Shown one piece after another: positions 1 to 59,953 of a DNA stretch of 59,953 nucleotides. The position numbers and the translations under genes were made by a program. Every line of letters starts with the position of its first letter. Positions within the stretch are counted from its first letter, which is position 1. The notes under the pieces were generated by a model. The model ran no database searches and was not told where the DNA came from. It saw only the letters and a list, made by a program, of their open reading frames with translations. The DNA is taken from sequence record DRR723986_5249. One strand, written 5' to 3'.

Positions 1-1818
1 CATGCCGCCCTGAATGGGGCCAGGACGTACGATCGCTATTTGAATCACTAAATCGTAGAAGCAGCTAGGTTGAAGGCGGGGAAGCATGGTCATCTGTGCC
101 CGGGACTCAATCTGAAAGACCCCAATACTGTCTGCGCGTTTGAGCATGGCATAAGTCTCTGCATCTTCTGCAGGGATATCACTTAGCCTGATATCTGTGC
201 CCGCGGCATCACTGATATACCGCAGGCTTCGGCGCAAGGCGCTTAGCATTCCTAAGGCCAAGATATCAATTTTCAACATGCCCAAGGCTTCCAGGTCGGA
301 CTTGTCCCATTGAATAATGGTGCGCTCGGGCATGGCGGCATTTTCCTGGGGCACCAAGGTATTGATCGGCTCACGACTGATAACAAAGCCGCCAACGTGT
401 TGAGACAAATGCCGGGGGAATCCGATAAGGGCATTGACCGCATCGATGAATTGCTGGCCGCGGTGATCCGATGTGCTTATACCCAGCTCACTGAGGCGCA
501 GGGCTAAGCTGCTTTGGTTGTCCCACCACGCCATATTTTTACTGAGCTGGTTGATGAGCTGGGTGTCCAAGCCCAGTGCCTTGCCCACATCGCGCACAGC
601 GCTTCGGCGCCGGTAGCTAATAACGGTGGCAGCCAAAGAAGCATGGCTGCGACCATACTTGCGATAAATGTATTGAATCACCTCCTCTCGGCGTTCGTGT
701 TCGAAATCGACATCGATATCCGGAGGTTCATCGCGCTCCCGAGAGATAAAGCGTTCAAATAGCAGCTCGCTCCGGCTTGGGTCGACTTCCGTGATGAATA
801 AGCAATAACACACTGCTGAGTTTGCCGCGGAGCCCCGGCCCTGGCAGAGGATGCCCTGGCTTCGGGCGAACTGGACGATGTCGTAGACAGTGAGGAAATA
901 GTGCTCATAGCGTAGCTCAGCAATGAGGCTTAGCTCTTTATCAATACTGCTCTGAACATCGCCTGGAATGCCTTGCGGCCAGCGTTTCTCGGCGCCCATT
1001 TGGGTTAGCTCGCGCAAAAAAACGGTGGCACTTTTTTCCTTGGGTACCAGCTCGGTGGGGTATTGGTACTTTACCTCTTTTAGGTCGAACTGGCAGCGAG
1101 CGGCAAGTTTGTCGCTTTCGTCTAACAAGGCCTGAGGGTAGTCGCGCGATAATAGCTCCCGAGGTTTTATATAGTATTCGCTATTCATCAAGGTGTTGCG
1201 GCCGAGTTGGCCAACGGTTGAATGCAGGCGAATTGCGCGAAGCACATCGAATAGGGGGTGGCGGCTGCGACAGTGCATCAAAATATGGGGGGCGGCCACA
1301 AGCGGAATTTGGTAGCGGCACGCCAGGTCATAGTGTTTGAGGTAATACGCTTCCTGTTGGGCAGTGCAGTGCAGCGCGACACCCAGCCACAAGCGCGCAG
1401 GGAACAAGGCCTTTAAGTCCTTCAAGTCAGTTGCGCCACATTTACTTTCAGGAAGATAAATCGCGAGTAGGTGCCGGTTGAAGCGCTGAAGTGCCTCCAC
1501 GCTCAGGGCATAATTGCCTTTGGCGCTATGCAAACGGCTGTAACTGATGAGTGAGCATAGCTCGCTGTAAGCTTGCCGACAGGGCGCGACGAGTAGCAGT
1601 TGGAATCCTTCTTGAAACTGGAAGCGTGCGCCGCATATCAGCTTGATATTTGCGTCTTTGGCCGCTTGCCAGGCCCGCACTATTCCCGCCAGAGAAGCTT
1701 CGTCACACAGGGCGATTGCACTGTAGCCATTCGCCTCGGCTTGGGCAACCAGCTCCTCCGGGTGGGATGCCGCGCGTAAGAAACTGAAGTTACTCTGACA
1801 GTTCAGCAGTGTGGCCAT
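1..1818 (-). CDS. dnaE2: Error-prone DNA polymerase III alpha subunit DnaE2 (ImuC); 5' part only, runs off the left edge
   Basis: Not in the ORF track because no stop lies in the window. Hand translation from ATG at 1818 is open to position 1: MATLLNCQSNFSFLRAASHPEELV...GRGSAANSAVCYCL...LLFERFISRERDEPPDIDVDFEHERREEVIQY...FPRHLSQHVGGFV...IIQWDK...KIDILALGML...VFQIESRAQM...IVRPGPIQGGM. Directly downstream of imuB. Confidence 0.97.
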   Translation of the reverse strand, partial: MATLLNCQSNFSFLRAASHPEELVAQAEANGYSAIALCDEASLAGIVRAWQAAKDANIKLICGARFQFQEGFQLLLVAPCRQAYSELCSLISYSRLHSAKGNYALSVEALQRFNRHLLAIYLPESKCGATDLKDLKALFPARLWLGVALHCTAQQEAYYLKHYDLACRYQIPLVAAPHILMHCRSRHPLFDVLRAIRLHSTVGQLGRNTLMNSEYYIKPRELLSRDYPQALLDESDKLAARCQFDLKEVKYQYPTELVPKEKSATVFLRELTQMGAEKRWPQGIPGDVQSSIDKELSLIAELRYEHYFLTVYDIVQFARSQGILCQGRGSAANSAVCYCLFITEVDPSRSELLFERFISRERDEPPDIDVDFEHERREEVIQYIYRKYGRSHASLAATVISYRRRSAVRDVGKALGLDTQLINQLSKNMAWWDNQSSLALRLSELGISTSDHRGQQFIDAVNALIGFPRHLSQHVGGFVISREPINTLVPQENAAMPERTIIQWDKSDLEALGMLKIDILALGMLSALRRSLRYISDAAGTDIRLSDIPAEDAETYAMLKRADSIGVFQIESRAQMTMLPRLQPSCFYDLVIQIAIVRPGPIQGGM

Positions 1819-1825
1819 GGCGCTT

Positions 1826-3289
1826 TCAGGAAAAAAAGCCGTGCAGGTACCACTGCTGACTGAGGCAGTCTTTAAATAGCCAGCACAGGCCGTGGTCGTT
1901 GTGTCGGGCGATGTAGTAGTCGCGAACCTGGCGTTGCTGCCACCAATTGCTATCCAGGCGCTCCGGGCCCTGAAGTATTTCAAGGGGGCCCTGCCAGACT
2001 AAGCCGGTGGTAGTGCGTTGAAGCGGCAGAGGCGTCGGCAACAGCAAACTGGGTCTGAGTGCTTCACTGCTTGCCTCGTGGTCACGGTGTTCGCAGTTAT
2101 AGTCGCTGACGGGGCACGCAACGCCTTGTTGTTCCGGTAACACTCGGTCGTCTATCTTCAACTGTTGAAGCGCATTGTCACCTAGGCGCAGCTGCAAGCT
2201 GTTGATTAGGCGAAGTTGGGCGTCACTCTGCTCGGTGGCTTCTCTATGCTCGTCAAAAAGTTGCTGTTTGGTGGCTTCCAGGCTGACAAACTCTCTGCAT
2301 TCCAAAGTAATGCCTTCTACAGCGCCAGCTAAGGTAAACCCTTCCAGCTGCAGAGCGATGAGTTCGAGAAGGTTTTTGCGGTGAAAGTGGCGGTGATTAA
2401 CCGGCGTTTTCCAGTGCTGGCGTTCGCCGCTCAAATAGTGGAAGGTCCAGTGCAGGTCACGGTTTAAGCACTGGCGCAGACGTAAATAGACCTCTAGCTC
2501 TTTGAGCATGGCAGACATCGGAAAGCGCAGCTGGTCACTCTGAAATAAGCCGCCATCAAACTGACGCTCACTGACAAAAACATCAGTGGGTTGGTAGCGC
2601 TGTCTTGGATCCTGCTTGCGCCCAGTTAGGCGGGCGACAAAGTCGGCCATAACCGGGTCGAAGCTGCTCAACAGTTGCTTGCGCGGCAGGCTAAGAACAT
2701 CGCCTAGTCGCCTCAGGCCCATATTGTGCAGCGCTTCTAATTGGACGCTTGGCAGCGGGAGCTGGCGGCAGGGTAGTGACGCCAGTGCGCGCTTTAGTGC
2801 ATCGCGTTTGAGCTCGCCCTCGGCATTTACTAGATGAGCGGGGCGAATGCCTTGCAAGCTTAAGAGTTCTGCTGCCAAAGGGGTATTGCCCAGGCCAATA
2901 TTTAACTGTAAGCCGCGTTTTCGGTAGGCTGAAAGCAGGGCGCGATACAAACGCTGCAAGTTGCCAAATAGCTTGATCGAGCGGCTCACCTCCAATAAGA
3001 GTGCGTTGGGCGGCGATAGACTGATGTCGTCGCTGAAGCGATAGGCCCAAAGAGCCAGGCGCTGCCAGTGGGTCTGTTCGCACTCGCTCTGCTGCGGTTG
3101 GCAATAGAGCGAGGGGCAAAGCGCTAAAGCAGTGGTTAACGACATTCCCTCGGTAACGCCCGCGAGCCTGCTAGCGGCGTTCACCAGTGCTACCTGTTGC
3201 TGTGCAATCAGGGCGCAGGGCTCGCTCAGCGGTGCGCCGGGCAAGGCCTCCAAACCCAGTAGTGGGAACCGTAAGCACACATACAGCAT
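1826..3289 (-). CDS. imuB: ImuB, catalytically inactive Y-family DNA polymerase
   Basis: 487 aa. Y-family-like N-terminus (GVTEGMSLTTALALCP, WAYRFS), beta-clamp-type QQLF motif, C-terminal GPERLDSNWW..RDYYIA..W.F..WYLHGFF typical of ImuB. Lies between imuA and dnaE2. Confidence 0.93.
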   Translation of the reverse strand: MLYVCLRFPLLGLEALPGAPLSEPCALIAQQQVALVNAASRLAGVTEGMSLTTALALCPSLYCQPQQSECEQTHWQRLALWAYRFSDDISLSPPNALLLEVSRSIKLFGNLQRLYRALLSAYRKRGLQLNIGLGNTPLAAELLSLQGIRPAHLVNAEGELKRDALKRALASLPCRQLPLPSVQLEALHNMGLRRLGDVLSLPRKQLLSSFDPVMADFVARLTGRKQDPRQRYQPTDVFVSERQFDGGLFQSDQLRFPMSAMLKELEVYLRLRQCLNRDLHWTFHYLSGERQHWKTPVNHRHFHRKNLLELIALQLEGFTLAGAVEGITLECREFVSLEATKQQLFDEHREATEQSDAQLRLINSLQLRLGDNALQQLKIDDRVLPEQQGVACPVSDYNCEHRDHEASSEALRPSLLLPTPLPLQRTTTGLVWQGPLEILQGPERLDSNWWQQRQVRDYYIARHNDHGLCWLFKDCLSQQWYLHGFFS

Positions 3290-3292
3290 GGA

Positions 3293-4051
3293 TTATGACC
3301 GTATTACTGGGTGGCTAGAGGGTGTTGACGGACGTCCAGCGACATGGAGATTGACCGCAAGGCGCCGCCGCGGGTTGGTGTTTGTTGGCCACTCATTAAC
3401 AGGGCGCTGGGCTTCAGTTAGCTGTTTATTTCGCGGCAGTGTGAGTTGCTGACCGGCGTGACCACCGTATTGTTTAAGAATGACCAACTTAATGTCTCGA
3501 GGCCCCCCTTCGACCTGTACGCGCAGCGGGGCAGGCGAGGCTTGCGGTTGGCTGCGGCTTGGGCGGAAGTGAAGGTGCCAGCAGTGACCTTCACGTGCTG
3601 CCAAATGTAATCGCCGTAGCTGCTTGTCATTCGGCGAACAATTTGCCGACCAGCTGAGTAGCGCGCAAAAGACCCCGCTGCGCAAGGCCTCTTCGGCGGC
3701 CCAAAGCTGGTGTTGACGATGGGCATGAATCAGCCACTGCTGTCGTGCAGCCAGGCCGTGCTGAGCAAGCCCAGGGGCAAAGGGTAGATAAGGCGGGTTT
3801 AACCAGGCAATGGGGCGGTCGCGATTGAGCTGGCTCAGCGTAGGCATGACCAATTCCAGCTCGCCGACCCCAGGGGTGTCACACAAAAATTCACTGCTGC
3901 CGCTGCTCGGCCAGCCGCCTTGGTGTAAGGCTCGGTCTAGGGGAGCAAAGCCCGTCGCGTTACTCTGGCCGCCTACTGTGTGGCGGCGACGTTGTTTGGC
4001 TGGCCACAGCTGCTGTCGGTTGATAAGTTGTTCAAGTGTTTTACTAGGCAT
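3293..4051 (-). CDS. imuA: ImuA, RecA/SulA-like translesion synthesis accessory protein
   Basis: Motifs TGFAPLDRALHQGGWP, GVGELEL, LWAAEEALRSG, LRRLHLAA, SPAPLR. Start moved from 4123 to ATG 4051 (MPSKTLEQL) because the longer ORF would contain the SOS box. Confidence 0.92.
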   Translation of the reverse strand: MPSKTLEQLINRQQLWPAKQRRRHTVGGQSNATGFAPLDRALHQGGWPSSGSSEFLCDTPGVGELELVMPTLSQLNRDRPIAWLNPPYLPFAPGLAQHGLAARQQWLIHAHRQHQLWAAEEALRSGVFCALLSWSANCSPNDKQLRRLHLAAREGHCWHLHFRPSRSQPQASPAPLRVQVEGGPRDIKLVILKQYGGHAGQQLTLPRNKQLTEAQRPVNEWPTNTNPRRRLAVNLHVAGRPSTPSSHPVIRS

Positions 4052-4070
4052 TGGACATGGTGCGAATCTA

Positions 4071-4094
4071 TATACTGTATGCATATACAGTATA
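4071..4094. promoter_or_regulatory. LexA SOS box (CTGT-N8-ACAG)
   Basis: TATACTGTATGCATATACAGTATA, with core CTGTatgcatatACAG at 4075-4090, just upstream of the imuA start. Matches the gammaproteobacterial LexA consensus. Confidence 0.93.
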
Positions 4095-4154
4095 TCAACT
4101 GGCTGGAAAGTCAATAAATCCAACGCGTCGTTCTATGACAAATCAGGAGCTGGT

Positions 4155-4733
4155 ATGCAATGCCCCCTAGCGTCACTCATCCACGATTACCGCCTAGCCC
4201 TGGCTGAAAGTGATACGGCGGCACGTTATTGCAGTGTGGCGACGGTAGATGGTCAGCAGGCGAGCACAAGAACGGTGGTACTGCGTGATATCACCACTTT
4301 AGGGCCAATGATTTTTATCAACGATAGCTCGCCAAAGTGGCCGGTGCTGATGGCAGGTGGCAGCGAGGTATTGCTGTTCTGGCCTTCGCAAATGCGCCAA
4401 TACCGCCTGCGCGGTACATGGCAGGTGCTGGGTGAGAACGAGATGCTTGAGCACTGGCAGAATAAACCCGATGCGGCAAAACTGTTGGATCACCTGTACC
4501 AGCGCCTCCCGCAAAGCTCGACGCTAACCTCAGCTGCACAGCTGCGAGAGGAGCTCGATGGCTTGCGACAACGCTTTGCTGGCGCCGACATTCCCTTTGT
4601 TGGTAACGCGCGGGGAGTGGTTCTGGCAGTGGACTATCTGGAGTCCTGGTGCGCAGCAGCGGATGGTGTACATCAGCGCCGCCTGTATCGGCGGCTCAAT
4701 GGCGACTGGCTCAGCGAGCCTTTGGTTCCTTAG
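4155..4733 (+). CDS. Pyridoxamine 5'-phosphate oxidase family FMN-binding protein
   Basis: AGGAG RBS then ATG at 4155. CSVATVD..STRTVVLR..SPKW..LLFW..RQYRLRG..HQRRLY..W...LVP resembles the PdxH split-barrel fold but is diverged. Confidence 0.75.
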   Translation: MQCPLASLIHDYRLALAESDTAARYCSVATVDGQQASTRTVVLRDITTLGPMIFINDSSPKWPVLMAGGSEVLLFWPSQMRQYRLRGTWQVLGENEMLEHWQNKPDAAKLLDHLYQRLPQSSTLTSAAQLREELDGLRQRFAGADIPFVGNARGVVLAVDYLESWCAAADGVHQRRLYRRLNGDWLSEPLVP

Positions 4734-4740
4734 GGACTGG

Positions 4741-6312
4741 CTATTCCACGTACGCTGGTTGTGGCAATAGGCCGCTGGCATAGGCCATTACATGGAAGAG
4801 AAAATTCTGCTCATTTGTGCCCGATAGCAGCGCTGCACCGGGGCCAATGGCGTAAACAGCAACATCCTCGCCGCCGTGAGTTTCACTACTGAGAGGAACG
4901 AGAGCGTCCTGTTGAAACCCTCTGTCCTGGGTGTCAACGCCGTGCAGATCGCGGCGACTGCCAGCCGCCGTCTGCTCTTGGGCGCTGAAATACTCAGAGC
5001 CGGGGCCGTTGGCATAAGCCAGGGTTGTGTAGGGCAGGCCATCTGCCGCGGTGCTTGGAGTACTGCTGCCCACGCTGACCACCTTACCCAGTATCGGGTT
5101 GCCCCGCCGAGGATAGCCTGCAATCGTGAAAACATGGCTGTGATCCGCTGTGACGACAATGAGGGTGTCCTCGGGGCTGGTTTGCTCTACGGCAAGTGCC
5201 ACTGCCTCAGATAAAGCAATGGTGTCATGCAAGGCCTTACTGGCATTGCCGGCGTGGTGGCCGTGGTCGATGCGTCCCGCTTCAACCATAAGGAAAAAGC
5301 CCTGCTCATTTTTGCTGAGTAATGCGAGGGCCGCCTCGGTCATTTCCCTTAGCGATGGCTCGTTGTCAGGTTCGTCGCGGCGTTCTAGCTCATACTGCAT
5401 GTGTGAGCCACTGAAAAGCGCGAACAGTTTTTCTGTGGCCGCTAAGTCGAGTGCATTCAGCGCTGCTTTACTATCGAGGTAGCGTGCTGCTGGGTATTGC
5501 TGCTGCCACTCAGCGAGTAAATTGCGCCCGTCAGTGCGCTGGCCCCCATCGATACTGGCGGGTAAGAAATGCCGTCGTCCGCCGCCCATAACCACGTCAA
5601 TGCCGTCAACGTCCACATTGGCAAAGCGGGCCTCCAGGTTTTTTTCGAAGCCGATTAGTTGACTGGCAATATCCTCACAGCCAGCTGAAATTGCCTGTTG
5701 TGGCAAGGTGCTGTTGTCTTCCCAGTCACGGTCAGCCGATTTGGCATACGTCGCCGCGGGGGTGGCGTGGGTAACACGTGCGGTGGACACCAGACCTGTG
5801 GTCTTGCCGGCAATTTCTGCGAGTTCGAGCAGGCTAACTAGCGCATTTCCCGTGGCGCTGCTGCAATCGCCGCGGCGAGTATTTTCGTCAACGCCTAGCA
5901 AACCAATATTGGTTTTAACGCCCGAGACTATCGCGGTCATGGTGCCGGCCGAATCTGGGGTTTGAGCATCCACATTGTAGGTTTTTACCAGGCCGCTGAA
6001 AGGAAAATGGTCAAAGCTCAGGTTGTTTTCCTCCCCGGCCATTCCCTTATGCTGGCCGTCGAGAATGCGAGCGGCGGTAATAGTGGAAACCCCCATACCA
6101 TCGCCGACAAACAGGATAATATTTTTGGCTTTGCCGTGAGCCTGGGCATAGGTTGTTTTGTCGAGTAGCTGGCGCTGCGCTTGCTGATACCAGGGGTTGG
6201 TTAGCGTATTTTCTAACAGTGGTGATGAGAGGTGCGGGGGTGGCGGTGTTTTGCTGCAGCCAACACCCGCAATAACGCCGAGAAGTAACCCAAACCGAAG
6301 ATACAAGCGCAT
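4741..6312 (-). CDS. phoA: Alkaline phosphatase, PhoA (Zn/Mg) family lipoprotein
   Basis: Motifs NIILFVGDGMG, TPDSAGT (catalytic Ser), THATPAA, FLMVEAGRIDHGHH, TADHSH, HGGEDV. Lipobox GVGC after ATG 6312 (MRLYLRF). Confidence 0.92.
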   Translation of the reverse strand: MRLYLRFGLLLGVIAGVGCSKTPPPPHLSSPLLENTLTNPWYQQAQRQLLDKTTYAQAHGKAKNIILFVGDGMGVSTITAARILDGQHKGMAGEENNLSFDHFPFSGLVKTYNVDAQTPDSAGTMTAIVSGVKTNIGLLGVDENTRRGDCSSATGNALVSLLELAEIAGKTTGLVSTARVTHATPAATYAKSADRDWEDNSTLPQQAISAGCEDIASQLIGFEKNLEARFANVDVDGIDVVMGGGRRHFLPASIDGGQRTDGRNLLAEWQQQYPAARYLDSKAALNALDLAATEKLFALFSGSHMQYELERRDEPDNEPSLREMTEAALALLSKNEQGFFLMVEAGRIDHGHHAGNASKALHDTIALSEAVALAVEQTSPEDTLIVVTADHSHVFTIAGYPRRGNPILGKVVSVGSSTPSTAADGLPYTTLAYANGPGSEYFSAQEQTAAGSRRDLHGVDTQDRGFQQDALVPLSSETHGGEDVAVYAIGPGAALLSGTNEQNFLFHVMAYASGLLPQPAYVE

Positions 6313-6378
6313 AGCGCCCCCTGAGCAGCCGGTAGATAGCACCGAAGTATAGGGCTGCTTAGGGGGTAATCCCAGTGG

Positions 6379-8109
6379 CTAGGGCTCCGCTTGCCAGTTC
6401 AGGCGCAGGTCCCAATGCCGCACTTTGTCGGCGGGTAACACGCTGGCTGTTTCAGGGTCGATCTCCCGGTAGACATTCACCGCCGGTGCAATGTTGGGGT
6501 CGCGCCCATGCACAAAGTCTTGGTCGGCAACAATCGTCATATAGGCTTTATTCAAGTCCAGTGCTCGGCGCAGGGAGGGCGTAATAAGCTGGTAAACATC
6601 TTTGCCGGCCAGCGCAGCGGTATTTAAGCTGCCATCTTCATTGAGAAAGCGTTGACGAATTTCGGCGTTTTCTCGGAACTCATTGCCACCGCCCACTGTT
6701 GCCAGATAGTCAGCGATTTCTCCGAGCACTTCGCCATCGACCTTTTGTTGGCCAACGTAAGGTGCGTCTTGCATACCTTTCAGGTTGATATAGGACCAAC
6801 CCTTGCTCCCAGTCACCTTGCGAGCAAAGGCGAAGGTTTGGTCAATGGTGGTGCCAACGGTTGTGTGGCAGCCCATGCAAAATAAGTTCTCTTCCTCACT
6901 TTGCATCCGCAGGCTGCCTTGCTCATCTTCGATAAAGCCGAGCATCATCCAGCCAAAGCTGTTATCGGTTCCCTTGTCTCCGCGGTTGATATATTTGGGG
7001 ATCAACTCATCGACTTTCTCCTGGCGCTCATTGCCGTACATCGATACCAAGTGCTCTGGTGGATAGAACACAAACTTATTCATGTAACGCAGCTCTTTCA
7101 TACGAGGAGGCACGGTGATCTCGCCGTCCTCGTTGATACCGACATAGCGCACACTGTGCAGAAATTCCGTGCCCAGGGGGTATAGCATGGTTGCTACCAC
7201 TTCATCGGCGGCGTCACCCACATAGTGCTCAGGGCGCTTGATACGGTTGACTACGCTGAGTTCTTCGTCACCGTTTAGATCGACGCAAAAGGCCCGCTCG
7301 TCGATGTCCGGGGTCGAAATATCGTGTAGATCCTTAATAGCCATTTCCAGTATGGAGAGGTTTGCCAGATAGGCGTCTTTTGAATATTGGCCGTCACCGC
7401 CACAGCTGGCTTGGCGAAACTTGGCAGGCAGGCGAATCATGACATCGTCGGTTGCGCCATTGGTTGGCCAGAATGTGCTGGGCAGGGGTTTGTAATTGAA
7501 GGCCACCCAGTGGCTGCCATCTTTGGCAAAGCCGAGCTCATCGAAAGCCTCTGCCCCCAGTGCTAAATTTTTTAGCTCGGGAATGGGGCCCTGCCAGTCG
7601 CGGGTATTTTTAAGTTGTTCAATCAGCGGGCTGTAATTATCGGTATGAATATAGTCCAGCACATGCTGGTCGCTGATTTTTTCAATGCGTTCGCGGCGAT
7701 CTTCAAAAAGGTTGGTCCAGTGGTTAACTTCGCCAATGTCAGAGAACAGGTAGGCGACCTGCTGACTGCCATCGTCCATGGTGTTGGGCCTGCTGCGATA
7801 GGGGTAGGTTTGGTGGCAGGTCATGCAAGGATTGTACTTGGCTTCGTGCTTGGTATAGCACTGGGGTGGGATAACCGCCTCTGCATTGTAAATGGTTTCT
7901 GGTTTGGGCTGGCGCAGGGTCGGTGTTGGTGACGCGGTGGCAACCTCGCCTGGAAACGAAAGGCTACTTAGCAGTTCCTGGTCTGCCGCCGGGAGCTTGT
8001 CCCCCGATTGCTCCGGCGCTTGCTGGCCAGGGGGCGCCGTTGTGTGGGCGTTGTCACCACTGCATGCATACAGCAAGGCACTGAGAAGAATCATCCAGGT
8101 TTTTTTCAT
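6379..8109 (-). CDS. Uncharacterised lipoprotein with two c-type haem motifs (putative di-haem cytochrome c)
   Basis: Lipobox MKKTWMILLSALLYA-C. CMTCH near the N-terminus and CMGCH in the C-terminal third. No family recognised. Confidence 0.75.
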   Translation of the reverse strand: MKKTWMILLSALLYACSGDNAHTTAPPGQQAPEQSGDKLPAADQELLSSLSFPGEVATASPTPTLRQPKPETIYNAEAVIPPQCYTKHEAKYNPCMTCHQTYPYRSRPNTMDDGSQQVAYLFSDIGEVNHWTNLFEDRRERIEKISDQHVLDYIHTDNYSPLIEQLKNTRDWQGPIPELKNLALGAEAFDELGFAKDGSHWVAFNYKPLPSTFWPTNGATDDVMIRLPAKFRQASCGGDGQYSKDAYLANLSILEMAIKDLHDISTPDIDERAFCVDLNGDEELSVVNRIKRPEHYVGDAADEVVATMLYPLGTEFLHSVRYVGINEDGEITVPPRMKELRYMNKFVFYPPEHLVSMYGNERQEKVDELIPKYINRGDKGTDNSFGWMMLGFIEDEQGSLRMQSEEENLFCMGCHTTVGTTIDQTFAFARKVTGSKGWSYINLKGMQDAPYVGQQKVDGEVLGEIADYLATVGGGNEFRENAEIRQRFLNEDGSLNTAALAGKDVYQLITPSLRRALDLNKAYMTIVADQDFVHGRDPNIAPAVNVYREIDPETASVLPADKVRHWDLRLNWQAEP

Positions 8110-8134
8110 TGCGGATACCAACATGTTTACTAAT

Positions 8135-8164
8135 AAAAAAAGGGGCGAAGAATCCGCCCCTTTT
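8135..8164 (-). terminator. Intrinsic terminator downstream of phoX
   Basis: + strand AAAAAAA-GGGGCG-aagaatc-CGCCCC-TTTT. GC stem followed by a 7-U tract on the - strand. Confidence 0.8.
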
Positions 8165-8200
8165 GTTTACTGTTGCTTGGCCCATCGGCCGCGCGTCGTA

Positions 8201-10033
8201 CTACAGAGCAGGATCTTCAAACAGCCAGATCACATTGTTCTCGTGGTTGCCAGTGTCTTCGCCAATCAACACTCGTCCATCGTCCAAGATCACCAGATTG
8301 TCGGGGTTGGAGATGTTATTTGTGTTACAGCGGTTTGCTGCACGATCGCCGTAGTAGGGGCCGCCGACAAGCGCTGGGGTGAGGGTGTTGATGTCCACCA
8401 GGCCATCCTTTTCAACGAGCTTCATGCGGTAGACCACACCACACTTGCCGTGAGTGCCGTCTAGCTGAATGTCTCCAGCGTCGTCAGCCATAGTGGCGTC
8501 GAACGAAGACATGGCGAGGTACATGTAGGCTTGGGCACCATCTGCAGCGCCGTTATTCCACCATGTGTCGGCCAGGCCGAAGTTGATGTTGATGCCTTCC
8601 ATTTTGCGGAACTCAGCCGTTGCGCCCATTGCTGCAGCGAGTTTGCGGCTTTCAAGGAAGGCGACACGCTCGTCGGCAAAGGGGTTGGCAGCAACGCTAC
8701 CGCTGTTGTCGAGGTCTTGCCCTGACTTGAATTCTGCGAAGGCCTGAATTTGCGCATCGCTAATGTGCTTGGCGTCGGCAAACGTGCCGTCGAAGCTCGC
8801 AATGGCGTTTTCGATATCGGCCTCATTGCCAGCACCGATCTCAATCCACTCTACAGCAAAGGCAGCTTCCGCTGGGTCAGTGATGCCATTGGACTGGGTG
8901 ACTTTTGCGGCGTAGAGCTTGCCCGCGCTCATATCGTTAGCGGCGTTGGCCACAAACTTAAACAGCACTGTGCCGGTGCCATCGTCGCTGAGGAAGACGG
9001 TGCGGCGGTCTGGCATAACCACGGGGTTTTCGTGTGAGAAGCGCCCCATCAGCTCAAGTTTGTTCACTTCAACATCGGCAACATTGGCTGTTGCTGCAGT
9101 GTTGTTAGTGCCGATCTCGACAATGTAACCGTAGTCGTAAGGGTTGCCCCAGTTACCGCTGCGATCAAGCGGGTAGCCTTTGTATTCAGCAATCGCTTCG
9201 GCATTGGAGAAATAATTGGCATTGGCATTGAACCAGTCGGCTGTATTGTCAAAGTACAGTTCTTCTGCCGACAGTGGCGTGCCCCAGGGGCTTACGGTGC
9301 CAAAACAGTTAACCCAGGTGCCGTCGACACTGGAGAAGTCCAGCATACCTTCCTGGGTCGGGCTGTAGGTATCCGTTAAGCGAATACGGCTCATGCTGCC
9401 TGGGCGGTCTTCCCAGTTGGTATACAGGTAGTAGCCGGTGCCACCATCGGAGACGGCGCCGTTAAAGTCGGGGTCGTTAGAGCTTTTGATTAAACTGCCG
9501 TTAGCGCTGAGGATGTCACCCATTTTGTTGCCATCGGCGAGGTTGTCACCCTGCTGTGCCAACACAATGTAGCTGCCAGCGGCGCTTTGTACGGTTTCTT
9601 TTTGTGCCGTGGTGATGGGGAAGTCCAGAGCGGCGATATCGCCCATGTTGTTAACGTCGGCGTTAAAGTAGCCAACGGTACCTACGTTAAAGACCTTGCC
9701 AGCCGAATCGGTGGTTGTATTAGAGCTGCTTGGGTGCTGAATATTGGAGAACAGCTTGCCGTCTTCGTTAACGAATATCCCGGTAAACTCAGCGCCGAGC
9801 GGAGCGGTAGCAAACCGTTTGAGGCCTTTAGGTGTCACCGTAGAGACGCCATCAGCACCATCTTGACCGTCTGCGCCATTTGCACCATTGCTTCCATCTA
9901 CGCCCGCAGGACCTTGTGGGCCTACCGCGCCGTCTTGGCCATCGCTACCATTTCGTCCGTCATCGCCGCCGCAGGCTGACAATGTTGCAGCCAGAATAGC
10001 GGCAATGGAAGCGCTCAATAACTTCTTGTTCAT
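8201..10033 (-). CDS. phoX: PhoX-family (DUF839) Fe/Ca alkaline phosphatase; lipoprotein with a collagen-like linker
   Basis: PhoX motifs GAEFTG, NIQHP, NCFG..SPWGT.LS.EE, GRFSHEN, KMEG, NPDNL, GED. Lipobox LSA-C followed by a Gly-X-Y run. Confidence 0.88.
   Translation of the reverse strand: MNKKLLSASIAAILAATLSACGGDDGRNGSDGQDGAVGPQGPAGVDGSNGANGADGQDGADGVSTVTPKGLKRFATAPLGAEFTGIFVNEDGKLFSNIQHPSSSNTTTDSAGKVFNVGTVGYFNADVNNMGDIAALDFPITTAQKETVQSAAGSYIVLAQQGDNLADGNKMGDILSANGSLIKSSNDPDFNGAVSDGGTGYYLYTNWEDRPGSMSRIRLTDTYSPTQEGMLDFSSVDGTWVNCFGTVSPWGTPLSAEELYFDNTADWFNANANYFSNAEAIAEYKGYPLDRSGNWGNPYDYGYIVEIGTNNTAATANVADVEVNKLELMGRFSHENPVVMPDRRTVFLSDDGTGTVLFKFVANAANDMSAGKLYAAKVTQSNGITDPAEAAFAVEWIEIGAGNEADIENAIASFDGTFADAKHISDAQIQAFAEFKSGQDLDNSGSVAANPFADERVAFLESRKLAAAMGATAEFRKMEGININFGLADTWWNNGAADGAQAYMYLAMSSFDATMADDAGDIQLDGTHGKCGVVYRMKLVEKDGLVDINTLTPALVGGPYYGDRAANRCNTNNISNPDNLVILDDGRVLIGEDTGNHENNVIWLFEDPAL
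9845..9967 (-). repeat. Collagen-like (Gly-X-Y)n coding repeat in the PhoX N-terminus
   Basis: GDD GRN GSD GQD GAV GPQ GPA GVD GSN GAN GAD GQD GAD G: about 13 consecutive triplets after the lipidated Cys. Bounds approximate. Confidence 0.85.
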
Positions 10034-10081
10034 AACAGTTCCCTAGAAAGAGGTGGATTGGTCTAGTTATAACGGGGGGCC

Positions 10082-10148
10082 AGTCTAGGGACGGACTATG
10101 ACGGTTTAACAAAGAAAACATGTCGAAGTGTTGACGAATTTGTGACAA
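10082..10148 (-). promoter_or_regulatory. PhoB-dependent promoter: 11-bp-phased Pho-box half-sites plus -10 element
   Basis: - strand reads TTGTCAC aaat TCGTCAA cact TCGACAT gttt tctttgt taaa CCGTCAT, then 10 nt, then TAGACT. This is the canonical Pho-box to -10 spacing, upstream of phoX. Confidence 0.8.
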
Positions 10149-10165
10149 CCACCAGGCTGGCTGAG

Positions 10166-10291
10166 TGCGACATATTTGTGCGTTAGAACATTTTACGCTT
10201 CATTGGAGGGCGGTAGTGGCGGCAGATTCGATCGCCGCGGCCGGCGAGTAGCGTGAATTGGCGGTGGAAGTAGTGTTGGCATGGATTCTGT
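10166..10291 (+). promoter_or_regulatory. Putative NtrC enhancer pair and sigma54 promoter for the guanidine operon
   Basis: TGCGACAtatTTGTGCG (10166-10182) and CGCTTCAttgGAGGGCG (10196-10212) are GC-N11-GC NtrC-like sites 30 bp apart. TGGCAT-N5-CTGT at 10277-10291 has a good -24 and an imperfect -12. Confidence 0.45.
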
Positions 10292-10354
10292 ATAGAACAC
10301 GGTGTCCGCACTCTTGGTATCGCAGGACATGCTGTCAAAGCATCACAATTTGGT

Positions 10355-10480
10355 AATGGAGAGCTAGGGTTCCGGTTGTGCACCTTGCACAACGTCTGGT
10401 CCGAGAGCTTTCGACCTCTTCCCCCATCGATTGGATTCGCCACGGGATAGGTTACACGGCGGGACAAAAGCCCGGGAGAC
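10355..10480 (+). ncRNA. Guanidine-I riboswitch (ykkC-yxkD)
   Basis: GCTAGGGTTCCGG...CTGGTCCGAGAGC...GGTTACACGGCGGGACAAAAGCCCGGGAG are the hallmark conserved segments. Sits in the leader of a guanidine carboxylase operon. Confidence 0.95.
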
Positions 10481-10540
10481 GATCGGCAGCCAGTTGCCAG
10501 GAGTGCTCTATTTACCGCGTAACGATGCCGGAGGCAGGCA

Positions 10541-11581
10541 ATGAAACGAATAGCCGCATTACTACTTACTCTCTCATGTTCCTCTTTTAGTCTCGCTTCA
10601 GACAGCTTCAAAGTATGTTGGTCAATTTATGTTGGCTGGATGCCGTGGGGCTATGGTGACGAGCAAAAAATCGTCGATAAATGGGCGAAGAAATACGGCA
10701 TTGAGATTGATGTCGTTCAGATCAACGACTACATCGAGTCAATAAACCAATACACCACCGGCGAGTTTGACGCCTGCACCATGACGAACATGGATGCGCT
10801 GACAATTCCCGCTGCCGGCGGTGTGGACAGTACCGCGCTAATTGTCGGCGATTTTTCTAATGGCAATGACGGGCTGGTACTTAAAAACACCGACTCACTT
10901 CAGGCTGTGAAGGGACAGCAAGTGAATTTAGTTGAGTTGAGTGTTTCCCACTATTTGCTGGCGCGAGCACTGGATAGCGTCGGCATGAGCGAATCTGACG
11001 TTACCGTTGTGAATACCTCCGACGCCGATATGGTCGCTATCTACCCAACAGCGGGGGTAAGTTCTGTGGTGACCTGGAACCCATTACTCAGTGAAATTCT
11101 CACCATGCCCGGCGCAAACAAGGTGTTCGACTCCTCTCAAATACCCGGCGAAATTATCGACCTGCTCGTGGTGAACACCGAGGTATTAAAGAAAAACCCT
11201 GCCCTGGGTAAGGCGTTAGTTGGCGCCTGGTATGAAATCATGGCGATCATGAGCGCCCCAGGAAAGGCGGGCCTCGCTGGTCGCACGGCGATGGCAATTG
11301 CGTCGGGGACGGACACCGCCGGCTACGAAGCGCAGCTGGCCAGTACGAAAATGTTTTACACGCCCAGCGACGCGGTCGCTTTCACCCGCAGCAGTGACCT
11401 GAAGTCAACCATGCAGAGTGTGGCTGAATTCTCGTTTAACCACGGTTTGCTGGGTGACGGCGCTCCCGACGCCGGTTTCATCGGTATCGAAACGCCTGTC
11501 GGTGTCTATGGAAATCCGGCAAACATCAAACTGCGTTTTAACCCCAGCTATATGCAAATGGCGGCTGACGGCAAATTGTAA
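10541..11581 (+). CDS. ABC transporter substrate-binding protein, urea-carboxylase-associated family (probable guanidine binding)
   Basis: Signal peptide. WSIYVGWMPW, DYIESINQY, TNMDAL, GDFSNGNDG, ELSVSHYLL, IPGEIID. First gene after the guanidine-I riboswitch. Confidence 0.9.
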   Translation: MKRIAALLLTLSCSSFSLASDSFKVCWSIYVGWMPWGYGDEQKIVDKWAKKYGIEIDVVQINDYIESINQYTTGEFDACTMTNMDALTIPAAGGVDSTALIVGDFSNGNDGLVLKNTDSLQAVKGQQVNLVELSVSHYLLARALDSVGMSESDVTVVNTSDADMVAIYPTAGVSSVVTWNPLLSEILTMPGANKVFDSSQIPGEIIDLLVVNTEVLKKNPALGKALVGAWYEIMAIMSAPGKAGLAGRTAMAIASGTDTAGYEAQLASTKMFYTPSDAVAFTRSSDLKSTMQSVAEFSFNHGLLGDGAPDAGFIGIETPVGVYGNPANIKLRFNPSYMQMAADGKL

Positions 11582-11591
11582 ACCGTGCCCG

Positions 11592-11611
11592 AGGGTGGCG
11601 CCTGCCACCCT
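11592..11611 (+). other. Intercistronic hairpin after the SBP gene (mRNA stabiliser or weak terminator)
   Basis: AGGGTGGC-gcct-GCCACCCT perfect 8-bp stem between the SBP and permease genes. Confidence 0.55.
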
Positions 11612-11639
11612 AACCATTTTTCTCAGCTGGGATGCTTCT

Positions 11640-12455
11640 ATGAAACGATTGATTAATCAGCAGCCGACGCGGGTATGGGGCATTGCCTTGTCATTACTGC
11701 CCTTTGTATTCCTGCTGGTGCTTTACGTCACGGCCTCTGATGCACGCTTGGCGGAAAACCCCCAAGACAAGCTTTTACCCAGTTTCTCTCAGATGGGCGA
11801 AGCGATGCAGCGCTTAGCGTTTGAGCCGAGTAAGCGCACGGGGCAGTACCTGTTTTGGCAGGACACTCTCAGCAGTTTGCAGCGCCTGGGTTTGGGTATG
11901 GCAATTGCCGCTTGCTTGGGGATGTTGCTCGGTTTGAGTACCGGCGCCTTTCCTGTGGCCTATTCCGGTGTTGCGCCACTGCTGACGGTGGCATCACTGA
12001 TACCGCCAATGGCGATTTTGCCGATACTGTTTATTGTCTTTGGTTTGGGGGAGGTGTCTAAGGTCGCGCTTATTGCTATTGGCGTAACGCCCTTCGTCGC
12101 GCGCGATATCCAAAAGCGCTGTCTGGAAATTCCCCGGGAACAGCTGGTAAAAGCGCAAACACTGGGTGCCAATAGTGGGCAAATAGTCTTGCGGGTGCTG
12201 ATCCCCCAATTGATGCCTCGGCTAATTGATTCCTTGCGACTGTCGTTGGGGAGCGCGTGGTTGTTCCTTATCGCCGCAGAAGCAATCGCTTCTACCGATG
12301 GCCTCGGGTATCGGGTGTTTCTTGTTCGTCGTTACCTGTCGATGGATGTGATTCTGCCCTATGTTGCCTGGATCGCGTTGCTGGCATTTGTTATCGACTT
12401 TGCGCTGCGCAAGCTGAGTTTGTGGGCCTTTCCCTGGCAGGAGAATCGCTCATGA
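11640..12455 (+). CDS. ABC transporter permease (NitT/TauT family)
   Basis: ATG 11640 (MKRLINQQ). Multiple TM segments, EAA-like loop KAQTLGA, WLFLIAAEAIASTDGLGY. Confidence 0.9.
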   Translation: MKRLINQQPTRVWGIALSLLPFVFLLVLYVTASDARLAENPQDKLLPSFSQMGEAMQRLAFEPSKRTGQYLFWQDTLSSLQRLGLGMAIAACLGMLLGLSTGAFPVAYSGVAPLLTVASLIPPMAILPILFIVFGLGEVSKVALIAIGVTPFVARDIQKRCLEIPREQLVKAQTLGANSGQIVLRVLIPQLMPRLIDSLRLSLGSAWLFLIAAEAIASTDGLGYRVFLVRRYLSMDVILPYVAWIALLAFVIDFALRKLSLWAFPWQENRS

Positions 12456-13228
12456 TCGAGATTCGCAATGTATGGAAGCGCTACGGCGACAACGTCATTC
12501 TGGAAAATATTTCTGCCACGGTTGCTGAAGGGGAATTTATCACTTTGGTCGGGACCTCGGGCTGTGGCAAGAGTACCTTCCTGCGCATGTTGTTGGGCAC
12601 TGATGTGCCCAACCAGGGTGAGATTCTGCTGGACGGCAAAACCATTGCTGATGAGCCCGATGCGGAGCGCGGAGTGGTCTTTCAGCAGTACTCGGTGTTT
12701 CCCCATATGACCGTGTTGGAGAACGTCATTATCGCCCGTGCGTTTGAGAAGACCCGCCTGGGCTTTCTCTGGGGCAAGCGTAAGCGCGCTGCCCGCGAGG
12801 AAGCGATGGCAATGCTGGAAACGGTGGGGCTGTCACATATGGCGGCACGTTACCCGGATGAACTCTCCGGCGGTATGCGCCAGCGACTGGCGATTGCTCA
12901 GGCGTTGATTCTAAAACCTCGGATCTTATTGCTGGATGAGCCTTTCGGAGCGCTCGATCCCGGCATTCGTGCCGACATGCACGCGCTTGTGCTGTCGCTG
13001 TGGCGCCAGCACAAGCTCACCGTGTTCATGGTGACCCACGATCTGGCCGAGGGTTTTCATCTGGGAACCCGTCTGTGGGTGTTCGACAAGTTACGTCTCG
13101 ACCCGCAAGCGCCCAATCGTTTCGGTGCAGGTATTACCTACGACCTACCCGTTGGGCAGTGCGAGCCTGAATTACTGCAAGAAATTGACAGTGGCCTGAG
13201 CAGCTCAGGCCAGGAGTTAGTCTCATGA
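12452..13228 (+). CDS. ABC transporter ATP-binding protein (NitT/TauT family)
   Basis: ATGA overlap at 12452. Walker A GTSGCGKS, signature LSGGMRQR, Walker B LLLDEPF, H-loop VTHD. Confidence 0.93.
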   Translation: MIEIRNVWKRYGDNVILENISATVAEGEFITLVGTSGCGKSTFLRMLLGTDVPNQGEILLDGKTIADEPDAERGVVFQQYSVFPHMTVLENVIIARAFEKTRLGFLWGKRKRAAREEAMAMLETVGLSHMAARYPDELSGGMRQRLAIAQALILKPRILLLDEPFGALDPGIRADMHALVLSLWRQHKLTVFMVTHDLAEGFHLGTRLWVFDKLRLDPQAPNRFGAGITYDLPVGQCEPELLQEIDSGLSSSGQELVS

Positions 13229-13935
13229 ATCATTATGAAACCACTATCGCGCCAGGCGGCCACTGGTCGCTGGAGCTGCGTCGCGGCACCTTGCTGCGGC
13301 TGCAGGATATCGACGGCAATGGTAATGCCGGGCTGTTGTTTTATAACCCGCGCAACCTGCTCGAGCGCTACAACGCGCCGGACACGCTCAAGTGTCAGCA
13401 CACCTTCAAACTGACTCGTGGCAACTGTCTGTACTCGGATATGGGGCGCATTTTTGCCTCGATCGTTGACGATGATCTGGGCTGGCACGACACCGTGTGT
13501 GGCAATAGCCACGCCAGCCATATTGATGCGCGCTGGGGCCGTCGCGATTACCAACACGACCGCAACGACTGGCATCAGAATGGTCACGACGCCTTTCTGG
13601 TTGAGCTGGCGAAATACGGTCTTGGCGCCGCGGACATGGCCGCCAACATCAATGTCTTCAGTAAGGTGGAAACTGACGACGAGGGCAATCTGCACTTGGC
13701 CACCGACCACAGTGCGCCGGGCAGCACCTTGACTCTGCGCATCGAGATGGATTGCCTGGTGTTGATTCACGCCTGTCCTCACCCGCTGAACACTGCTGCC
13801 GACTACCCGCGCTGCCGCATTGGTGTGGAATTGAGCGTGGCCGAGCCGATGACTGAGGACGATATCTGCCTTAATCACTGCGACGAAAACCGTCGCGGCT
13901 TTGCCAACAACGCACTGTATTACCTGGGCGCCTGA
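13225..13935 (+). CDS. cgdA: Carboxyguanidine deiminase subunit A (DUF1989, urea carboxylase-associated protein)
   Basis: [41 protein letters not shown]. First of the paired DUF1989 genes before the carboxylase. Confidence 0.87.
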
Positions 13936-13945
13936 GGAGAGAAAC

Positions 13946-14587
13946 ATGATTAAACACAGTGAACGCCTCGCCGCTACCGCGCTGCGCCGCGAGCAGATCG
14001 ACGCCGGGGATTACTACATTGCGAAACTGGGCGCCGGCGAAGTACTGCGCATCCTCGATTTAGAGGGGAATCAGGCGGCGGATACGCTGTTCTTCTGCGC
14101 CGATGATCCCGCGGAGCGCTACAGCGCCACCGACACCATTCGCGAACAGGGCAATGTCTATCTGAGCGCCGGTTCGGTGCTACGCAGTACACTGAATCGC
14201 CCGATGCTGGAAATGGTGGCCGATACCTGTGGTCGTCACGACACCCTGGGTGGTGCCTGCGCCACCGAAAGCAATACCGTGCGTTACGACCTGGAAAAGC
14301 GCTGTATGCACGCCTGTCGCGACAGTTGGATGCTCGCTATTACCGAGCACCCCGAGTACGGGCTGTCCAAGCGCGATATCGGCCACAACATCAACTTTTT
14401 TATGAACGTACCGGTCACGGCCAATGGCGAACTGAGCTTTGCCGACGGCATTTCCGGCGCGGGGAAATATGTGGAACTGAAAGCGCTGGTCGACACCATT
14501 GTGCTCATTTCCAATTGCCCGCAGCTCAACAACCCCTGCAATGCCTACAACCCGACCCCGGTCGAGTGCCTGATCTGGGCGGCCTGA
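13946..14587 (+). CDS. cgdB: Carboxyguanidine deiminase subunit B (DUF1989)
   Basis: GAGGAG RBS and ATG 13946. [52 protein letters not shown]. Confidence 0.88.
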
Positions 14588-14602
14588 TTAACAAGCGATC
14601 CA

Positions 14603-14651
14603 ACGACTTCAGTGGACGGCCACTGTCGTAGACACAAGCGGGACGGCCCGC
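14603..14651 (+). ncRNA. Guanidine-II riboswitch (mini-ykkC), internal to the operon
   Basis: Two GC hairpins each capped by an ACGG (ACGR) tetraloop: CAGTGG-ACGG-CCACTG (14610-14625) and GCGGG-ACGG-CCCGC (14638-14651). 12-nt linker; ends 11 nt before the carboxylase ATG. Confidence 0.88.
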
Positions 14652-14662
14652 AACGGACCAGC

Positions 14663-17600
14663 ATGTTCAAGAAAGTATTGATTGCCAACCGCGGTGCCAT
14701 CGCCACCCGCATTATTCGCAGCTTGCGCGAAATGGGCATCACTTCCGTGGCGGTCTACGCCGACGTCGATGCCCGTAGTCTGCATGTGCGTCAGGCCGAT
14801 GAAGCCTACAGCCTCGGCGAGGGCGGTGCAGCCGACACCTATCTCAACAGCGACAAAGTCTTGGAAATTGCCCGCGCCTGTGGCGCCGAGGCCATCCACC
14901 CCGGCTACGGTTTCCTCAGCGAAAACGCGGCTTTCGTCACTGCCTGCGAGGCGGCGGGGATCGTCTTTATCGGCCCCACTGCGGAGCAGATGCAAAGCTT
15001 TGGCTTGAAACACCGCGCGCGGGAGATTGCTGCGGCCGCGGGCGTGCCCCTGCCGCCGGGCTCGGGCTTGCTGGCGGATGTGGATACCGCCTGTGCCGAG
15101 GCCGCGAATATTGGCTACCCGGTCATGCTCAAAAGCACCGCCGGGGGAGGCGGTATCGGCATGCAGGTTTGCGATTCAGAGGCGGTGCTGCGCGAGGCCT
15201 TTAACAAGGTCAAGCAACTGGGTAAGAACAACTTTGCCGACGACGGCGTGTTTCTGGAGAAGTACATTGCCCGCGCCCGGCATATTGAAGTGCAAGCCTT
15301 TGGCGACGGGAAGGGCGGTGTGCTGGCCATCGGCGAGCGCGATTGCAGCGCCCAGCGCCGCAACCAAAAAGTGATTGAAGAGTGCCCGGCGCCGAATTTG
15401 CCCGAGCCAGTGCGTCAGCGGCTTTACACGCTGGCCGAGGCGCTGCTGTCCAGTGTGAACTACCGCAATGCCGCGACGGTGGAGTACATTTTTGATGCCG
15501 ATACCGAGGAGTGCTACTTCCTTGAAGTGAACACCCGCTTACAAGTAGAGCACGGCGTCACCGAGATGGTCTGGTCGGTGGACCTGGTGCAGTGGATGTT
15601 GCAGCAGGCGGCGGGGGAACTGCCGCCACTGGATGCGCTGCGTCAGGGGCTGTCTGCCAGCGGGCACGCGATTCAGTTGCGAGTGTATGCCGAAGATCCC
15701 TACCGGGATTTTCAGCCCTGTGCGGGGTTGCTCAGTCATGTGGCATTTCCCCAGCCGGGTGAAGCGCTGCCGGGCCTGCGGATTGAACACTGGCTGGAAA
15801 GCGGCATTGAGGTGTCACCGTACTTCGATCCGATGCTGGCAAAAATCCTTTACCGAGGGGAGGACCGCGACGCCGCGATTCAGGGTTTGCGGGAGACGCT
15901 GGATCAGACGCAGTTGTACGGCATTGAAAGCAACGGTGCCTATCTGCGTTACTTGCTGGATGACGCCGTGGTGGCGAAGGGCGACGTCACAACCCGCTAT
16001 CTTGCACAGGTAACTTGGCAACCTGCGCGTATCGATGTGCTGCAGGGCGGTACCCAGACCACCATTCAGGATTTCCCTGGTCGCAGCGGTTACTGGGATG
16101 TGGGCGTGCCGCCCTCGGGGCCTTTCGACAATTATTCCTTCCGCCTCGCCAATGCGATGCTAGGCAACACGCCTGACGCGGCGGCACTGGAAGTCACCCT
16201 GCAGGGGCCGACCCTGCAATTCAGTGCACCGACCCGCATTGTGGTGGCGGGGGCGGCTATTCCACTAAGTCTGGATGGCGAGCCCGTGGCGATGCACACG
16301 CCGGTGGAGGTGGCCGCTGGGCAGACTCTGATCATGGGGCGTATCGAGCGCGGCGCGCGGGCGTATCTGGCCGTTGCAGGTGGCCTCGATTGCCCCGAGT
16401 ACCTCGGCTCGCGCTCCACCTTTACCCTCGGCCAGTTCGGCGGTCATAACGGTCGCGCGCTGCGCACCGGTGATGTGTTGGCGCTGGCGCAGAGCGCATC
16501 CACTGGGCCGGCGCTGAGCCCGGATCAGGCCGCCCTGCCGGACATCGGCTCGCAGTGGTCGCTGCGGGTGATTTATGGCCCCCACGGCGCGCCAGACTTT
16601 TTTACCGACGACGATATCCAGCAGTTCTTCAGCACCGACTGGGAAGTGCATTACAACTCCAGCCGCACCGGCGTGCGCCTGATCGGCCCCAAACCGCAGT
16701 GGGCACGCCAGAGTGGCGGCGAAGCGGGCATGCATCCGTCCAATATTCATGACAACGCCTACGCCTTTGGCACGGTGGATTTCACCGGCGATATGCCGGT
16801 GATTCTCGGCCCGGACGGCCCTTCACTAGGCGGCTTTGTCTGTCCCGCCACGGTGATTACCGCCGACCTGTGGAAACTCGGCCAGTTGCGCGCCGGGGAC
16901 ACGTTGCGCTTTGTGCCGGTAAGCGTTGACGCGGCGGTGGCGGCTGAGCGCTGCCAGAAGGCCTTTTTCGCCGGTGATGAGTTTGGCGATAACACCGCCG
17001 CTGCCGAATCCGCGGCGCCGGTCTCTGTCGAGGCTCTGCCGTCGCCCATCGTTCAACGTCTCAGTGCGGACGAGGTAGGCGATGAGGTGGTTTATCGCCT
17101 GGCGGGCGATCACTTCCTGCTGGTGGAATACGGCCCGCTGGAGCTGGATATTCGCCTGCGCTTTCGCGCCCATGCTTTGATGCAGGATTTGCAGCAGACA
17201 CCATTGCCGGGGCTGCGTGAACTCACGCCGGGCATTCGCTCACTACAACTGCATTATGACGCGCAGCAATTACCGCTGCGTGAGCTGCTGGACGAGCTGG
17301 CGCGCCGCGAACGGCGTTTATCGCAGCGCTTGGATTCCCTGCACGTGCCATCGCGCACGGTGTGGCTACCGCTGAGCTGGGACGACGAGGCCTGCCAGTT
17401 GGCAGTGGATAAATACCAGCAGTCAGTGCGTGCCAATGCGCCCTGGTGCCCGAGTAATCTGGAATTTATCCGCCGCATCAACGGCCTCGACAGCATTGCC
17501 GAGGTGAAAAAGATTGTCTTCGACGCCGCCTATCTGGTGATGGGCCTGGGCGACGTGTATCTGGGGGCGCCGGTCGCCACGCCAGTCGATCCGCGTCACC

Positions 17601-18301
17601 GCTTGGTGACCACTAAATACAATCCGGCGCGTACCTGGACCGCAGAAAACTCGGTGGGTATCGGCGGCTCTTATCTTTGCGTGTACGGCATGGAAGGGCC
17701 GGGCGGTTACCAGTTTGTCGGTCGCACCCTGCAAATGTGGAATCGCTACCGCCGCACGGCCGCGTTTACCGAGCCCTATCTGCTGCGCTTTTTTGATCAG
17801 ATTCGCTTCTACGAAGTCAGCCACGTTGAACTCACGCAAATCCGTCGTGATTTCCCGCTGGGCGACTACCCGCTGCGCACCGAGGAGGGCGAGTTTTCGC
17901 TGGCGGAGTACGAGGCGTTTACTACCCAGCACGCGGCGGAAATCGATACCCACACCGCTCGTCGTGAACAGGCCTTCGATGACGAGTTGGCCCGCTGGCA
18001 TGCCGATGGCCAGTTCCACTACGAGGCACCGGAGGTTGAGGTCAGCGACGATACGCTGGTGATTGGCGACGACGACATTGTGGTGGACAGCTCGGTGGCG
18101 GGCAGCGTTTGGCAGCTTAATGTGGCCGAGGGCGACACCGTTGAAGCCGGGCAGTGCGTGATGCTGCTGGAGTCGATGAAGATGGAAGTGGCCGTGCTGG
18201 CCAGCCAGCCGGGCCGGGTGAAAACGGTGGTGGTGAAAGCCGGTGGCCGCGTCAGTGCCGGTCAGCCGCTGTTAATTCTGCACGGGGAGGACGCGCAATG
18301 A
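14663..18301 (+). CDS. uca: Guanidine/urea carboxylase (biotin carboxylase - carboxyltransferase - BCCP); guanidine-type active site
   Basis: MFKKVLIANRGAIA, HPGYGFLSEN, GGGGIGM, EVNTRLQVEH; CT motifs HPSNIHDNAY, KYNPART, GPGGYQ; biotin site ESMKM. Start ATG 14663. Confidence 0.95.
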   Translation: MFKKVLIANRGAIATRIIRSLREMGITSVAVYADVDARSLHVRQADEAYSLGEGGAADTYLNSDKVLEIARACGAEAIHPGYGFLSENAAFVTACEAAGIVFIGPTAEQMQSFGLKHRAREIAAAAGVPLPPGSGLLADVDTACAEAANIGYPVMLKSTAGGGGIGMQVCDSEAVLREAFNKVKQLGKNNFADDGVFLEKYIARARHIEVQAFGDGKGGVLAIGERDCSAQRRNQKVIEECPAPNLPEPVRQRLYTLAEALLSSVNYRNAATVEYIFDADTEECYFLEVNTRLQVEHGVTEMVWSVDLVQWMLQQAAGELPPLDALRQGLSASGHAIQLRVYAEDPYRDFQPCAGLLSHVAFPQPGEALPGLRIEHWLESGIEVSPYFDPMLAKILYRGEDRDAAIQGLRETLDQTQLYGIESNGAYLRYLLDDAVVAKGDVTTRYLAQVTWQPARIDVLQGGTQTTIQDFPGRSGYWDVGVPPSGPFDNYSFRLANAMLGNTPDAAALEVTLQGPTLQFSAPTRIVVAGAAIPLSLDGEPVAMHTPVEVAAGQTLIMGRIERGARAYLAVAGGLDCPEYLGSRSTFTLGQFGGHNGRALRTGDVLALAQSASTGPALSPDQAALPDIGSQWSLRVIYGPHGAPDFFTDDDIQQFFSTDWEVHYNSSRTGVRLIGPKPQWARQSGGEAGMHPSNIHDNAYAFGTVDFTGDMPVILGPDGPSLGGFVCPATVITADLWKLGQLRAGDTLRFVPVSVDAAVAAERCQKAFFAGDEFGDNTAAAESAAPVSVEALPSPIVQRLSADEVGDEVVYRLAGDHFLLVEYGPLELDIRLRFRAHALMQDLQQTPLPGLRELTPGIRSLQLHYDAQQLPLRELLDELARRERRLSQRLDSLHVPSRTVWLPLSWDDEACQLAVDKYQQSVRANAPWCPSNLEFIRRINGLDSIAEVKKIVFDAAYLVMGLGDVYLGAPVATPVDPRHRLVTTKYNPARTWTAENSVGIGGSYLCVYGMEGPGGYQFVGRTLQMWNRYRRTAAFTEPYLLRFFDQIRFYEVSHVELTQIRRDFPLGDYPLRTEEGEFSLAEYEAFTTQHAAEIDTHTARREQAFDDELARWHADGQFHYEAPEVEVSDDTLVIGDDDIVVDSSVAGSVWQLNVAEGDTVEAGQCVMLLESMKMEVAVLASQPGRVKTVVVKAGGRVSAGQPLLILHGEDAQ

Positions 18302-20109
18302 CATTGCCCACACTGAGTCGCCGCAGCCTGCATCAGGCTTACCGCGATGGCAGCCTGACACCGCGCAAGCTGATGGCCGAGATTGCCGCGCGCTGCGACG
18401 CGCTCAACGGCCACAATATCTGGATTTACCGCCTCAGCGCCGCGGAGCTGGAGCCGTATCTGCAAACACTGGACGGGCACAGTCCCGACAGCCTGCCGCT
18501 GTTTGGTCTGCCCTTTGCCATTAAAGACAATATCGATCTGGCGGGGGTGCCGACCACGGCGGCCTGCGACGCCTTCAGCTATACCCCCTCGCAATCGGCG
18601 ACGGTGGTGCAAGCACTGATTGCCGCCGGGGCGATTCCGGTGGGCAAGAGTAACCTCGACCAGTTTGCCACCGGTCTGGTGGGTACCCGCTCGCCCTGGG
18701 GCGCCTGCAAAAACAGTGTCGACCCCGACATGATCAGTGGCGGTTCCAGCTCTGGCTCGGCGGTGGCCGTGGCCAAGGGGCTGGCCTGTTTCAGCCTGGG
18801 CACCGACACGGCGGGCTCGGGCCGCGTACCCGCCTGCTTTAATAATCTGGTGGGCCTCAAACCCAGTATCGGCCTGTTGTCGGCCACGGGGATGGTGCCC
18901 GCCTGCCGCTCTTTGGACTGCATGACAGTGTTTGCACTGAATGTGGATGACGCCCACGCGGTGCTGTCGGTGGCTGAGGGTGAGGACGCCAGTGATGCCT
19001 ACAGCCGCGCCAACCCCTTCGGCAACTGTTCCCGCCATTACGGACGACACGCCGGCAAATTGCGCCTGGGCGTGATGCCAGCGGAACAACTCGCCTTTTT
19101 CGGTCACGCGGGCTACGAGCAGGCCTATCAGCAGAGCCTTGCGGCGCTTGCCGAGGATGATGAGATCGAGCTGATCGAGGTGGATATGTCAGCCTTTCTC
19201 GATGCCGCCAAACTCCTCTATGAAGGCCCCTGGGTGGCGGAGCGCTACCTTGCCTGCTCACCGCTGATTGAGGAGCAGCCCGACGCGCTGCTGCCGGTCA
19301 CCCGAACGATTATCAGCGGCGGTGCAGCGCCGTCAGCGCGGGATGCCTTCTCTTTTCAGTATCGTTTAAAAGCCTTGCGCAAACTGGCGCAGGCCACGCT
19401 GGATTCGGTGGATGCCCTGCTCACACCCACCGCGCCGCGGCCCTATACGATTGCCGAGCTGGACGCTGATCCCATCGCCCTGAACAGCAATACCGGCTAC
19501 TACACCAACTATATGAACCTGTTTGACCTCTGCGGTTTGGCGCTGCCTACGGCGTTTACCGACGACGGTTTCCCCTTTGGCCTGACGCTGGTTGCCGAGG
19601 CCTTTGGCGACCGCAAGCTGCTGTCGATTGGCAACCGTCTGCAACAGTATTTTGCCCTGCCGCTGGGCGCGGAAAAGCGTGCTTTTGAAGCGCTTTCCGA
19701 GAATGCTTCGACAGCGGCCGAGCGGGTGGACGTGGTGGTTTGCGGCGCCCATCTGGACGGTCAGCCCCTTAACTGGCAGCTTCGCGAGCGTGGAGCCACC
19801 TTACAGCTTTGCACGCAGTCAGCCCCTGATTACCAGCTCTATGCCTTGCCCGGTGGGCCGCCGTTGCGTCCGGCCATGGTGCTGGCTGAGTCCGGCCAGG
19901 GGCAGGCGATCGAGGTGGAAGTATGGTCGATGCCGCTCGCCGAACTTGGCAGTTTTGTGGCCGGGATCCCGGCGCCACTGGGCATCGGCAAAGTGCGGCT
20001 GGCCGACGGACGGCTGTGCCCGGGCTTTATCTGCGAGCAGTCGGGGATTCGCGGCGCGACGGATATCAGCCATTTTGGCGGCTGGCGGGCCTACCTCTGC
20101 AGCTTATAA
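18298..20109 (+). CDS. atzF: Allophanate hydrolase
   Basis: ATGA overlap with uca. Amidase signature IKDNID, GGSSSGS, GTDTAGSGRVPA. C-terminal domain VVCGAHL.GQPLN..PLGIG. Confidence 0.94.
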   Translation: MTLPTLSRRSLHQAYRDGSLTPRKLMAEIAARCDALNGHNIWIYRLSAAELEPYLQTLDGHSPDSLPLFGLPFAIKDNIDLAGVPTTAACDAFSYTPSQSATVVQALIAAGAIPVGKSNLDQFATGLVGTRSPWGACKNSVDPDMISGGSSSGSAVAVAKGLACFSLGTDTAGSGRVPACFNNLVGLKPSIGLLSATGMVPACRSLDCMTVFALNVDDAHAVLSVAEGEDASDAYSRANPFGNCSRHYGRHAGKLRLGVMPAEQLAFFGHAGYEQAYQQSLAALAEDDEIELIEVDMSAFLDAAKLLYEGPWVAERYLACSPLIEEQPDALLPVTRTIISGGAAPSARDAFSFQYRLKALRKLAQATLDSVDALLTPTAPRPYTIAELDADPIALNSNTGYYTNYMNLFDLCGLALPTAFTDDGFPFGLTLVAEAFGDRKLLSIGNRLQQYFALPLGAEKRAFEALSENASTAAERVDVVVCGAHLDGQPLNWQLRERGATLQLCTQSAPDYQLYALPGGPPLRPAMVLAESGQGQAIEVEVWSMPLAELGSFVAGIPAPLGIGKVRLADGRLCPGFICEQSGIRGATDISHFGGWRAYLCSL

Positions 20110-20146
20110 CATGTCAGCATGGTGGTTTTACTGTGATCGCTGAACC

Positions 20147-20395
20147 ATGTTGGAAAGCTGGAAAGATTATTGCCCTTACTGCGGCGAGCGTATCGAACTG
20201 CTGATCGACCCGAGCCTGGCAGGGGAGCCGTACGTTGAAGACTGCGAGGTTTGCTGTCGCCCCATGCGCGTCAGCGTGAGCGATGGCGACGCGCCACTGG
20301 GCGCTGATAGCTGGGCGCAAGCGATAGAGGAGCTGCCCGCGTCAGCGTCCGACTCCGGTTTGCAGGTTCAGCTTCAACGCGAAGATGAGGTGTAA
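20147..20395 (+). CDS. CPXCG motif cysteine-rich small protein
   Basis: CPYCGE...[11 protein letters not shown]. Confidence 0.8.
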
Positions 20396-20397
20396 CG

Positions 20398-20910
20398 ATG
20401 CCCTGTGAACTGCGAGCGATAGAAGCAGATATCTGCCAGCTGAAGGTTGATGCCATCGTTAATGCCGCCAATAACAGCTTGCTCGGCGGGGGCGGTGTCG
20501 ACGGCGCCATTCACCGGGCGGCGGGGCCGGCGTTGTTGGAATTCTGTCGCGGCTTGCAGGGTTGCGCGACCGGCGATGCCAAGGTTAGCCCCGGTTTTGC
20601 ACTGCCTGCTCAATACGTTCTTCATACAGTAGGGCCGGTGTGGCACGGCGGTGATCAGGGCGAGGCCGATAAACTGGCGAGTTGCTACCGCCGCTGTATT
20701 GAAGAGGCCAAGGCACTGGAGCTCGCTACTCTGGCCTTTCCGGCCATTAGCTGCGGCGTATATGGCTACCCTCACGACCAGGCTTGCGCTATTGCGGTGG
20801 CCAGTTTACGGGAGGCCTTGCTTGAGCCGCGCAGCCTCCGGCAGATCTTTCTGGTGGCGTTCAGCCCGGAAATGCTGGCCCACTGGCAGCGGGCTTTAGC
20901 GCACGGCTAG
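20398..20910 (+). CDS. Macrodomain protein, O-acetyl-ADP-ribose deacetylase (YmdB-like)
   Basis: DAIVNAANNSLLGGGGVDGAIHRAAG, HTVGPVW, AFPAISCGVYGYP. Confidence 0.93.
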   Translation: MPCELRAIEADICQLKVDAIVNAANNSLLGGGGVDGAIHRAAGPALLEFCRGLQGCATGDAKVSPGFALPAQYVLHTVGPVWHGGDQGEADKLASCYRRCIEEAKALELATLAFPAISCGVYGYPHDQACAIAVASLREALLEPRSLRQIFLVAFSPEMLAHWQRALAHG

Positions 20911-20913
20911 GTT

Positions 20914-21342
20914 TTACTGGCGGCCTAAAGCCTTGAGCAAACTGGCTTCCGTTTGTGGCCCCGTGAGTACACTGTGCAGTTCACCTTGTGGGTTGAGAAT
21001 ATAGGTGGTCGGTAATACTTTGGGGCGCTCTTGCCCGAGCAATTGGGCGGGGTCGGCGAGCATACTTTCAAATTGAATATCCAATTCGGCAATGGCCTCG
21101 TCTAGCGCCGGGCCCTGCAGGCGGTCGTAGTTTGCGCCGTAAACGTCGATGTCGCTGTGTTCGGCATCAAGTTTATTGAGTTCGGGAATTTCATCGCGAC
21201 AGGGGCCGCACCATGTCGCCCAATAATTAATCAGTACCCAGTTGCCGGTATCTGGCAAGCCCGCTGCGCTGGTTTCGCTGCGGCTGCAGGCGATTAATAG
21301 AGAGCAGGTAAGCAGTAGCAAGATTGATCGCAGTTGTATCAT
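20914..21342 (-). CDS. TlpA-family disulfide reductase lipoprotein
   Basis: Lipobox LIA-C, INYWATWCGPCRDEIP, LPTTY. Confidence 0.9.
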   Translation of the reverse strand: MIQLRSILLLLTCSLLIACSRSETSAAGLPDTGNWVLINYWATWCGPCRDEIPELNKLDAEHSDIDVYGANYDRLQGPALDEAIAELDIQFESMLADPAQLLGQERPKVLPTTYILNPQGELHSVLTGPQTEASLLKALGRQ

Positions 21343-21414
21343 TTCCTATTCCAAATGGTGGCCAGCAATGCGCTGTGTATAATGTCGCTCATCGTTTACT
21401 ACGCTGGATGAGCC

Positions 21415-22375
<961 letters not shown>

Positions 22376-22398
22376 CTCTACATAAGGAAACTTCAGGT

Positions 22399-22776
22399 AT
22401 GACAAGTTTGGAAAAGCGCGCGGCCGTCACGGCGGCTTTGATGAAGTTTTCCTACGTCGGTTTGTTAATTTCATTGAGTTTGAGTACGTGGGTGTGGGTG
22501 CAAGAGGGGCGCCAGCCCAGCGTTACCATCTGGCTGATTCGCGTGTTGCCACTGCTGATTTTTGTGTTGCCGGTTTTTCGTCAGCAGCTCAAAGGCATTG
22601 CCTGGATGTGTTTTGTAAGCCTGTTGTATTTTGCCTCGGCGGTTACCGAGGCCATGTCGCCCTTTGTTATTTGGATCAATTATATTGAGCTGGCGTTGGT
22701 AGTTATTTTGTTCTGCAGCGCGACGGCGTTTATTCGCTGGCATGCGCAGGCGATGCGCGCCGCACAAGAAGTATGA
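22399..22776 (+). CDS. Small membrane protein (DUF2069-like)
   Basis: Four hydrophobic segments, W..FVSLLYF. Occupies the usual position after arsC-wrbA. Confidence 0.7.
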   Translation: MTSLEKRAAVTAALMKFSYVGLLISLSLSTWVWVQEGRQPSVTIWLIRVLPLLIFVLPVFRQQLKGIAWMCFVSLLYFASAVTEAMSPFVIWINYIELALVVILFCSATAFIRWHAQAMRAAQEV

Positions 22777-22792
22777 GGGGTAAGGACACAGT

Positions 22793-24607
22793 ATGAGCGA
22801 TGCAAATAAGCGCGGTTTTTTTAGCCGTTTGGGCAATGTGCTGGACGGTGTGCGCCGCTGGACCTTAAACCTGTTCTTCTTGGTGTTTATCGGCTTGCTG
22901 CTGTTCAACATTGTGAATGCCTTCCGTGTTGAAGTGCCAAACGGTGGCGTTCTGGTACTGGCTCCTGAGGGGGTGGTGGTTGAGCAATACACCGCCGTTG
23001 ACGCATTCACGCAAATCAGTGGCAGTGGTCTGCCGATAGAAACCCTGTTGCAAGACCTGATCGATAGTGTGGATTACGCCCGCGAGGACAGCAGCATCCA
23101 GGTACTGTTGTTATTGCTCGATGATATGCAGCACATCGGTATGGCCCGCTCATTGGAATTGTCAGATGCGCTGCGGCGTTTTCGCGAGTCGGGCAAGCAA
23201 ATTGTCGCGATGTCGGGACACTACGATCAGGACAAGTACTTGTTGGCGAGCGAGGCTGACCAAATACTGCTGCACAATATGGGCGGCGTCAGCCTGGAAG
23301 GCTTTGCCGTGGTACGCAACTACCTGAGTGAGGCGATTGATAAATTAAAGGTCAACTTCCACGTATTTAAAGTGGGAAGCTACAAGTCGGCACTCGAGCC
23401 ATTTATTCGCAATGATATGTCGCCGGAAGCGCGTGAAGCGAACCGAGGCTGGCTGGAACCGCTGTGGGATCTATACCGCGACCGCGTCGTTGAGCGCCGC
23501 AATATTGCCGTTAAAGACTTTAATTACTACGTGAACCATATCGATCGCGTGCTGGCTGGTAGTGGTGGCGATGCCGCACAAGCTGCCCTGGATTATGGCT
23601 TGGTCGACGGTATTGTCAGTCGGCCACGGCTCAGCGAAATGATGGCTGAGCAGGTCGGTTGGGATAAAGATGGCTATTTTAACCAGGTTTATTACAAGCA
23701 CTATCTGCGCTTTAAGCGGGGTATAACCTTACCCGACGATACTGCGGGTGTGGCGTTAATCGTTGCTAGCGGCAATATTGTGGATGGTGAGCGGCCTGCG
23801 GGCAGCATTGGCGGCGATAGCCTTGCGCGTCTGGTTCGTACCGCGCGGCTGGATGAGAGTGTTAAGGCACTGGTGTTGCGCATCGACAGCGGCGGGGGCT
23901 CCGCTTTTGCGTCGGAAATTATCCGCGCCGAACTCGAGGCCCTGCAACAGGCGGGCAAGCCCTACGTGGTGTCAATGAGCAGCCTGGCGGCATCAGGTGG
24001 ATACTGGATAGCGGCAGGTGCCGATGAGATCTGGGCGAGCCCTGCTACGTTGACAGGCTCTATCGGCATCTTTGGTGCTTTTCCCACCGTTGAGGAATTA
24101 CTGGCCGATCTGGGTGTAAACACCGACGGTGTCGGCACATCGGCAGTTGCCGGTAAGCTGCGTGTTGACCGCCCGCTAGACCCTATTGTGGCGCGATCCA
24201 TTCAAAGCAGTATCGATAATGGCTATCGCCGATTTATTAATGTGGTTGCCGAGGGCCGCGGCAAACTGCCGGAGCAAGTCGAGCCGATTGCCGAAGGGCG
24301 AGTGTGGAGTGGCATGGATGCTCATGAACTCGGCTTGGTAGATAAGCTGGGCACCTTAGAACAAGCCATTCAGTCGGCCGCGAAACTAGCCGGGCTGAGT
24401 GACAGCCGACACCGCGAATTGCGCTTGCCGATGAGCCCGGAAGAAGAGCTGATGCGCTGGATACTAAGCTCGGGGGTCGCGGCGCTTTTGCTCCCCCAGT
24501 CTCTCTCTGCGTTAATTCAGCAGTGGCTGCCTGCGACCGCAGCGCTCCCCACGCTGAACGACCCGCGTGGTATGTATGCCTACTGTCCAGTGTGTGTGAG
24601 CCCGTAG
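22793..24607 (+). CDS. sppA: Signal peptide peptidase SppA (67K type)
   Basis: N-terminal TM, VGSYKSALEP, LRIDSGGGS, AASGGYWIA, TLTGSIG, EGRVWSG. Confidence 0.94.
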   Translation: MSDANKRGFFSRLGNVLDGVRRWTLNLFFLVFIGLLLFNIVNAFRVEVPNGGVLVLAPEGVVVEQYTAVDAFTQISGSGLPIETLLQDLIDSVDYAREDSSIQVLLLLLDDMQHIGMARSLELSDALRRFRESGKQIVAMSGHYDQDKYLLASEADQILLHNMGGVSLEGFAVVRNYLSEAIDKLKVNFHVFKVGSYKSALEPFIRNDMSPEAREANRGWLEPLWDLYRDRVVERRNIAVKDFNYYVNHIDRVLAGSGGDAAQAALDYGLVDGIVSRPRLSEMMAEQVGWDKDGYFNQVYYKHYLRFKRGITLPDDTAGVALIVASGNIVDGERPAGSIGGDSLARLVRTARLDESVKALVLRIDSGGGSAFASEIIRAELEALQQAGKPYVVSMSSLAASGGYWIAAGADEIWASPATLTGSIGIFGAFPTVEELLADLGVNTDGVGTSAVAGKLRVDRPLDPIVARSIQSSIDNGYRRFINVVAEGRGKLPEQVEPIAEGRVWSGMDAHELGLVDKLGTLEQAIQSAAKLAGLSDSRHRELRLPMSPEEELMRWILSSGVAALLLPQSLSALIQQWLPATAALPTLNDPRGMYAYCPVCVSP

Positions 24608-24666
24608 CCGCAAATACAGGCATTGACACCCTCTTGCATTGGCGCCGGAGTAACAGCGAAACGCCA

Positions 24667-25683
24667 TTACTCCGCGTTGGTTTTTAGCTCCTGAATAATC
24701 GATGCCCACATAGCATCTGGCGCGGCGTAGGGGGCATAAATAGCCAATCGGTCTGCATAGCCAGCATATTTCTTTTTCAGCAAACCGGCGATCTCTTCTG
24801 GTTTGCCGCGAGTGCAGAACGCGTCGAGAAAATCATCGTCCACATAGCTGCCCAGCTCATCCCATTTGCCTTCCTTGGAGAGGCGATTCATTATCGGCTG
24901 TAAGTCGCCCAGGCCTACCGCCTCCATCGGCGGGGCATAGGCTGGCGTCGAGGCATAGAACCCCAACAAGCTCTTCACGCTATTCTCCGCCGCAACATAT
25001 TCCTCTTCGGTTTCTCCGGTAATGATGATGGCATTAACCTGTAAGGTGAAGTCATCCAGGGAGCGCGCCGATTTCTCTAAGCCCCTTTTCACGGCAGGTA
25101 GGGCTTTCTCTTCCAGAAAGGGCAGGCTGTTGAAGGGGTGGACGATCAAACCGTCGGCAACCTCGCCGGCGACTTCGGTCATTTTTGGTCCCAGTGCGCC
25201 CAGCATGATTGGTGGGATTCCATAAGGATTTGGCCCTGGGTTGAACATCGGCGTCATCAATGTGTGGCGATAATACTTCCCCTGGAAGTCGAGTTTGTTG
25301 CCATGTTGCCAACAGTCGAAAAACGCTTTGACCGCTAAGATATACTCTCGCATTCTCGCCGCGGGTGGATTGAAGTCTATACCGAAGCGCTTTTCTATGT
25401 GCGCTTTAATCTGTGAGCCGATCCCCAGGCTGAATTTGCCCTTTGAAAACGTTTGTAGGTCCCACGCCTGGTAGGCAATGTGAGAGGGGTTTCTGGGGAA
25501 GGCCACGGCAATGCCGGTGGCAATATCCAGTTCGGGGGCATGCTCTGAGGCGAGCGCTAAAGGGAAGAACGGATCCCAGCTACCCTCCAGTGAATACACG
25601 CCGTCATAGCCGATTGCTGCCAGGCGTTTGGCTTCCGCCGCTGCGCCACTCATTTGCGCATAAAAGGGGCCGTCAATTTTCAT
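24667..25683 (-). CDS. LLM-class oxidoreductase resembling the F420-dependent TIGR03617-type family
   Basis: DPFFPLA, TGIAVAFPRNP, LGIGSQIKAHIEKRFG, YRHTLMTPMFNPG, HPF, FYASTPAY. Confidence 0.82.
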   Translation of the reverse strand: MKIDGPFYAQMSGAAAEAKRLAAIGYDGVYSLEGSWDPFFPLALASEHAPELDIATGIAVAFPRNPSHIAYQAWDLQTFSKGKFSLGIGSQIKAHIEKRFGIDFNPPAARMREYILAVKAFFDCWQHGNKLDFQGKYYRHTLMTPMFNPGPNPYGIPPIMLGALGPKMTEVAGEVADGLIVHPFNSLPFLEEKALPAVKRGLEKSARSLDDFTLQVNAIIITGETEEEYVAAENSVKSLLGFYASTPAYAPPMEAVGLGDLQPIMNRLSKEGKWDELGSYVDDDFLDAFCTRGKPEEIAGLLKKKYAGYADRLAIYAPYAAPDAMWASIIQELKTNAE

Positions 25684-25698
25684 TATTTTTACCTTGTT

Positions 25699-26700
25699 CT
25701 ATTTACTTGGATTGCTGTCGCGATTGCATTCAAACCAGCCGATGACGGGCGCCTCATCGTCGATATAGCAGCGTACTAAAGAGCGTCGATACTCGGTGCG
25801 CTTGGGCGGTGAGAAGGTGTGGGTAATATCGATTTCCACACCGGAGATCGTTTCAATACGACCGCTGATCACCCTACCACTACTGCAGGCGAGGTCGAAG
25901 TGCCCGGCAACGGAGCGATGTGGGGAGGTCGCGTCAAAAGAGAGGTCGAATTCAACGCCCTCCAGATTTTCCATCTCGCCGTCGTTTTCCTGGAAGTAAC
26001 CAACCTTGATTTCCGGCCACTCCGGAATATTCACCACGGTGGACTGCAAACTGAATTTCTCCGTATTAATGACCAGAAACTGCCACTGCATATCCCAGGG
26101 GCGGGGGCCCCATGAGTGGTCGCGTTCGCCCCTAACGGTAACGTCCTGTGTGTGCTTATCGATGCTCACCGTCAAGGCGCCGGCGATTGGCTGTTCATAG
26201 CGATTGGTGCTAAAGCCCTCCGCTTGATGATCTTCAACGGTGCCACCGCCGCGAGAGTGGGCAGGGCCTAGGGCATTCATGGTTAGCTGGACGGCGACCG
26301 GTAGCACCAGGCCTTGGCGTTGCCCCGACAGGACTCTTGCAAAGCCTGATACGCTCAGCGTTCCGGTTTGCAGGGCCTCACCGGCCTGATAACTAAATGC
26401 TAAGCCCCAGCCCTCATACGCAAACACCTGCTTGTTGCTGTGTAATGTCAACGCCGAGAAGGGGAGGCGATACTCTTCGATCGCTAACCATTCTTCACCA
26501 TCGAGCAGATACAGCCAAAATAGCACGCGTTGTTGTACGGGGTGCCAACCGACTCGACAGTGCCCGGCAATGCGGCCATTGGCGTCATACCAATCGAAAA
26601 AATACGATTCATTCCAGTCTGGGTGATCGCTGCTAAAAGGGTGTGGAAACTCGTCGTCGAGTTGAATACCAAATTGCGTCAGCGTTTTATTGTCTAGCAT
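25699..26700 (-). CDS. Hypothetical protein with WNESY and RDHSWG motifs (AttH/tocopherol-cyclase-like beta fold suspected)
   Basis: ATG 26700 (MLDNKT). WNESYFFDWYD, RYEQ, GERDHSWGPRPW. Tightly co-oriented with both flanking genes. Confidence 0.65.
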   Translation of the reverse strand: MLDNKTLTQFGIQLDDEFPHPFSSDHPDWNESYFFDWYDANGRIAGHCRVGWHPVQQRVLFWLYLLDGEEWLAIEEYRLPFSALTLHSNKQVFAYEGWGLAFSYQAGEALQTGTLSVSGFARVLSGQRQGLVLPVAVQLTMNALGPAHSRGGGTVEDHQAEGFSTNRYEQPIAGALTVSIDKHTQDVTVRGERDHSWGPRPWDMQWQFLVINTEKFSLQSTVVNIPEWPEIKVGYFQENDGEMENLEGVEFDLSFDATSPHRSVAGHFDLACSSGRVISGRIETISGVEIDITHTFSPPKRTEYRRSLVRCYIDDEAPVIGWFECNRDSNPSK

Positions 26701-26750
26701 TGTGCTCTGCTCTCGGTAGTGTTTAGTTGTGGCAATCAGCAAGACCGCAC

Positions 26751-29135
26751 TTACAGAAGTGATACCACGCCGGTATCAGCGTTGAGGCGGATACTGTCGC
26801 CGGTTTTTATTCGTTGGGTGGCAACGCGGGTATTTACGATTGCCGGCAGGCCGTACTCTCTGGCAATGACCGCGCCATGGGAGACTGAGCTTCCCACGTC
26901 GGTAATGAGTCCGGCTATTGAGCTGAAGTACGGGGTCCAGCCTACATCGGTGATGGGCGCCACAAGGATTTCACCGGGCTGAAGCCCAGCGGCATCGCTA
27001 ACGCTAAACGCCACCCTGGCCTTGCCCTCGACCAGGCCAGAGGAAACCGGCCGCCCGAGAATGTCGCCACCGCTGTCCGCGCTCTGCAGTCGACGGTCGA
27101 GTGGTTGTGGAGGGCCCACGCAGATTTCATTGAAATCGAGTTTATTTTGAAAGGCGAGGGCGGTTCGACGATTGCTGGCTTTTTCTTTCTCCAGCGCTGT
27201 GTCAGCGGAGCGGACGACGCTCATGAGTTCATCGTGGGTGAAAAAGAAAACCTGATCGGCGTCGTCCAGCTTTCCTTCGCGGTGAAGTTGCTCACCTAGC
27301 GCCCGGTAGCAGCGCTTGAAACGGTTGGCGATGTCGACCAGTAGTGATTTCGTTGCCTCTCGTCGGCGAATAGCCGCGTGCGCCTTGGGCAATATCCAGC
27401 GTACGCCTCGACTCAGTTGGCTAGTGTCGACTGCCTGAGGCTTTGGGTTCACCGCCTTGCCTGAACGGCGCGCGCTTACCGAGGCCTGCAATGTGGTGAC
27501 CAATGTCTCGGGCGCATCTGCCCAGCAGGCTTCTCGCATGCAGAGTTCCCGGTAGCCACGGTGACCGTGGCGATGTAAAAATGCCTTAAAGTCGTCAGAC
27601 ACTATTGTGCTACTGGCTAGCCACTCGAAAGCGTCAGTTGGCGAGGCATCGACGAAAGCCTGAGCGTCGCGCTCATATTGAGCGATTTTCTCGACAATGG
27701 CATCCAGCTGCTCGACGAGGATCGCGCTTTCTACGCCGCTTGCGCCAGCCATTAAGTTTGCCGCTTGTGCTTGTTCTGCCGCGTTGCTTTCCTGTCCCCC
27801 GGAGATCATGGATTGGAGGATATTGCTGGCCACTCCTGAGGTTGTGGAAGATTGAAGGTGGACGGCCATTGCCTCGGAATAGAAGGGCAAGGCCGTGTCC
27901 AGCGCGTGAGCGATTTCCACGCTATTGCCAGAAATTGGTAGGTCGAAGTCGTTGGCCTTTTTGCTGAATCTTGCGATGACGTCATCGGCTTTTTGAAGAT
28001 ATCGGAGCATTTTTACGGTGCCAATTAGGCGTATCCACCAGGGACGCTTGGGGGGCTCTTGAAGCTCATCCACCACTCCACCGCACAGACTGTAGCCCAT
28101 CGATTTTGCGTCCACCCCGAGTACGTTGGCAGCGGCAGCGATTGATCCGCTGAGGTTGATGAAGAGCTTGCCGTGACTCATTGCTATTTGCGTCCAGTCA
28201 TCGGTTACGGCTTTGCGACCGGCATAACTCACATGCATGTGTTGCATGCCATTTTCTATGCTTCGCCCCGTGGTCGAAAAGGTTAGGGGGCAGACGGCGC
28301 CCGGCATCATTTCGCCGACGTTGCAGCGCGTGACAACGTCAGTGGCGTTGATTGGTGTATCTAACTCGTTTAGGTCAGTCCCGATGGTGGTGATCGGCCG
28401 AGCTTGCAGCCAGAAGATGCGGCCCTGGCTGTCAGCGGCCCACTCCAGGTCAAGCGGGATACCGGCCTGTTGGCTAGCGTGCTTGGCTTGAGCAACGAGG
28501 GCGTCGAGTAGCGCGTCGAAGAGTATCGGCGTATCGCCGATAAGCTCAGAGTAGCTTAGCTGGCCACTGCGGTTAAATTCGTAGTGATCGGGTGTCGCTT
28601 CCCCGCTGACGAGTGATTCGCCGAGCCCCTCTACGGCGTCCACGACAAGCCGGTCGTGGCGGCCCGATACCGGGTCTACCGTGAATACCACGCCGGCGGC
28701 GCTGGCATCTACCATGGTTTGCACAACAACGTTCATTTGCACGCCATGAATATTGTTCTTGCCTTGGTAAGCACTGGCCCGTTGGCTGTGTAGCGATGTG
28801 ACGCAGCGGTCTATTGCGGCTTTTAGGTCGTCGAGTCCCTCGACGTTGAGGATACTTTCATACTGGCCGGCGAAGGAGCTCTCCGCACCGTCTTCTCCCA
28901 TTGCCGATGATCGAACGGCGACCTTTGGGCCACCGAGCTTCTGGTAATAGTCGGCCAATGCTTCAGGGTGCTTGCCACATTGCGCATTAACGATAACAAA
29001 GCCACTGGGCACCGTAAGCCCCCAGCGCATCAGTTGGTTGAGGCCGCTGGCTTTACCGCCCATGGCAAGCAATGCATCTTGGCTTGTATCGGTATCGTTT
29101 AGCCAGTGAATAGTCGTCACGCTGTCGGTGATCAT
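26751..29135 (-). CDS. PEP-utilising dikinase with rifampin-phosphotransferase-like domain order (ATP-grasp / substrate domain / C-terminal His swivel)
   Basis: GGKASGL, AVRSSAMGEDG..SFAGQ, VQTMV, GLGESLVSG, DLEWA, LQARPITT; central HGHRG.RE; C-terminal TDVGWTP..SHGAVIAREYGLPA. Confidence 0.85.
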   Translation of the reverse strand: MITDSVTTIHWLNDTDTSQDALLAMGGKASGLNQLMRWGLTVPSGFVIVNAQCGKHPEALADYYQKLGGPKVAVRSSAMGEDGAESSFAGQYESILNVEGLDDLKAAIDRCVTSLHSQRASAYQGKNNIHGVQMNVVVQTMVDASAAGVVFTVDPVSGRHDRLVVDAVEGLGESLVSGEATPDHYEFNRSGQLSYSELIGDTPILFDALLDALVAQAKHASQQAGIPLDLEWAADSQGRIFWLQARPITTIGTDLNELDTPINATDVVTRCNVGEMMPGAVCPLTFSTTGRSIENGMQHMHVSYAGRKAVTDDWTQIAMSHGKLFINLSGSIAAAANVLGVDAKSMGYSLCGGVVDELQEPPKRPWWIRLIGTVKMLRYLQKADDVIARFSKKANDFDLPISGNSVEIAHALDTALPFYSEAMAVHLQSSTTSGVASNILQSMISGGQESNAAEQAQAANLMAGASGVESAILVEQLDAIVEKIAQYERDAQAFVDASPTDAFEWLASSTIVSDDFKAFLHRHGHRGYRELCMREACWADAPETLVTTLQASVSARRSGKAVNPKPQAVDTSQLSRGVRWILPKAHAAIRRREATKSLLVDIANRFKRCYRALGEQLHREGKLDDADQVFFFTHDELMSVVRSADTALEKEKASNRRTALAFQNKLDFNEICVGPPQPLDRRLQSADSGGDILGRPVSSGLVEGKARVAFSVSDAAGLQPGEILVAPITDVGWTPYFSSIAGLITDVGSSVSHGAVIAREYGLPAIVNTRVATQRIKTGDSIRLNADTGVVSLL

Positions 29136-29204
29136 CGTTTTCTCAGCTCATTATTGTTATGTGTGGTGTTGCTTCTACCGGTGATGGCGGCAAGCTTATC
29201 TTTG

Positions 29205-29220
29205 CTATACGATCGTATAG
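29205..29220. promoter_or_regulatory. Perfect 16-bp palindrome, probable TetR operator
   Basis: CTATACGATCGTATAG is its own reverse complement and lies between the divergent dikinase and tetR starts. Confidence 0.7.
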
Positions 29221-29301
29221 TGTTGGCTTTGTGTCAAGGGCAGTGCTAACTTCCTAAAATTGAAAGCATTTTTCTAATGAATTGGGGTAAGTTAAATTCC
29301 G

Positions 29302-29934
29302 ATGAAGGCCGGTAGCGGAGCGCCGAAAACGAATGAGCGCCGGGAGCGGGTACTCCGGGCAGCCGCGCAGTTATTTGGACAACTCGGTTTTGACGGGACG
29401 TCGTTTGCGTTGGTGGCGGAGAAAGCGGGTGAACAGAAAACCTTTGTTCAATACCACTTCCAAAATAAAGAGGTACTCTGGCGAGCGGCTGTGTCGCATG
29501 TTTGGTTGCAGCGAAATAATGCCTTACCGCGCTACATTGAAGATGTTTCCTTGCAGCGTGCGCCCGACGACAGGGAAAAAATGATTCGTGACTTGTGCCG
29601 AAAAATATTGCACTTCACGTTTGCTCACCCCGAGTGGGTAAAAATAATGTTTCAGGAAGCATCGGCGCCTGGGCCGCGCTTGGATTGGCTCGTCAAAGAA
29701 TTTATCGGCACGGACTTTATTGAAGGGCGCGCAATGATAGAGCTGGGCCAGCATCACGGTTTACTGCCAAAAGTGGATGCGATGGACCTTTTGCACATTC
29801 TGTCCGGCGCGTTGCTGTATTTGGTCAGCGTTGCACCGATAACTGAGCGAGTGTTGGGGCTGCGGCCGGATTCCAATGACTACATTGACCATCATGTTGA
29901 TACGCTGACACGCATCCTTCGGCAGCACGCCTAG
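29302..29934 (+). CDS. TetR/AcrR-family transcriptional regulator
   Basis: RERVLRAAAQLFGQLGFDGTS..VAEKAG....VQYHFQNKEVLW helix-turn-helix. Confidence 0.92.
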   Translation: MKAGSGAPKTNERRERVLRAAAQLFGQLGFDGTSFALVAEKAGEQKTFVQYHFQNKEVLWRAAVSHVWLQRNNALPRYIEDVSLQRAPDDREKMIRDLCRKILHFTFAHPEWVKIMFQEASAPGPRLDWLVKEFIGTDFIEGRAMIELGQHHGLLPKVDAMDLLHILSGALLYLVSVAPITERVLGLRPDSNDYIDHHVDTLTRILRQHA

Positions 29935-29963
29935 GGCCCGGGCATCCGCGTGGACTTCAGGCC

Positions 29964-30284
29964 TTATTGCTCGCCGCTTTGATGAGGGTAGTGCTGCCGC
30001 CATTCTTCAAACCCGCCGTCCATGCTGTAGACCTCGGTAAAGTCTTTCTCAACGAAAAACTGTGCGGCGCTCTGGCTGCTATTGCCGTGGTAGCAGTAGA
30101 TGATCAGCGGCGCGTCCGGGTCGGCGTCTTCAATAAACTGCTGTAGGTTGTGGTTGTCCAAATGGCTGGCGCCCTTGATGTGCCCCAGCTGGTAGGACTG
30201 CTCGTCGCGAATGTCGGCGAGTTGTGTCGAGGGCTGGCGCAGCAGCTGTTCGGCGTCTGAGATCGAGATGCGTTTAAAGGACAT
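29964..30284 (-). CDS. glpE: Thiosulfate sulfurtransferase GlpE (rhodanese)
   Basis: DIRD..SY..GHI, CYHGNSSQSAA, SMDGGFEEW. Confidence 0.92.
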   Translation of the reverse strand: MSFKRISISDAEQLLRQPSTQLADIRDEQSYQLGHIKGASHLDNHNLQQFIEDADPDAPLIIYCYHGNSSQSAAQFFVEKDFTEVYSMDGGFEEWRQHYPHQSGEQ

Positions 30285-30347
30285 AAGCGTTCTTATCAGG
30301 TCAGTCGGAAAATTACTGGTGAAATAACGGAGCGAGTGCGCGGGGCG

Positions 30348-33300
30348 CTACTCGCTCAGCGCCGGTTCGAGCTCGCGAGCAGACTTACTGCCAAACAGCA
30401 CTTTCACGTCTTCAAGCACGATATACAGGCAGGGTATTAATATCAATGTGATGACCGTAGCGAAGATGATGCCGAAGCCGAGTGACACCGCCATGGGAAT
30501 CACGAACTGGGCTTGCAAGCTGTCTTCCATCAACATGGGTAACAGGCCAAAGAAGGTGGTTAGCGACGTCAGCAGTATGGCTCTAAAGCGCTGACAGCCA
30601 GAGTCGACAACGGCGTCGATCAGGCGCTCGCCGCGGTCGATCGCCGAGTTAATGAAGTCCACCATAATCAGGCTGTCGTTGACGACAACGCCGGATAGCG
30701 CGATAACGCCGAAGAACGACATCATACTGAAGGACAGGTCCGTCACAATATGGCCGAACACCGCGCCGATAATGCCAAACGGGATCACCCCCATAATGAT
30801 TAGCGGCTGCAGATACGAGCGCAGGGGGATGGCCAATAAACCATAAATGCCAAACAAGGCGAGGGCAAAGCCGATCAGTAGGCTGACCATCAGCGTGCCC
30901 ACTTCCTCACTTTCGCCACTGAGTTTGATGTCCAGACCGGGGTAGCGCTGTTGCAAACTGGGCAGCAGGTTTTTAAGGATGCTGGAGGTGACTTTATCCG
31001 GCTCAACACGAGACTTATCGGCTTGGGCGGTCACACTGATCGAGCGCTCGCCATCGATACGCGTCATGGTTGTGTAGGCGGGCTGGATGGTGATTTTCGC
31101 CACGTTAGAGAGCGGCACAAAGGCCCCCTCGGCGGAGCGAATAAACATGTTTTGCAGGTCGGACACCGCCGCACGCTCATCGCGCGGGTAGCGAACCATC
31201 ACCTTCACTTCGTCGTTGCCGCGCTGAACGCGCTGGGCTTCCGCGCCATAGAAGGCATCGCGAATCTGCTGTCCTAGTGCGGCTGAGCTGAGACCCAGGG
31301 TTTCCGCCTCGGGGAGAATTTCCAGGACAATTTCATCGCGAAGCGCGCTGGCACCATTGCGAATATCGTAGACGCCCTCATAGCGGCGCAGAGCATTTTC
31401 CACTTGTGCTGCGGCAGCGGTAAGGTCTTCCGGGTGGGGGCTGCTGATCTTTAGGGAGATCGACGGGCCCATCTGTTGGTCGGCAATACTCACTGCCAGC
31501 ACCTTGGCACCGGGGATATCACCAATTTCTTCGCGCCAGCGCCGCGCAATTTCCGCACCGTCGATATCGCGCATGTCATTCTTGGTGAGCTCGGCCATAA
31601 ACGTCACGTGACGTCCACCGCGACCAAAGGCGGCAACGTGGCTGATTAGGGCGCGGTTGTCGTCGTTGGCATGGGCCGCGGAATAGGCCTCATTGACCTT
31701 ACGGAGGCTGCTGTCCATATGTTCGAAGGCGCGGCGCGTTTCTTCCTCGGGGGTGCCTTCAACCATTTCCAGATTTGCCTGAACGAAGTCGCCGGGCACT
31801 TCGGGGATCATGACGAAATGCACCACTCCGCCGGCAACCAGCCCCACCGTGACGATGAGCATGGCGGTGAAGCTCGCGCCGGTGATATAGCGCTGGGCAA
31901 TGGCCCGCTTAATAAAAGGCCGGTAGGTGTTTTCGACAAAATTACTGAGTATTGCGTTGGACTTTGCCGGAATGCGATCGAGCTTTTGCCAAATGGGCCC
32001 AGTGCCGGGCGAACTGTGTGCCAGGTGAGCGGGGAGAATCCACTTCGACTCCACCAGTGAAAATGCCAGACACAGGATAACAACCCAACCGACGGACTCC
32101 GGGAACGGCGCGAAGGTACCGCTGGCGAACAGGGTTGGCGAGAACGCCATAATGGTGGTGAGTACGCCAAAGGTGGCGGGGGTGGCTACGCGCAAGGCAC
32201 CTTTAATAACGGTGTCGACGGAGTGGCCGCTTTTTTCTGCTTCCGCGTAGGCGCTTTCACCAATGATGATCGCGTCATCAACCACGATACCCAGCACCAA
32301 AATAAAGCCAAACAGGCTGAGCATATTCAGGCTGATATCGACCATTGGCATCAGCGCGAAGGTGCCGAGGAAGCAGATCGGCAAGCCGACCATTACCCAG
32401 AACGCCAGCTTGATATTCAGGAACAAACTCAACACCACAAATACCAGTAAGGCGCCCATGCTGAGGTTGTCGAGCATCATGCTCATACGACCTTTCAGGT
32501 AGTAGCTGATGTCGGCAAACTGCGCAATTTCAACGCCCTCCGGCAATTGCTCGCGCTTGTTTTCGACATAGCGGCTGACCGCCTCGGCAACGCGGATTAA
32601 ATCCTGGCTACCTACGGAGAAGACTTGCAGGCCGAGGCTGGGTTTGCCGTCGAAGTATGCAAAGCCGTCAACTTCCTCAAAGCCGTCGTTAATCGTCGCA
32701 ATATCGGCCAGCGTTAAGCGGGTACCGTCGGGGAAGCTTTTTACAACTAGGCGTTCAAACTCCTGCTGCTGGCGCGCCTGGCCTTGGGTTCGCAGGGAGA
32801 TATTGCCGTTGCTGGTTTTAATGGTGCCGCCGGGCAGGTCAAGCGACGAGCGACGAATGGCATCGGCGACATCGCTGAGGGTCAGCTGGTACTCGAGCAA
32901 TCGGTGCTCGGGAATTTCGATGCTGATCTCAAAGTCGCGGGCGCCGTTGATCTGAACAAAGGCGATGTCGGGGTCCTGCAGCATCTCCTGTTTGACCTGC
33001 TCGCCCAGCGATTTCAGGCTGCGCTCATCCAGGTCGCCGTAAAGCTCAACGTTGACGGTGTGCTTCTGAAACTCCAAGCGCTTTACGATGGGGCGCTCAG
33101 CCTGTTCGGGAAAACTGACAATGCCATCTACCGCGCTTTTGATCTCGTCCATCACGGCCAAGATGTCATAGTCTTTGTAGATGTCGGCGCTGATCGTTGC
33201 CAGTGATTCGTCGGCAGTGGACTCTATGCTCTCAATCGCATCAATGTCCTGCAGCGCTTCCTCAATTTTGAGAATGACACCGTCTTCAACTTCCTCCGGC

Positions 33301-33494
33301 GTTGCGCCGGGGTAGGGAACCGTGATGCGGATGATGTTGATTTCGAAGTCGGGTTGCAGGGTGCGCTGAATATTCAGTGCCGAGCCAATCCCCACGCACA
33401 AGATGACGATCATCAACAGGTTGGCGGCAACGCTGTTTCGTGCGAACCACGGAATGATGCCGCGGCGAGTGTCTAGGTGCTCGGGAATAGTCAT
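30348..33494 (-). CDS. RND efflux transporter permease (AcrB/AcrD/AcrF family)
   Basis: 1048 aa. N-terminal TM, PYPGATPEEVE, GIVVDDAIIIGE, RFRAILLTSLTT, PMAVSLGFG. Confidence 0.93.
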   Translation of the reverse strand: MTIPEHLDTRRGIIPWFARNSVAANLLMIVILCVGIGSALNIQRTLQPDFEINIIRITVPYPGATPEEVEDGVILKIEEALQDIDAIESIESTADESLATISADIYKDYDILAVMDEIKSAVDGIVSFPEQAERPIVKRLEFQKHTVNVELYGDLDERSLKSLGEQVKQEMLQDPDIAFVQINGARDFEISIEIPEHRLLEYQLTLSDVADAIRRSSLDLPGGTIKTSNGNISLRTQGQARQQQEFERLVVKSFPDGTRLTLADIATINDGFEEVDGFAYFDGKPSLGLQVFSVGSQDLIRVAEAVSRYVENKREQLPEGVEIAQFADISYYLKGRMSMMLDNLSMGALLVFVVLSLFLNIKLAFWVMVGLPICFLGTFALMPMVDISLNMLSLFGFILVLGIVVDDAIIIGESAYAEAEKSGHSVDTVIKGALRVATPATFGVLTTIMAFSPTLFASGTFAPFPESVGWVVILCLAFSLVESKWILPAHLAHSSPGTGPIWQKLDRIPAKSNAILSNFVENTYRPFIKRAIAQRYITGASFTAMLIVTVGLVAGGVVHFVMIPEVPGDFVQANLEMVEGTPEEETRRAFEHMDSSLRKVNEAYSAAHANDDNRALISHVAAFGRGGRHVTFMAELTKNDMRDIDGAEIARRWREEIGDIPGAKVLAVSIADQQMGPSISLKISSPHPEDLTAAAAQVENALRRYEGVYDIRNGASALRDEIVLEILPEAETLGLSSAALGQQIRDAFYGAEAQRVQRGNDEVKVMVRYPRDERAAVSDLQNMFIRSAEGAFVPLSNVAKITIQPAYTTMTRIDGERSISVTAQADKSRVEPDKVTSSILKNLLPSLQQRYPGLDIKLSGESEEVGTLMVSLLIGFALALFGIYGLLAIPLRSYLQPLIIMGVIPFGIIGAVFGHIVTDLSFSMMSFFGVIALSGVVVNDSLIMVDFINSAIDRGERLIDAVVDSGCQRFRAILLTSLTTFFGLLPMLMEDSLQAQFVIPMAVSLGFGIIFATVITLILIPCLYIVLEDVKVLFGSKSARELEPALSE

Positions 33495-34717
33495 TGGACG
33501 CTGCTAAGCTCGGTAAAGGTAGCCATGCCTGATTCGCTCTGGGGCTTAACCAGTTCGGCGGTCGACATGCTGCTGTTGACTTTAACGGGGGTGCCGCTGA
33601 TGGCGCTGGGCACCGATGACAGGCAGATCCGATCACCTTCCTCAAGGCCTTCATACACGTAGACCAGCTTGCCTTCTGTGCGCAATGCTTTGATATCGCG
33701 GTTGCGCAGGGTCTGCTTGTCGTCGACCACCCACAGCTGATTGCCGGTGCGCAGGATATGCCGAGGAACGGCGATCAACCCATCGATTTTTTTGCCCTCT
33801 ATATCGGCTTTTACAAAGCTGCCATTGAGTAGGGGCTTGCCCGGGTTCTCCAAGCGGTAGGGGTCATTCACGCGGGCGACAACAAATAACACGCGGCTGC
33901 GTTCATCGAGCACGCCCTCGCTGCGCACGACTTCGGCGGGCCAGCGATCGCCAATATCATTCTCCAGAATGACTCGGGGGTAGGTGTCGTCCTGGCTATT
34001 ATTGGGTAGCTCCAAATAAGCGAGGCGGTCCGTTGGCACAGGTAGCCGTACTTCGGCAGTGTCAACGGAGAACATTTGGCCGACCGGCGTACCGGTACTA
34101 ACAAATTGCCCGAGGTCGACCTGACGCATTTTAATCAAGCCGCGATAAGGGGCTTTGATTTGCGTCCTGTCCAGGTTGATCTTGGCCTGGCGGCGGTCCG
34201 CGAGTGCGGAGTTCAGTCTGGCTTTGGCTTCGTTTAATTGCGGCAGCCTAAGCGCCAGCGCGCGCGCTTCTTTACTAGCGTGACGGCGGGGGTATTTGCG
34301 TAGGTCTTCCTTCGCGACTGCCGCGCGCCCTTTTTCCTGGAGCAGGTTGCTGTGGGCGGTGGCCACGGCGGCCTCAGCGCGTTTGAGTTCAGCGCGGTAA
34401 TTGCGATCGTCAATGCGCAACAGCACTTCGCCTTGTTCTACCAAGCCGCCATTTTCGAACTTGGGAGAAACGTCCATGACCTGCCCCGATACTTCGGTGA
34501 CCAGGCTGGTTTCTGTGCGCGGCTGCACGGTGCCCTGGCTACTCACGTTGATCGTCAGCGCCTGTTTGGTCGCAATGGCGACGTCGATGATCAGTGAATG
34601 CTGCTCAACGTCCTGTTGTTCGGGGGCTGGGCGCAGCGCGAAAAGGATCACGGCAACGACAATGGAAAGGCCGATGATTGACGCGACGGCAATGGCCTGC
34701 TTGGGCAAATTAGGCAA
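33491..34717 (-). CDS. RND efflux periplasmic adaptor (membrane fusion protein)
   Basis: N-terminal TM, EVSGQV..V..G..V..GEVL, helical hairpin, L.RTQIKAPY.G. Its stop overlaps the permease start. TTG start uncertain. Confidence 0.9.
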   Translation of the reverse strand: MPNLPKQAIAVASIIGLSIVVAVILFALRPAPEQQDVEQHSLIIDVAIATKQALTINVSSQGTVQPRTETSLVTEVSGQVMDVSPKFENGGLVEQGEVLLRIDDRNYRAELKRAEAAVATAHSNLLQEKGRAAVAKEDLRKYPRRHASKEARALALRLPQLNEAKARLNSALADRRQAKINLDRTQIKAPYRGLIKMRQVDLGQFVSTGTPVGQMFSVDTAEVRLPVPTDRLAYLELPNNSQDDTYPRVILENDIGDRWPAEVVRSEGVLDERSRVLFVVARVNDPYRLENPGKPLLNGSFVKADIEGKKIDGLIAVPRHILRTGNQLWVVDDKQTLRNRDIKALRTEGKLVYVYEGLEEGDRICLSSVPSAISGTPVKVNSSMSTAELVKPQSESGMATFTELSSVQ

Positions 34718-34854
34718 AACAACGTTCTCTTTTTGTCGGTGGCGGCAATGCCGCCGGCGAGTCGATGGTTTATTGGGGCGCTATTCTAGCCTTATCTGCC
34801 ATCTAACAGTGTGAAATCTTGGTAAGAGCGGCGTCTTTGTCACACTTTGGGCGA

Positions 34855-37155
34855 CTATTCGTCGCCCAGAGGGATAGCGGGCGCCCAGCGCAACCAGCTC
34901 GGTTCCACGTCGGCGTGCAGCGGAAAGTGCTGGTTGGCTTCTGCCGGGGGTGCCAGACCGTCGTCGCCTCGCCCTTCTGGGGTAGCGAAGGCGATGCCGC
35001 CTTCAAGCAGCGATTCGACCGACTTACTGCGGATGGTCGTGCCGCTGAATAGGCCAAAATTAATGGCGACGCCGCTGGAATTCCAAAAGCGGGTGTTGCG
35101 CCGCACCAGCGTGGCGTAGCGGGGCTCAATATTAATATGGATTAAGGTACGGCGTGCATCGCTAGACAGTTCAAAGCCGTAGACTTCACCAACAGGAATG
35201 TCGCGATAAAAGACCTTCACGCCCTCTTTGAGTGAGCCGCGCTGATCAGCACTCAATATTACATTCAGCCCTTTGGCAGGCGCCCGCAGCGGTGGCGCGC
35301 GCTCCAAGCCGATAAACTCTGTGAGCACGTCGCCGCTGCCCGGTAGCACACTAATATAGGCGCCGGTTACCAGGGTTTCGAGATTGCGCGTACCTACTAA
35401 GCCCAGTTGCGGCTTCACCACCCAAAAGCGGCTACCTTCGCGGGCGATAGCTTTTGCCGAAGGCGCCAGGCGGGCACTGACCACAACGCCTTGCATGCTC
35501 TGGTCCAGCTCAACGGCGGTCACTTCGCCGACCTTGATTCCCTCGTATTTAATTTCGGTTCCCTTGCTTAGACTGGCGCCGCTGGAGAAGTACAGGCGAA
35601 TTTCTCTGCCCTTATCGGCAAAGCTGCTTTCGAAGTCCTCGTGCAGGGTATAACGCAGTCCCTCCCAGGCAGCTTGCGGGCGAGCCACTTCAGGGGTGTG
35701 AAAGGCAATGCCGCCACTGACAATGGTCGCCAGCGACTCGGTTTTTACGTCCAGGCCGCCGAGGCCACCGCTGATACTAATGCCGCTGGCGTTCCAGAAC
35801 AGCGATTCGCGGTGCAATAGGTGGGCGTAGCGCTGATGAATAAATACGCCGATTTCAACACCTTTGCGCTGTAGCGACACGCTTTCCACTTGTCCGACAG
35901 CGATCTTGCGAAAATACACCTTGCTGCCAATTTTCACCGAGCCCAGTTCGTCGGCCTCGAGCACCACCCTGACCCCAGGCGCACTGATCCGCTGGCTGGG
36001 GGCGTCGCGCAGTGCCGTGTAGCGTTCCTGCAGCTCGCCGTCTTCGCCGTCGACATTCACGGCGATATACGGCCCTCCCAGCAGGGTGTCGAGTCCCTCA
36101 ACACCTGAACCCGAGACTTTGGGGCTGACTAGCCAAAACTGGCTATTTTCATTGAGGTAGTCGTAATAGGGGGCGTTGATGCGCAGCTCGGCCTCGGCAC
36201 CGGCGGTAGGGCCAGCCTCATTAAAGCGCAAGTTCTCGACGCTGCCGATGCGAATACCTTGCAGGCGAAGGTCCGCACCCTGGTTGAGGCCCTCGGCGCT
36301 GTCGAAGGCCACCACAATGCGCTTGCCGCCTTCGGCGTGCGCGCGGTTTTGATGCAGCGTAAATCGGTGACCGCTGTCGACAGCGTCGCCGTCTTCGGGA
36401 CTGTCGAAGGCCACACCGCCCGCAAGAATGCTCGCCAATGAGCCGGTTTCAAGCTGGACGCCTTGCAGCCCCGCTGTGACTTTAACGCCGCTGTGGTTCC
36501 AAAATCGGCTGCGATGGTTGATGAGATGGGTGTAGCGTGGGTCGATGTGGGCAGTAATCTCCACACCGTCGTCAAGCAGTGTATAGCCTTCAATATCACC
36601 GACGTCGATTTGCTGATAGAGCACGGGGGCGCCAACAGATAGCGAGCCCAGCTCTTTGGCGTGCAAGGTGATTTGGAGCCCCGAGTCGCTGCGAGGCGTG
36701 GCCGGGGGTTCGAGTAGCGCGGTAAAACTGCGCGCCGCTTGACCGTCACCGGGTTGAAAACTGATGTAGTTGCCGGCGACCAGGGTGTCGAGCCCCGAGA
36801 CGCCAGAGAGCGAGATTTGCGGTTTAACCAGCCAGAACTTGGTGTTCTCGTTAATCAGTGGCTCGATCTGTGTTTGCAGGTCCAGCGTGGCATTTACCCC
36901 TTTTAGCGCGTCGTCGAGTTGAAGTTGACTGACGCTACCCACGGTAATTCCTTGGTATACCACGGGCGTTTTGCCAGCGGTAATGCCGCTGCCATTGTCA
37001 AAGTGTACGGTCACCTGCAGGGCATTGCTGCTCAGGTTTTCGTAGAGCAACCACATTGCAATGGCTGCGGCCACCACAGGAAGTAACCACACTGCCGACA
37101 GCCGTTTTTTGGTTTTTAATTCGGCTTGGGGATAGTTTTGTTCAGTGTTTGTCAT
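34855..37155 (-). CDS. Multi-MCE lipid transport tunnel protein (LetB/PqiB family), six MCE domains
   Basis: N-terminal VWLLP TM. Six repeats of G.....YxGI.VG.V / FW..P or FWN.SG. Confidence 0.9.
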   Translation of the reverse strand: MTNTEQNYPQAELKTKKRLSAVWLLPVVAAAIAMWLLYENLSSNALQVTVHFDNGSGITAGKTPVVYQGITVGSVSQLQLDDALKGVNATLDLQTQIEPLINENTKFWLVKPQISLSGVSGLDTLVAGNYISFQPGDGQAARSFTALLEPPATPRSDSGLQITLHAKELGSLSVGAPVLYQQIDVGDIEGYTLLDDGVEITAHIDPRYTHLINHRSRFWNHSGVKVTAGLQGVQLETGSLASILAGGVAFDSPEDGDAVDSGHRFTLHQNRAHAEGGKRIVVAFDSAEGLNQGADLRLQGIRIGSVENLRFNEAGPTAGAEAELRINAPYYDYLNENSQFWLVSPKVSGSGVEGLDTLLGGPYIAVNVDGEDGELQERYTALRDAPSQRISAPGVRVVLEADELGSVKIGSKVYFRKIAVGQVESVSLQRKGVEIGVFIHQRYAHLLHRESLFWNASGISISGGLGGLDVKTESLATIVSGGIAFHTPEVARPQAAWEGLRYTLHEDFESSFADKGREIRLYFSSGASLSKGTEIKYEGIKVGEVTAVELDQSMQGVVVSARLAPSAKAIAREGSRFWVVKPQLGLVGTRNLETLVTGAYISVLPGSGDVLTEFIGLERAPPLRAPAKGLNVILSADQRGSLKEGVKVFYRDIPVGEVYGFELSSDARRTLIHINIEPRYATLVRRNTRFWNSSGVAINFGLFSGTTIRSKSVESLLEGGIAFATPEGRGDDGLAPPAEANQHFPLHADVEPSWLRWAPAIPLGDE

Positions 37156-37774
37156 GGTGTTCCAAATCCCAAATCAGTCTCGGGTCAAAGCTGTTGGCGG
37201 CAAGCATGGTCAATACCACCGCACCAGCAAAGGCAGTGGCGGCGGGGCCGGTATCGACGGTGGCGATATTACCAAGGCTGACAACAGTAACCAGTATCGA
37301 AATCATGAATAGGTCCAGCATCGACCAGCGGCCGATAAGGTGCACAAAACGGTAGAGTGCGGTGCATTGCTGCTTGCTCAGCGAAAGGCGAAACTGCACC
37401 ACCATCATCAGTAATAGCAGTGCAACGATTTTAATAATTGGCACAACGATGCTGGCAATAAAGACAACGGCGGCGATCGCTCGCAGATCTGCCTGCCACA
37501 GGCGAATGATCCCCGACATAATGGTGTCGGGGACGCCCTGTCCTAGATTGACAACCGTCATAATGGTTAAGACATTCGCCGGTATCAGCAGCACGGCGGC
37601 GGCGAGGCACAGCGCCAGTGAACGCTGCAGACTGTGATGGCGGCGGAAGTAGAGGTGGGCATGACAGCGCGGGCAGCGTGCCAGGTGATGTTGGTCGCGC
37701 GCAGGCATGGCGCTGAGTAAGCCGCAATGCTGGCAGCGGGCGAGCCCGTGTTGCTTGGCCGTTGCTGCGTTCAT
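37142..37774 (-). CDS. PqiA/LetA-family membrane protein (C-terminal-half type)
   Basis: CQHC..CPRC zinc ribbon, IPAN, FIASIVVP, IGRWSMLDLF, FDPRLIWD. ATG 37774 overlaps the upstream stop. Confidence 0.9.
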   Translation of the reverse strand: MNAATAKQHGLARCQHCGLLSAMPARDQHHLARCPRCHAHLYFRRHHSLQRSLALCLAAAVLLIPANVLTIMTVVNLGQGVPDTIMSGIIRLWQADLRAIAAVVFIASIVVPIIKIVALLLLMMVVQFRLSLSKQQCTALYRFVHLIGRWSMLDLFMISILVTVVSLGNIATVDTGPAATAFAGAVVLTMLAANSFDPRLIWDLEHHDKH

Positions 37775-38385
37775 GTCTGCCTCCGCTGCCAAAACTGCCA
37801 GGCTTGCTCGGCATTAAAGCTCTGCGCGCAAAGGATAAGGCTGATCATTAAACCGGCCAGGCAGTAGCTTCCGCTGAGAATGTGTATCTCACCGTCGTCC
37901 ATCATCTTCACGTAGGCCACTAAAATTCCGATCGCATAGACCTCCAACATGCTCCACTCCTGCATAAAGTTGCCGAGCTTGATGCTTCGAGAAAAGCTTG
38001 GCGGGCAGTAGTTAAGTTGCTGGCAAAGGGCGATAAAGGTATTGAGGAGTAAATGCATTAGCGGCGCTAACAGCGAACAGAGTAATACAATCAGAGATAG
38101 CAGTTTGAAGTCCTGTTGCCACAGTCTGAGTACGCCTTCTGCAAGGGTATTGCTGCCGGTTTGCCCGGCCAGGGTAAATTGTAAAAGTGGCAGGCAGGTG
38201 GCGGGAATGAATAAAATCAAGCCACACAAACCGGCGGCCAAACTGAGCTGTGGCAGGCGTGGCAGCGCTTCAGCTAAGACCGCATTGCAGCGCGTGCAGT
38301 GGGCGCGCTTTTTACTTTCGAGCCGTGGCAGCGTTTGCAACAAATCGCAGTCGGGGCAGGCGTGAAGGTGGGGTTGTTGCGTCAT
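37771..38385 (-). CDS. PqiA/LetA-family membrane protein (N-terminal-half type)
   Basis: ACPDCDLL..CTRC, EWSMLEVYAIGILVAYVKM. Confidence 0.88.
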   Translation of the reverse strand: MTQQPHLHACPDCDLLQTLPRLESKKRAHCTRCNAVLAEALPRLPQLSLAAGLCGLILFIPATCLPLLQFTLAGQTGSNTLAEGVLRLWQQDFKLLSLIVLLCSLLAPLMHLLLNTFIALCQQLNYCPPSFSRSIKLGNFMQEWSMLEVYAIGILVAYVKMMDDGEIHILSGSYCLAGLMISLILCAQSFNAEQAWQFWQRRQT

Positions 38386-38395
38386 TGTTTGGCGT

Positions 38396-39883
38396 TTACT
38401 GCAGTGGCGCGAATAAGTAGGCGCAGCGGCTAGCCAGGCGGCGGATCAGCGACCAGCTGGCAACCTCTCTTGGCAGCAGCTGTCGACACTGCTTGAAGTC
38501 ATTTTCGAGCATGTGAGTGAGTTCCCCCGCAAAACCCTGATCATAGACCAGTGCACTTATTTCAAAGTTCAGCCGGAAGGAGCGGTTATCCAGGTTTGCC
38601 GTTCCCACGACGGAAATCTCATCATCCACCAGCATGACTTTTTGATGCAAGAAGCCACATTGGTAGTAATAAAACTGCACGCCGTGGGGCAAGGTTTCTC
38701 GAATTGCTGAGAAAGACGACAATTTGATGATCAGTTTGTCGGGCTGCTCGGGAAGCATAATGCGTACATCCACGCCGCGCATCGCGGCCAATTGCAAGGC
38801 GTGAATAATGGGGGTGTCGGGAACAAAGTAGGGGCTGACGATCCACAGGCGCTCTCGGGCTTGGTGAATGAGCGTTTCAAAAAACAATGCGCAGCTTTCA
38901 ATACTGTCGGCGGGGCCGGTGCCAATAATCAGCATTTGTTGGTCGCTATGGTCACCGGGTGCGGCCTCACAGGGTGTAGGTGTCCAGTTCAGAGGTGGTA
39001 GTGACTCCTGTGCCCAGTACCAGTCTTCGACAAAACTCAATTGTACGGCTTGCACCGCTGGCCCTGTTATTGCCAGGCCGGTATCGCGCCAAGGTGTAAG
39101 GACGGGGTGTTGATGACGGTATTCATCGCCAATGTTCATACCGCTAATGGCGGCGTAGTTACCATCGCAAACGACAATTTTTCGGTGGTTGCGAAAGTTC
39201 AACTGTAGGCGATTGCCTGCGCCCTTGGTGCTATTGAAGGGGACAATTTGTACGCCGGCAGCGCGAAGTCTCTGCACATATTGGCGCGGCAATTTTAGAC
39301 TGCCGATTTCGTCGTAAATAAAGTAAACCGACACGCCTTCTTCGGCTTTTTTTACCAGTATCTCTGCCAGTTCATTACCGATACGGTCGTTGCGCAGAAT
39401 GTAGAACTCAAGCAGTACATAGTGTTTGGCAGCGCGGATATGCGCAAACATATCCGCGAAGGCCTGTTCACCATCAATCAACAGGCGAGCGTGATTACCA
39501 CGAGTGAATGGCAGGGTGCTGAGGCGGTTGAGACCGAGCAGCCGCGAGTCTTGGCGGCTCGGATAGGTCTCGATATTTGAGAGCTGCGGCGCAAGCTCGC
39601 GGATCAAGTCTTCGATCGCTCGTGTATCGCCGCGTTTGGCGATCGCGTAGCCGCGAAATTTGCGCCGGCCGAATATCCAGTAGAGCGGCACAAAGAGCGG
39701 GGGGAGAACAATTAGCACAATGGCCCATGCCACCGCACCCTGAGCGGTGCGGGTTTTAAGAATGGCTTCCAGAGCCGAGAGTATACCGAGCAGCGCAATA
39801 AACGCAGCCACAGCGGCCGCCAGCCCTGACTGGTTCGCCACTACCCAGGCTGTGCTGCTCGAAAAAAAGTCACTGATTCCCAT
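38396..39883 (-). CDS. cls: Cardiolipin synthase
   Basis: Two PLD HKD motifs (RNHRKIVVCD, LHQKVMLVDD), SPYFVP, NLDNRSFRLNFE, two N-terminal TMs. Confidence 0.93.
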   Translation of the reverse strand: MGISDFFSSSTAWVVANQSGLAAAVAAFIALLGILSALEAILKTRTAQGAVAWAIVLIVLPPLFVPLYWIFGRRKFRGYAIAKRGDTRAIEDLIRELAPQLSNIETYPSRQDSRLLGLNRLSTLPFTRGNHARLLIDGEQAFADMFAHIRAAKHYVLLEFYILRNDRIGNELAEILVKKAEEGVSVYFIYDEIGSLKLPRQYVQRLRAAGVQIVPFNSTKGAGNRLQLNFRNHRKIVVCDGNYAAISGMNIGDEYRHQHPVLTPWRDTGLAITGPAVQAVQLSFVEDWYWAQESLPPLNWTPTPCEAAPGDHSDQQMLIIGTGPADSIESCALFFETLIHQARERLWIVSPYFVPDTPIIHALQLAAMRGVDVRIMLPEQPDKLIIKLSSFSAIRETLPHGVQFYYYQCGFLHQKVMLVDDEISVVGTANLDNRSFRLNFEISALVYDQGFAGELTHMLENDFKQCRQLLPREVASWSLIRRLASRCAYLFAPLQ

Positions 39884-40027
39884 GTGCCCTCATGCAAGTA
39901 GTCGCGACGCCGTGGCCTTCACCCGCATAGACGATGCCGAGTGTTGCGTAGCCGATGGTAAAGTGATTGCCATGAGAATACGACTGTGCGTGTTGCTTTC
40001 ACAGTTTTGCAGAATGGGAATGTCATT

Positions 40028-40486
40028 ATGAGTAGAGTTTTTGCCACACCCTCGGCCCTGTTGGACGCAGTGGGTGAACATTTGGGGGCCAGTGAATGGC
40101 TGGAGGTTGACCAGCAGCGTATCAACCTTTTTGCCGATGCCACCGGCGATCATCAGTGGATTCACACTGACCCAGAGCGCGCGAAGGATGGGCCTTTTGG
40201 CAAGTGTATTGCCCATGGCTATTTGACCTTGTCACTGGTGAATTTATTCCTGCCACAAATTATCGATGTGCAGGGCATTTCAATGGGCGTGAATGTCGGC
40301 TGCGAGCGTATTCGTTTCCCGGCGCCGGTGCCGGTTGGCTCGCGAGTGCGCGGGGTTGGCGAGTTGCTCTCTGCAGAAGAGTTGAAGGGCGGCGTACAAT
40401 CGGTGGTACGGGTGACCATTGAGATTGAGGGCGGCGATCGCCCAGCCTGTGTGGTAGACACCATTAGCCGCTATTTCCCAGAGTAA
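40028..40486 (+). CDS. MaoC-family dehydratase
   Basis: FADATGDHQWIHTDPERA, IAHGYLTLSL, RFPAPVPVG. Start ATG 40028. Confidence 0.9.
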   Translation: MSRVFATPSALLDAVGEHLGASEWLEVDQQRINLFADATGDHQWIHTDPERAKDGPFGKCIAHGYLTLSLVNLFLPQIIDVQGISMGVNVGCERIRFPAPVPVGSRVRGVGELLSAEELKGGVQSVVRVTIEIEGGDRPACVVDTISRYFPE

Positions 40487-40642
40487 TTGCTCGTCTGCGG
40501 GGATCAGCAAAGTGAATATTAACGGCGGCCGTTAAAAACCTTTGATATAAGGAAGTGATAGGTCGGTCAGGGCCGCCGTGGTATAACAAAAGTGTTGCTA
40601 TAAAGCGATACGAGATAGTCCCTATCCGCATGGAGGTTGTCA

Positions 40643-40924
40643 ATGGATTTGACCCACGGCGATGTGCTTGACGGCGGTAAAGAGCTGCTGAGTAATGTGC
40701 CCATGTATATTTCGGCCGACGACGGCTATGCACAGTGGGGCGGCTGCTTGCACCTCAAGCGCCAGAATGGCGATTTGCTGCGCTCTGGGGAGTATCGAAT
40801 TCGTTTGCGCGATGGTCGGCTCGGCAATATTGTCGTTCGTAAAGTGATCTCTACCAACGGTGCCCATCACCTGGAGGTGCTCTTTGAAGGGCGCGGCGAG
40901 CTAGCGCAACGGCGCGCAGGGTAA
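40643..40924 (+). CDS. Hypothetical protein
   Basis: GGAGG RBS before ATG 40643. 93 aa, beta-rich appearance, no family recognised. Confidence 0.6.
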   Translation: MDLTHGDVLDGGKELLSNVPMYISADDGYAQWGGCLHLKRQNGDLLRSGEYRIRLRDGRLGNIVVRKVISTNGAHHLEVLFEGRGELAQRRAG

Positions 40925-41178
40925 GCGCTTCGGTTTCTGAGTGGTCATCGCACTGCCATCGGATGCGTGTCCCCCCTTTTTTCATTTCTCAGCGCGCTGT
41001 TGGCGCCTTTCTTGTTATTTGTCCTATCACTCTTCGGCAGAATCCCCTATTTTGTGGGCATCGTATGCAATGTGTGTGGCTAAATGCGGCCAGTTTTCTT
41101 GCGGTGTTTGGCGTGTATGGGCGGCGATGGGCGAGGTCGGTATTGGATGTTGCCTGGCCCAGGGTTTGGAGAGTGTTA

Positions 41179-41469
41179 ATGAAGGCGATGTCCGTAGTGG
41201 TGGCAAAATGCATCGGGGTGTTGGGTCTGGCCAGCGCGGCCCTGGTAATTGTGCACCCGATGAGTTTTGCGGGGCTTGAGTATTCCTGGAAAGGCGCCTC
41301 TTTGCTGCTGGCCCTGCAGGTTTTGTTGTCATGTCTGCTATTGTATGCCGCCGAGCAGCGCCGTCAGGGCAGCGAGATAGCAGAGAAGGCCTTTCCTGCA
41401 GCAGTTATGGCGGTGGTGCTTTGGGTTTGTATGTTTGCTTACTGGTTACAGCAAGCCGTTATAAACTAA
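41179..41469 (+). CDS. Hypothetical membrane protein (about 3 TM)
   Basis: GGAG RBS before ATG 41179. Three hydrophobic stretches; ends just before the thioesterase RBS. Confidence 0.6.
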   Translation: MKAMSVVVAKCIGVLGLASAALVIVHPMSFAGLEYSWKGASLLLALQVLLSCLLLYAAEQRRQGSEIAEKAFPAAVMAVVLWVCMFAYWLQQAVIN

Positions 41470-41479
41470 GGAGTCATGA

Positions 41480-41875
41480 ATGCTGCGCTGCGAATTATTG
41501 CCTCGCTTCTACGAAACCGATGGCCTGGGGCATATCAACAACACTGTCGTGCCCAAGTGGTTTGAAACGGCGCGCACGCCGATATTTAAGATCTTTAATC
41601 CCGAGCTCAGCCTTGATCAATGGAACCTGATTCTGCGCAAGATTGACGTGGAATTTATTGCGCAAACCTACCACGAGTATCCGGTAGAGGTACGCAGCTG
41701 GGTCAGTCATGTTGGCAACACCTCATTCACCGTGAGCCACGAGCTATGGCAGCGCGGTGAAATGACAGCAAGTGGCACGGCAGTGCTCGTGTACTTTGAC
41801 TATAACGCCCAGCAGAAGGGTGTTATTCCTGAGCATTGCCGCAGCGCGCTTAAGGAGATAGTAAAAGACGATTGA
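41480..41875 (+). CDS. Acyl-CoA thioesterase (4HBT/YbgC family)
   Basis: PRFYETDGLGHINN...WFE.AR hot-dog motif; AAGGAG RBS. Confidence 0.88.
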   Translation: MLRCELLPRFYETDGLGHINNTVVPKWFETARTPIFKIFNPELSLDQWNLILRKIDVEFIAQTYHEYPVEVRSWVSHVGNTSFTVSHELWQRGEMTASGTAVLVYFDYNAQQKGVIPEHCRSALKEIVKDD

Positions 41876-42039
41876 GCCGTAGTGGGCAGGGGCTGCGCAT
41901 AAATACCGCAATGAGCATCGATTAGCTCGGGCATTTATTGGTGCTAACGCGTATAATTTGCGCCCCCCGCCGGTACTGTGTTCGTCTGACGCCGAATTTA
42001 ACCGAGCGTCACCCTCGACCACCAGATCAGGTCCACATT

Positions 42040-43857
42040 ATGAGCAACACTGTAACCGCAGACGCGGAGCTTCCCTTATTTACTGAACTTGGCCTGCTGC
42101 CTGCCGTGGAAACGGCAGTTTCGGAGCTGGGCTACGAGCGCCCCTCGGCGATTCAGGCGGCGACCATTCCGCTGTTGCTGGAAGGGCGCGACGTCCTGGG
42201 GCAGGCGCAAACCGGCACGGGAAAAACCGCGGCGTTTTCACTACCCATGCTGTCGATGCTGGATGTGAAGAGCAAATCTACACAAGCGCTGATTTTGGCG
42301 CCGACGCGTGAATTGGCCATTCAGGTTGCCGAGGCAATCCAAAGCTATGCCAAGCATTTGAAAGGCTTGCGCGTGCTGTCGATCTACGGTGGTCAAGGCT
42401 ATCGGGAACAACTCGATGCATTGAAACGCGGCGTGCAAGTTGTTGTCGGAACGCCTGGCCGGGTGATGGATCATATCCGTCGCGGCACGCTCAAGCTGGA
42501 TGGTTTGACCCACCTCGTGCTCGATGAAGCCGACGAAATGCTACGTATGGGCTTCATTGACGACGTCGAATGGATCATGTCGCAAACGCCTGAAAGCCGG
42601 CAGATAGCCCTGTTCTCGGCGACAATGCCCGCCGCTGTTCGACGCATTGCCAATACCTACCTGAATGACCCCGAACAAGTAACGATTAAAACTGCCACAA
42701 GCACCGCGGTCAGCATTCGTCAGCGCTATTGGTTGGCGCGTGGTGCGAGCAAGTTTGATGCCCTGTGCCGCGTCTTGGAAGCAGAAGACTTCGACGGCAT
42801 TATTATTTTCGTGCGCACCAAACTGGCCACCACTGAGTTGGCAGAGAAGCTCCAGGGCCGCGGTTATGCGGCGGCAGAATTGCACGGCGATATCGCCCAG
42901 GCGCAGCGTGAGCGCACCGTTGAAATGCTCAAGGGTTCGCGCTTGGATATTTTGGTTGCGACCGACGTGGTTGCGCGGGGCTTGGATGTCGATCGCATCA
43001 GCCACGTGATTAACTACGACATTCCCTACGACACCGAAGCGTATGTGCATCGCATTGGCCGTACTGGTCGGGCGGGGCGTAGCGGCGATGCTATTTTGTT
43101 TGTTGCACCGCGCGAGCGCCGGATGCTGCAATCAATCGAGCGTGCCACACGTCAGCGTATCGAAGAAATGGGCCTGCCCGGTGCCGCCGAAATTAATGCC
43201 CTGCGTATACAGCGTTTTCAGGCAAAATTGTTAGCGACACTCGAAGCGGGGCGGGACAAAGACCTGTATCGCGAGATGCTTCAGGGTTTTTGTGAAGAGC
43301 ACAGTGTCGACCCCCTGGATGTTGCGGCGGCACTGGCCCGCTTGGCTCAGGGCGATAAAGACCTGCTGCTTAAAGGCGACCCGAAACCCAGTAAAGCACT
43401 GGCGGATAAACCCGCCCGTGGCAAGGCCACGCGCACTGAGCGCCGCGGCCCTCGCGGTGCCGGACCAGAGTCGGGGATGGAGCGTTTCCGCATAGAAGTG
43501 GGCCGCAAGCACGGCGTTGGTGTGGGCAACATTGTTGGCGCAATCGCGAACGAAGCGGGTATCGATAGTGATTATATTGGCCGTATCCAGCTCTTCGACA
43601 ACTTCAGCACCGTCGACCTACCTGCGGAAATGCCGGACGATGTGTTGAGCTCATTGCAGTCTCCTCGCGTAGCGGGGCAGCCAATGACCATGTCTCGATT
43701 CAGCGGAGAGCTGCCGGATACCCCTGTGCGCAAGCACCGCAAGGGGCCTTCTCCGTCGGGCAAAAAACCGCGCAAAGCCGACAAGTCTGGCGCCAAGGCG
43801 AAAACCTCGGGAAAGGCGCCTAGCAAACGGCCGATCAAACTCCGCAATAAAGACTAG
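42040..43857 (+). CDS. deaD: DEAD-box RNA helicase DeaD/CsdA
   Basis: AQTGTGKT, PTRELA, TPGR, DEAD, SAT, HRIGRTGRAG, C-terminal DbpA-type domain (IVGAIANEAG) and a basic tail. Start ATG 42040. Confidence 0.93.
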   Translation: MSNTVTADAELPLFTELGLLPAVETAVSELGYERPSAIQAATIPLLLEGRDVLGQAQTGTGKTAAFSLPMLSMLDVKSKSTQALILAPTRELAIQVAEAIQSYAKHLKGLRVLSIYGGQGYREQLDALKRGVQVVVGTPGRVMDHIRRGTLKLDGLTHLVLDEADEMLRMGFIDDVEWIMSQTPESRQIALFSATMPAAVRRIANTYLNDPEQVTIKTATSTAVSIRQRYWLARGASKFDALCRVLEAEDFDGIIIFVRTKLATTELAEKLQGRGYAAAELHGDIAQAQRERTVEMLKGSRLDILVATDVVARGLDVDRISHVINYDIPYDTEAYVHRIGRTGRAGRSGDAILFVAPRERRMLQSIERATRQRIEEMGLPGAAEINALRIQRFQAKLLATLEAGRDKDLYREMLQGFCEEHSVDPLDVAAALARLAQGDKDLLLKGDPKPSKALADKPARGKATRTERRGPRGAGPESGMERFRIEVGRKHGVGVGNIVGAIANEAGIDSDYIGRIQLFDNFSTVDLPAEMPDDVLSSLQSPRVAGQPMTMSRFSGELPDTPVRKHRKGPSPSGKKPRKADKSGAKAKTSGKAPSKRPIKLRNKD

Positions 43858-43919
43858 GGGCTAGGCCCTGCCGCCCGGCTCACGTACACTCTCCGCGAGT
43901 TTTTTTGAGAGGGTGTGCT

Positions 43920-45041
43920 GTGAGCGCGCGGATTTTTCTGCACTTTCTTCTGTTGGGCTGCGTCAGCTTTGGTGGGCCTACGGCGCATATCGCCTACTTC
44001 CGCAAAGTATTTGTTGAGCAGCGCCAGTGGCTCAGTGATGAAGACTTCGCCCGCCAGTTGGCGCTGTGTCAATTTCTACCGGGGCCGGCATCGAGCCAGC
44101 TCGGCTTTGCCATAGCCCTTCAGCGCGGTGGCATTCCCGCGGCTTTCGCCGCTTTCATCGGCTTTACACTGCCATCGTTTCTATTGATGTACGGCCTTGC
44201 TGTGTTCAGCTTAGCGCAGACACCGGTGTGGATGCAGAGCCTTGTGGCAGGGATGAAGTTATTAGCACTGGTGGTGGTCGCTGATGCGCTAATCAATATG
44301 GCCAGACAATTTTGTTCAGGGCCCTGGCTTTGGGCCACCGCATCGCTAAGTGCGCTGGCGCTGCTGTTTATGATGCACCCTGCCTTGCAGTTGTCGCTAA
44401 TGCTTGGCGCGGCGCTGGTGGCCTATTTTCGATCGCCGAAGGTTGAGTGCGATCCACTACCCTCGGCGCGGCCGGCGCGCATTCCCTTGCTGTTATTTGT
44501 TGTCTTGTTGGCCGTGGCAGCGCTGATTCCCGACGCCGTGTTCAGCGAATTCTATCTCGTTGGTAGCATGGTCTTTGGTGGCGGTCACGTCGCGCTTCCG
44601 CTGCTCAATGCCTTTGTGGGTGACGCGTTGAGTAGCGAGCAGTTTATTTTGGGGTATGCGGCGGCGCAGGCCGTTCCGGGCCCGATGTTTTCTATGTCGG
44701 CATACCTGGGGGCGATGCTGAGCCCAGCGCAACCGCTCGTTGGTGCATTGGCTGCCTGTACGGCAATTTTTTTGCCTGGTTTCCTGTTGGTGCTGGGTTT
44801 GTTGCGGGCCTGGCATACGCTGGCAGCACGGCCGCGGGTGCGCGCCGCTGTGGCCGGCGTCAATGCGGTGGCGGTGGGCATGTTGGCCGCGGCCTGGGTT
44901 GACCCCTTACTGTTAGAGTTGCCCCGAGAGGCGGCCAGCATTGGGATGGCGATTGCGCTGTTCGCAGCGCTGCGTAGCGGCAAAGTGCCATTGCTGGCGC
45001 TGATCGGGGTTGTGGTCGTCTACTCGCTGTTTTTTCTCTAA
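43920..45041 (+). CDS. chrA: Chromate efflux transporter (CHR family)
   Basis: SFGGPTAH, CQFLPGPASSQ, VFGGGHV, AQAVPGP. GTG start at 43920 inferred. Confidence 0.9.
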   Translation: MSARIFLHFLLLGCVSFGGPTAHIAYFRKVFVEQRQWLSDEDFARQLALCQFLPGPASSQLGFAIALQRGGIPAAFAAFIGFTLPSFLLMYGLAVFSLAQTPVWMQSLVAGMKLLALVVVADALINMARQFCSGPWLWATASLSALALLFMMHPALQLSLMLGAALVAYFRSPKVECDPLPSARPARIPLLLFVVLLAVAALIPDAVFSEFYLVGSMVFGGGHVALPLLNAFVGDALSSEQFILGYAAAQAVPGPMFSMSAYLGAMLSPAQPLVGALAACTAIFLPGFLLVLGLLRAWHTLAARPRVRAAVAGVNAVAVGMLAAAWVDPLLLELPREAASIGMAIALFAALRSGKVPLLALIGVVVVYSLFFL

Positions 45042-45068
45042 GCCCCCATTTCCAAGGAGCGTCCATTC

Positions 45069-45473
45069 ATGGCAAGTAAGGAAGCAATAAGTCAGTTCCT
45101 GCTACAGGAATTCCCCCAGTGCAGCGCAGTTATCGAAGACCTGAGCGACGGCCAAGCGGTGGTGCGGCAGGCGGTTGACCACAGCTCGTTGCGCCCGGGT
45201 GGCACGGTTTCCGGGCCAACATTGATGGCGCTGGCCGACCTCGCTGTCTATGTGGCGGTGTTGTCGCGTATCGGCATCGTGCCACTGGCCGTGACGACCA
45301 ACCTCAATATTCACTTCTTAAAGAAGCCCGCCGCCGGAAAAGACTTACTGGCGCACTGTCGGCTAATTAAATGCGGGCGCAGCATTGCGGTTGCCGACGT
45401 TGAAATTTTCTCTGAGGGTGACGAACACCCGGTGGCCTATGCATCGGCCAGCTACGCGATTCCCAAGGGCTAA
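45069..45473 (+). CDS. PaaI-family thioesterase
   Basis: [37 protein letters not shown]. Confidence 0.87.
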
Positions 45474-46459
45474 ACGCAGTCGGCGAGTGCGGTAGCCAGT
45501 ATTTCATAGCTGCGCACTCTGGCGTCGTGGCTGTGCATTTGGCAGCTGATAATCAGCTCGTCGACATTATTTTCCTCAATGAACTGCCGGGTCTGCTGGG
45601 CAATAGTCTGGGCATCGCCAATTGCGGAGCAATTCATCACTGACTGAATCAGCGCGCGCTCAGGGGCGGCGAGCTGATTCAGGTAGTTGGGTTTTGGTGG
45701 CGGCAATTGGCCGGGTGTACCGCGACGCAGGTTGACGAAGGCTTGCTGCATCGAGCTGGCAAGGTACTCTGCTTCAGACTGCTCCGGGGCGGCAAACACA
45801 TTGAAGCCCGCCATCGCGTAGGGCGCATCGAGGTACTTTGATGGAGTGAACTGCTGGCGGTACAGCGCAATAGCCTGTTGCAGTTGCCCAGGCGCAAAGT
45901 GTGAGGCAAAGGCGTAGGGCAGGCCGAGTTGTGCAGCGAGTTGCGCGCCGAAAAGCGAAGAGCCCAGAACCCACACAGGAATATCCAGCCCGACACCGGG
46001 AATGGCTCGCACCATTGCCTGGGGGTCGCCGTCGAAGTAATTAAGCAGCTCGACAACATCCTGCGGAAATTGCTCAACATCTGCATGTAAGTTGCGTCGC
46101 AGCGCACGAGCCGTGGCGGGGTCGGTGCCGGGCGCGCGGCCCACACCGAGGTCAATGCGCCCTGGATACAGTGATGCCAACGTGCCGAATTGCTCGGCGA
46201 TAATAAGCGGTGCGTGATTGGGTAGCATAATACCGCCCGCGCCTACCCGAATGCGCGAGGTGGCTGCCGCCACGTGCTGAATGACCAAGGCAGTGGCGGC
46301 GGAGGCGATACCGGGCATATTGTGATGCTCGGCGATCCAGTAGCGTTGATAGCCTAGGGATTCGCAGCGCTGGGCCAGTTCTGCGCTGCGCGCTAGTGTT
46401 TCACCGACATCGCTGCCTTGCGCGACAGGTGCCAGATCGAGTACGGAGAGCTTGGTCAC
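45470..46459 (-). CDS. LLM-class flavin-dependent oxidoreductase (luciferase-like, YhbW group)
   Basis: [46 protein letters not shown]. Confidence 0.9.
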
Positions 46460-47526
46460 AGTGCTTTGTTTTCCTCAGCGTTTTCATTACCACTTGCTGC
46501 CAGCGATTGCCCCGGGGCAGAGGGAAGGTCTTCACCGCGAAGCATTGCCCAGAACAGAGCGGTTTTTTCTCGACTATTTCGGTGCGCCTGATACTCAACG
46601 CCGCGTTGTGGCTCATCGGGGAAGAGTTGGATGCTCCACAGGGCATCGAGTTCGTGGGGTAGTATCGAGTAGCGAATATCGATGATCTTGCTTGGATTAC
46701 CGGGTTGCAGGGCGGTATAGCCCTTGGAAAACCAGTCGAAGCGCTTTACGTCATTCGCCTGACGCGAGACTGACGGCAGCCAGGGCAGGTCGCGCGGAAT
46801 ATTTAGCGCGGCAATCGAGTCGCCGGGGTAGATACGGATATCCCGGGCCACGCGCACGGCATCCACATAAAAGCGGTCGTGACTGCGGTACACCGTTTTC
46901 CACAGTATTAAGTTGGCGAAAGAGGGTTTGGCCTCCAGTGATTCGACCTCGTGGCCGCGACTCGCTGCCAGCCGATAGCCCTCGGCCTCTGCGCGTTCGC
47001 GCTGCACAACACCCAGCAATGGGTAGGTGAGTATCCAGGCCAGAGCAAGGCGCGCAGCCCAGCGGCGATTGCCCTTCCATGCCAGCGCGACCAGCGCGGC
47101 GATGGGCAGGGTGTATAGGGGGTCAATAATCGACAGGATATTCCACGCAATGCGGGTGTCGCTAAATGGCCAGAGTAGCTGCGTACCATAGGTCGTGCAG
47201 GCGTCGAGGAGCGCATGGGTGGCGTAGCCGGCACCACAGAATAGTGCGCTGCGGCCGAAGGACATTGGCCACCGGCGCCGGAAGAATAGCCTCAGCACTG
47301 CGGCGCAGAGTAGGGCGCCCACGGGAATGAAGACCAGCGAGTGGGTGAATTGGCGGTGAAACTCCAAAAACAGCAGCGAGTCGTGAGGAGAGCGAATCAG
47401 TACGTCTAGATCTGCCGCCATACCAGACAGGAAGCCCAGCGTAGCGGCGGCAACGGCATAGCGCCGCGGTGGCGATAGGTTTTGCGCGGCGCTGGCGCCA
47501 AGTAACCCTTGTGTGAGTGGATCCAT
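46456..47526 (-). CDS. Membrane-bound metal-dependent hydrolase (YdjM-like)
   Basis: [29 protein letters not shown]. Confidence 0.87.
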
Positions 47527-47603
47527 ATCAGGCTCAGGGAAGCAAAGCCCTCAGTGTAACGCGATTTCCGCCAGTGTGGTCGCCAGTGAGTGAATTGTTA
47601 CAC

Positions 47604-47861
47604 CTAGTGCAGCGACGCGCTTTCCATATGGGTACCCAAGACCGTTGTCAGGCTATCTAGGTGACGCATAAGCTCAATGCCGGCGTCGGTGAGATAGCCG
47701 CCGTCTATGCGGCTGATGATGCCTTTGCTAAACAAGCGTTCGGTCGCGGCAATCAGCGCGGGGTCGGCATCGTGATGGACCTTGATGCCCTCCAGGCCCG
47801 AGGCGGGATTGAACTGGGAAAGCACACGAATTTCTTGCAAGATACTGTCCGACATTCTCAT
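47604..47861 (-). CDS. Small conserved protein (TIGR02647-like)
   Basis: EGIKVHHDA, RLFSKG, DGGYLTDAG. GGAG upstream of ATG 47861. Confidence 0.75.
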   Translation of the reverse strand: MRMSDSILQEIRVLSQFNPASGLEGIKVHHDADPALIAATERLFSKGIISRIDGGYLTDAGIELMRHLDSLTTVLGTHMESASLH

Positions 47862-47974
47862 GGGCGAAGGCTCCAAATTAACAAAAACTGGCAGGCCTGA
47901 ATCAATGTAGCCAGCATCGAGCAACTTTTCCATTGTTCGGCGTTCGGGCCGCGACACTAACTAGGATAACGATC

Positions 47975-49453
47975 ATGTTCAGCGAATACTCTCAGTTCGA
48001 CGCGATGGAATTGGCGGCTCTGGCGCGCCGTGGAGAGGTGTCGGCACAGGAATTATTGGATGCGGCACTGGCCAGGGCCGCCGCCTGTAACCCGCAGTTA
48101 AATGTGCTGATCCACAGTTTTGCCGATCGCGCCAGACAGCAGATTACTGATGGTCTGCCAGAGGGGCCCTTTCAAGGTGTGCCCTTTGTGCTGAAGGATC
48201 TAATGGCGATGTTCGCCGGTGAACCGATTTGTATGGGGAGTCGCGCGTTGTCCTATACCCCCCGTTACGACAGCGAGCTGGTAAAGCGCTATAAAGCGGC
48301 CGGACTGAATATTTTTGCGAAGTCGAATACGCCGGAATTTGGGCTGATTATCACCACCGAGCCCAAGCGTTTTGGCCCGTCTCATAACCCGCATCGGCAG
48401 GGTTACAGCACGGGGGGCTCCTCAGGGGGGAGTGCAGCAGCTGTGGCGGCGGGCATTGTACCCATTGCCCACGGTGGCGATGGTGGCGGCTCGATTCGCT
48501 TCCCTGCGAGCTGGTGTGGTGTATTTGGTTTAAAACCGTCACGAGGCCGCAACCCAATGGGGCCTGACCTGGGGGAGGATTGGCAGGGGGCGGTGGCAGA
48601 GCATGTGTTGAGTAGAACCGTTCGCGATAGTGCCGCCATGCTCGACTGCACAGCCGGGCCGGAGCTGGGGGCGCCCTACAATATTCGGCCGCCTGAGGGC
48701 AGTTTCCTTGCGGCTGCTGAGCGGGACCCAAAGCCTTTGCGTATTGCCCTGTGCCGAGAGCCGCTGGTGCCGACCGATGTTGACCCCGAGGTACTGACCG
48801 GGCTGGAACAAACCGCTGAGCAACTGGCGGCGCTGGGACACCGGGTGGAGGAAGCTGAGCTGTCGGTCGATCGAGACCAAATGTGGCGAGACTTTCTGGT
48901 TATTGTCGGGGCAGAGGTAGCCGGTTTGCTGCGCCGTATTCAACGAGATTACCCCGGCAGTGATATCCGCCGCTGTGAACCCTCAACCAAAAATCTGGCA
49001 ATGATGGGGCGCTCCTTTTCCGCGGCAGACCTCGTGGAGGCGCGTTACGGCTGGCACAAAGTGCAACGTGCCGCGGGTGAGTTGATGGCCGATTACGATG
49101 TCATACTTTGCCCGACAACGCCCACCGCTGCTGTGCCACACGGTCAGTTACCGCCGTCACCCTGGGAGGCTGCACAAATGCTGGCGTCTCACCGTATGAA
49201 TATAGGCCGAGCGTTAATGCGTAGCGGAATGGTGGAAAAAATGGCCTTGCCGGTGCTCGGGAAAATGGCCTACACCCTGCTTGGCAATATTACGGGCCTG
49301 CCTTGCATGTCGGTGCCGCTGCATAAAACCGGCACCGGGCTGCCTTTTGGTATGCAATTTATCGCCGGTATGTGTGAAGAAGAGTTGTTGTTTAGCTTGG
49401 CAGGGCAGCTAGAGCGAGAAGTGGGCTTTACCGACCTCCCGCTGCTGGCCTAG
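47975..49453 (+). CDS. Amidase-signature family amidase
   Basis: [41 protein letters not shown]. Start ATG 47975. Confidence 0.92.
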
Positions 49454-49462
49454 CGCGCGGCG

Positions 49463-50905
49463 TTATTCCGGGTGCTCGTCTATCTCGCGGTGTTGGGCGT
49501 CTTCAGGCAATGACGCCGCATCGGGAGCGAGGTGGTCACCCGCTTTGGGTTTGGCGGGCTTCTCCTCCAGCAGGCGGCCAGCGTCCTTGGCGGCTTCTTT
49601 CACCGCCTCGCGGGCAGCATCGCTAACCGTTTTCGGGTCATCGCTGCGCTCGGCGGCAGACTTCGCCGCTTCACGTGCGGCTTCTTTCATATTTTCGGCA
49701 ACCGGTTCCAGCGCTTCGGCTACCACGGAGTCGGCGACCTTTTCCGCCGTGACGCGCTTCTCGTCGGCAGCGATGCCCACATGGTAGGCGGCAAAGCCCG
49801 GCATGACCATTTGATTGAGCGCCATACCGATGATCTGGCCGTCCACGCTGCTGCGGATCACGCTGGACCGGTTGGTGATCGGGTCGGTAACGGTGCCAAG
49901 GATATCGCCCTTTTTCACGTTTTCGCCCAACTTGCTCTCCGACAGAAAAACGCCGCTTTGCTCGGCGCGTAGCCAGAGTGATTTATAAAAGACTTTCTGT
50001 TTGGGAGCGCGAACGGGTTTGTCGTCGATCATCTTCATGTAGTGCATAACGGCTTTAATACCGTTGACGCTCTGCTTCACCTCTTTGAGCTGCATTCGCA
50101 AGGGTTCACCGGCTTCAAGCGTAACGGCTGGAATGCCGGCGTCGACCGCGGCGCGGCGAAGGGTGCCCTTGGCACCGGCGCCATCTAACACCGTGACATC
50201 GTGAAACATTTTGCTAAATTGCTGCACGCTCTCTTTGCCCAGGTCACTGCGCAGCTGAGTGAGGTTGGTGCGATGGAAGGAACCGGTATGAATATCGATA
50301 AGGCGGTCGCAGTGGGAAATCACCTCATTGAAAAAGCTGTGAGCAATGCGGCCAGCGGAGCTGCCCTGTGCATCGCCGGGGAAATAGCGGTTGAGATCGC
50401 GGCGATCAGGCAGGTAGCGAGAGGTTCGCAGAAAGCCGTGCATGTTGACGATCGGCACGCCAATGACGGTGCCATTTAGCTTGTCGCTTTCCAGGCTGAA
50501 CATCACGCGGCGAATAGTTTCCACGCCGTTGAGTTCATCGCCGTGCACCGCCGCCGTAAGGCACAGTGTGGGCCCGGGGTTCACGCCAGCGGCAACCAAA
50601 ACCGGGGTGGGCATGGCGAGCCCGGCTACGGCTTGCCCCGCGGTCCAATAGAGGCGTTGAAAACTGCCGCGCAGAATATCGTGGCCGAGTATGTTTAAGG
50701 CGATATTGGGGTCGGCTTCGGGCACTTCAGCGCGCGCGATGATAGCCGCGGAGCGTTTTTGTCGTGGCGTTTGCAGGCCGTTGCTGGGCTTGGCGGCGGC
50801 TTCTTCCAATGACTTGCTCTGTTGCTCGTTAGCCAAGGCACTGCTAGTCACAGTAGGCAGTGCAAGCAGTGCTATGAGGCTTATCGTCAATGGCAGTGCA
50901 CGCAT
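49463..50905 (-). CDS. Secreted succinylglutamate desuccinylase/aspartoacylase (M14-like) family protein
   Basis: Signal peptide, HGDELNG, RDLNR.FPG, IDIHTG, EAG, and an Ala/Glu/Lys-rich tail. Confidence 0.85.
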   Translation of the reverse strand: MRALPLTISLIALLALPTVTSSALANEQQSKSLEEAAAKPSNGLQTPRQKRSAAIIARAEVPEADPNIALNILGHDILRGSFQRLYWTAGQAVAGLAMPTPVLVAAGVNPGPTLCLTAAVHGDELNGVETIRRVMFSLESDKLNGTVIGVPIVNMHGFLRTSRYLPDRRDLNRYFPGDAQGSSAGRIAHSFFNEVISHCDRLIDIHTGSFHRTNLTQLRSDLGKESVQQFSKMFHDVTVLDGAGAKGTLRRAAVDAGIPAVTLEAGEPLRMQLKEVKQSVNGIKAVMHYMKMIDDKPVRAPKQKVFYKSLWLRAEQSGVFLSESKLGENVKKGDILGTVTDPITNRSSVIRSSVDGQIIGMALNQMVMPGFAAYHVGIAADEKRVTAEKVADSVVAEALEPVAENMKEAAREAAKSAAERSDDPKTVSDAAREAVKEAAKDAGRLLEEKPAKPKAGDHLAPDAASLPEDAQHREIDEHPE

Positions 50906-51125
50906 AATTGAACAGCTCCGACGGTCGATTCGAGGTTAAAAAGGCTACTTAGCCGTGCCCGGCGGCGCAGGTCAAGTGCACGACAGGCTTATGTGCATGT
51001 TTGATGTCGATACGCCGACAAGTTCCGCAGAGCGCGCGGCGAGTGTTAAATTGGGGGCGCGGTAATGGTCCACAAAGTCTATAATTGGGCCATTCTCATC
51101 AGTGCAGTGGCAGAAGGAGCACGGA

Positions 51126-52673
51126 GTGGCACAAGACAGGCTGGTAATTTTTGATACAACCTTGCGAGACGGCGAGCAAAGTCCCGGTGCGTCAATGACG
51201 CGAGAGGAGAAGGTTCGCATTGCCAAGATGCTGGAGCGCATGGGTGTGGATGTTATCGAGGCGGGTTTTGCAATTGCCAGTGTCGGAGATTTTGAGTCGG
51301 TAAAAGCCGTTGCAGAGGCCGTGAGTGAGAGTACGGTATGTAGCTTATCACGGGCGGGCGCGCAGGATATTGATCGCGCTGCCGAGGCATTGAAGCCGGC
51401 CAAGCAGGGTCGTATCCACACGTTCATAGCAACCTCGCCTATCCACATGCAGTATAAGTTGCGGATGCAGCCAGATGACGTGGTCGAGCGCGCTGTATCG
51501 GCGGTTAAGCACGCACGCAATCTCGTTGGCGATGTGGAGTTTTCCTGCGAGGATGCGTCTCGCTCCGAGTTTGATTTTTTATGCCGAATTATCGAGCAGG
51601 TCATTGACGCCGGAGCGTCAACGATCAACCTGCCGGATACTGTGGGTTATGGTGAGCCCGGTGAATATGGCGAGCTGATTCGGCGCTTAATAACCACCAT
51701 TCCCAACGCCGACAAAGCCATATTTTCTGTGCACTGCCACAACGACTTGGGCCTGGCAGTGGCCAACTCATTATCGGCAGTGATGAATGGTGCTCGCCAG
51801 GTGGAGTGCACCATCAACGGCTTGGGTGAGCGCGCGGGTAACGCCTCTCTTGAAGAAATCGTTATGGCTGTTCGCACCCGGCGCGATGTGTTCCCGGTTG
51901 ATGTGGGAATAGACACTACGCAAATTGTGCCGACATCGCGGTTAGTCTCGTCGATTACGGGCTTTCCTGTGCAGCCTAATAAGGCGATTGTCGGTGCCAA
52001 TGCGTTTGCCCACGAGTCGGGTATTCACCAAGATGGCGTGCTGAAGCATCGCGAAACCTATGAAATTATGCGCGCTCAGGATGTGGGTTGGCACACCAAC
52101 AAGCTGGTCCTGGGTAAGCATTCGGGCCGCGCTGCCTTCAAAGCGCGGCTTGAAGCGCTGGGCATAGAAGTCGCTCATCAAGGTGCGCTCGATCTCGCCT
52201 TCACCCGTTTTAAAGAACTGGCGGACAAGAAGCACGAGATCTTCGACGAGGACCTGCAGGCGTTAATGAGCGACGTGCAGCCTGGTGATAAACCGCAGCG
52301 CTACCAGCTGCAAACCCTGGAGGCGGTGTCGCGCAGTGGCTTTAAGCCTCGCTCCGATATTTTATTGAGCATCGATGGTGAATCTCACAGTGTCAGCGCG
52401 GAGGGTGACGGCCCTGTCGACGCGGCGTTTAAAGCGCTTGAGTCGGCGGTAAACTCCGGCGCAAAACTGGAACTTTACTCAGTTAATGCAATTACTCAGG
52501 GCACCGACTCGCAAGGCGAGGTGCAGGTGCGTCTCGCCAAGAATGGCCGTATCGTCAATGGCAATGGTGCGGATACCGATATCATTGTCGCTTCGGTCAA
52601 AGCGTATCTGGACGCATTGAATCTGCTGGAGCTGGACAGCGCCCGTGCTCATCCCCAGCGCGAGGGCGTGTAG
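51126..52673 (+). CDS. leuA: 2-isopropylmalate synthase
   Basis: [40 protein letters not shown], regulatory domain GDGPVDA. GTG start after AAGGAG. Confidence 0.96.
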
Positions 52674-53422
52674 TGAGCGCTGAGCTTCAGCATGCTTACT
52701 TAAAGGCCATGGGGCTACCGCTCTATGTGCCGCGCTTTTGCCTGCCGGGCGCCAAGCCCAGTGTTCGTGCTGAATACGCGCAGGCGCCTGAGCCGCCGCG
52801 CGATGCCGTAGCTGAATCCAAGCAGCCACTTGAAACCGGGGCACCGAATATCGATACGGCGTCTGCGCGCCGTGCGCTGGGAGAGCTGACTGCAAGTAAA
52901 GATTCGCCGGCAGAGAAGCCGGTTGAGAAGCGCTCTGCCACGGCGGCGACTGCCGAGACTGAGCGCAGCACCGCGCTGCGTTTTACTGCTAGCCTGGTCG
53001 ACAGTGGCATCGGTATACGGTTCTTGGCTGACTGCAGCAATTCGGACCTATCACCGGCCAGTAAACGGCTTGTCGCCAATATTGCCCGAGCGATGGCGCG
53101 GCACTGGCAGCGTGAGCAGCAACTGTCGCTATCGGCCACCGTGTTTGATTGGCCTATTGTGAAAGTGCCGGGCTTGCTATCGAGCGAAGAAGAAGCGCGC
53201 GAGGCGCTGAGTGCCTACCTTATTGCGCAGCGTGGCAGCACTGTCACCGCGAATGTGGTTATTGTGTTTGGGGATTCATTGCGCCCCTATGTCGATGGCG
53301 ACTATCTGGCCGCGCATTCTGCGAAACTGATTCAGGCGCCCAGTGTCGAGGTTTTACAGACGCGCCTCGGCGCGAAAGCCGAGTTATGGGCGGCATTACG
53401 GGCTGTTCAGGCAAGTGTCTAA
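52673..53422 (+). CDS. Conserved hypothetical protein upstream of rimI
   Basis: QHAYLKAMG...PR..LPGA N-terminus and KAELW C-terminus. Overlaps the leuA stop and the rimI start. Confidence 0.7.
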   Translation: MSAELQHAYLKAMGLPLYVPRFCLPGAKPSVRAEYAQAPEPPRDAVAESKQPLETGAPNIDTASARRALGELTASKDSPAEKPVEKRSATAATAETERSTALRFTASLVDSGIGIRFLADCSNSDLSPASKRLVANIARAMARHWQREQQLSLSATVFDWPIVKVPGLLSSEEEAREALSAYLIAQRGSTVTANVVIVFGDSLRPYVDGDYLAAHSAKLIQAPSVEVLQTRLGAKAELWAALRAVQASV

Positions 53423-53876
53423 GACGCTCGACTTCGTTGAACTACGCAGTGTCGATTTGCCGGCCTGCCTAATGCTTAGTCGCCACAGTGACCCCTATCC
53501 CTGGCGAGATGAAAATTGGCGGCGCAGCCTGCGAGACGATTACTGCTTCGCGCTGCGCGAGGGTAGCGGGTTGATCGCGATTGCGGCGTTTTCCCTGGTT
53601 TTAGACGAACTCAGTCTGCTCAATATTATCGTTAGCGATAAACAGCGCGGTCGCGGTCTTGGACGACAGCTCCTCTGTGACGGGTTGGAGTGGATGCAGC
53701 AAATAGGCGCCCAACGCTGCTATTTGGAGGTGCGTGAATCCAACGTTCCGGCGCGTGCCTTGTATCGGGCTTTGGGTTTTACCGAAGACGGTATCCGAAA
53801 AAACTATTACCCCTCGGCCAACGGTCGCGAAGATGCCATCCTCATGTCGACGCCGTTGCCCTTGTATACAGGATAA
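53415..53876 (+). CDS. rimI: Ribosomal-protein alanine N-acetyltransferase RimI
   Basis: DE..LLNI, QRGRGLG, LEVRESN, LY...GF...G.RKNYYP, REDAILM. Confidence 0.92.
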   Translation: MSKTLDFVELRSVDLPACLMLSRHSDPYPWRDENWRRSLRDDYCFALREGSGLIAIAAFSLVLDELSLLNIIVSDKQRGRGLGRQLLCDGLEWMQQIGAQRCYLEVRESNVPARALYRALGFTEDGIRKNYYPSANGREDAILMSTPLPLYTG

Positions 53877-53881
53877 TTCCC

Positions 53882-54280
53882 ATGCGTGAAGTCGAAAGTG
53901 ATTTTTGGTTTATTGCGTTGCCTGAGCAGTGGCACAGCGAACGTGACGACGACAGTATTCTAATCTTCGATGAAGACGAGCTGGGTTGTATCTGCCTCAG
54001 CAACCTGCAATCCGATGACGGCAGGGTCGACCCACAGGGGCTTGAGCGACTGATCGCTGAAATGGGGCACTCGCTGAGTGATGGCGAGCGAGTCGAGGTT
54101 GGTGAAGCATGGCGTGGTTGGGAGTTTGTTGGCGAAGACCAAGGCGACTTTATACGTGAATGGTATCTGATGGCGGAGGATCATTTGCTGCTTGTCACCT
54201 ATACCTGCGCCATGGAGGATCGAGACATGGATCGCGGCGCCGTAGACGAGATTCTGGACAGTCTTCGTTTGAAAGCATAA
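53882..54280 (+). CDS. Hypothetical acidic protein
   Basis: 132-aa ORF immediately after rimI, with LPEQW, REWY, LVTYTC. Function not recognised. Confidence 0.7.
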   Translation: MREVESDFWFIALPEQWHSERDDDSILIFDEDELGCICLSNLQSDDGRVDPQGLERLIAEMGHSLSDGERVEVGEAWRGWEFVGEDQGDFIREWYLMAEDHLLLVTYTCAMEDRDMDRGAVDEILDSLRLKA

Positions 54281-54416
54281 CTATACCAATGGTTTAAAAT
54301 CACTTTGCGAAGTTGTTGTAACCTAGCGTTTGTGTTAAGAAAGGCGACAGCGCGCACAGTTGCGGCCCCTGAGCTGTGCTAATGTCTGGCTAAATAAAAA
54401 CGTTAGGGCAAAGTCT

Positions 54417-55325
54417 ATGAGAAGTTTGAGTTCTCTCATCACCGCCATACTTATTATATTCAGCGGTAGTGTTTTTGCTGGGAACACGCAGGAACGATTA
54501 AAGCTGGCATCCGTTAGCGCATTGGCAATGGATGCGGAAAGCGGCGAGCTCTTGTTCCAAAAGCACGCTAATCTTCGCATGCCGATCGCATCGCTGACCA
54601 AGGTGATGACGGCGATGGTCATCCTTGATAGTGCCCAGCCCCTAAATGAAAAAATTCGCTTCAGCGACGTAGATCGCCGGGCGATCAATTACTACTTTTC
54701 CCGTATTCGGGTTGGCTCAGAGCTTCCCAGAGGTGAACTGCTGAGGCTTGCCTTAATGTCCTCCGAAAACCTTGCTGCAGCGGCGTTGGCGAATAATTAT
54801 CCGGGCGGGGAGCGGCAATTCGTAGCGGCGATGAACGCTAAGGCCGCCGAATTGGGGATGAAGAACACACGGTTCGTCGACAGTAGCGGCCTGTCACCTA
54901 AAAATACCTCGACGGCGCTTGATCTCGCAAAAATGGTGGCTGCAGCTGCCGAGTATCCGGAAATCAAAGAATATTCCACAACGCCCGTTCACACGGCAAA
55001 TTTTAGCCGTCCGCAATACCGCCTGGCTTACGTCAACACGAATCCTTTGCTGCGCTATGAGCGCTGGCAGGCCGAAGTCAGTAAGACCGGTTACTTAGAT
55101 TTGGCGGGACGCTGTCTGGTAATGAAAACCGAAGTGGATGATCGCTCGGTCGTCATGGTAATGCTGGATTCATTCGGTAAGAGTAGCCCGGTGGGGGATG
55201 CAGGCCGGATCAAGCGCTGGATTGAAAGTGGTGAGGGTGGCCGCGTGGCATCGTCAGCGCTGAGCTATCAGCGCAATAAACTGGCGGGCTATATGGCTAA
55301 GCAAGCAACGGCGAGTCTGCGTTAG
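54417..55325 (+). CDS. pbpG: D-alanyl-D-alanine endopeptidase (PBP7)
   Basis: Signal peptide, SxxK (IASLTKVM), SxN (LMSSEN), KTG (SKTGY..AGRCL), NTN. Confidence 0.9.
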   Translation: MRSLSSLITAILIIFSGSVFAGNTQERLKLASVSALAMDAESGELLFQKHANLRMPIASLTKVMTAMVILDSAQPLNEKIRFSDVDRRAINYYFSRIRVGSELPRGELLRLALMSSENLAAAALANNYPGGERQFVAAMNAKAAELGMKNTRFVDSSGLSPKNTSTALDLAKMVAAAAEYPEIKEYSTTPVHTANFSRPQYRLAYVNTNPLLRYERWQAEVSKTGYLDLAGRCLVMKTEVDDRSVVMVMLDSFGKSSPVGDAGRIKRWIESGEGGRVASSALSYQRNKLAGYMAKQATASLR

Positions 55326-55353
55326 GGCTGGCGCTTCGGTGATTTCTCGGTAA

Positions 55354-55764
55354 TTAGGACGGCTCAAGCTGCATAGTCAGCCCGTCCAACCAATCTTTTT
55401 GTAGCGGTTTGCTGATGTAGCCTTCAATCAGCGGGTGCGCTTCTGCACGCTCACGGTCTTTCGGGTCGGTCGACGTTGACAGCATGTAAATATCCGCTGT
55501 TCGCTGCTCCTTGGTCAGACAGCGGCTGTAGTGATTGAGAAATTCCCAGCCGTCGACCGAGGGGATGTTGATATCCAGGAAGATGATGTCCGGCATGGGG
55601 TGCTCGCCATCCAAGGCGGCAATCAGGTAGTCGAGGGCGCTTAATGCCGAGGTGCAAGCGGTGATCTGCGTCGCTATACCGGCCTGCTCCAGTAATAACT
55701 GGTGGTAGTAATTGTCGGCGTCGCTGTCATCGACCAACAGTATGGAATTCACACTCGGACTCAT
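55354..55764 (-). CDS. Single-domain response regulator
   Basis: ILLVDD, PDIIFLDIN.P..DGWEFL, MLSTS, YISKPL. Overlaps the kinase stop by one base (TAATG). Confidence 0.9.
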   Translation of the reverse strand: MSPSVNSILLVDDSDADNYYHQLLLEQAGIATQITACTSALSALDYLIAALDGEHPMPDIIFLDINIPSVDGWEFLNHYSRCLTKEQRTADIYMLSTSTDPKDRERAEAHPLIEGYISKPLQKDWLDGLTMQLEPS

Positions 55765-57545
55765 TATTTTTCGCCCTTCGGTACGGTGAAATAGAAACAG
55801 CTACCTTTTCCGACCTCGCTTTCCACCCAAATTTCGCCACCCATCAGTTTTGAAAGTTTTTTGCAGCTGGCCAAGCCTATGCCGCTGCCGGGGATATCTT
55901 CGTGTCGGTGTAGTCGTTTGAATACATCAAAGATAGCATTCTGATGCGCGCTGTCTATACCAATACCGTTATCGCAAACACTGAATAACCATGTACTCTC
56001 TTTTTCGGTGCACTCGATCTCTACTTGTGCGGCCCTGTCGTTTGCGCGGAATTTTATCGCATTGGTAATCAGGTTTTGTAAAAGCTGGCGGATCTCATTG
56101 CGCCCAACCTGAATGGTCGGCATTGCTCCAACGCGAATATCTACTTGACCGTCCGCTAGTTGCCGGCCGAGATCATCGCGCAATTCGGCGAGCAATTCAG
56201 TGCAATCTACCGTTTCGGCTTGGTAGCTGAAGTCTATGCGGCTGTAGTTGAGTAGGGCGGTGAGAAGCTCTTCCATGCGCGTAGCAGCTGCCTGTATAAA
56301 GCCGATGGCCTTGCCGCGCTGCTCGTCCGTCATACTGCCATCATCATTTTTGAGCAGCTCGCTGTAATTTCCCAGGCTTCTCAGCGGCTCACGCAGGTCG
56401 TGTGAGGCAATAAACGCAAAGCGCTCCAACTGATGATTGCTTTGCTCCAGTTTATCAATGGTCTGGGTCAGGGCGGCGGCATTTTTCTCTGAGCTGGCCA
56501 ACATGCGCTGCGCAAAATTAAAACTGCGGCGGTGAGCGCGGCTCAGACTGATAAACAGCAGCAGGAGCATGGCATCAATAACCAGGGCGCAGACCAGGAT
56601 GATCTTGGGCTGCGAATCGTCAGTATTACGCCAGAAACTTGGGCTGCTGGCCGTCGCGACCTGCCATTCACGGCCGTAGATATTCAGCTTGTATTCGGCG
56701 AACAGGTCCTGTGCCTCATGGTTGTCAGGGAACTCATCGTATAGCACGGTATCGCCATCAGAAATACGTAAAAATATGTCCCGTTGTTGCTGTTCCAGTG
56801 TCCCGCGCATCAGTTCAGCGACCACAAAAGGCGCATAGACCATGCCTGCGAAATTGGCGCGGCGCTCCTCTAATGTTTCACTGTGTTGGCGATAAAATGG
56901 CGCGTAGAAAAGAAACCCCGGCGTTTTATTTGCGTCCTGAACCAGTACGATGGGGCCGGTAATTTGTGCCTTGCCGCTGTCTCGGGCGTTAAGTGCGGCG
57001 CGCAATCGGTTAGCCTCATGGGCGACATCGAGGCCAATGGCTGCGGCATTTTTATCTTCCGGCATGATAAAGGTGATGGGCAGCAAAAAGGGTAGTGTGT
57101 GCTGCGGGTGCACCTTATATGCCGGGCGGTCCCGTCGGTGCGTAGCAAGGTAGTCGTCTAACTGCTGCCGAGGCACATAGTCGATAACACCAATGCCATT
57201 AATACCCGGATATTTATCGCTAATGTGTAAGGCCGAGGAGAAGCGCCGCCACGTTGCCAGGTCGACCGCTTGACTATGGGAGTGCTTAGCGGCGACACCT
57301 GCCCAGAGGGCATCTTCGTACTTGTGGAGCCGTTCCTGAATCAGGCCAGCAACCTGGGAGCTGTAGCGTTGGAAGCGGCTTTCACGCTTGTCCTGTGCTT
57401 GGCGCTCAGCGTATTGCCAAACAAAAAAAGTGAGCACGAGCGAAAGTGCCAGCACACTCCAGTGCGCACCGTGTAAGCGACCTGAGCGTTCGATGCTGCG
57501 CCGTTCGTCGGCTAGCTCTTGTTGTTCAGTTGTCGTGCTGGACAT
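55764..57545 (-). CDS. CHASE-domain sensor histidine kinase
   Basis: TM, CHASE domain (YPGINGIG, NAAAIGLD, ITGPIVLVQD), TM, H-box ASHDLREPLR, NLITNAIKF, DNGIGID, GSGIGLA. Confidence 0.9.
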   Translation of the reverse strand: MSSTTTEQQELADERRSIERSGRLHGAHWSVLALSLVLTFFVWQYAERQAQDKRESRFQRYSSQVAGLIQERLHKYEDALWAGVAAKHSHSQAVDLATWRRFSSALHISDKYPGINGIGVIDYVPRQQLDDYLATHRRDRPAYKVHPQHTLPFLLPITFIMPEDKNAAAIGLDVAHEANRLRAALNARDSGKAQITGPIVLVQDANKTPGFLFYAPFYRQHSETLEERRANFAGMVYAPFVVAELMRGTLEQQQRDIFLRISDGDTVLYDEFPDNHEAQDLFAEYKLNIYGREWQVATASSPSFWRNTDDSQPKIILVCALVIDAMLLLLFISLSRAHRRSFNFAQRMLASSEKNAAALTQTIDKLEQSNHQLERFAFIASHDLREPLRSLGNYSELLKNDDGSMTDEQRGKAIGFIQAAATRMEELLTALLNYSRIDFSYQAETVDCTELLAELRDDLGRQLADGQVDIRVGAMPTIQVGRNEIRQLLQNLITNAIKFRANDRAAQVEIECTEKESTWLFSVCDNGIGIDSAHQNAIFDVFKRLHRHEDIPGSGIGLASCKKLSKLMGGEIWVESEVGKGSCFYFTVPKGEK

Positions 57546-57598
57546 AGCAAACGTGTAATTATGTTTAGTTGCTACGCTAACACAAATGGTGTGGCAGG

Positions 57599-57633
57599 CC
57601 TGCCTCGAAAACGTAGGTAGTTTCCGAGGCAGG
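57599..57633. other. Intergenic inverted repeat (hairpin)
   Basis: CCTGCCTCG...CGAGGCAGG with 9-bp arms, between the flavoprotein stop and the kinase start. No U-tract. Confidence 0.45.
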
Positions 57634-57656
57634 GGTTAGTGGTTTTGCCGCTGAAT

Positions 57657-59147
57657 TTAACGAAGAGCGGCTTGCTTGCCGGCCATGCGACCAAAGAACG
57701 TTGCGTCACCCACTGACATGCCACTGGCGTAACCCGCTGCTGTTCGTGGAATACCCGCAGTGGTGCGGCCGGCAGCATAAAGGCCGGGAATGACCTCTTT
57801 GTCGCCGTTCAGCACTTCTCCGGTCGGTAAGCTCTCAAGCCCACCGAGTGTGAAGAATGGATAGAAGGGGCCGCGCCCCAGAGTGCAGTCCAGGGCAACG
57901 TAAGGCGCTTGAATTGGCCGCAGCCAGGCCGCTGATTTATGGAATAGGGGGTCTTCTCCGCGCTCTGCATTTTGGTTGTAGGTATCCAGGCTGTGCTGCA
58001 AGCTGCCCTCGGGCAATTCCAGTTCCTGTTCAAGCTCGGCAATGCTTTCACCGGTGCCGGCAACTTGGGCACCGAGGTAGCTCATCTTTTCGTAGTCGCC
58101 GTAGCCGTCAACGTCGGTGATCAGGTAGATACGCTTTGAATTTTGCTGCTGAAGCAAAGCGTTATAGCCAACGCGGCCGTGATAGCAGTCTTCGTTGATA
58201 AAGCGCTGGCCCTTATCGTTGACCAAAATGCCGTAAGTCAGTGACGACGGTGGGTAGTATGGGAGGCTGACAAAGCACTCGTGCATATTGGTGACCGCTG
58301 CACCTGCACCCATGCCCATACGGATGCCGCTGCCGGTGTCACCGGGATTGCCGATTGGTGTCAGGCCGCAGTCAAACTGGGGAGCATATTGGCGCAGCAT
58401 GTCTTCGTTCATGCAGAACCCGCCGGCACAGAGGATTACGCCTTTAGTCGCTCGCACGTACTGCTCTTTCTGGTTGATGCGCACCACGATGCCAACGACT
58501 TCGCCTTCATCGCTTTGAATCAAGGTCAATGCCCGGGCTTCGTAATGAACGTTAATCGCCGGGCGCTGTTCCACCGCGTCAGTAAGAATTTTCATCAGCA
58601 GCGGGCCGCCGTTGTCGCCCTCTACTTCAAGGTTGTGTCCGCGGGGCACGGGTTTTGCCTGCTCGTAGAAGGGGTAGGCTTTTTCATTGCCGGTAAACAG
58701 CAGGCAGTCATCGGTCAGGGCCATAATGGCGCGCTCTTTTAGCTCGCTCATTTTGAAGGGAACGCCCATGCCGGTAAGCCATTCATAGTGCTTGATGCTG
58801 TTTTCACAGTAGTGCTGTAATTTCGCGTCATCGGCCTGATTGCCAAAGCATGCGCGCAGATAGCTCAGCATATTGTCAGTGTCGTCTTCGTAGCCACAGG
58901 CTTTCTGAACCGGCGTACCGCCATTGCCACCCATGTAAATCTCAGCGCTTGAGAGTGCCGTGGAGCCACCGCTGGCACTGGCTAACTCAAACAGGGCGAC
59001 CGAGGCGCCTGCATCGGCTGCTTCAATCGCCGCGCAAGCACCTGCGCCGCCGAAGCCGACAATGGCTACATCTGTTTCAATATCCCAGTTGCTCACATCG
59101 CTGGCGCGGAGGGGTTTGCTGGGGCTGCTTTTATCTTTATCGCTCAT
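57657..59147 (-). CDS. FAD-dependent oxidoreductase, 3-ketosteroid dehydrogenase (Delta4-5alpha)-like
   Basis: DVAIVGFGGAG, GGSTALS, GQRFINEDCY, FTLGGL, IPGLYAAG, GYASGMS.GD..FFGR.AG. Confidence 0.8.
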   Translation of the reverse strand: MSDKDKSSPSKPLRASDVSNWDIETDVAIVGFGGAGACAAIEAADAGASVALFELASASGGSTALSSAEIYMGGNGGTPVQKACGYEDDTDNMLSYLRACFGNQADDAKLQHYCENSIKHYEWLTGMGVPFKMSELKERAIMALTDDCLLFTGNEKAYPFYEQAKPVPRGHNLEVEGDNGGPLLMKILTDAVEQRPAINVHYEARALTLIQSDEGEVVGIVVRINQKEQYVRATKGVILCAGGFCMNEDMLRQYAPQFDCGLTPIGNPGDTGSGIRMGMGAGAAVTNMHECFVSLPYYPPSSLTYGILVNDKGQRFINEDCYHGRVGYNALLQQQNSKRIYLITDVDGYGDYEKMSYLGAQVAGTGESIAELEQELELPEGSLQHSLDTYNQNAERGEDPLFHKSAAWLRPIQAPYVALDCTLGRGPFYPFFTLGGLESLPTGEVLNGDKEVIPGLYAAGRTTAGIPRTAAGYASGMSVGDATFFGRMAGKQAALR

Positions 59148-59283
59148 AGTGGTGACTCTTTTAATATGTCTGTATTAAAAACTGCGTCTAATCTACTGTT
59201 TTTCGCCTTTTTCGGCAACCGCCTAGTGCTTGCGTTTCCAGGGTTTAATGTTGCTGGCGACGACTTTTCTGCATGTTGCAGGC

Positions 59284-59309
59284 AAAAAAAAGGGCTGCAT
59301 AAGCAGCCC
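59284..59309 (-). terminator. Intrinsic terminator after the TonB-dependent receptor
   Basis: + strand AAAAAAAA-GGGCTGC-ataa-GCAGCCC: 7-bp stem and 8-U tract on the - strand. Confidence 0.85.
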
Positions 59310-59325
59310 AAGTAAGACCAATTAC

Positions 59326-59953
59326 TTAGTACTCGTAGAAGATGTCGATGCCGTAGGTACGGGGCTCACCCCAAATTACCGAGCGGTCTGCCTGAGGCAG
59401 GTTGTCGACCGCTGTCAGCTCGTACTCTTCATCCAGCAGGTTCTTCGCCCACAGGCCCGCAGCGAGGCGGCCGCCAGCAAAGGGAACGTCGGTCAGGCTA
59501 AGGCGAGCGTTAACCAGCTCGTACTGACGCAGCTGCGTGTTTTTAACGTTTTCAGCACGCGAGCCGCCGTTGCGCTCGTCCATGTAGTTCACGCTGACGT
59601 TCAGGCTGGTGCGGCCCCAGTCGGCTTGCAGCAGAGTGTAGTCAGCCGAGGCAGTGAAGCTGTGCTCCGGTGCTGAGAAGAACACGAACTGGTCAGAGGC
59701 GTCGTTGCCATTGATGTCGGTGGCCTTGGTAACCTCGGTGTCGAGGTAGGCGTAGTTCAACATCATCAACAAGTTTTCTGTGGCCAGGAAGGTCACGTCA
59801 GCCTCAAAGCCGAACATCTCTGCTTCACCGGCGTTAGTGACCTTAGTATCTGCCACTGTGCCCGCCAGGATGAAGTTCAGCTGCATGTCCTCGTATTCAC
59901 TGAAGAATACATCCGCGTTGATACGCAGGCGGCGATCCATCAGCTCGCTCTTA
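59326..59953 (-). CDS. TonB-dependent receptor, C-terminal part (runs off the right edge)
   Basis: NAGEAEMFGFE, NYAYLD, KNLLDEEY, GEPRTYGIDIFYEY with an aromatic terminal beta-signal. Confidence 0.9.
   Translation of the reverse strand, partial: KSELMDRRLRINADVFFSEYEDMQLNFILAGTVADTKVTNAGEAEMFGFEADVTFLATENLLMMLNYAYLDTEVTKATDINGNDASDQFVFFSAPEHSFTASADYTLLQADWGRTSLNVSVNYMDERNGGSRAENVKNTQLRQYELVNARLSLTDVPFAGGRLAAGLWAKNLLDEEYELTAVDNLPQADRSVIWGEPRTYGIDIFYEY

Follow-up and report, generated by a model that had tools for sequence, protein, structure and literature searches.

Guanidine-I and guanidine-II elements in a putative guanidine-assimilation operon of a marine bacterium

Genes and junctions of the operon

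The window (the whole 59,953-nt stretch of DNA that was analysed) contains an array of genes encoded on the same (+) strand, in the order substrate-binding protein (SBP), permease, ATPase, cgdA, cgdB, guanidine-II element, gca, and atzF, as read from profile matches and the sequence. Very probably, this is an operon for guanidine assimilation by the guanidine carboxylase pathway, carrying the standard guanidine riboswitch pair, from a marine bacterium. The first gene (10541..11581) encodes the substrate-binding protein of an ABC transporter, a putative guanidine importer (TIGR03427, 560.9 bits, cut-off 333.9), and is directly followed by a terminator-like hairpin with a T-run (11592..11611; 8 pairs, of which 6 are GC, and a tail of AACCATTTTT). 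The permease gene (11641..12455, PF00528) starts with ATG, and its stop overlaps the start of the ATPase gene (12452..13228, PF00005) as ATGA; the ATPase gene has an ATGA overlap at either end. Next are cgdA (13225..13935; DUF1989, UAAP1; TIGR03425, 311 bits; PF09347), encoding a carboxyguanidine deiminase subunit, and cgdB (13946..14587; DUF1989, UAAP2; TIGR03424, 315 bits). The cgdB start was placed at ATG 13946, where tblastn alignments of relatives begin (residue 16 of the long ORF) and with which the sequence agrees.

The gca gene (14663..18301) encodes a guanidine ('urea') carboxylase of 1212 aa (TIGR02712, 1787.5 bits), and atzF (18298..20109) an allophanate hydrolase (TIGR02713, 770.6 bits). 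The gca stop and the atzF start overlap as ATGA at 18298-18301, in line with the initial annotation, in which the two genes were described as coupled. Junctions were ATGA overlaps or 10-nt gaps throughout, except 3' of the SBP gene and 5' of gca. At the latter, a gap of 75 nt (14588-14662) was read from the sequence between the cgdB stop (TGA, 14585-14587) and the gca ATG (14663), the same length as had been proposed.

In the whole-window Rfam scan, a guanidine-I (ykkC subtype 1) aptamer was found on the + strand of the operon leader at 10353..10480 (RF00442, 86.6 bits, curated gathering score 63, E 4e-14). The match spans the full model (positions 1-107 of 107) and ends 60 nt 5' of the SBP gene (TIGR03427), the first gene of the cgdAB-gca-atzF array, so the leader aptamer proposed from the sequence was upheld. 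By its family and by the Vreelandella boliviensis orthologue, it is predicted to bind guanidinium. RNAfold of 10462-10543 gave a hairpin at 10475..10509 (+ strand), a candidate expression platform, with a 5' arm (GGAGAC) consisting of the last 6 nt of the aptamer. Because these six bases are common to both structures, ligand binding and hairpin formation would be mutually exclusive. The hairpin tail is just AUUUACC; the hairpin was not called terminator-like by the terminator scan, which found no terminator-like site between 10480 and 10541. As the platform has no canonical U-tract, 'transcriptional' control by this element is an assumption rather than an observation. Comparable hairpins without a U-tract follow guanidine-I in many marine gammaproteobacterial loci.

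The stretch from cgdB into gca is spanned by contigs from the RNA libraries of one study (X1, 14141-16771; X4, 14183-14850; X5, 14057-14902); being contigs, with DNA carry-over possible, they give weak support to co-transcription of cgdB and gca. Contig X2 starts at 14607, which was not taken as a 5' end, and approximately 11200-12560 of the operon is without contig cover. Alternatively, there may be two transcription units, the second being a gca-atzF mRNA that has guanidine-II as its ordinary 5' leader and is driven by a promoter lying either within the cgdB 3' end or in the gap, perhaps in addition to read-through from upstream. This arrangement is unlikely, but it has some points in its favor: the gap is up to 350 nt long in other species, approximately 1.1 kb of repeat-like DNA lies between cgdB and the element in a same-genus relative, where the element is still next to gca, and loci L058 and L070 have guanidine-II with guanidine-I nowhere in the genome searched. 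It is opposed by the bridging contigs, by the terminator scan, in which no terminator-like site was found after cgdB, and by Sinn et al. 2025 (PMC12508155), where the orthologous array is treated as one operon and the whole protein set is induced. A promoter scan of the + strand gave no sigma-70-like site in 10000-21000; as it failed to detect even the promoter of the operon itself, this carries little weight.

The guanidine-II element between cgdB and gca

The gap contains two hairpins with ACGG loops (14616-14619 and 14643-14646), both on the + strand: P1 (14610..14625; 6 bp, CAGTGG-ACGG-CCACTG) and P2 (14638..14651; 5 bp, GCGGG-ACGG-CCCGC). Their coordinates are exactly those of the initial annotation, and both guanidine-II cores are intact. 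They are joined by a 12-nt linker (14626..14637), the first bases of which (UCGUA) are conserved within the genus. P2 ends 11 nt 5' of the gca ATG, and only a GGA (14655..14657), 5 nt 5' of the ATG, lies in between as a weak Shine-Dalgarno (SD) sequence, both as previously described; its GG is nearly invariant in 21 aligned relatives. The guanidine-II family is defined by 16 conserved nucleotides, which form two ACGR-looped hairpins, each closed by two G-C pairs, with a linker of 7-40 nt (Reiss & Strobel 2017, PMC5558903). All 16 are present here as two GG-ACGG-CC cores, and the linker length is within the range.

RF01068 was not reported in the whole-window Rfam scan at the gathering threshold. 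In a permissive scan of 14540-14700 (161 nt), it was found at 14610-14650 with 28.0 bits (E 3.3e-4), below the gathering score of 32, which is an operational cut-off and not a structural feature. According to the model alignment, the low score is due to short stems and not to core changes. When checked against the Rfam models, the first reading was thus borne out above the cut-off for RF00442 and below it for RF01068. The motif GGACGRCC-N(10-40)-GGACGRCC is present at a single site of the window and is contained in 0/100 dinucleotide shuffles, and in the nearest of the genomes compared (G001) the homologous site is the sole RF01068 match at E<=0.1. As judged from the sequence, both RNA elements are confirmed as guanidine-I and guanidine-II, as first read.

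The double hairpin was present in 21/30 loci fetched from relatives, and RF01068 matched at E<=1 in 16 of the 20 relatives' loci scanned. Among relatives, the cores are invariant and the sequence 5' of P1 is unalignable; the 16 ligand-contacting or closing nucleotides are intact in 21/21 aligned relatives apart from R = A/G. Covariation was analyzed in loop-anchored ungapped alignments (A3 and A4; references L005, L016, and L020 are offset in A3 and enter only as gapped rows). These replaced a MAFFT alignment (A1), in which the outer P2 pair and L030 were misaligned, so that RNAalifold saw just 2 covarying pairs. For P1 (57 distinct orthologue sequences), 79.4% of cells were paired vs 54.0% in shuffles, and the covariation score was 0.596 vs 0.161, a value reached by 0/500 shuffles. 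With slid partners, pairing fell to 29-53%. At the third and fourth P1 pairs from the loop, every cell was paired, and 29 and 31 double changes, respectively, were counted. For P2, 79.9% of cells were paired vs 67.3% in shuffles (score 0.348 vs 0.136, reached by 0/500 shuffles), with slid controls well below. The two pairs adjoining each loop are fixed by sequence selection, so only the outer pairs count as covariation support.

No SD-sequestering structure was predicted: P1 and P2 each fold alone in the MFE and centroid structures, the SD is unpaired in the centroid fold, and the fold z is only -1.84. In an RNAduplex test of 54 non-identical orthologous elements (200 shuffles each), the SD region had no excess complementarity to the 5' flank plus P1 5' arm (mean z +0.09) or to the P1 3' arm plus linker (mean z +0.04). 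A pairing seen by eye, between the conserved UCGU after P1 and an ACGG overlapping the SD, was dropped because same-genus relatives do not retain this ACGG.

The missing anti-SD partner, the score under the Rfam cut-off, and the existence of a decayed guanidine-II copy in an Azospirillum leader (see below) would suit a decayed, non-sensing relic, the stable hairpins of which would now serve solely for mRNA stabilisation or processing between the cistrons. Such a relic is, nevertheless, very improbable, given the 16 intact nucleotides here and in the aligned relatives and a low score that comes from short stems. It is also opposed by the 54 orthologous gap elements, of which 32 are at or above 32 bits and 22 are below with both cores kept. 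Standard annotation by the Rfam gathering score misses 22/54 internal guanidine-II elements, that of this genus among them.

The element is also masked by gene calling. The ORF list has a 1229-aa frame starting at GTG 14612, which the initial annotation had considered over-extended, and family models and relatives place the start at ATG 14663: counted from this ATG, residues 2-1206 match positions 1-1200 of the TIGR02712 model, the PF00289 alignment begins at residue 1, and the ATG is invariant in 21/21 aligned relatives, in which the spacer length shifts by non-multiples of three. Under the longest-ORF rule, the guanidine-II element ends up as part of a spurious N-terminal stretch of the carboxylase. 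A reading of the hairpins as a chance GC-rich pair within a real extension from GTG 14612 is extremely improbable: the open frame exists, but the family models and the spacer steps count against the extension, and the motif's absence from shuffles and the covarying stems count against chance.

Frequency of the layout and the proposed control

A CgdB-anchored survey of 80 loci gave both riboswitch classes in the layout of this operon in 42 of the 68 evaluable loci, Halomonas loci L102 and L106 among them. Within this sample, most CgdB-type guanidine operons carry the internal guanidine-II. Counts are based on the Rfam model; a screen with the exact GGACGRCC motif was dropped, as it missed GAGACGACUC, GCAGACGACUGU or ACGU variants (L058, L065, L077, L102). 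A class-level random survey with one genome per family (RF01068 at E<=0.1 in 22/151, 5 above the cut-off) was replaced by the CgdB-anchored one, because too few of its genomes carry the operon. In Azospirillum, both riboswitch classes were found in one leader; in leader L118, the guanidine-II copy is decayed, with a loop mutated to ACCA and the second hairpin lost.

The two-riboswitch layout is already known, has been in print since 2017, and is the usual design of such operons. Since the layout is published and is the majority layout in the sample, and the V. boliviensis orthologue has been probed, the novelty implied by the initial annotation is unsupported; the value of the present locus is in annotation rather than discovery.

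Returning to a single operon, guanidine-I in the 5' leader would decide whether RNA polymerase, or the mRNA, passes the leader. Guanidine-II, 4.1 kb downstream, would act from the single long gap in the operon's catabolic half: with two guanidinium ions bound, the loops would kiss and translation of gca would start from the weak GGA site, and translation of atzF would follow by coupling via the ATGA overlap. From the families and the probed V. boliviensis orthologue, one would expect ligand binding, switching in the ON direction, and a division into transcriptional and translational control. Layered control had been proposed from the sequence. Its first part, class I acting on transcription and class II on carboxylase translation, corresponds to the interpretation in the literature (Reiss & Strobel 2017, PMC5558903; Sinn et al. 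2025, PMC12508155), and the two elements do lie in one tightly packed same-strand array; for its second part, the order of switching and different thresholds, the in vitro KDs of the V. boliviensis orthologues are the sole data.

Sinn et al. 2025 (PMC12508155) raise the question of what a cell gains from sensing one ligand twice, with different folds, specificities, and control levels, and an operon without the methylguanidine module would be a clean place to address it. Tentatively, the two switches may be non-redundant and form a specificity and threshold filter, a reading we regard as possible rather than probable. The guanidine-only class I would license the whole message via a platform without a canonical terminator tail in this marine lineage. 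The cooperative class II, which in the probed orthologue is blind to guanidine vs methylguanidine, would impose a second and steeper threshold on the carboxylase, which consumes ATP and biotin, and, via the ATGA overlap and possibly Rho polarity, on AtzF. As no anti-SD partner was detectable in 54 orthologues, its mechanism would differ from a simple unmasking of the SD.

Comparison with known systems

The operon of Vreelandella (Halomonas) boliviensis LC1 has class I in the 5' UTR and class II between cgdB and gca, and both RNAs bind guanidine by in-line probing (Sinn et al. 2025, Nat Commun, PMC12508155). In vitro, its class I has a KD of 44 uM and binds guanidine only, and its class II binds guanidine with a KD of 93 uM and methylguanidine with one of 83 uM (PMC12508155). 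The order of ABC importer, cgdA, cgdB, class II, gca, and atzF is shared with the operon described here. In V. boliviensis, however, mgdH and mgdL are inserted between gca and atzF, whereas here these two genes overlap by ATGA, so there is no methylguanidine demethylase module. The guanidine-II element here also has shorter stems than that of V. boliviensis, and its score is below the Rfam cut-off.

For enterobacterial guanidine assimilation loci, the primary paper is reportedly Sinn 2021 in Mol Microbiol. In Raoultella terrigena, in Erwinia rhapontici, and in Klebsiella michiganensis, the importer and carboxyguanidine deiminase genes are behind guanidine-I, and the carboxylase and allophanate hydrolase genes immediately downstream are behind guanidine-II (J Bacteriol 2025, PMC12186494). 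The same two-switch split is present here, guanidine-I being ahead of importer and deiminase and guanidine-II ahead of carboxylase and hydrolase. In enterobacterial loci L055 (Dickeya), L079 (Pantoea), and L083 (Atlantibacter), but not in this operon, guanidine-I is followed by a U-rich terminator tail.

As in other members of the guanidine-II family (RF01068, e.g., Pseudomonas aeruginosa, PMC5558903), the ACGR-looped hairpins are directly 5' of the carboxylase start codon. The model for P. aeruginosa has the SD base-paired to the linker and to the P1 5' end (Reiss & Strobel 2017, PMC5558903), whereas complementarity of this type was undetectable here or across the 54 orthologues.

The SAM-II/SAM-V tandem, listed as a 'bi-mechanism' riboswitch in Table 1 of Sherlock et al. 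2022 (PMC9481103), likewise has two unrelated folds for one ligand, one of them acting on transcription and the other on translation of the same message. SAM-II and SAM-V are side by side in one leader, whereas 4.1 kb and five genes separate the two guanidine switches, and control by the second would thus be limited to the distal genes.

Two guanidine aptamers and their expected action

At curated gathering thresholds, the sole match in the whole-window Rfam scan was the guanidine-I aptamer RF00442 at 10353-10480 (+), which scored 86.6 bits (gathering score 63) over the full model, in agreement with the initial annotation; RF01068 was not reported for the window at this threshold. In a permissive scan of 14540-14700, guanidine-II (RF01068) was aligned to 14610-14650 (+) with 28.0 bits against a gathering score of 32 and an E value of 3.3e-4, valid for that 161-nt search. 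The element consists of hairpins P1 (14610-14625, +; CAGUGG-ACGG-CCACUG) and P2 (14638-14651, +; GCGGG-ACGG-CCCGC), separated by a 12-nt linker, and a GGA read from the sequence as the Shine-Dalgarno (SD) motif (14655-14657, +) lies upstream of the gca ATG at 14663. The doubled core GGACGRCC-N(10-40)-GGACGRCC had a single occurrence in the 59,953-nt window, and none of 100 dinucleotide-preserving shuffles contained it. The core and the sub-threshold RF01068 score bear out the earlier mini-ykkC identification, and the positions proposed for both hairpins, the gap and the start were all correct against the sequence. The window contains two sensors of known families, both intact and at the expected places.

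The guanidine-I aptamer is followed by a hairpin (10475-10509, +) whose 5' part is formed by the last six bases of the aptamer, a sharing that fits the usual ON-switch logic. No terminator was called at this hairpin in the terminator scan, and its tail, AUUUACC, has no U-tract (window 10475-10516). Similar tails without a U-tract were found after guanidine-I in many marine gammaproteobacterial loci; the enterobacterial loci had U-rich tails.

We infer the direction and the level of control by both riboswitches, and the mechanism in the window would be as published. In the folding prediction for the guanidine-II region, P1 and P2 each formed unaided and the SD was free in the centroid, and no anti-SD partner emerged when 54 orthologues were tested. 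SD unmasking, the reading of guanidine-II given in PMC12508155 and PMC5558903, is therefore taken from the literature and is not visible in the sequence.

Genes and junctions of the operon

Genes were assigned with NCBIfam and Pfam, and the family names CgdAB and Gca follow PMC12186494 and PMC12508155. The plus-strand array comprises the ABC substrate-binding protein (SBP) gene (10541-11581, TIGR03427), the permease (11641-12455, PF00528) and ATPase (12452-13228, PF00005) genes, cgdA (13225-13935, DUF1989/TIGR03425), cgdB (13946-14587, stop 14585-14587, DUF1989/TIGR03424), gca for a 'urea' (guanidine) carboxylase (14663-18301, TIGR02712, 1787.5 bits), and atzF for allophanate hydrolase (18298-20109, TIGR02713). 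ATGA overlaps were present at the permease/ATPase, ATPase/cgdA and gca/atzF junctions, the last coupling atzF tightly to gca, and cgdA and cgdB are 10 nt apart. The only long gaps are the 59 nt after the SBP gene and the 75 nt with the guanidine-II element. Contigs from RNA libraries of one study spanned the cgdB-into-gca junction and weakly support a shared transcript.

The ORF starting from GTG 14612 was rejected as the carboxylase start: the carboxylase models align from ATG 14663, a start codon shared by all 21 aligned relatives, with out-of-frame variation in spacer length. The over-extended ORF call suspected at 14612 was thereby confirmed.

Between the SBP and permease genes, a strong terminator-like hairpin (8 pairs, 6 GC) with a T-run was observed at 11592-11620; a possible role is internal attenuation or stabilisation, which would set the ratio of SBP to the membrane parts. 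Directly 3' of atzF on the same strand are a small cysteine-rich ORF (20147-20395) and then an O-acetyl-ADP-ribose deacetylase/macro-domain gene (20398-20910; NF001664, 214 bits). In the divergent neighbour (8201-10033, -), matches to PF05787 and PF01391 identify a PhoX-type alkaline phosphatase that carries a collagen-like repeat at its N terminus, an unusual combination.

Conservation, covariation and layout in relatives

The query 14300-14900 was run against 41 related genomes and matched 31, with 15 loci spanning the full query at 70-98% identity. RF01068 was found at the homologous place in 16 of the 20 loci scanned with Rfam (E<=1; 24.9-33.2 bits), and only one locus, L016, scored over the cut-off. 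By motif, the doubled core was present in 21 of 30 fetched loci. Most of the other nine matched the biotin-carboxylase part of the query alone and so do not represent the cgdB-gca junction; in L021 and L023, cgdB was present and the doubled core was not found. CUUCAGUGGACGRCCACUGUCGUA and CGGGACGRCCCG were fixed within the genus, and the adjacent upstream DNA was unalignable. In the nearest related genome (G001), the homologous site was the sole RF01068 match at E<=0.1 in a genome search. L004, a relative assigned to the window's genus, matched the Spongiibacter thalassae locus L032 at 100% identity across 3,621 nt, so a Spongiibacter is the most likely source of the window. A same-genus relative carried an insert of approximately 1.1 kb between cgdB and guanidine-II (L019:1800-2900), non-coding and with internal repeats; the ORFs on both strands of this insert had repeated peptides in common, and the riboswitch remained joined to gca. 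A similar split was seen in L018 and L020.

For covariation, 22-nt segments anchored on the tetraloops were aligned without gaps, with the aim that the alignment not be fitted to the structure. The two loop-adjacent pairs of each hairpin are fixed by this selection, and the outer pairs are the sole covariation evidence. For P1 (alignment A3; 64 rows, 57 distinct), 79.4% of cells were paired vs 54.0% in column shuffles and 29-53% in slid controls, and the covariation score was 0.596 vs 0.161 (matched by 0 of 500 shuffles); pairs 3 and 4 from the loop had zero unpaired cells, with 29 and 31 double changes. For P2 (A4; 61 rows, 57 distinct), the corresponding values were 79.9% vs 67.3% paired cells, 29-47% in slid controls, and a score of 0.348 vs 0.136 (0 of 500).

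Layouts were surveyed with an alignment of 11 CgdB sequences (A2), using one genome per species. At least 600 stretches matched and at least 568 were confirmed as relatives; the best 80 (67-81% identity) were used with 6 kb of flank each, a sample biased to relatives of the window's CgdB (mostly Gammaproteobacteria, some Alphaproteobacteria, one Geopsychrobacteraceae). The 80 genomes were scanned with RF01068 (E<=0.1) and RF00442 (E<=0.01), and matches were placed on loci by contig coordinates and counted by script. Guanidine-I before the ABC genes with guanidine-II in the cgdB-gca gap, as in the window, was found in 42 of these best 80, or 42 of 68 after exclusion of 12 incomplete loci. Guanidine-II was in the gap with guanidine-I directly before cgdA in one locus (L065), and with no guanidine-I in the locus in 11 (nine lacking upstream sequence; L058 and L070 complete). 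Rfam guanidine-II was absent from eight loci with guanidine-I directly before cgdA and from six with guanidine-I before the ABC genes, of which L044, L077 and L091 had two ACGN hairpins by motif and L059 and L089 stop short of the cgdB-gca junction. Neither class was detected by Rfam in five loci.

A second layout, in which guanidine-I precedes the ABC genes and guanidine-II immediately precedes cgdA, was counted in six loci (L078, L085, L094, L104, L108 and, at only 22 bits, L050); L091 and L099 also belong here, L099 being counted separately as its upstream end is missing. The hosts were mostly Alphaproteobacteria (Hyphomicrobium, Methyloceanibacter, Rhodobiaceae) and one Geopsychrobacteraceae, and the cgdB-gca gap was only 8-48 nt.

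Rfam detected 54 gap elements in the survey; 32 scored at least 32 bits, and the 22 below this gathering score kept both cores. In the window's lineage, scores for the short-stem CUUCAGUGG...CCACUGUCG variant were 22-32 bits. The window's P1 variant (CUUC and UCG flanks) also occurred in Spongiibacter, Microbulbifer, Oleiphilaceae, Halopseudomonas, Marinospirillum and Cellvibrio, among the low scorers.

Comparison with known systems

In Azospirillum, both classes were observed in one 5' leader (L074:4986-5300, L100:4972-5290; also L112-L117 and L119), with zero genes between them: a guanidine-I aptamer (77-88 bits), 72-78 nt, two GGGACGRCCC hairpins, GGAAGGAGG, and the cgdA start. Guanidine-I was present in 9 of 41 genomes sampled from the genus and the pair in 7 of those 9 leaders; L118 had a decayed copy of the second element and L111 none. 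By Rfam the hairpins scored only approximately 25 bits, in 3 of 7 leaders. A 2022 tandem-riboswitch survey (PMC9481103) reports a tandem arrangement for no guanidine class, so the Azospirillum pair may be an unreported 'bi-mechanism' tandem.

For the window itself, the analysis confirms both what was observed and how it was identified; the novelty implied initially does not hold, since the layout is described in PMC12508155 and PMC12186494. According to the latter, a 2025 J Bacteriol review, three enterobacteria share it. In the former (Sinn et al. 2025), V. boliviensis has the same gene order as the window, with class II 'between cgdB and gca', and the authors measured a KD of 44 uM for class I, which binds guanidine only, and of 93 uM (guanidine) and 83 uM (methylguanidine) for class II.
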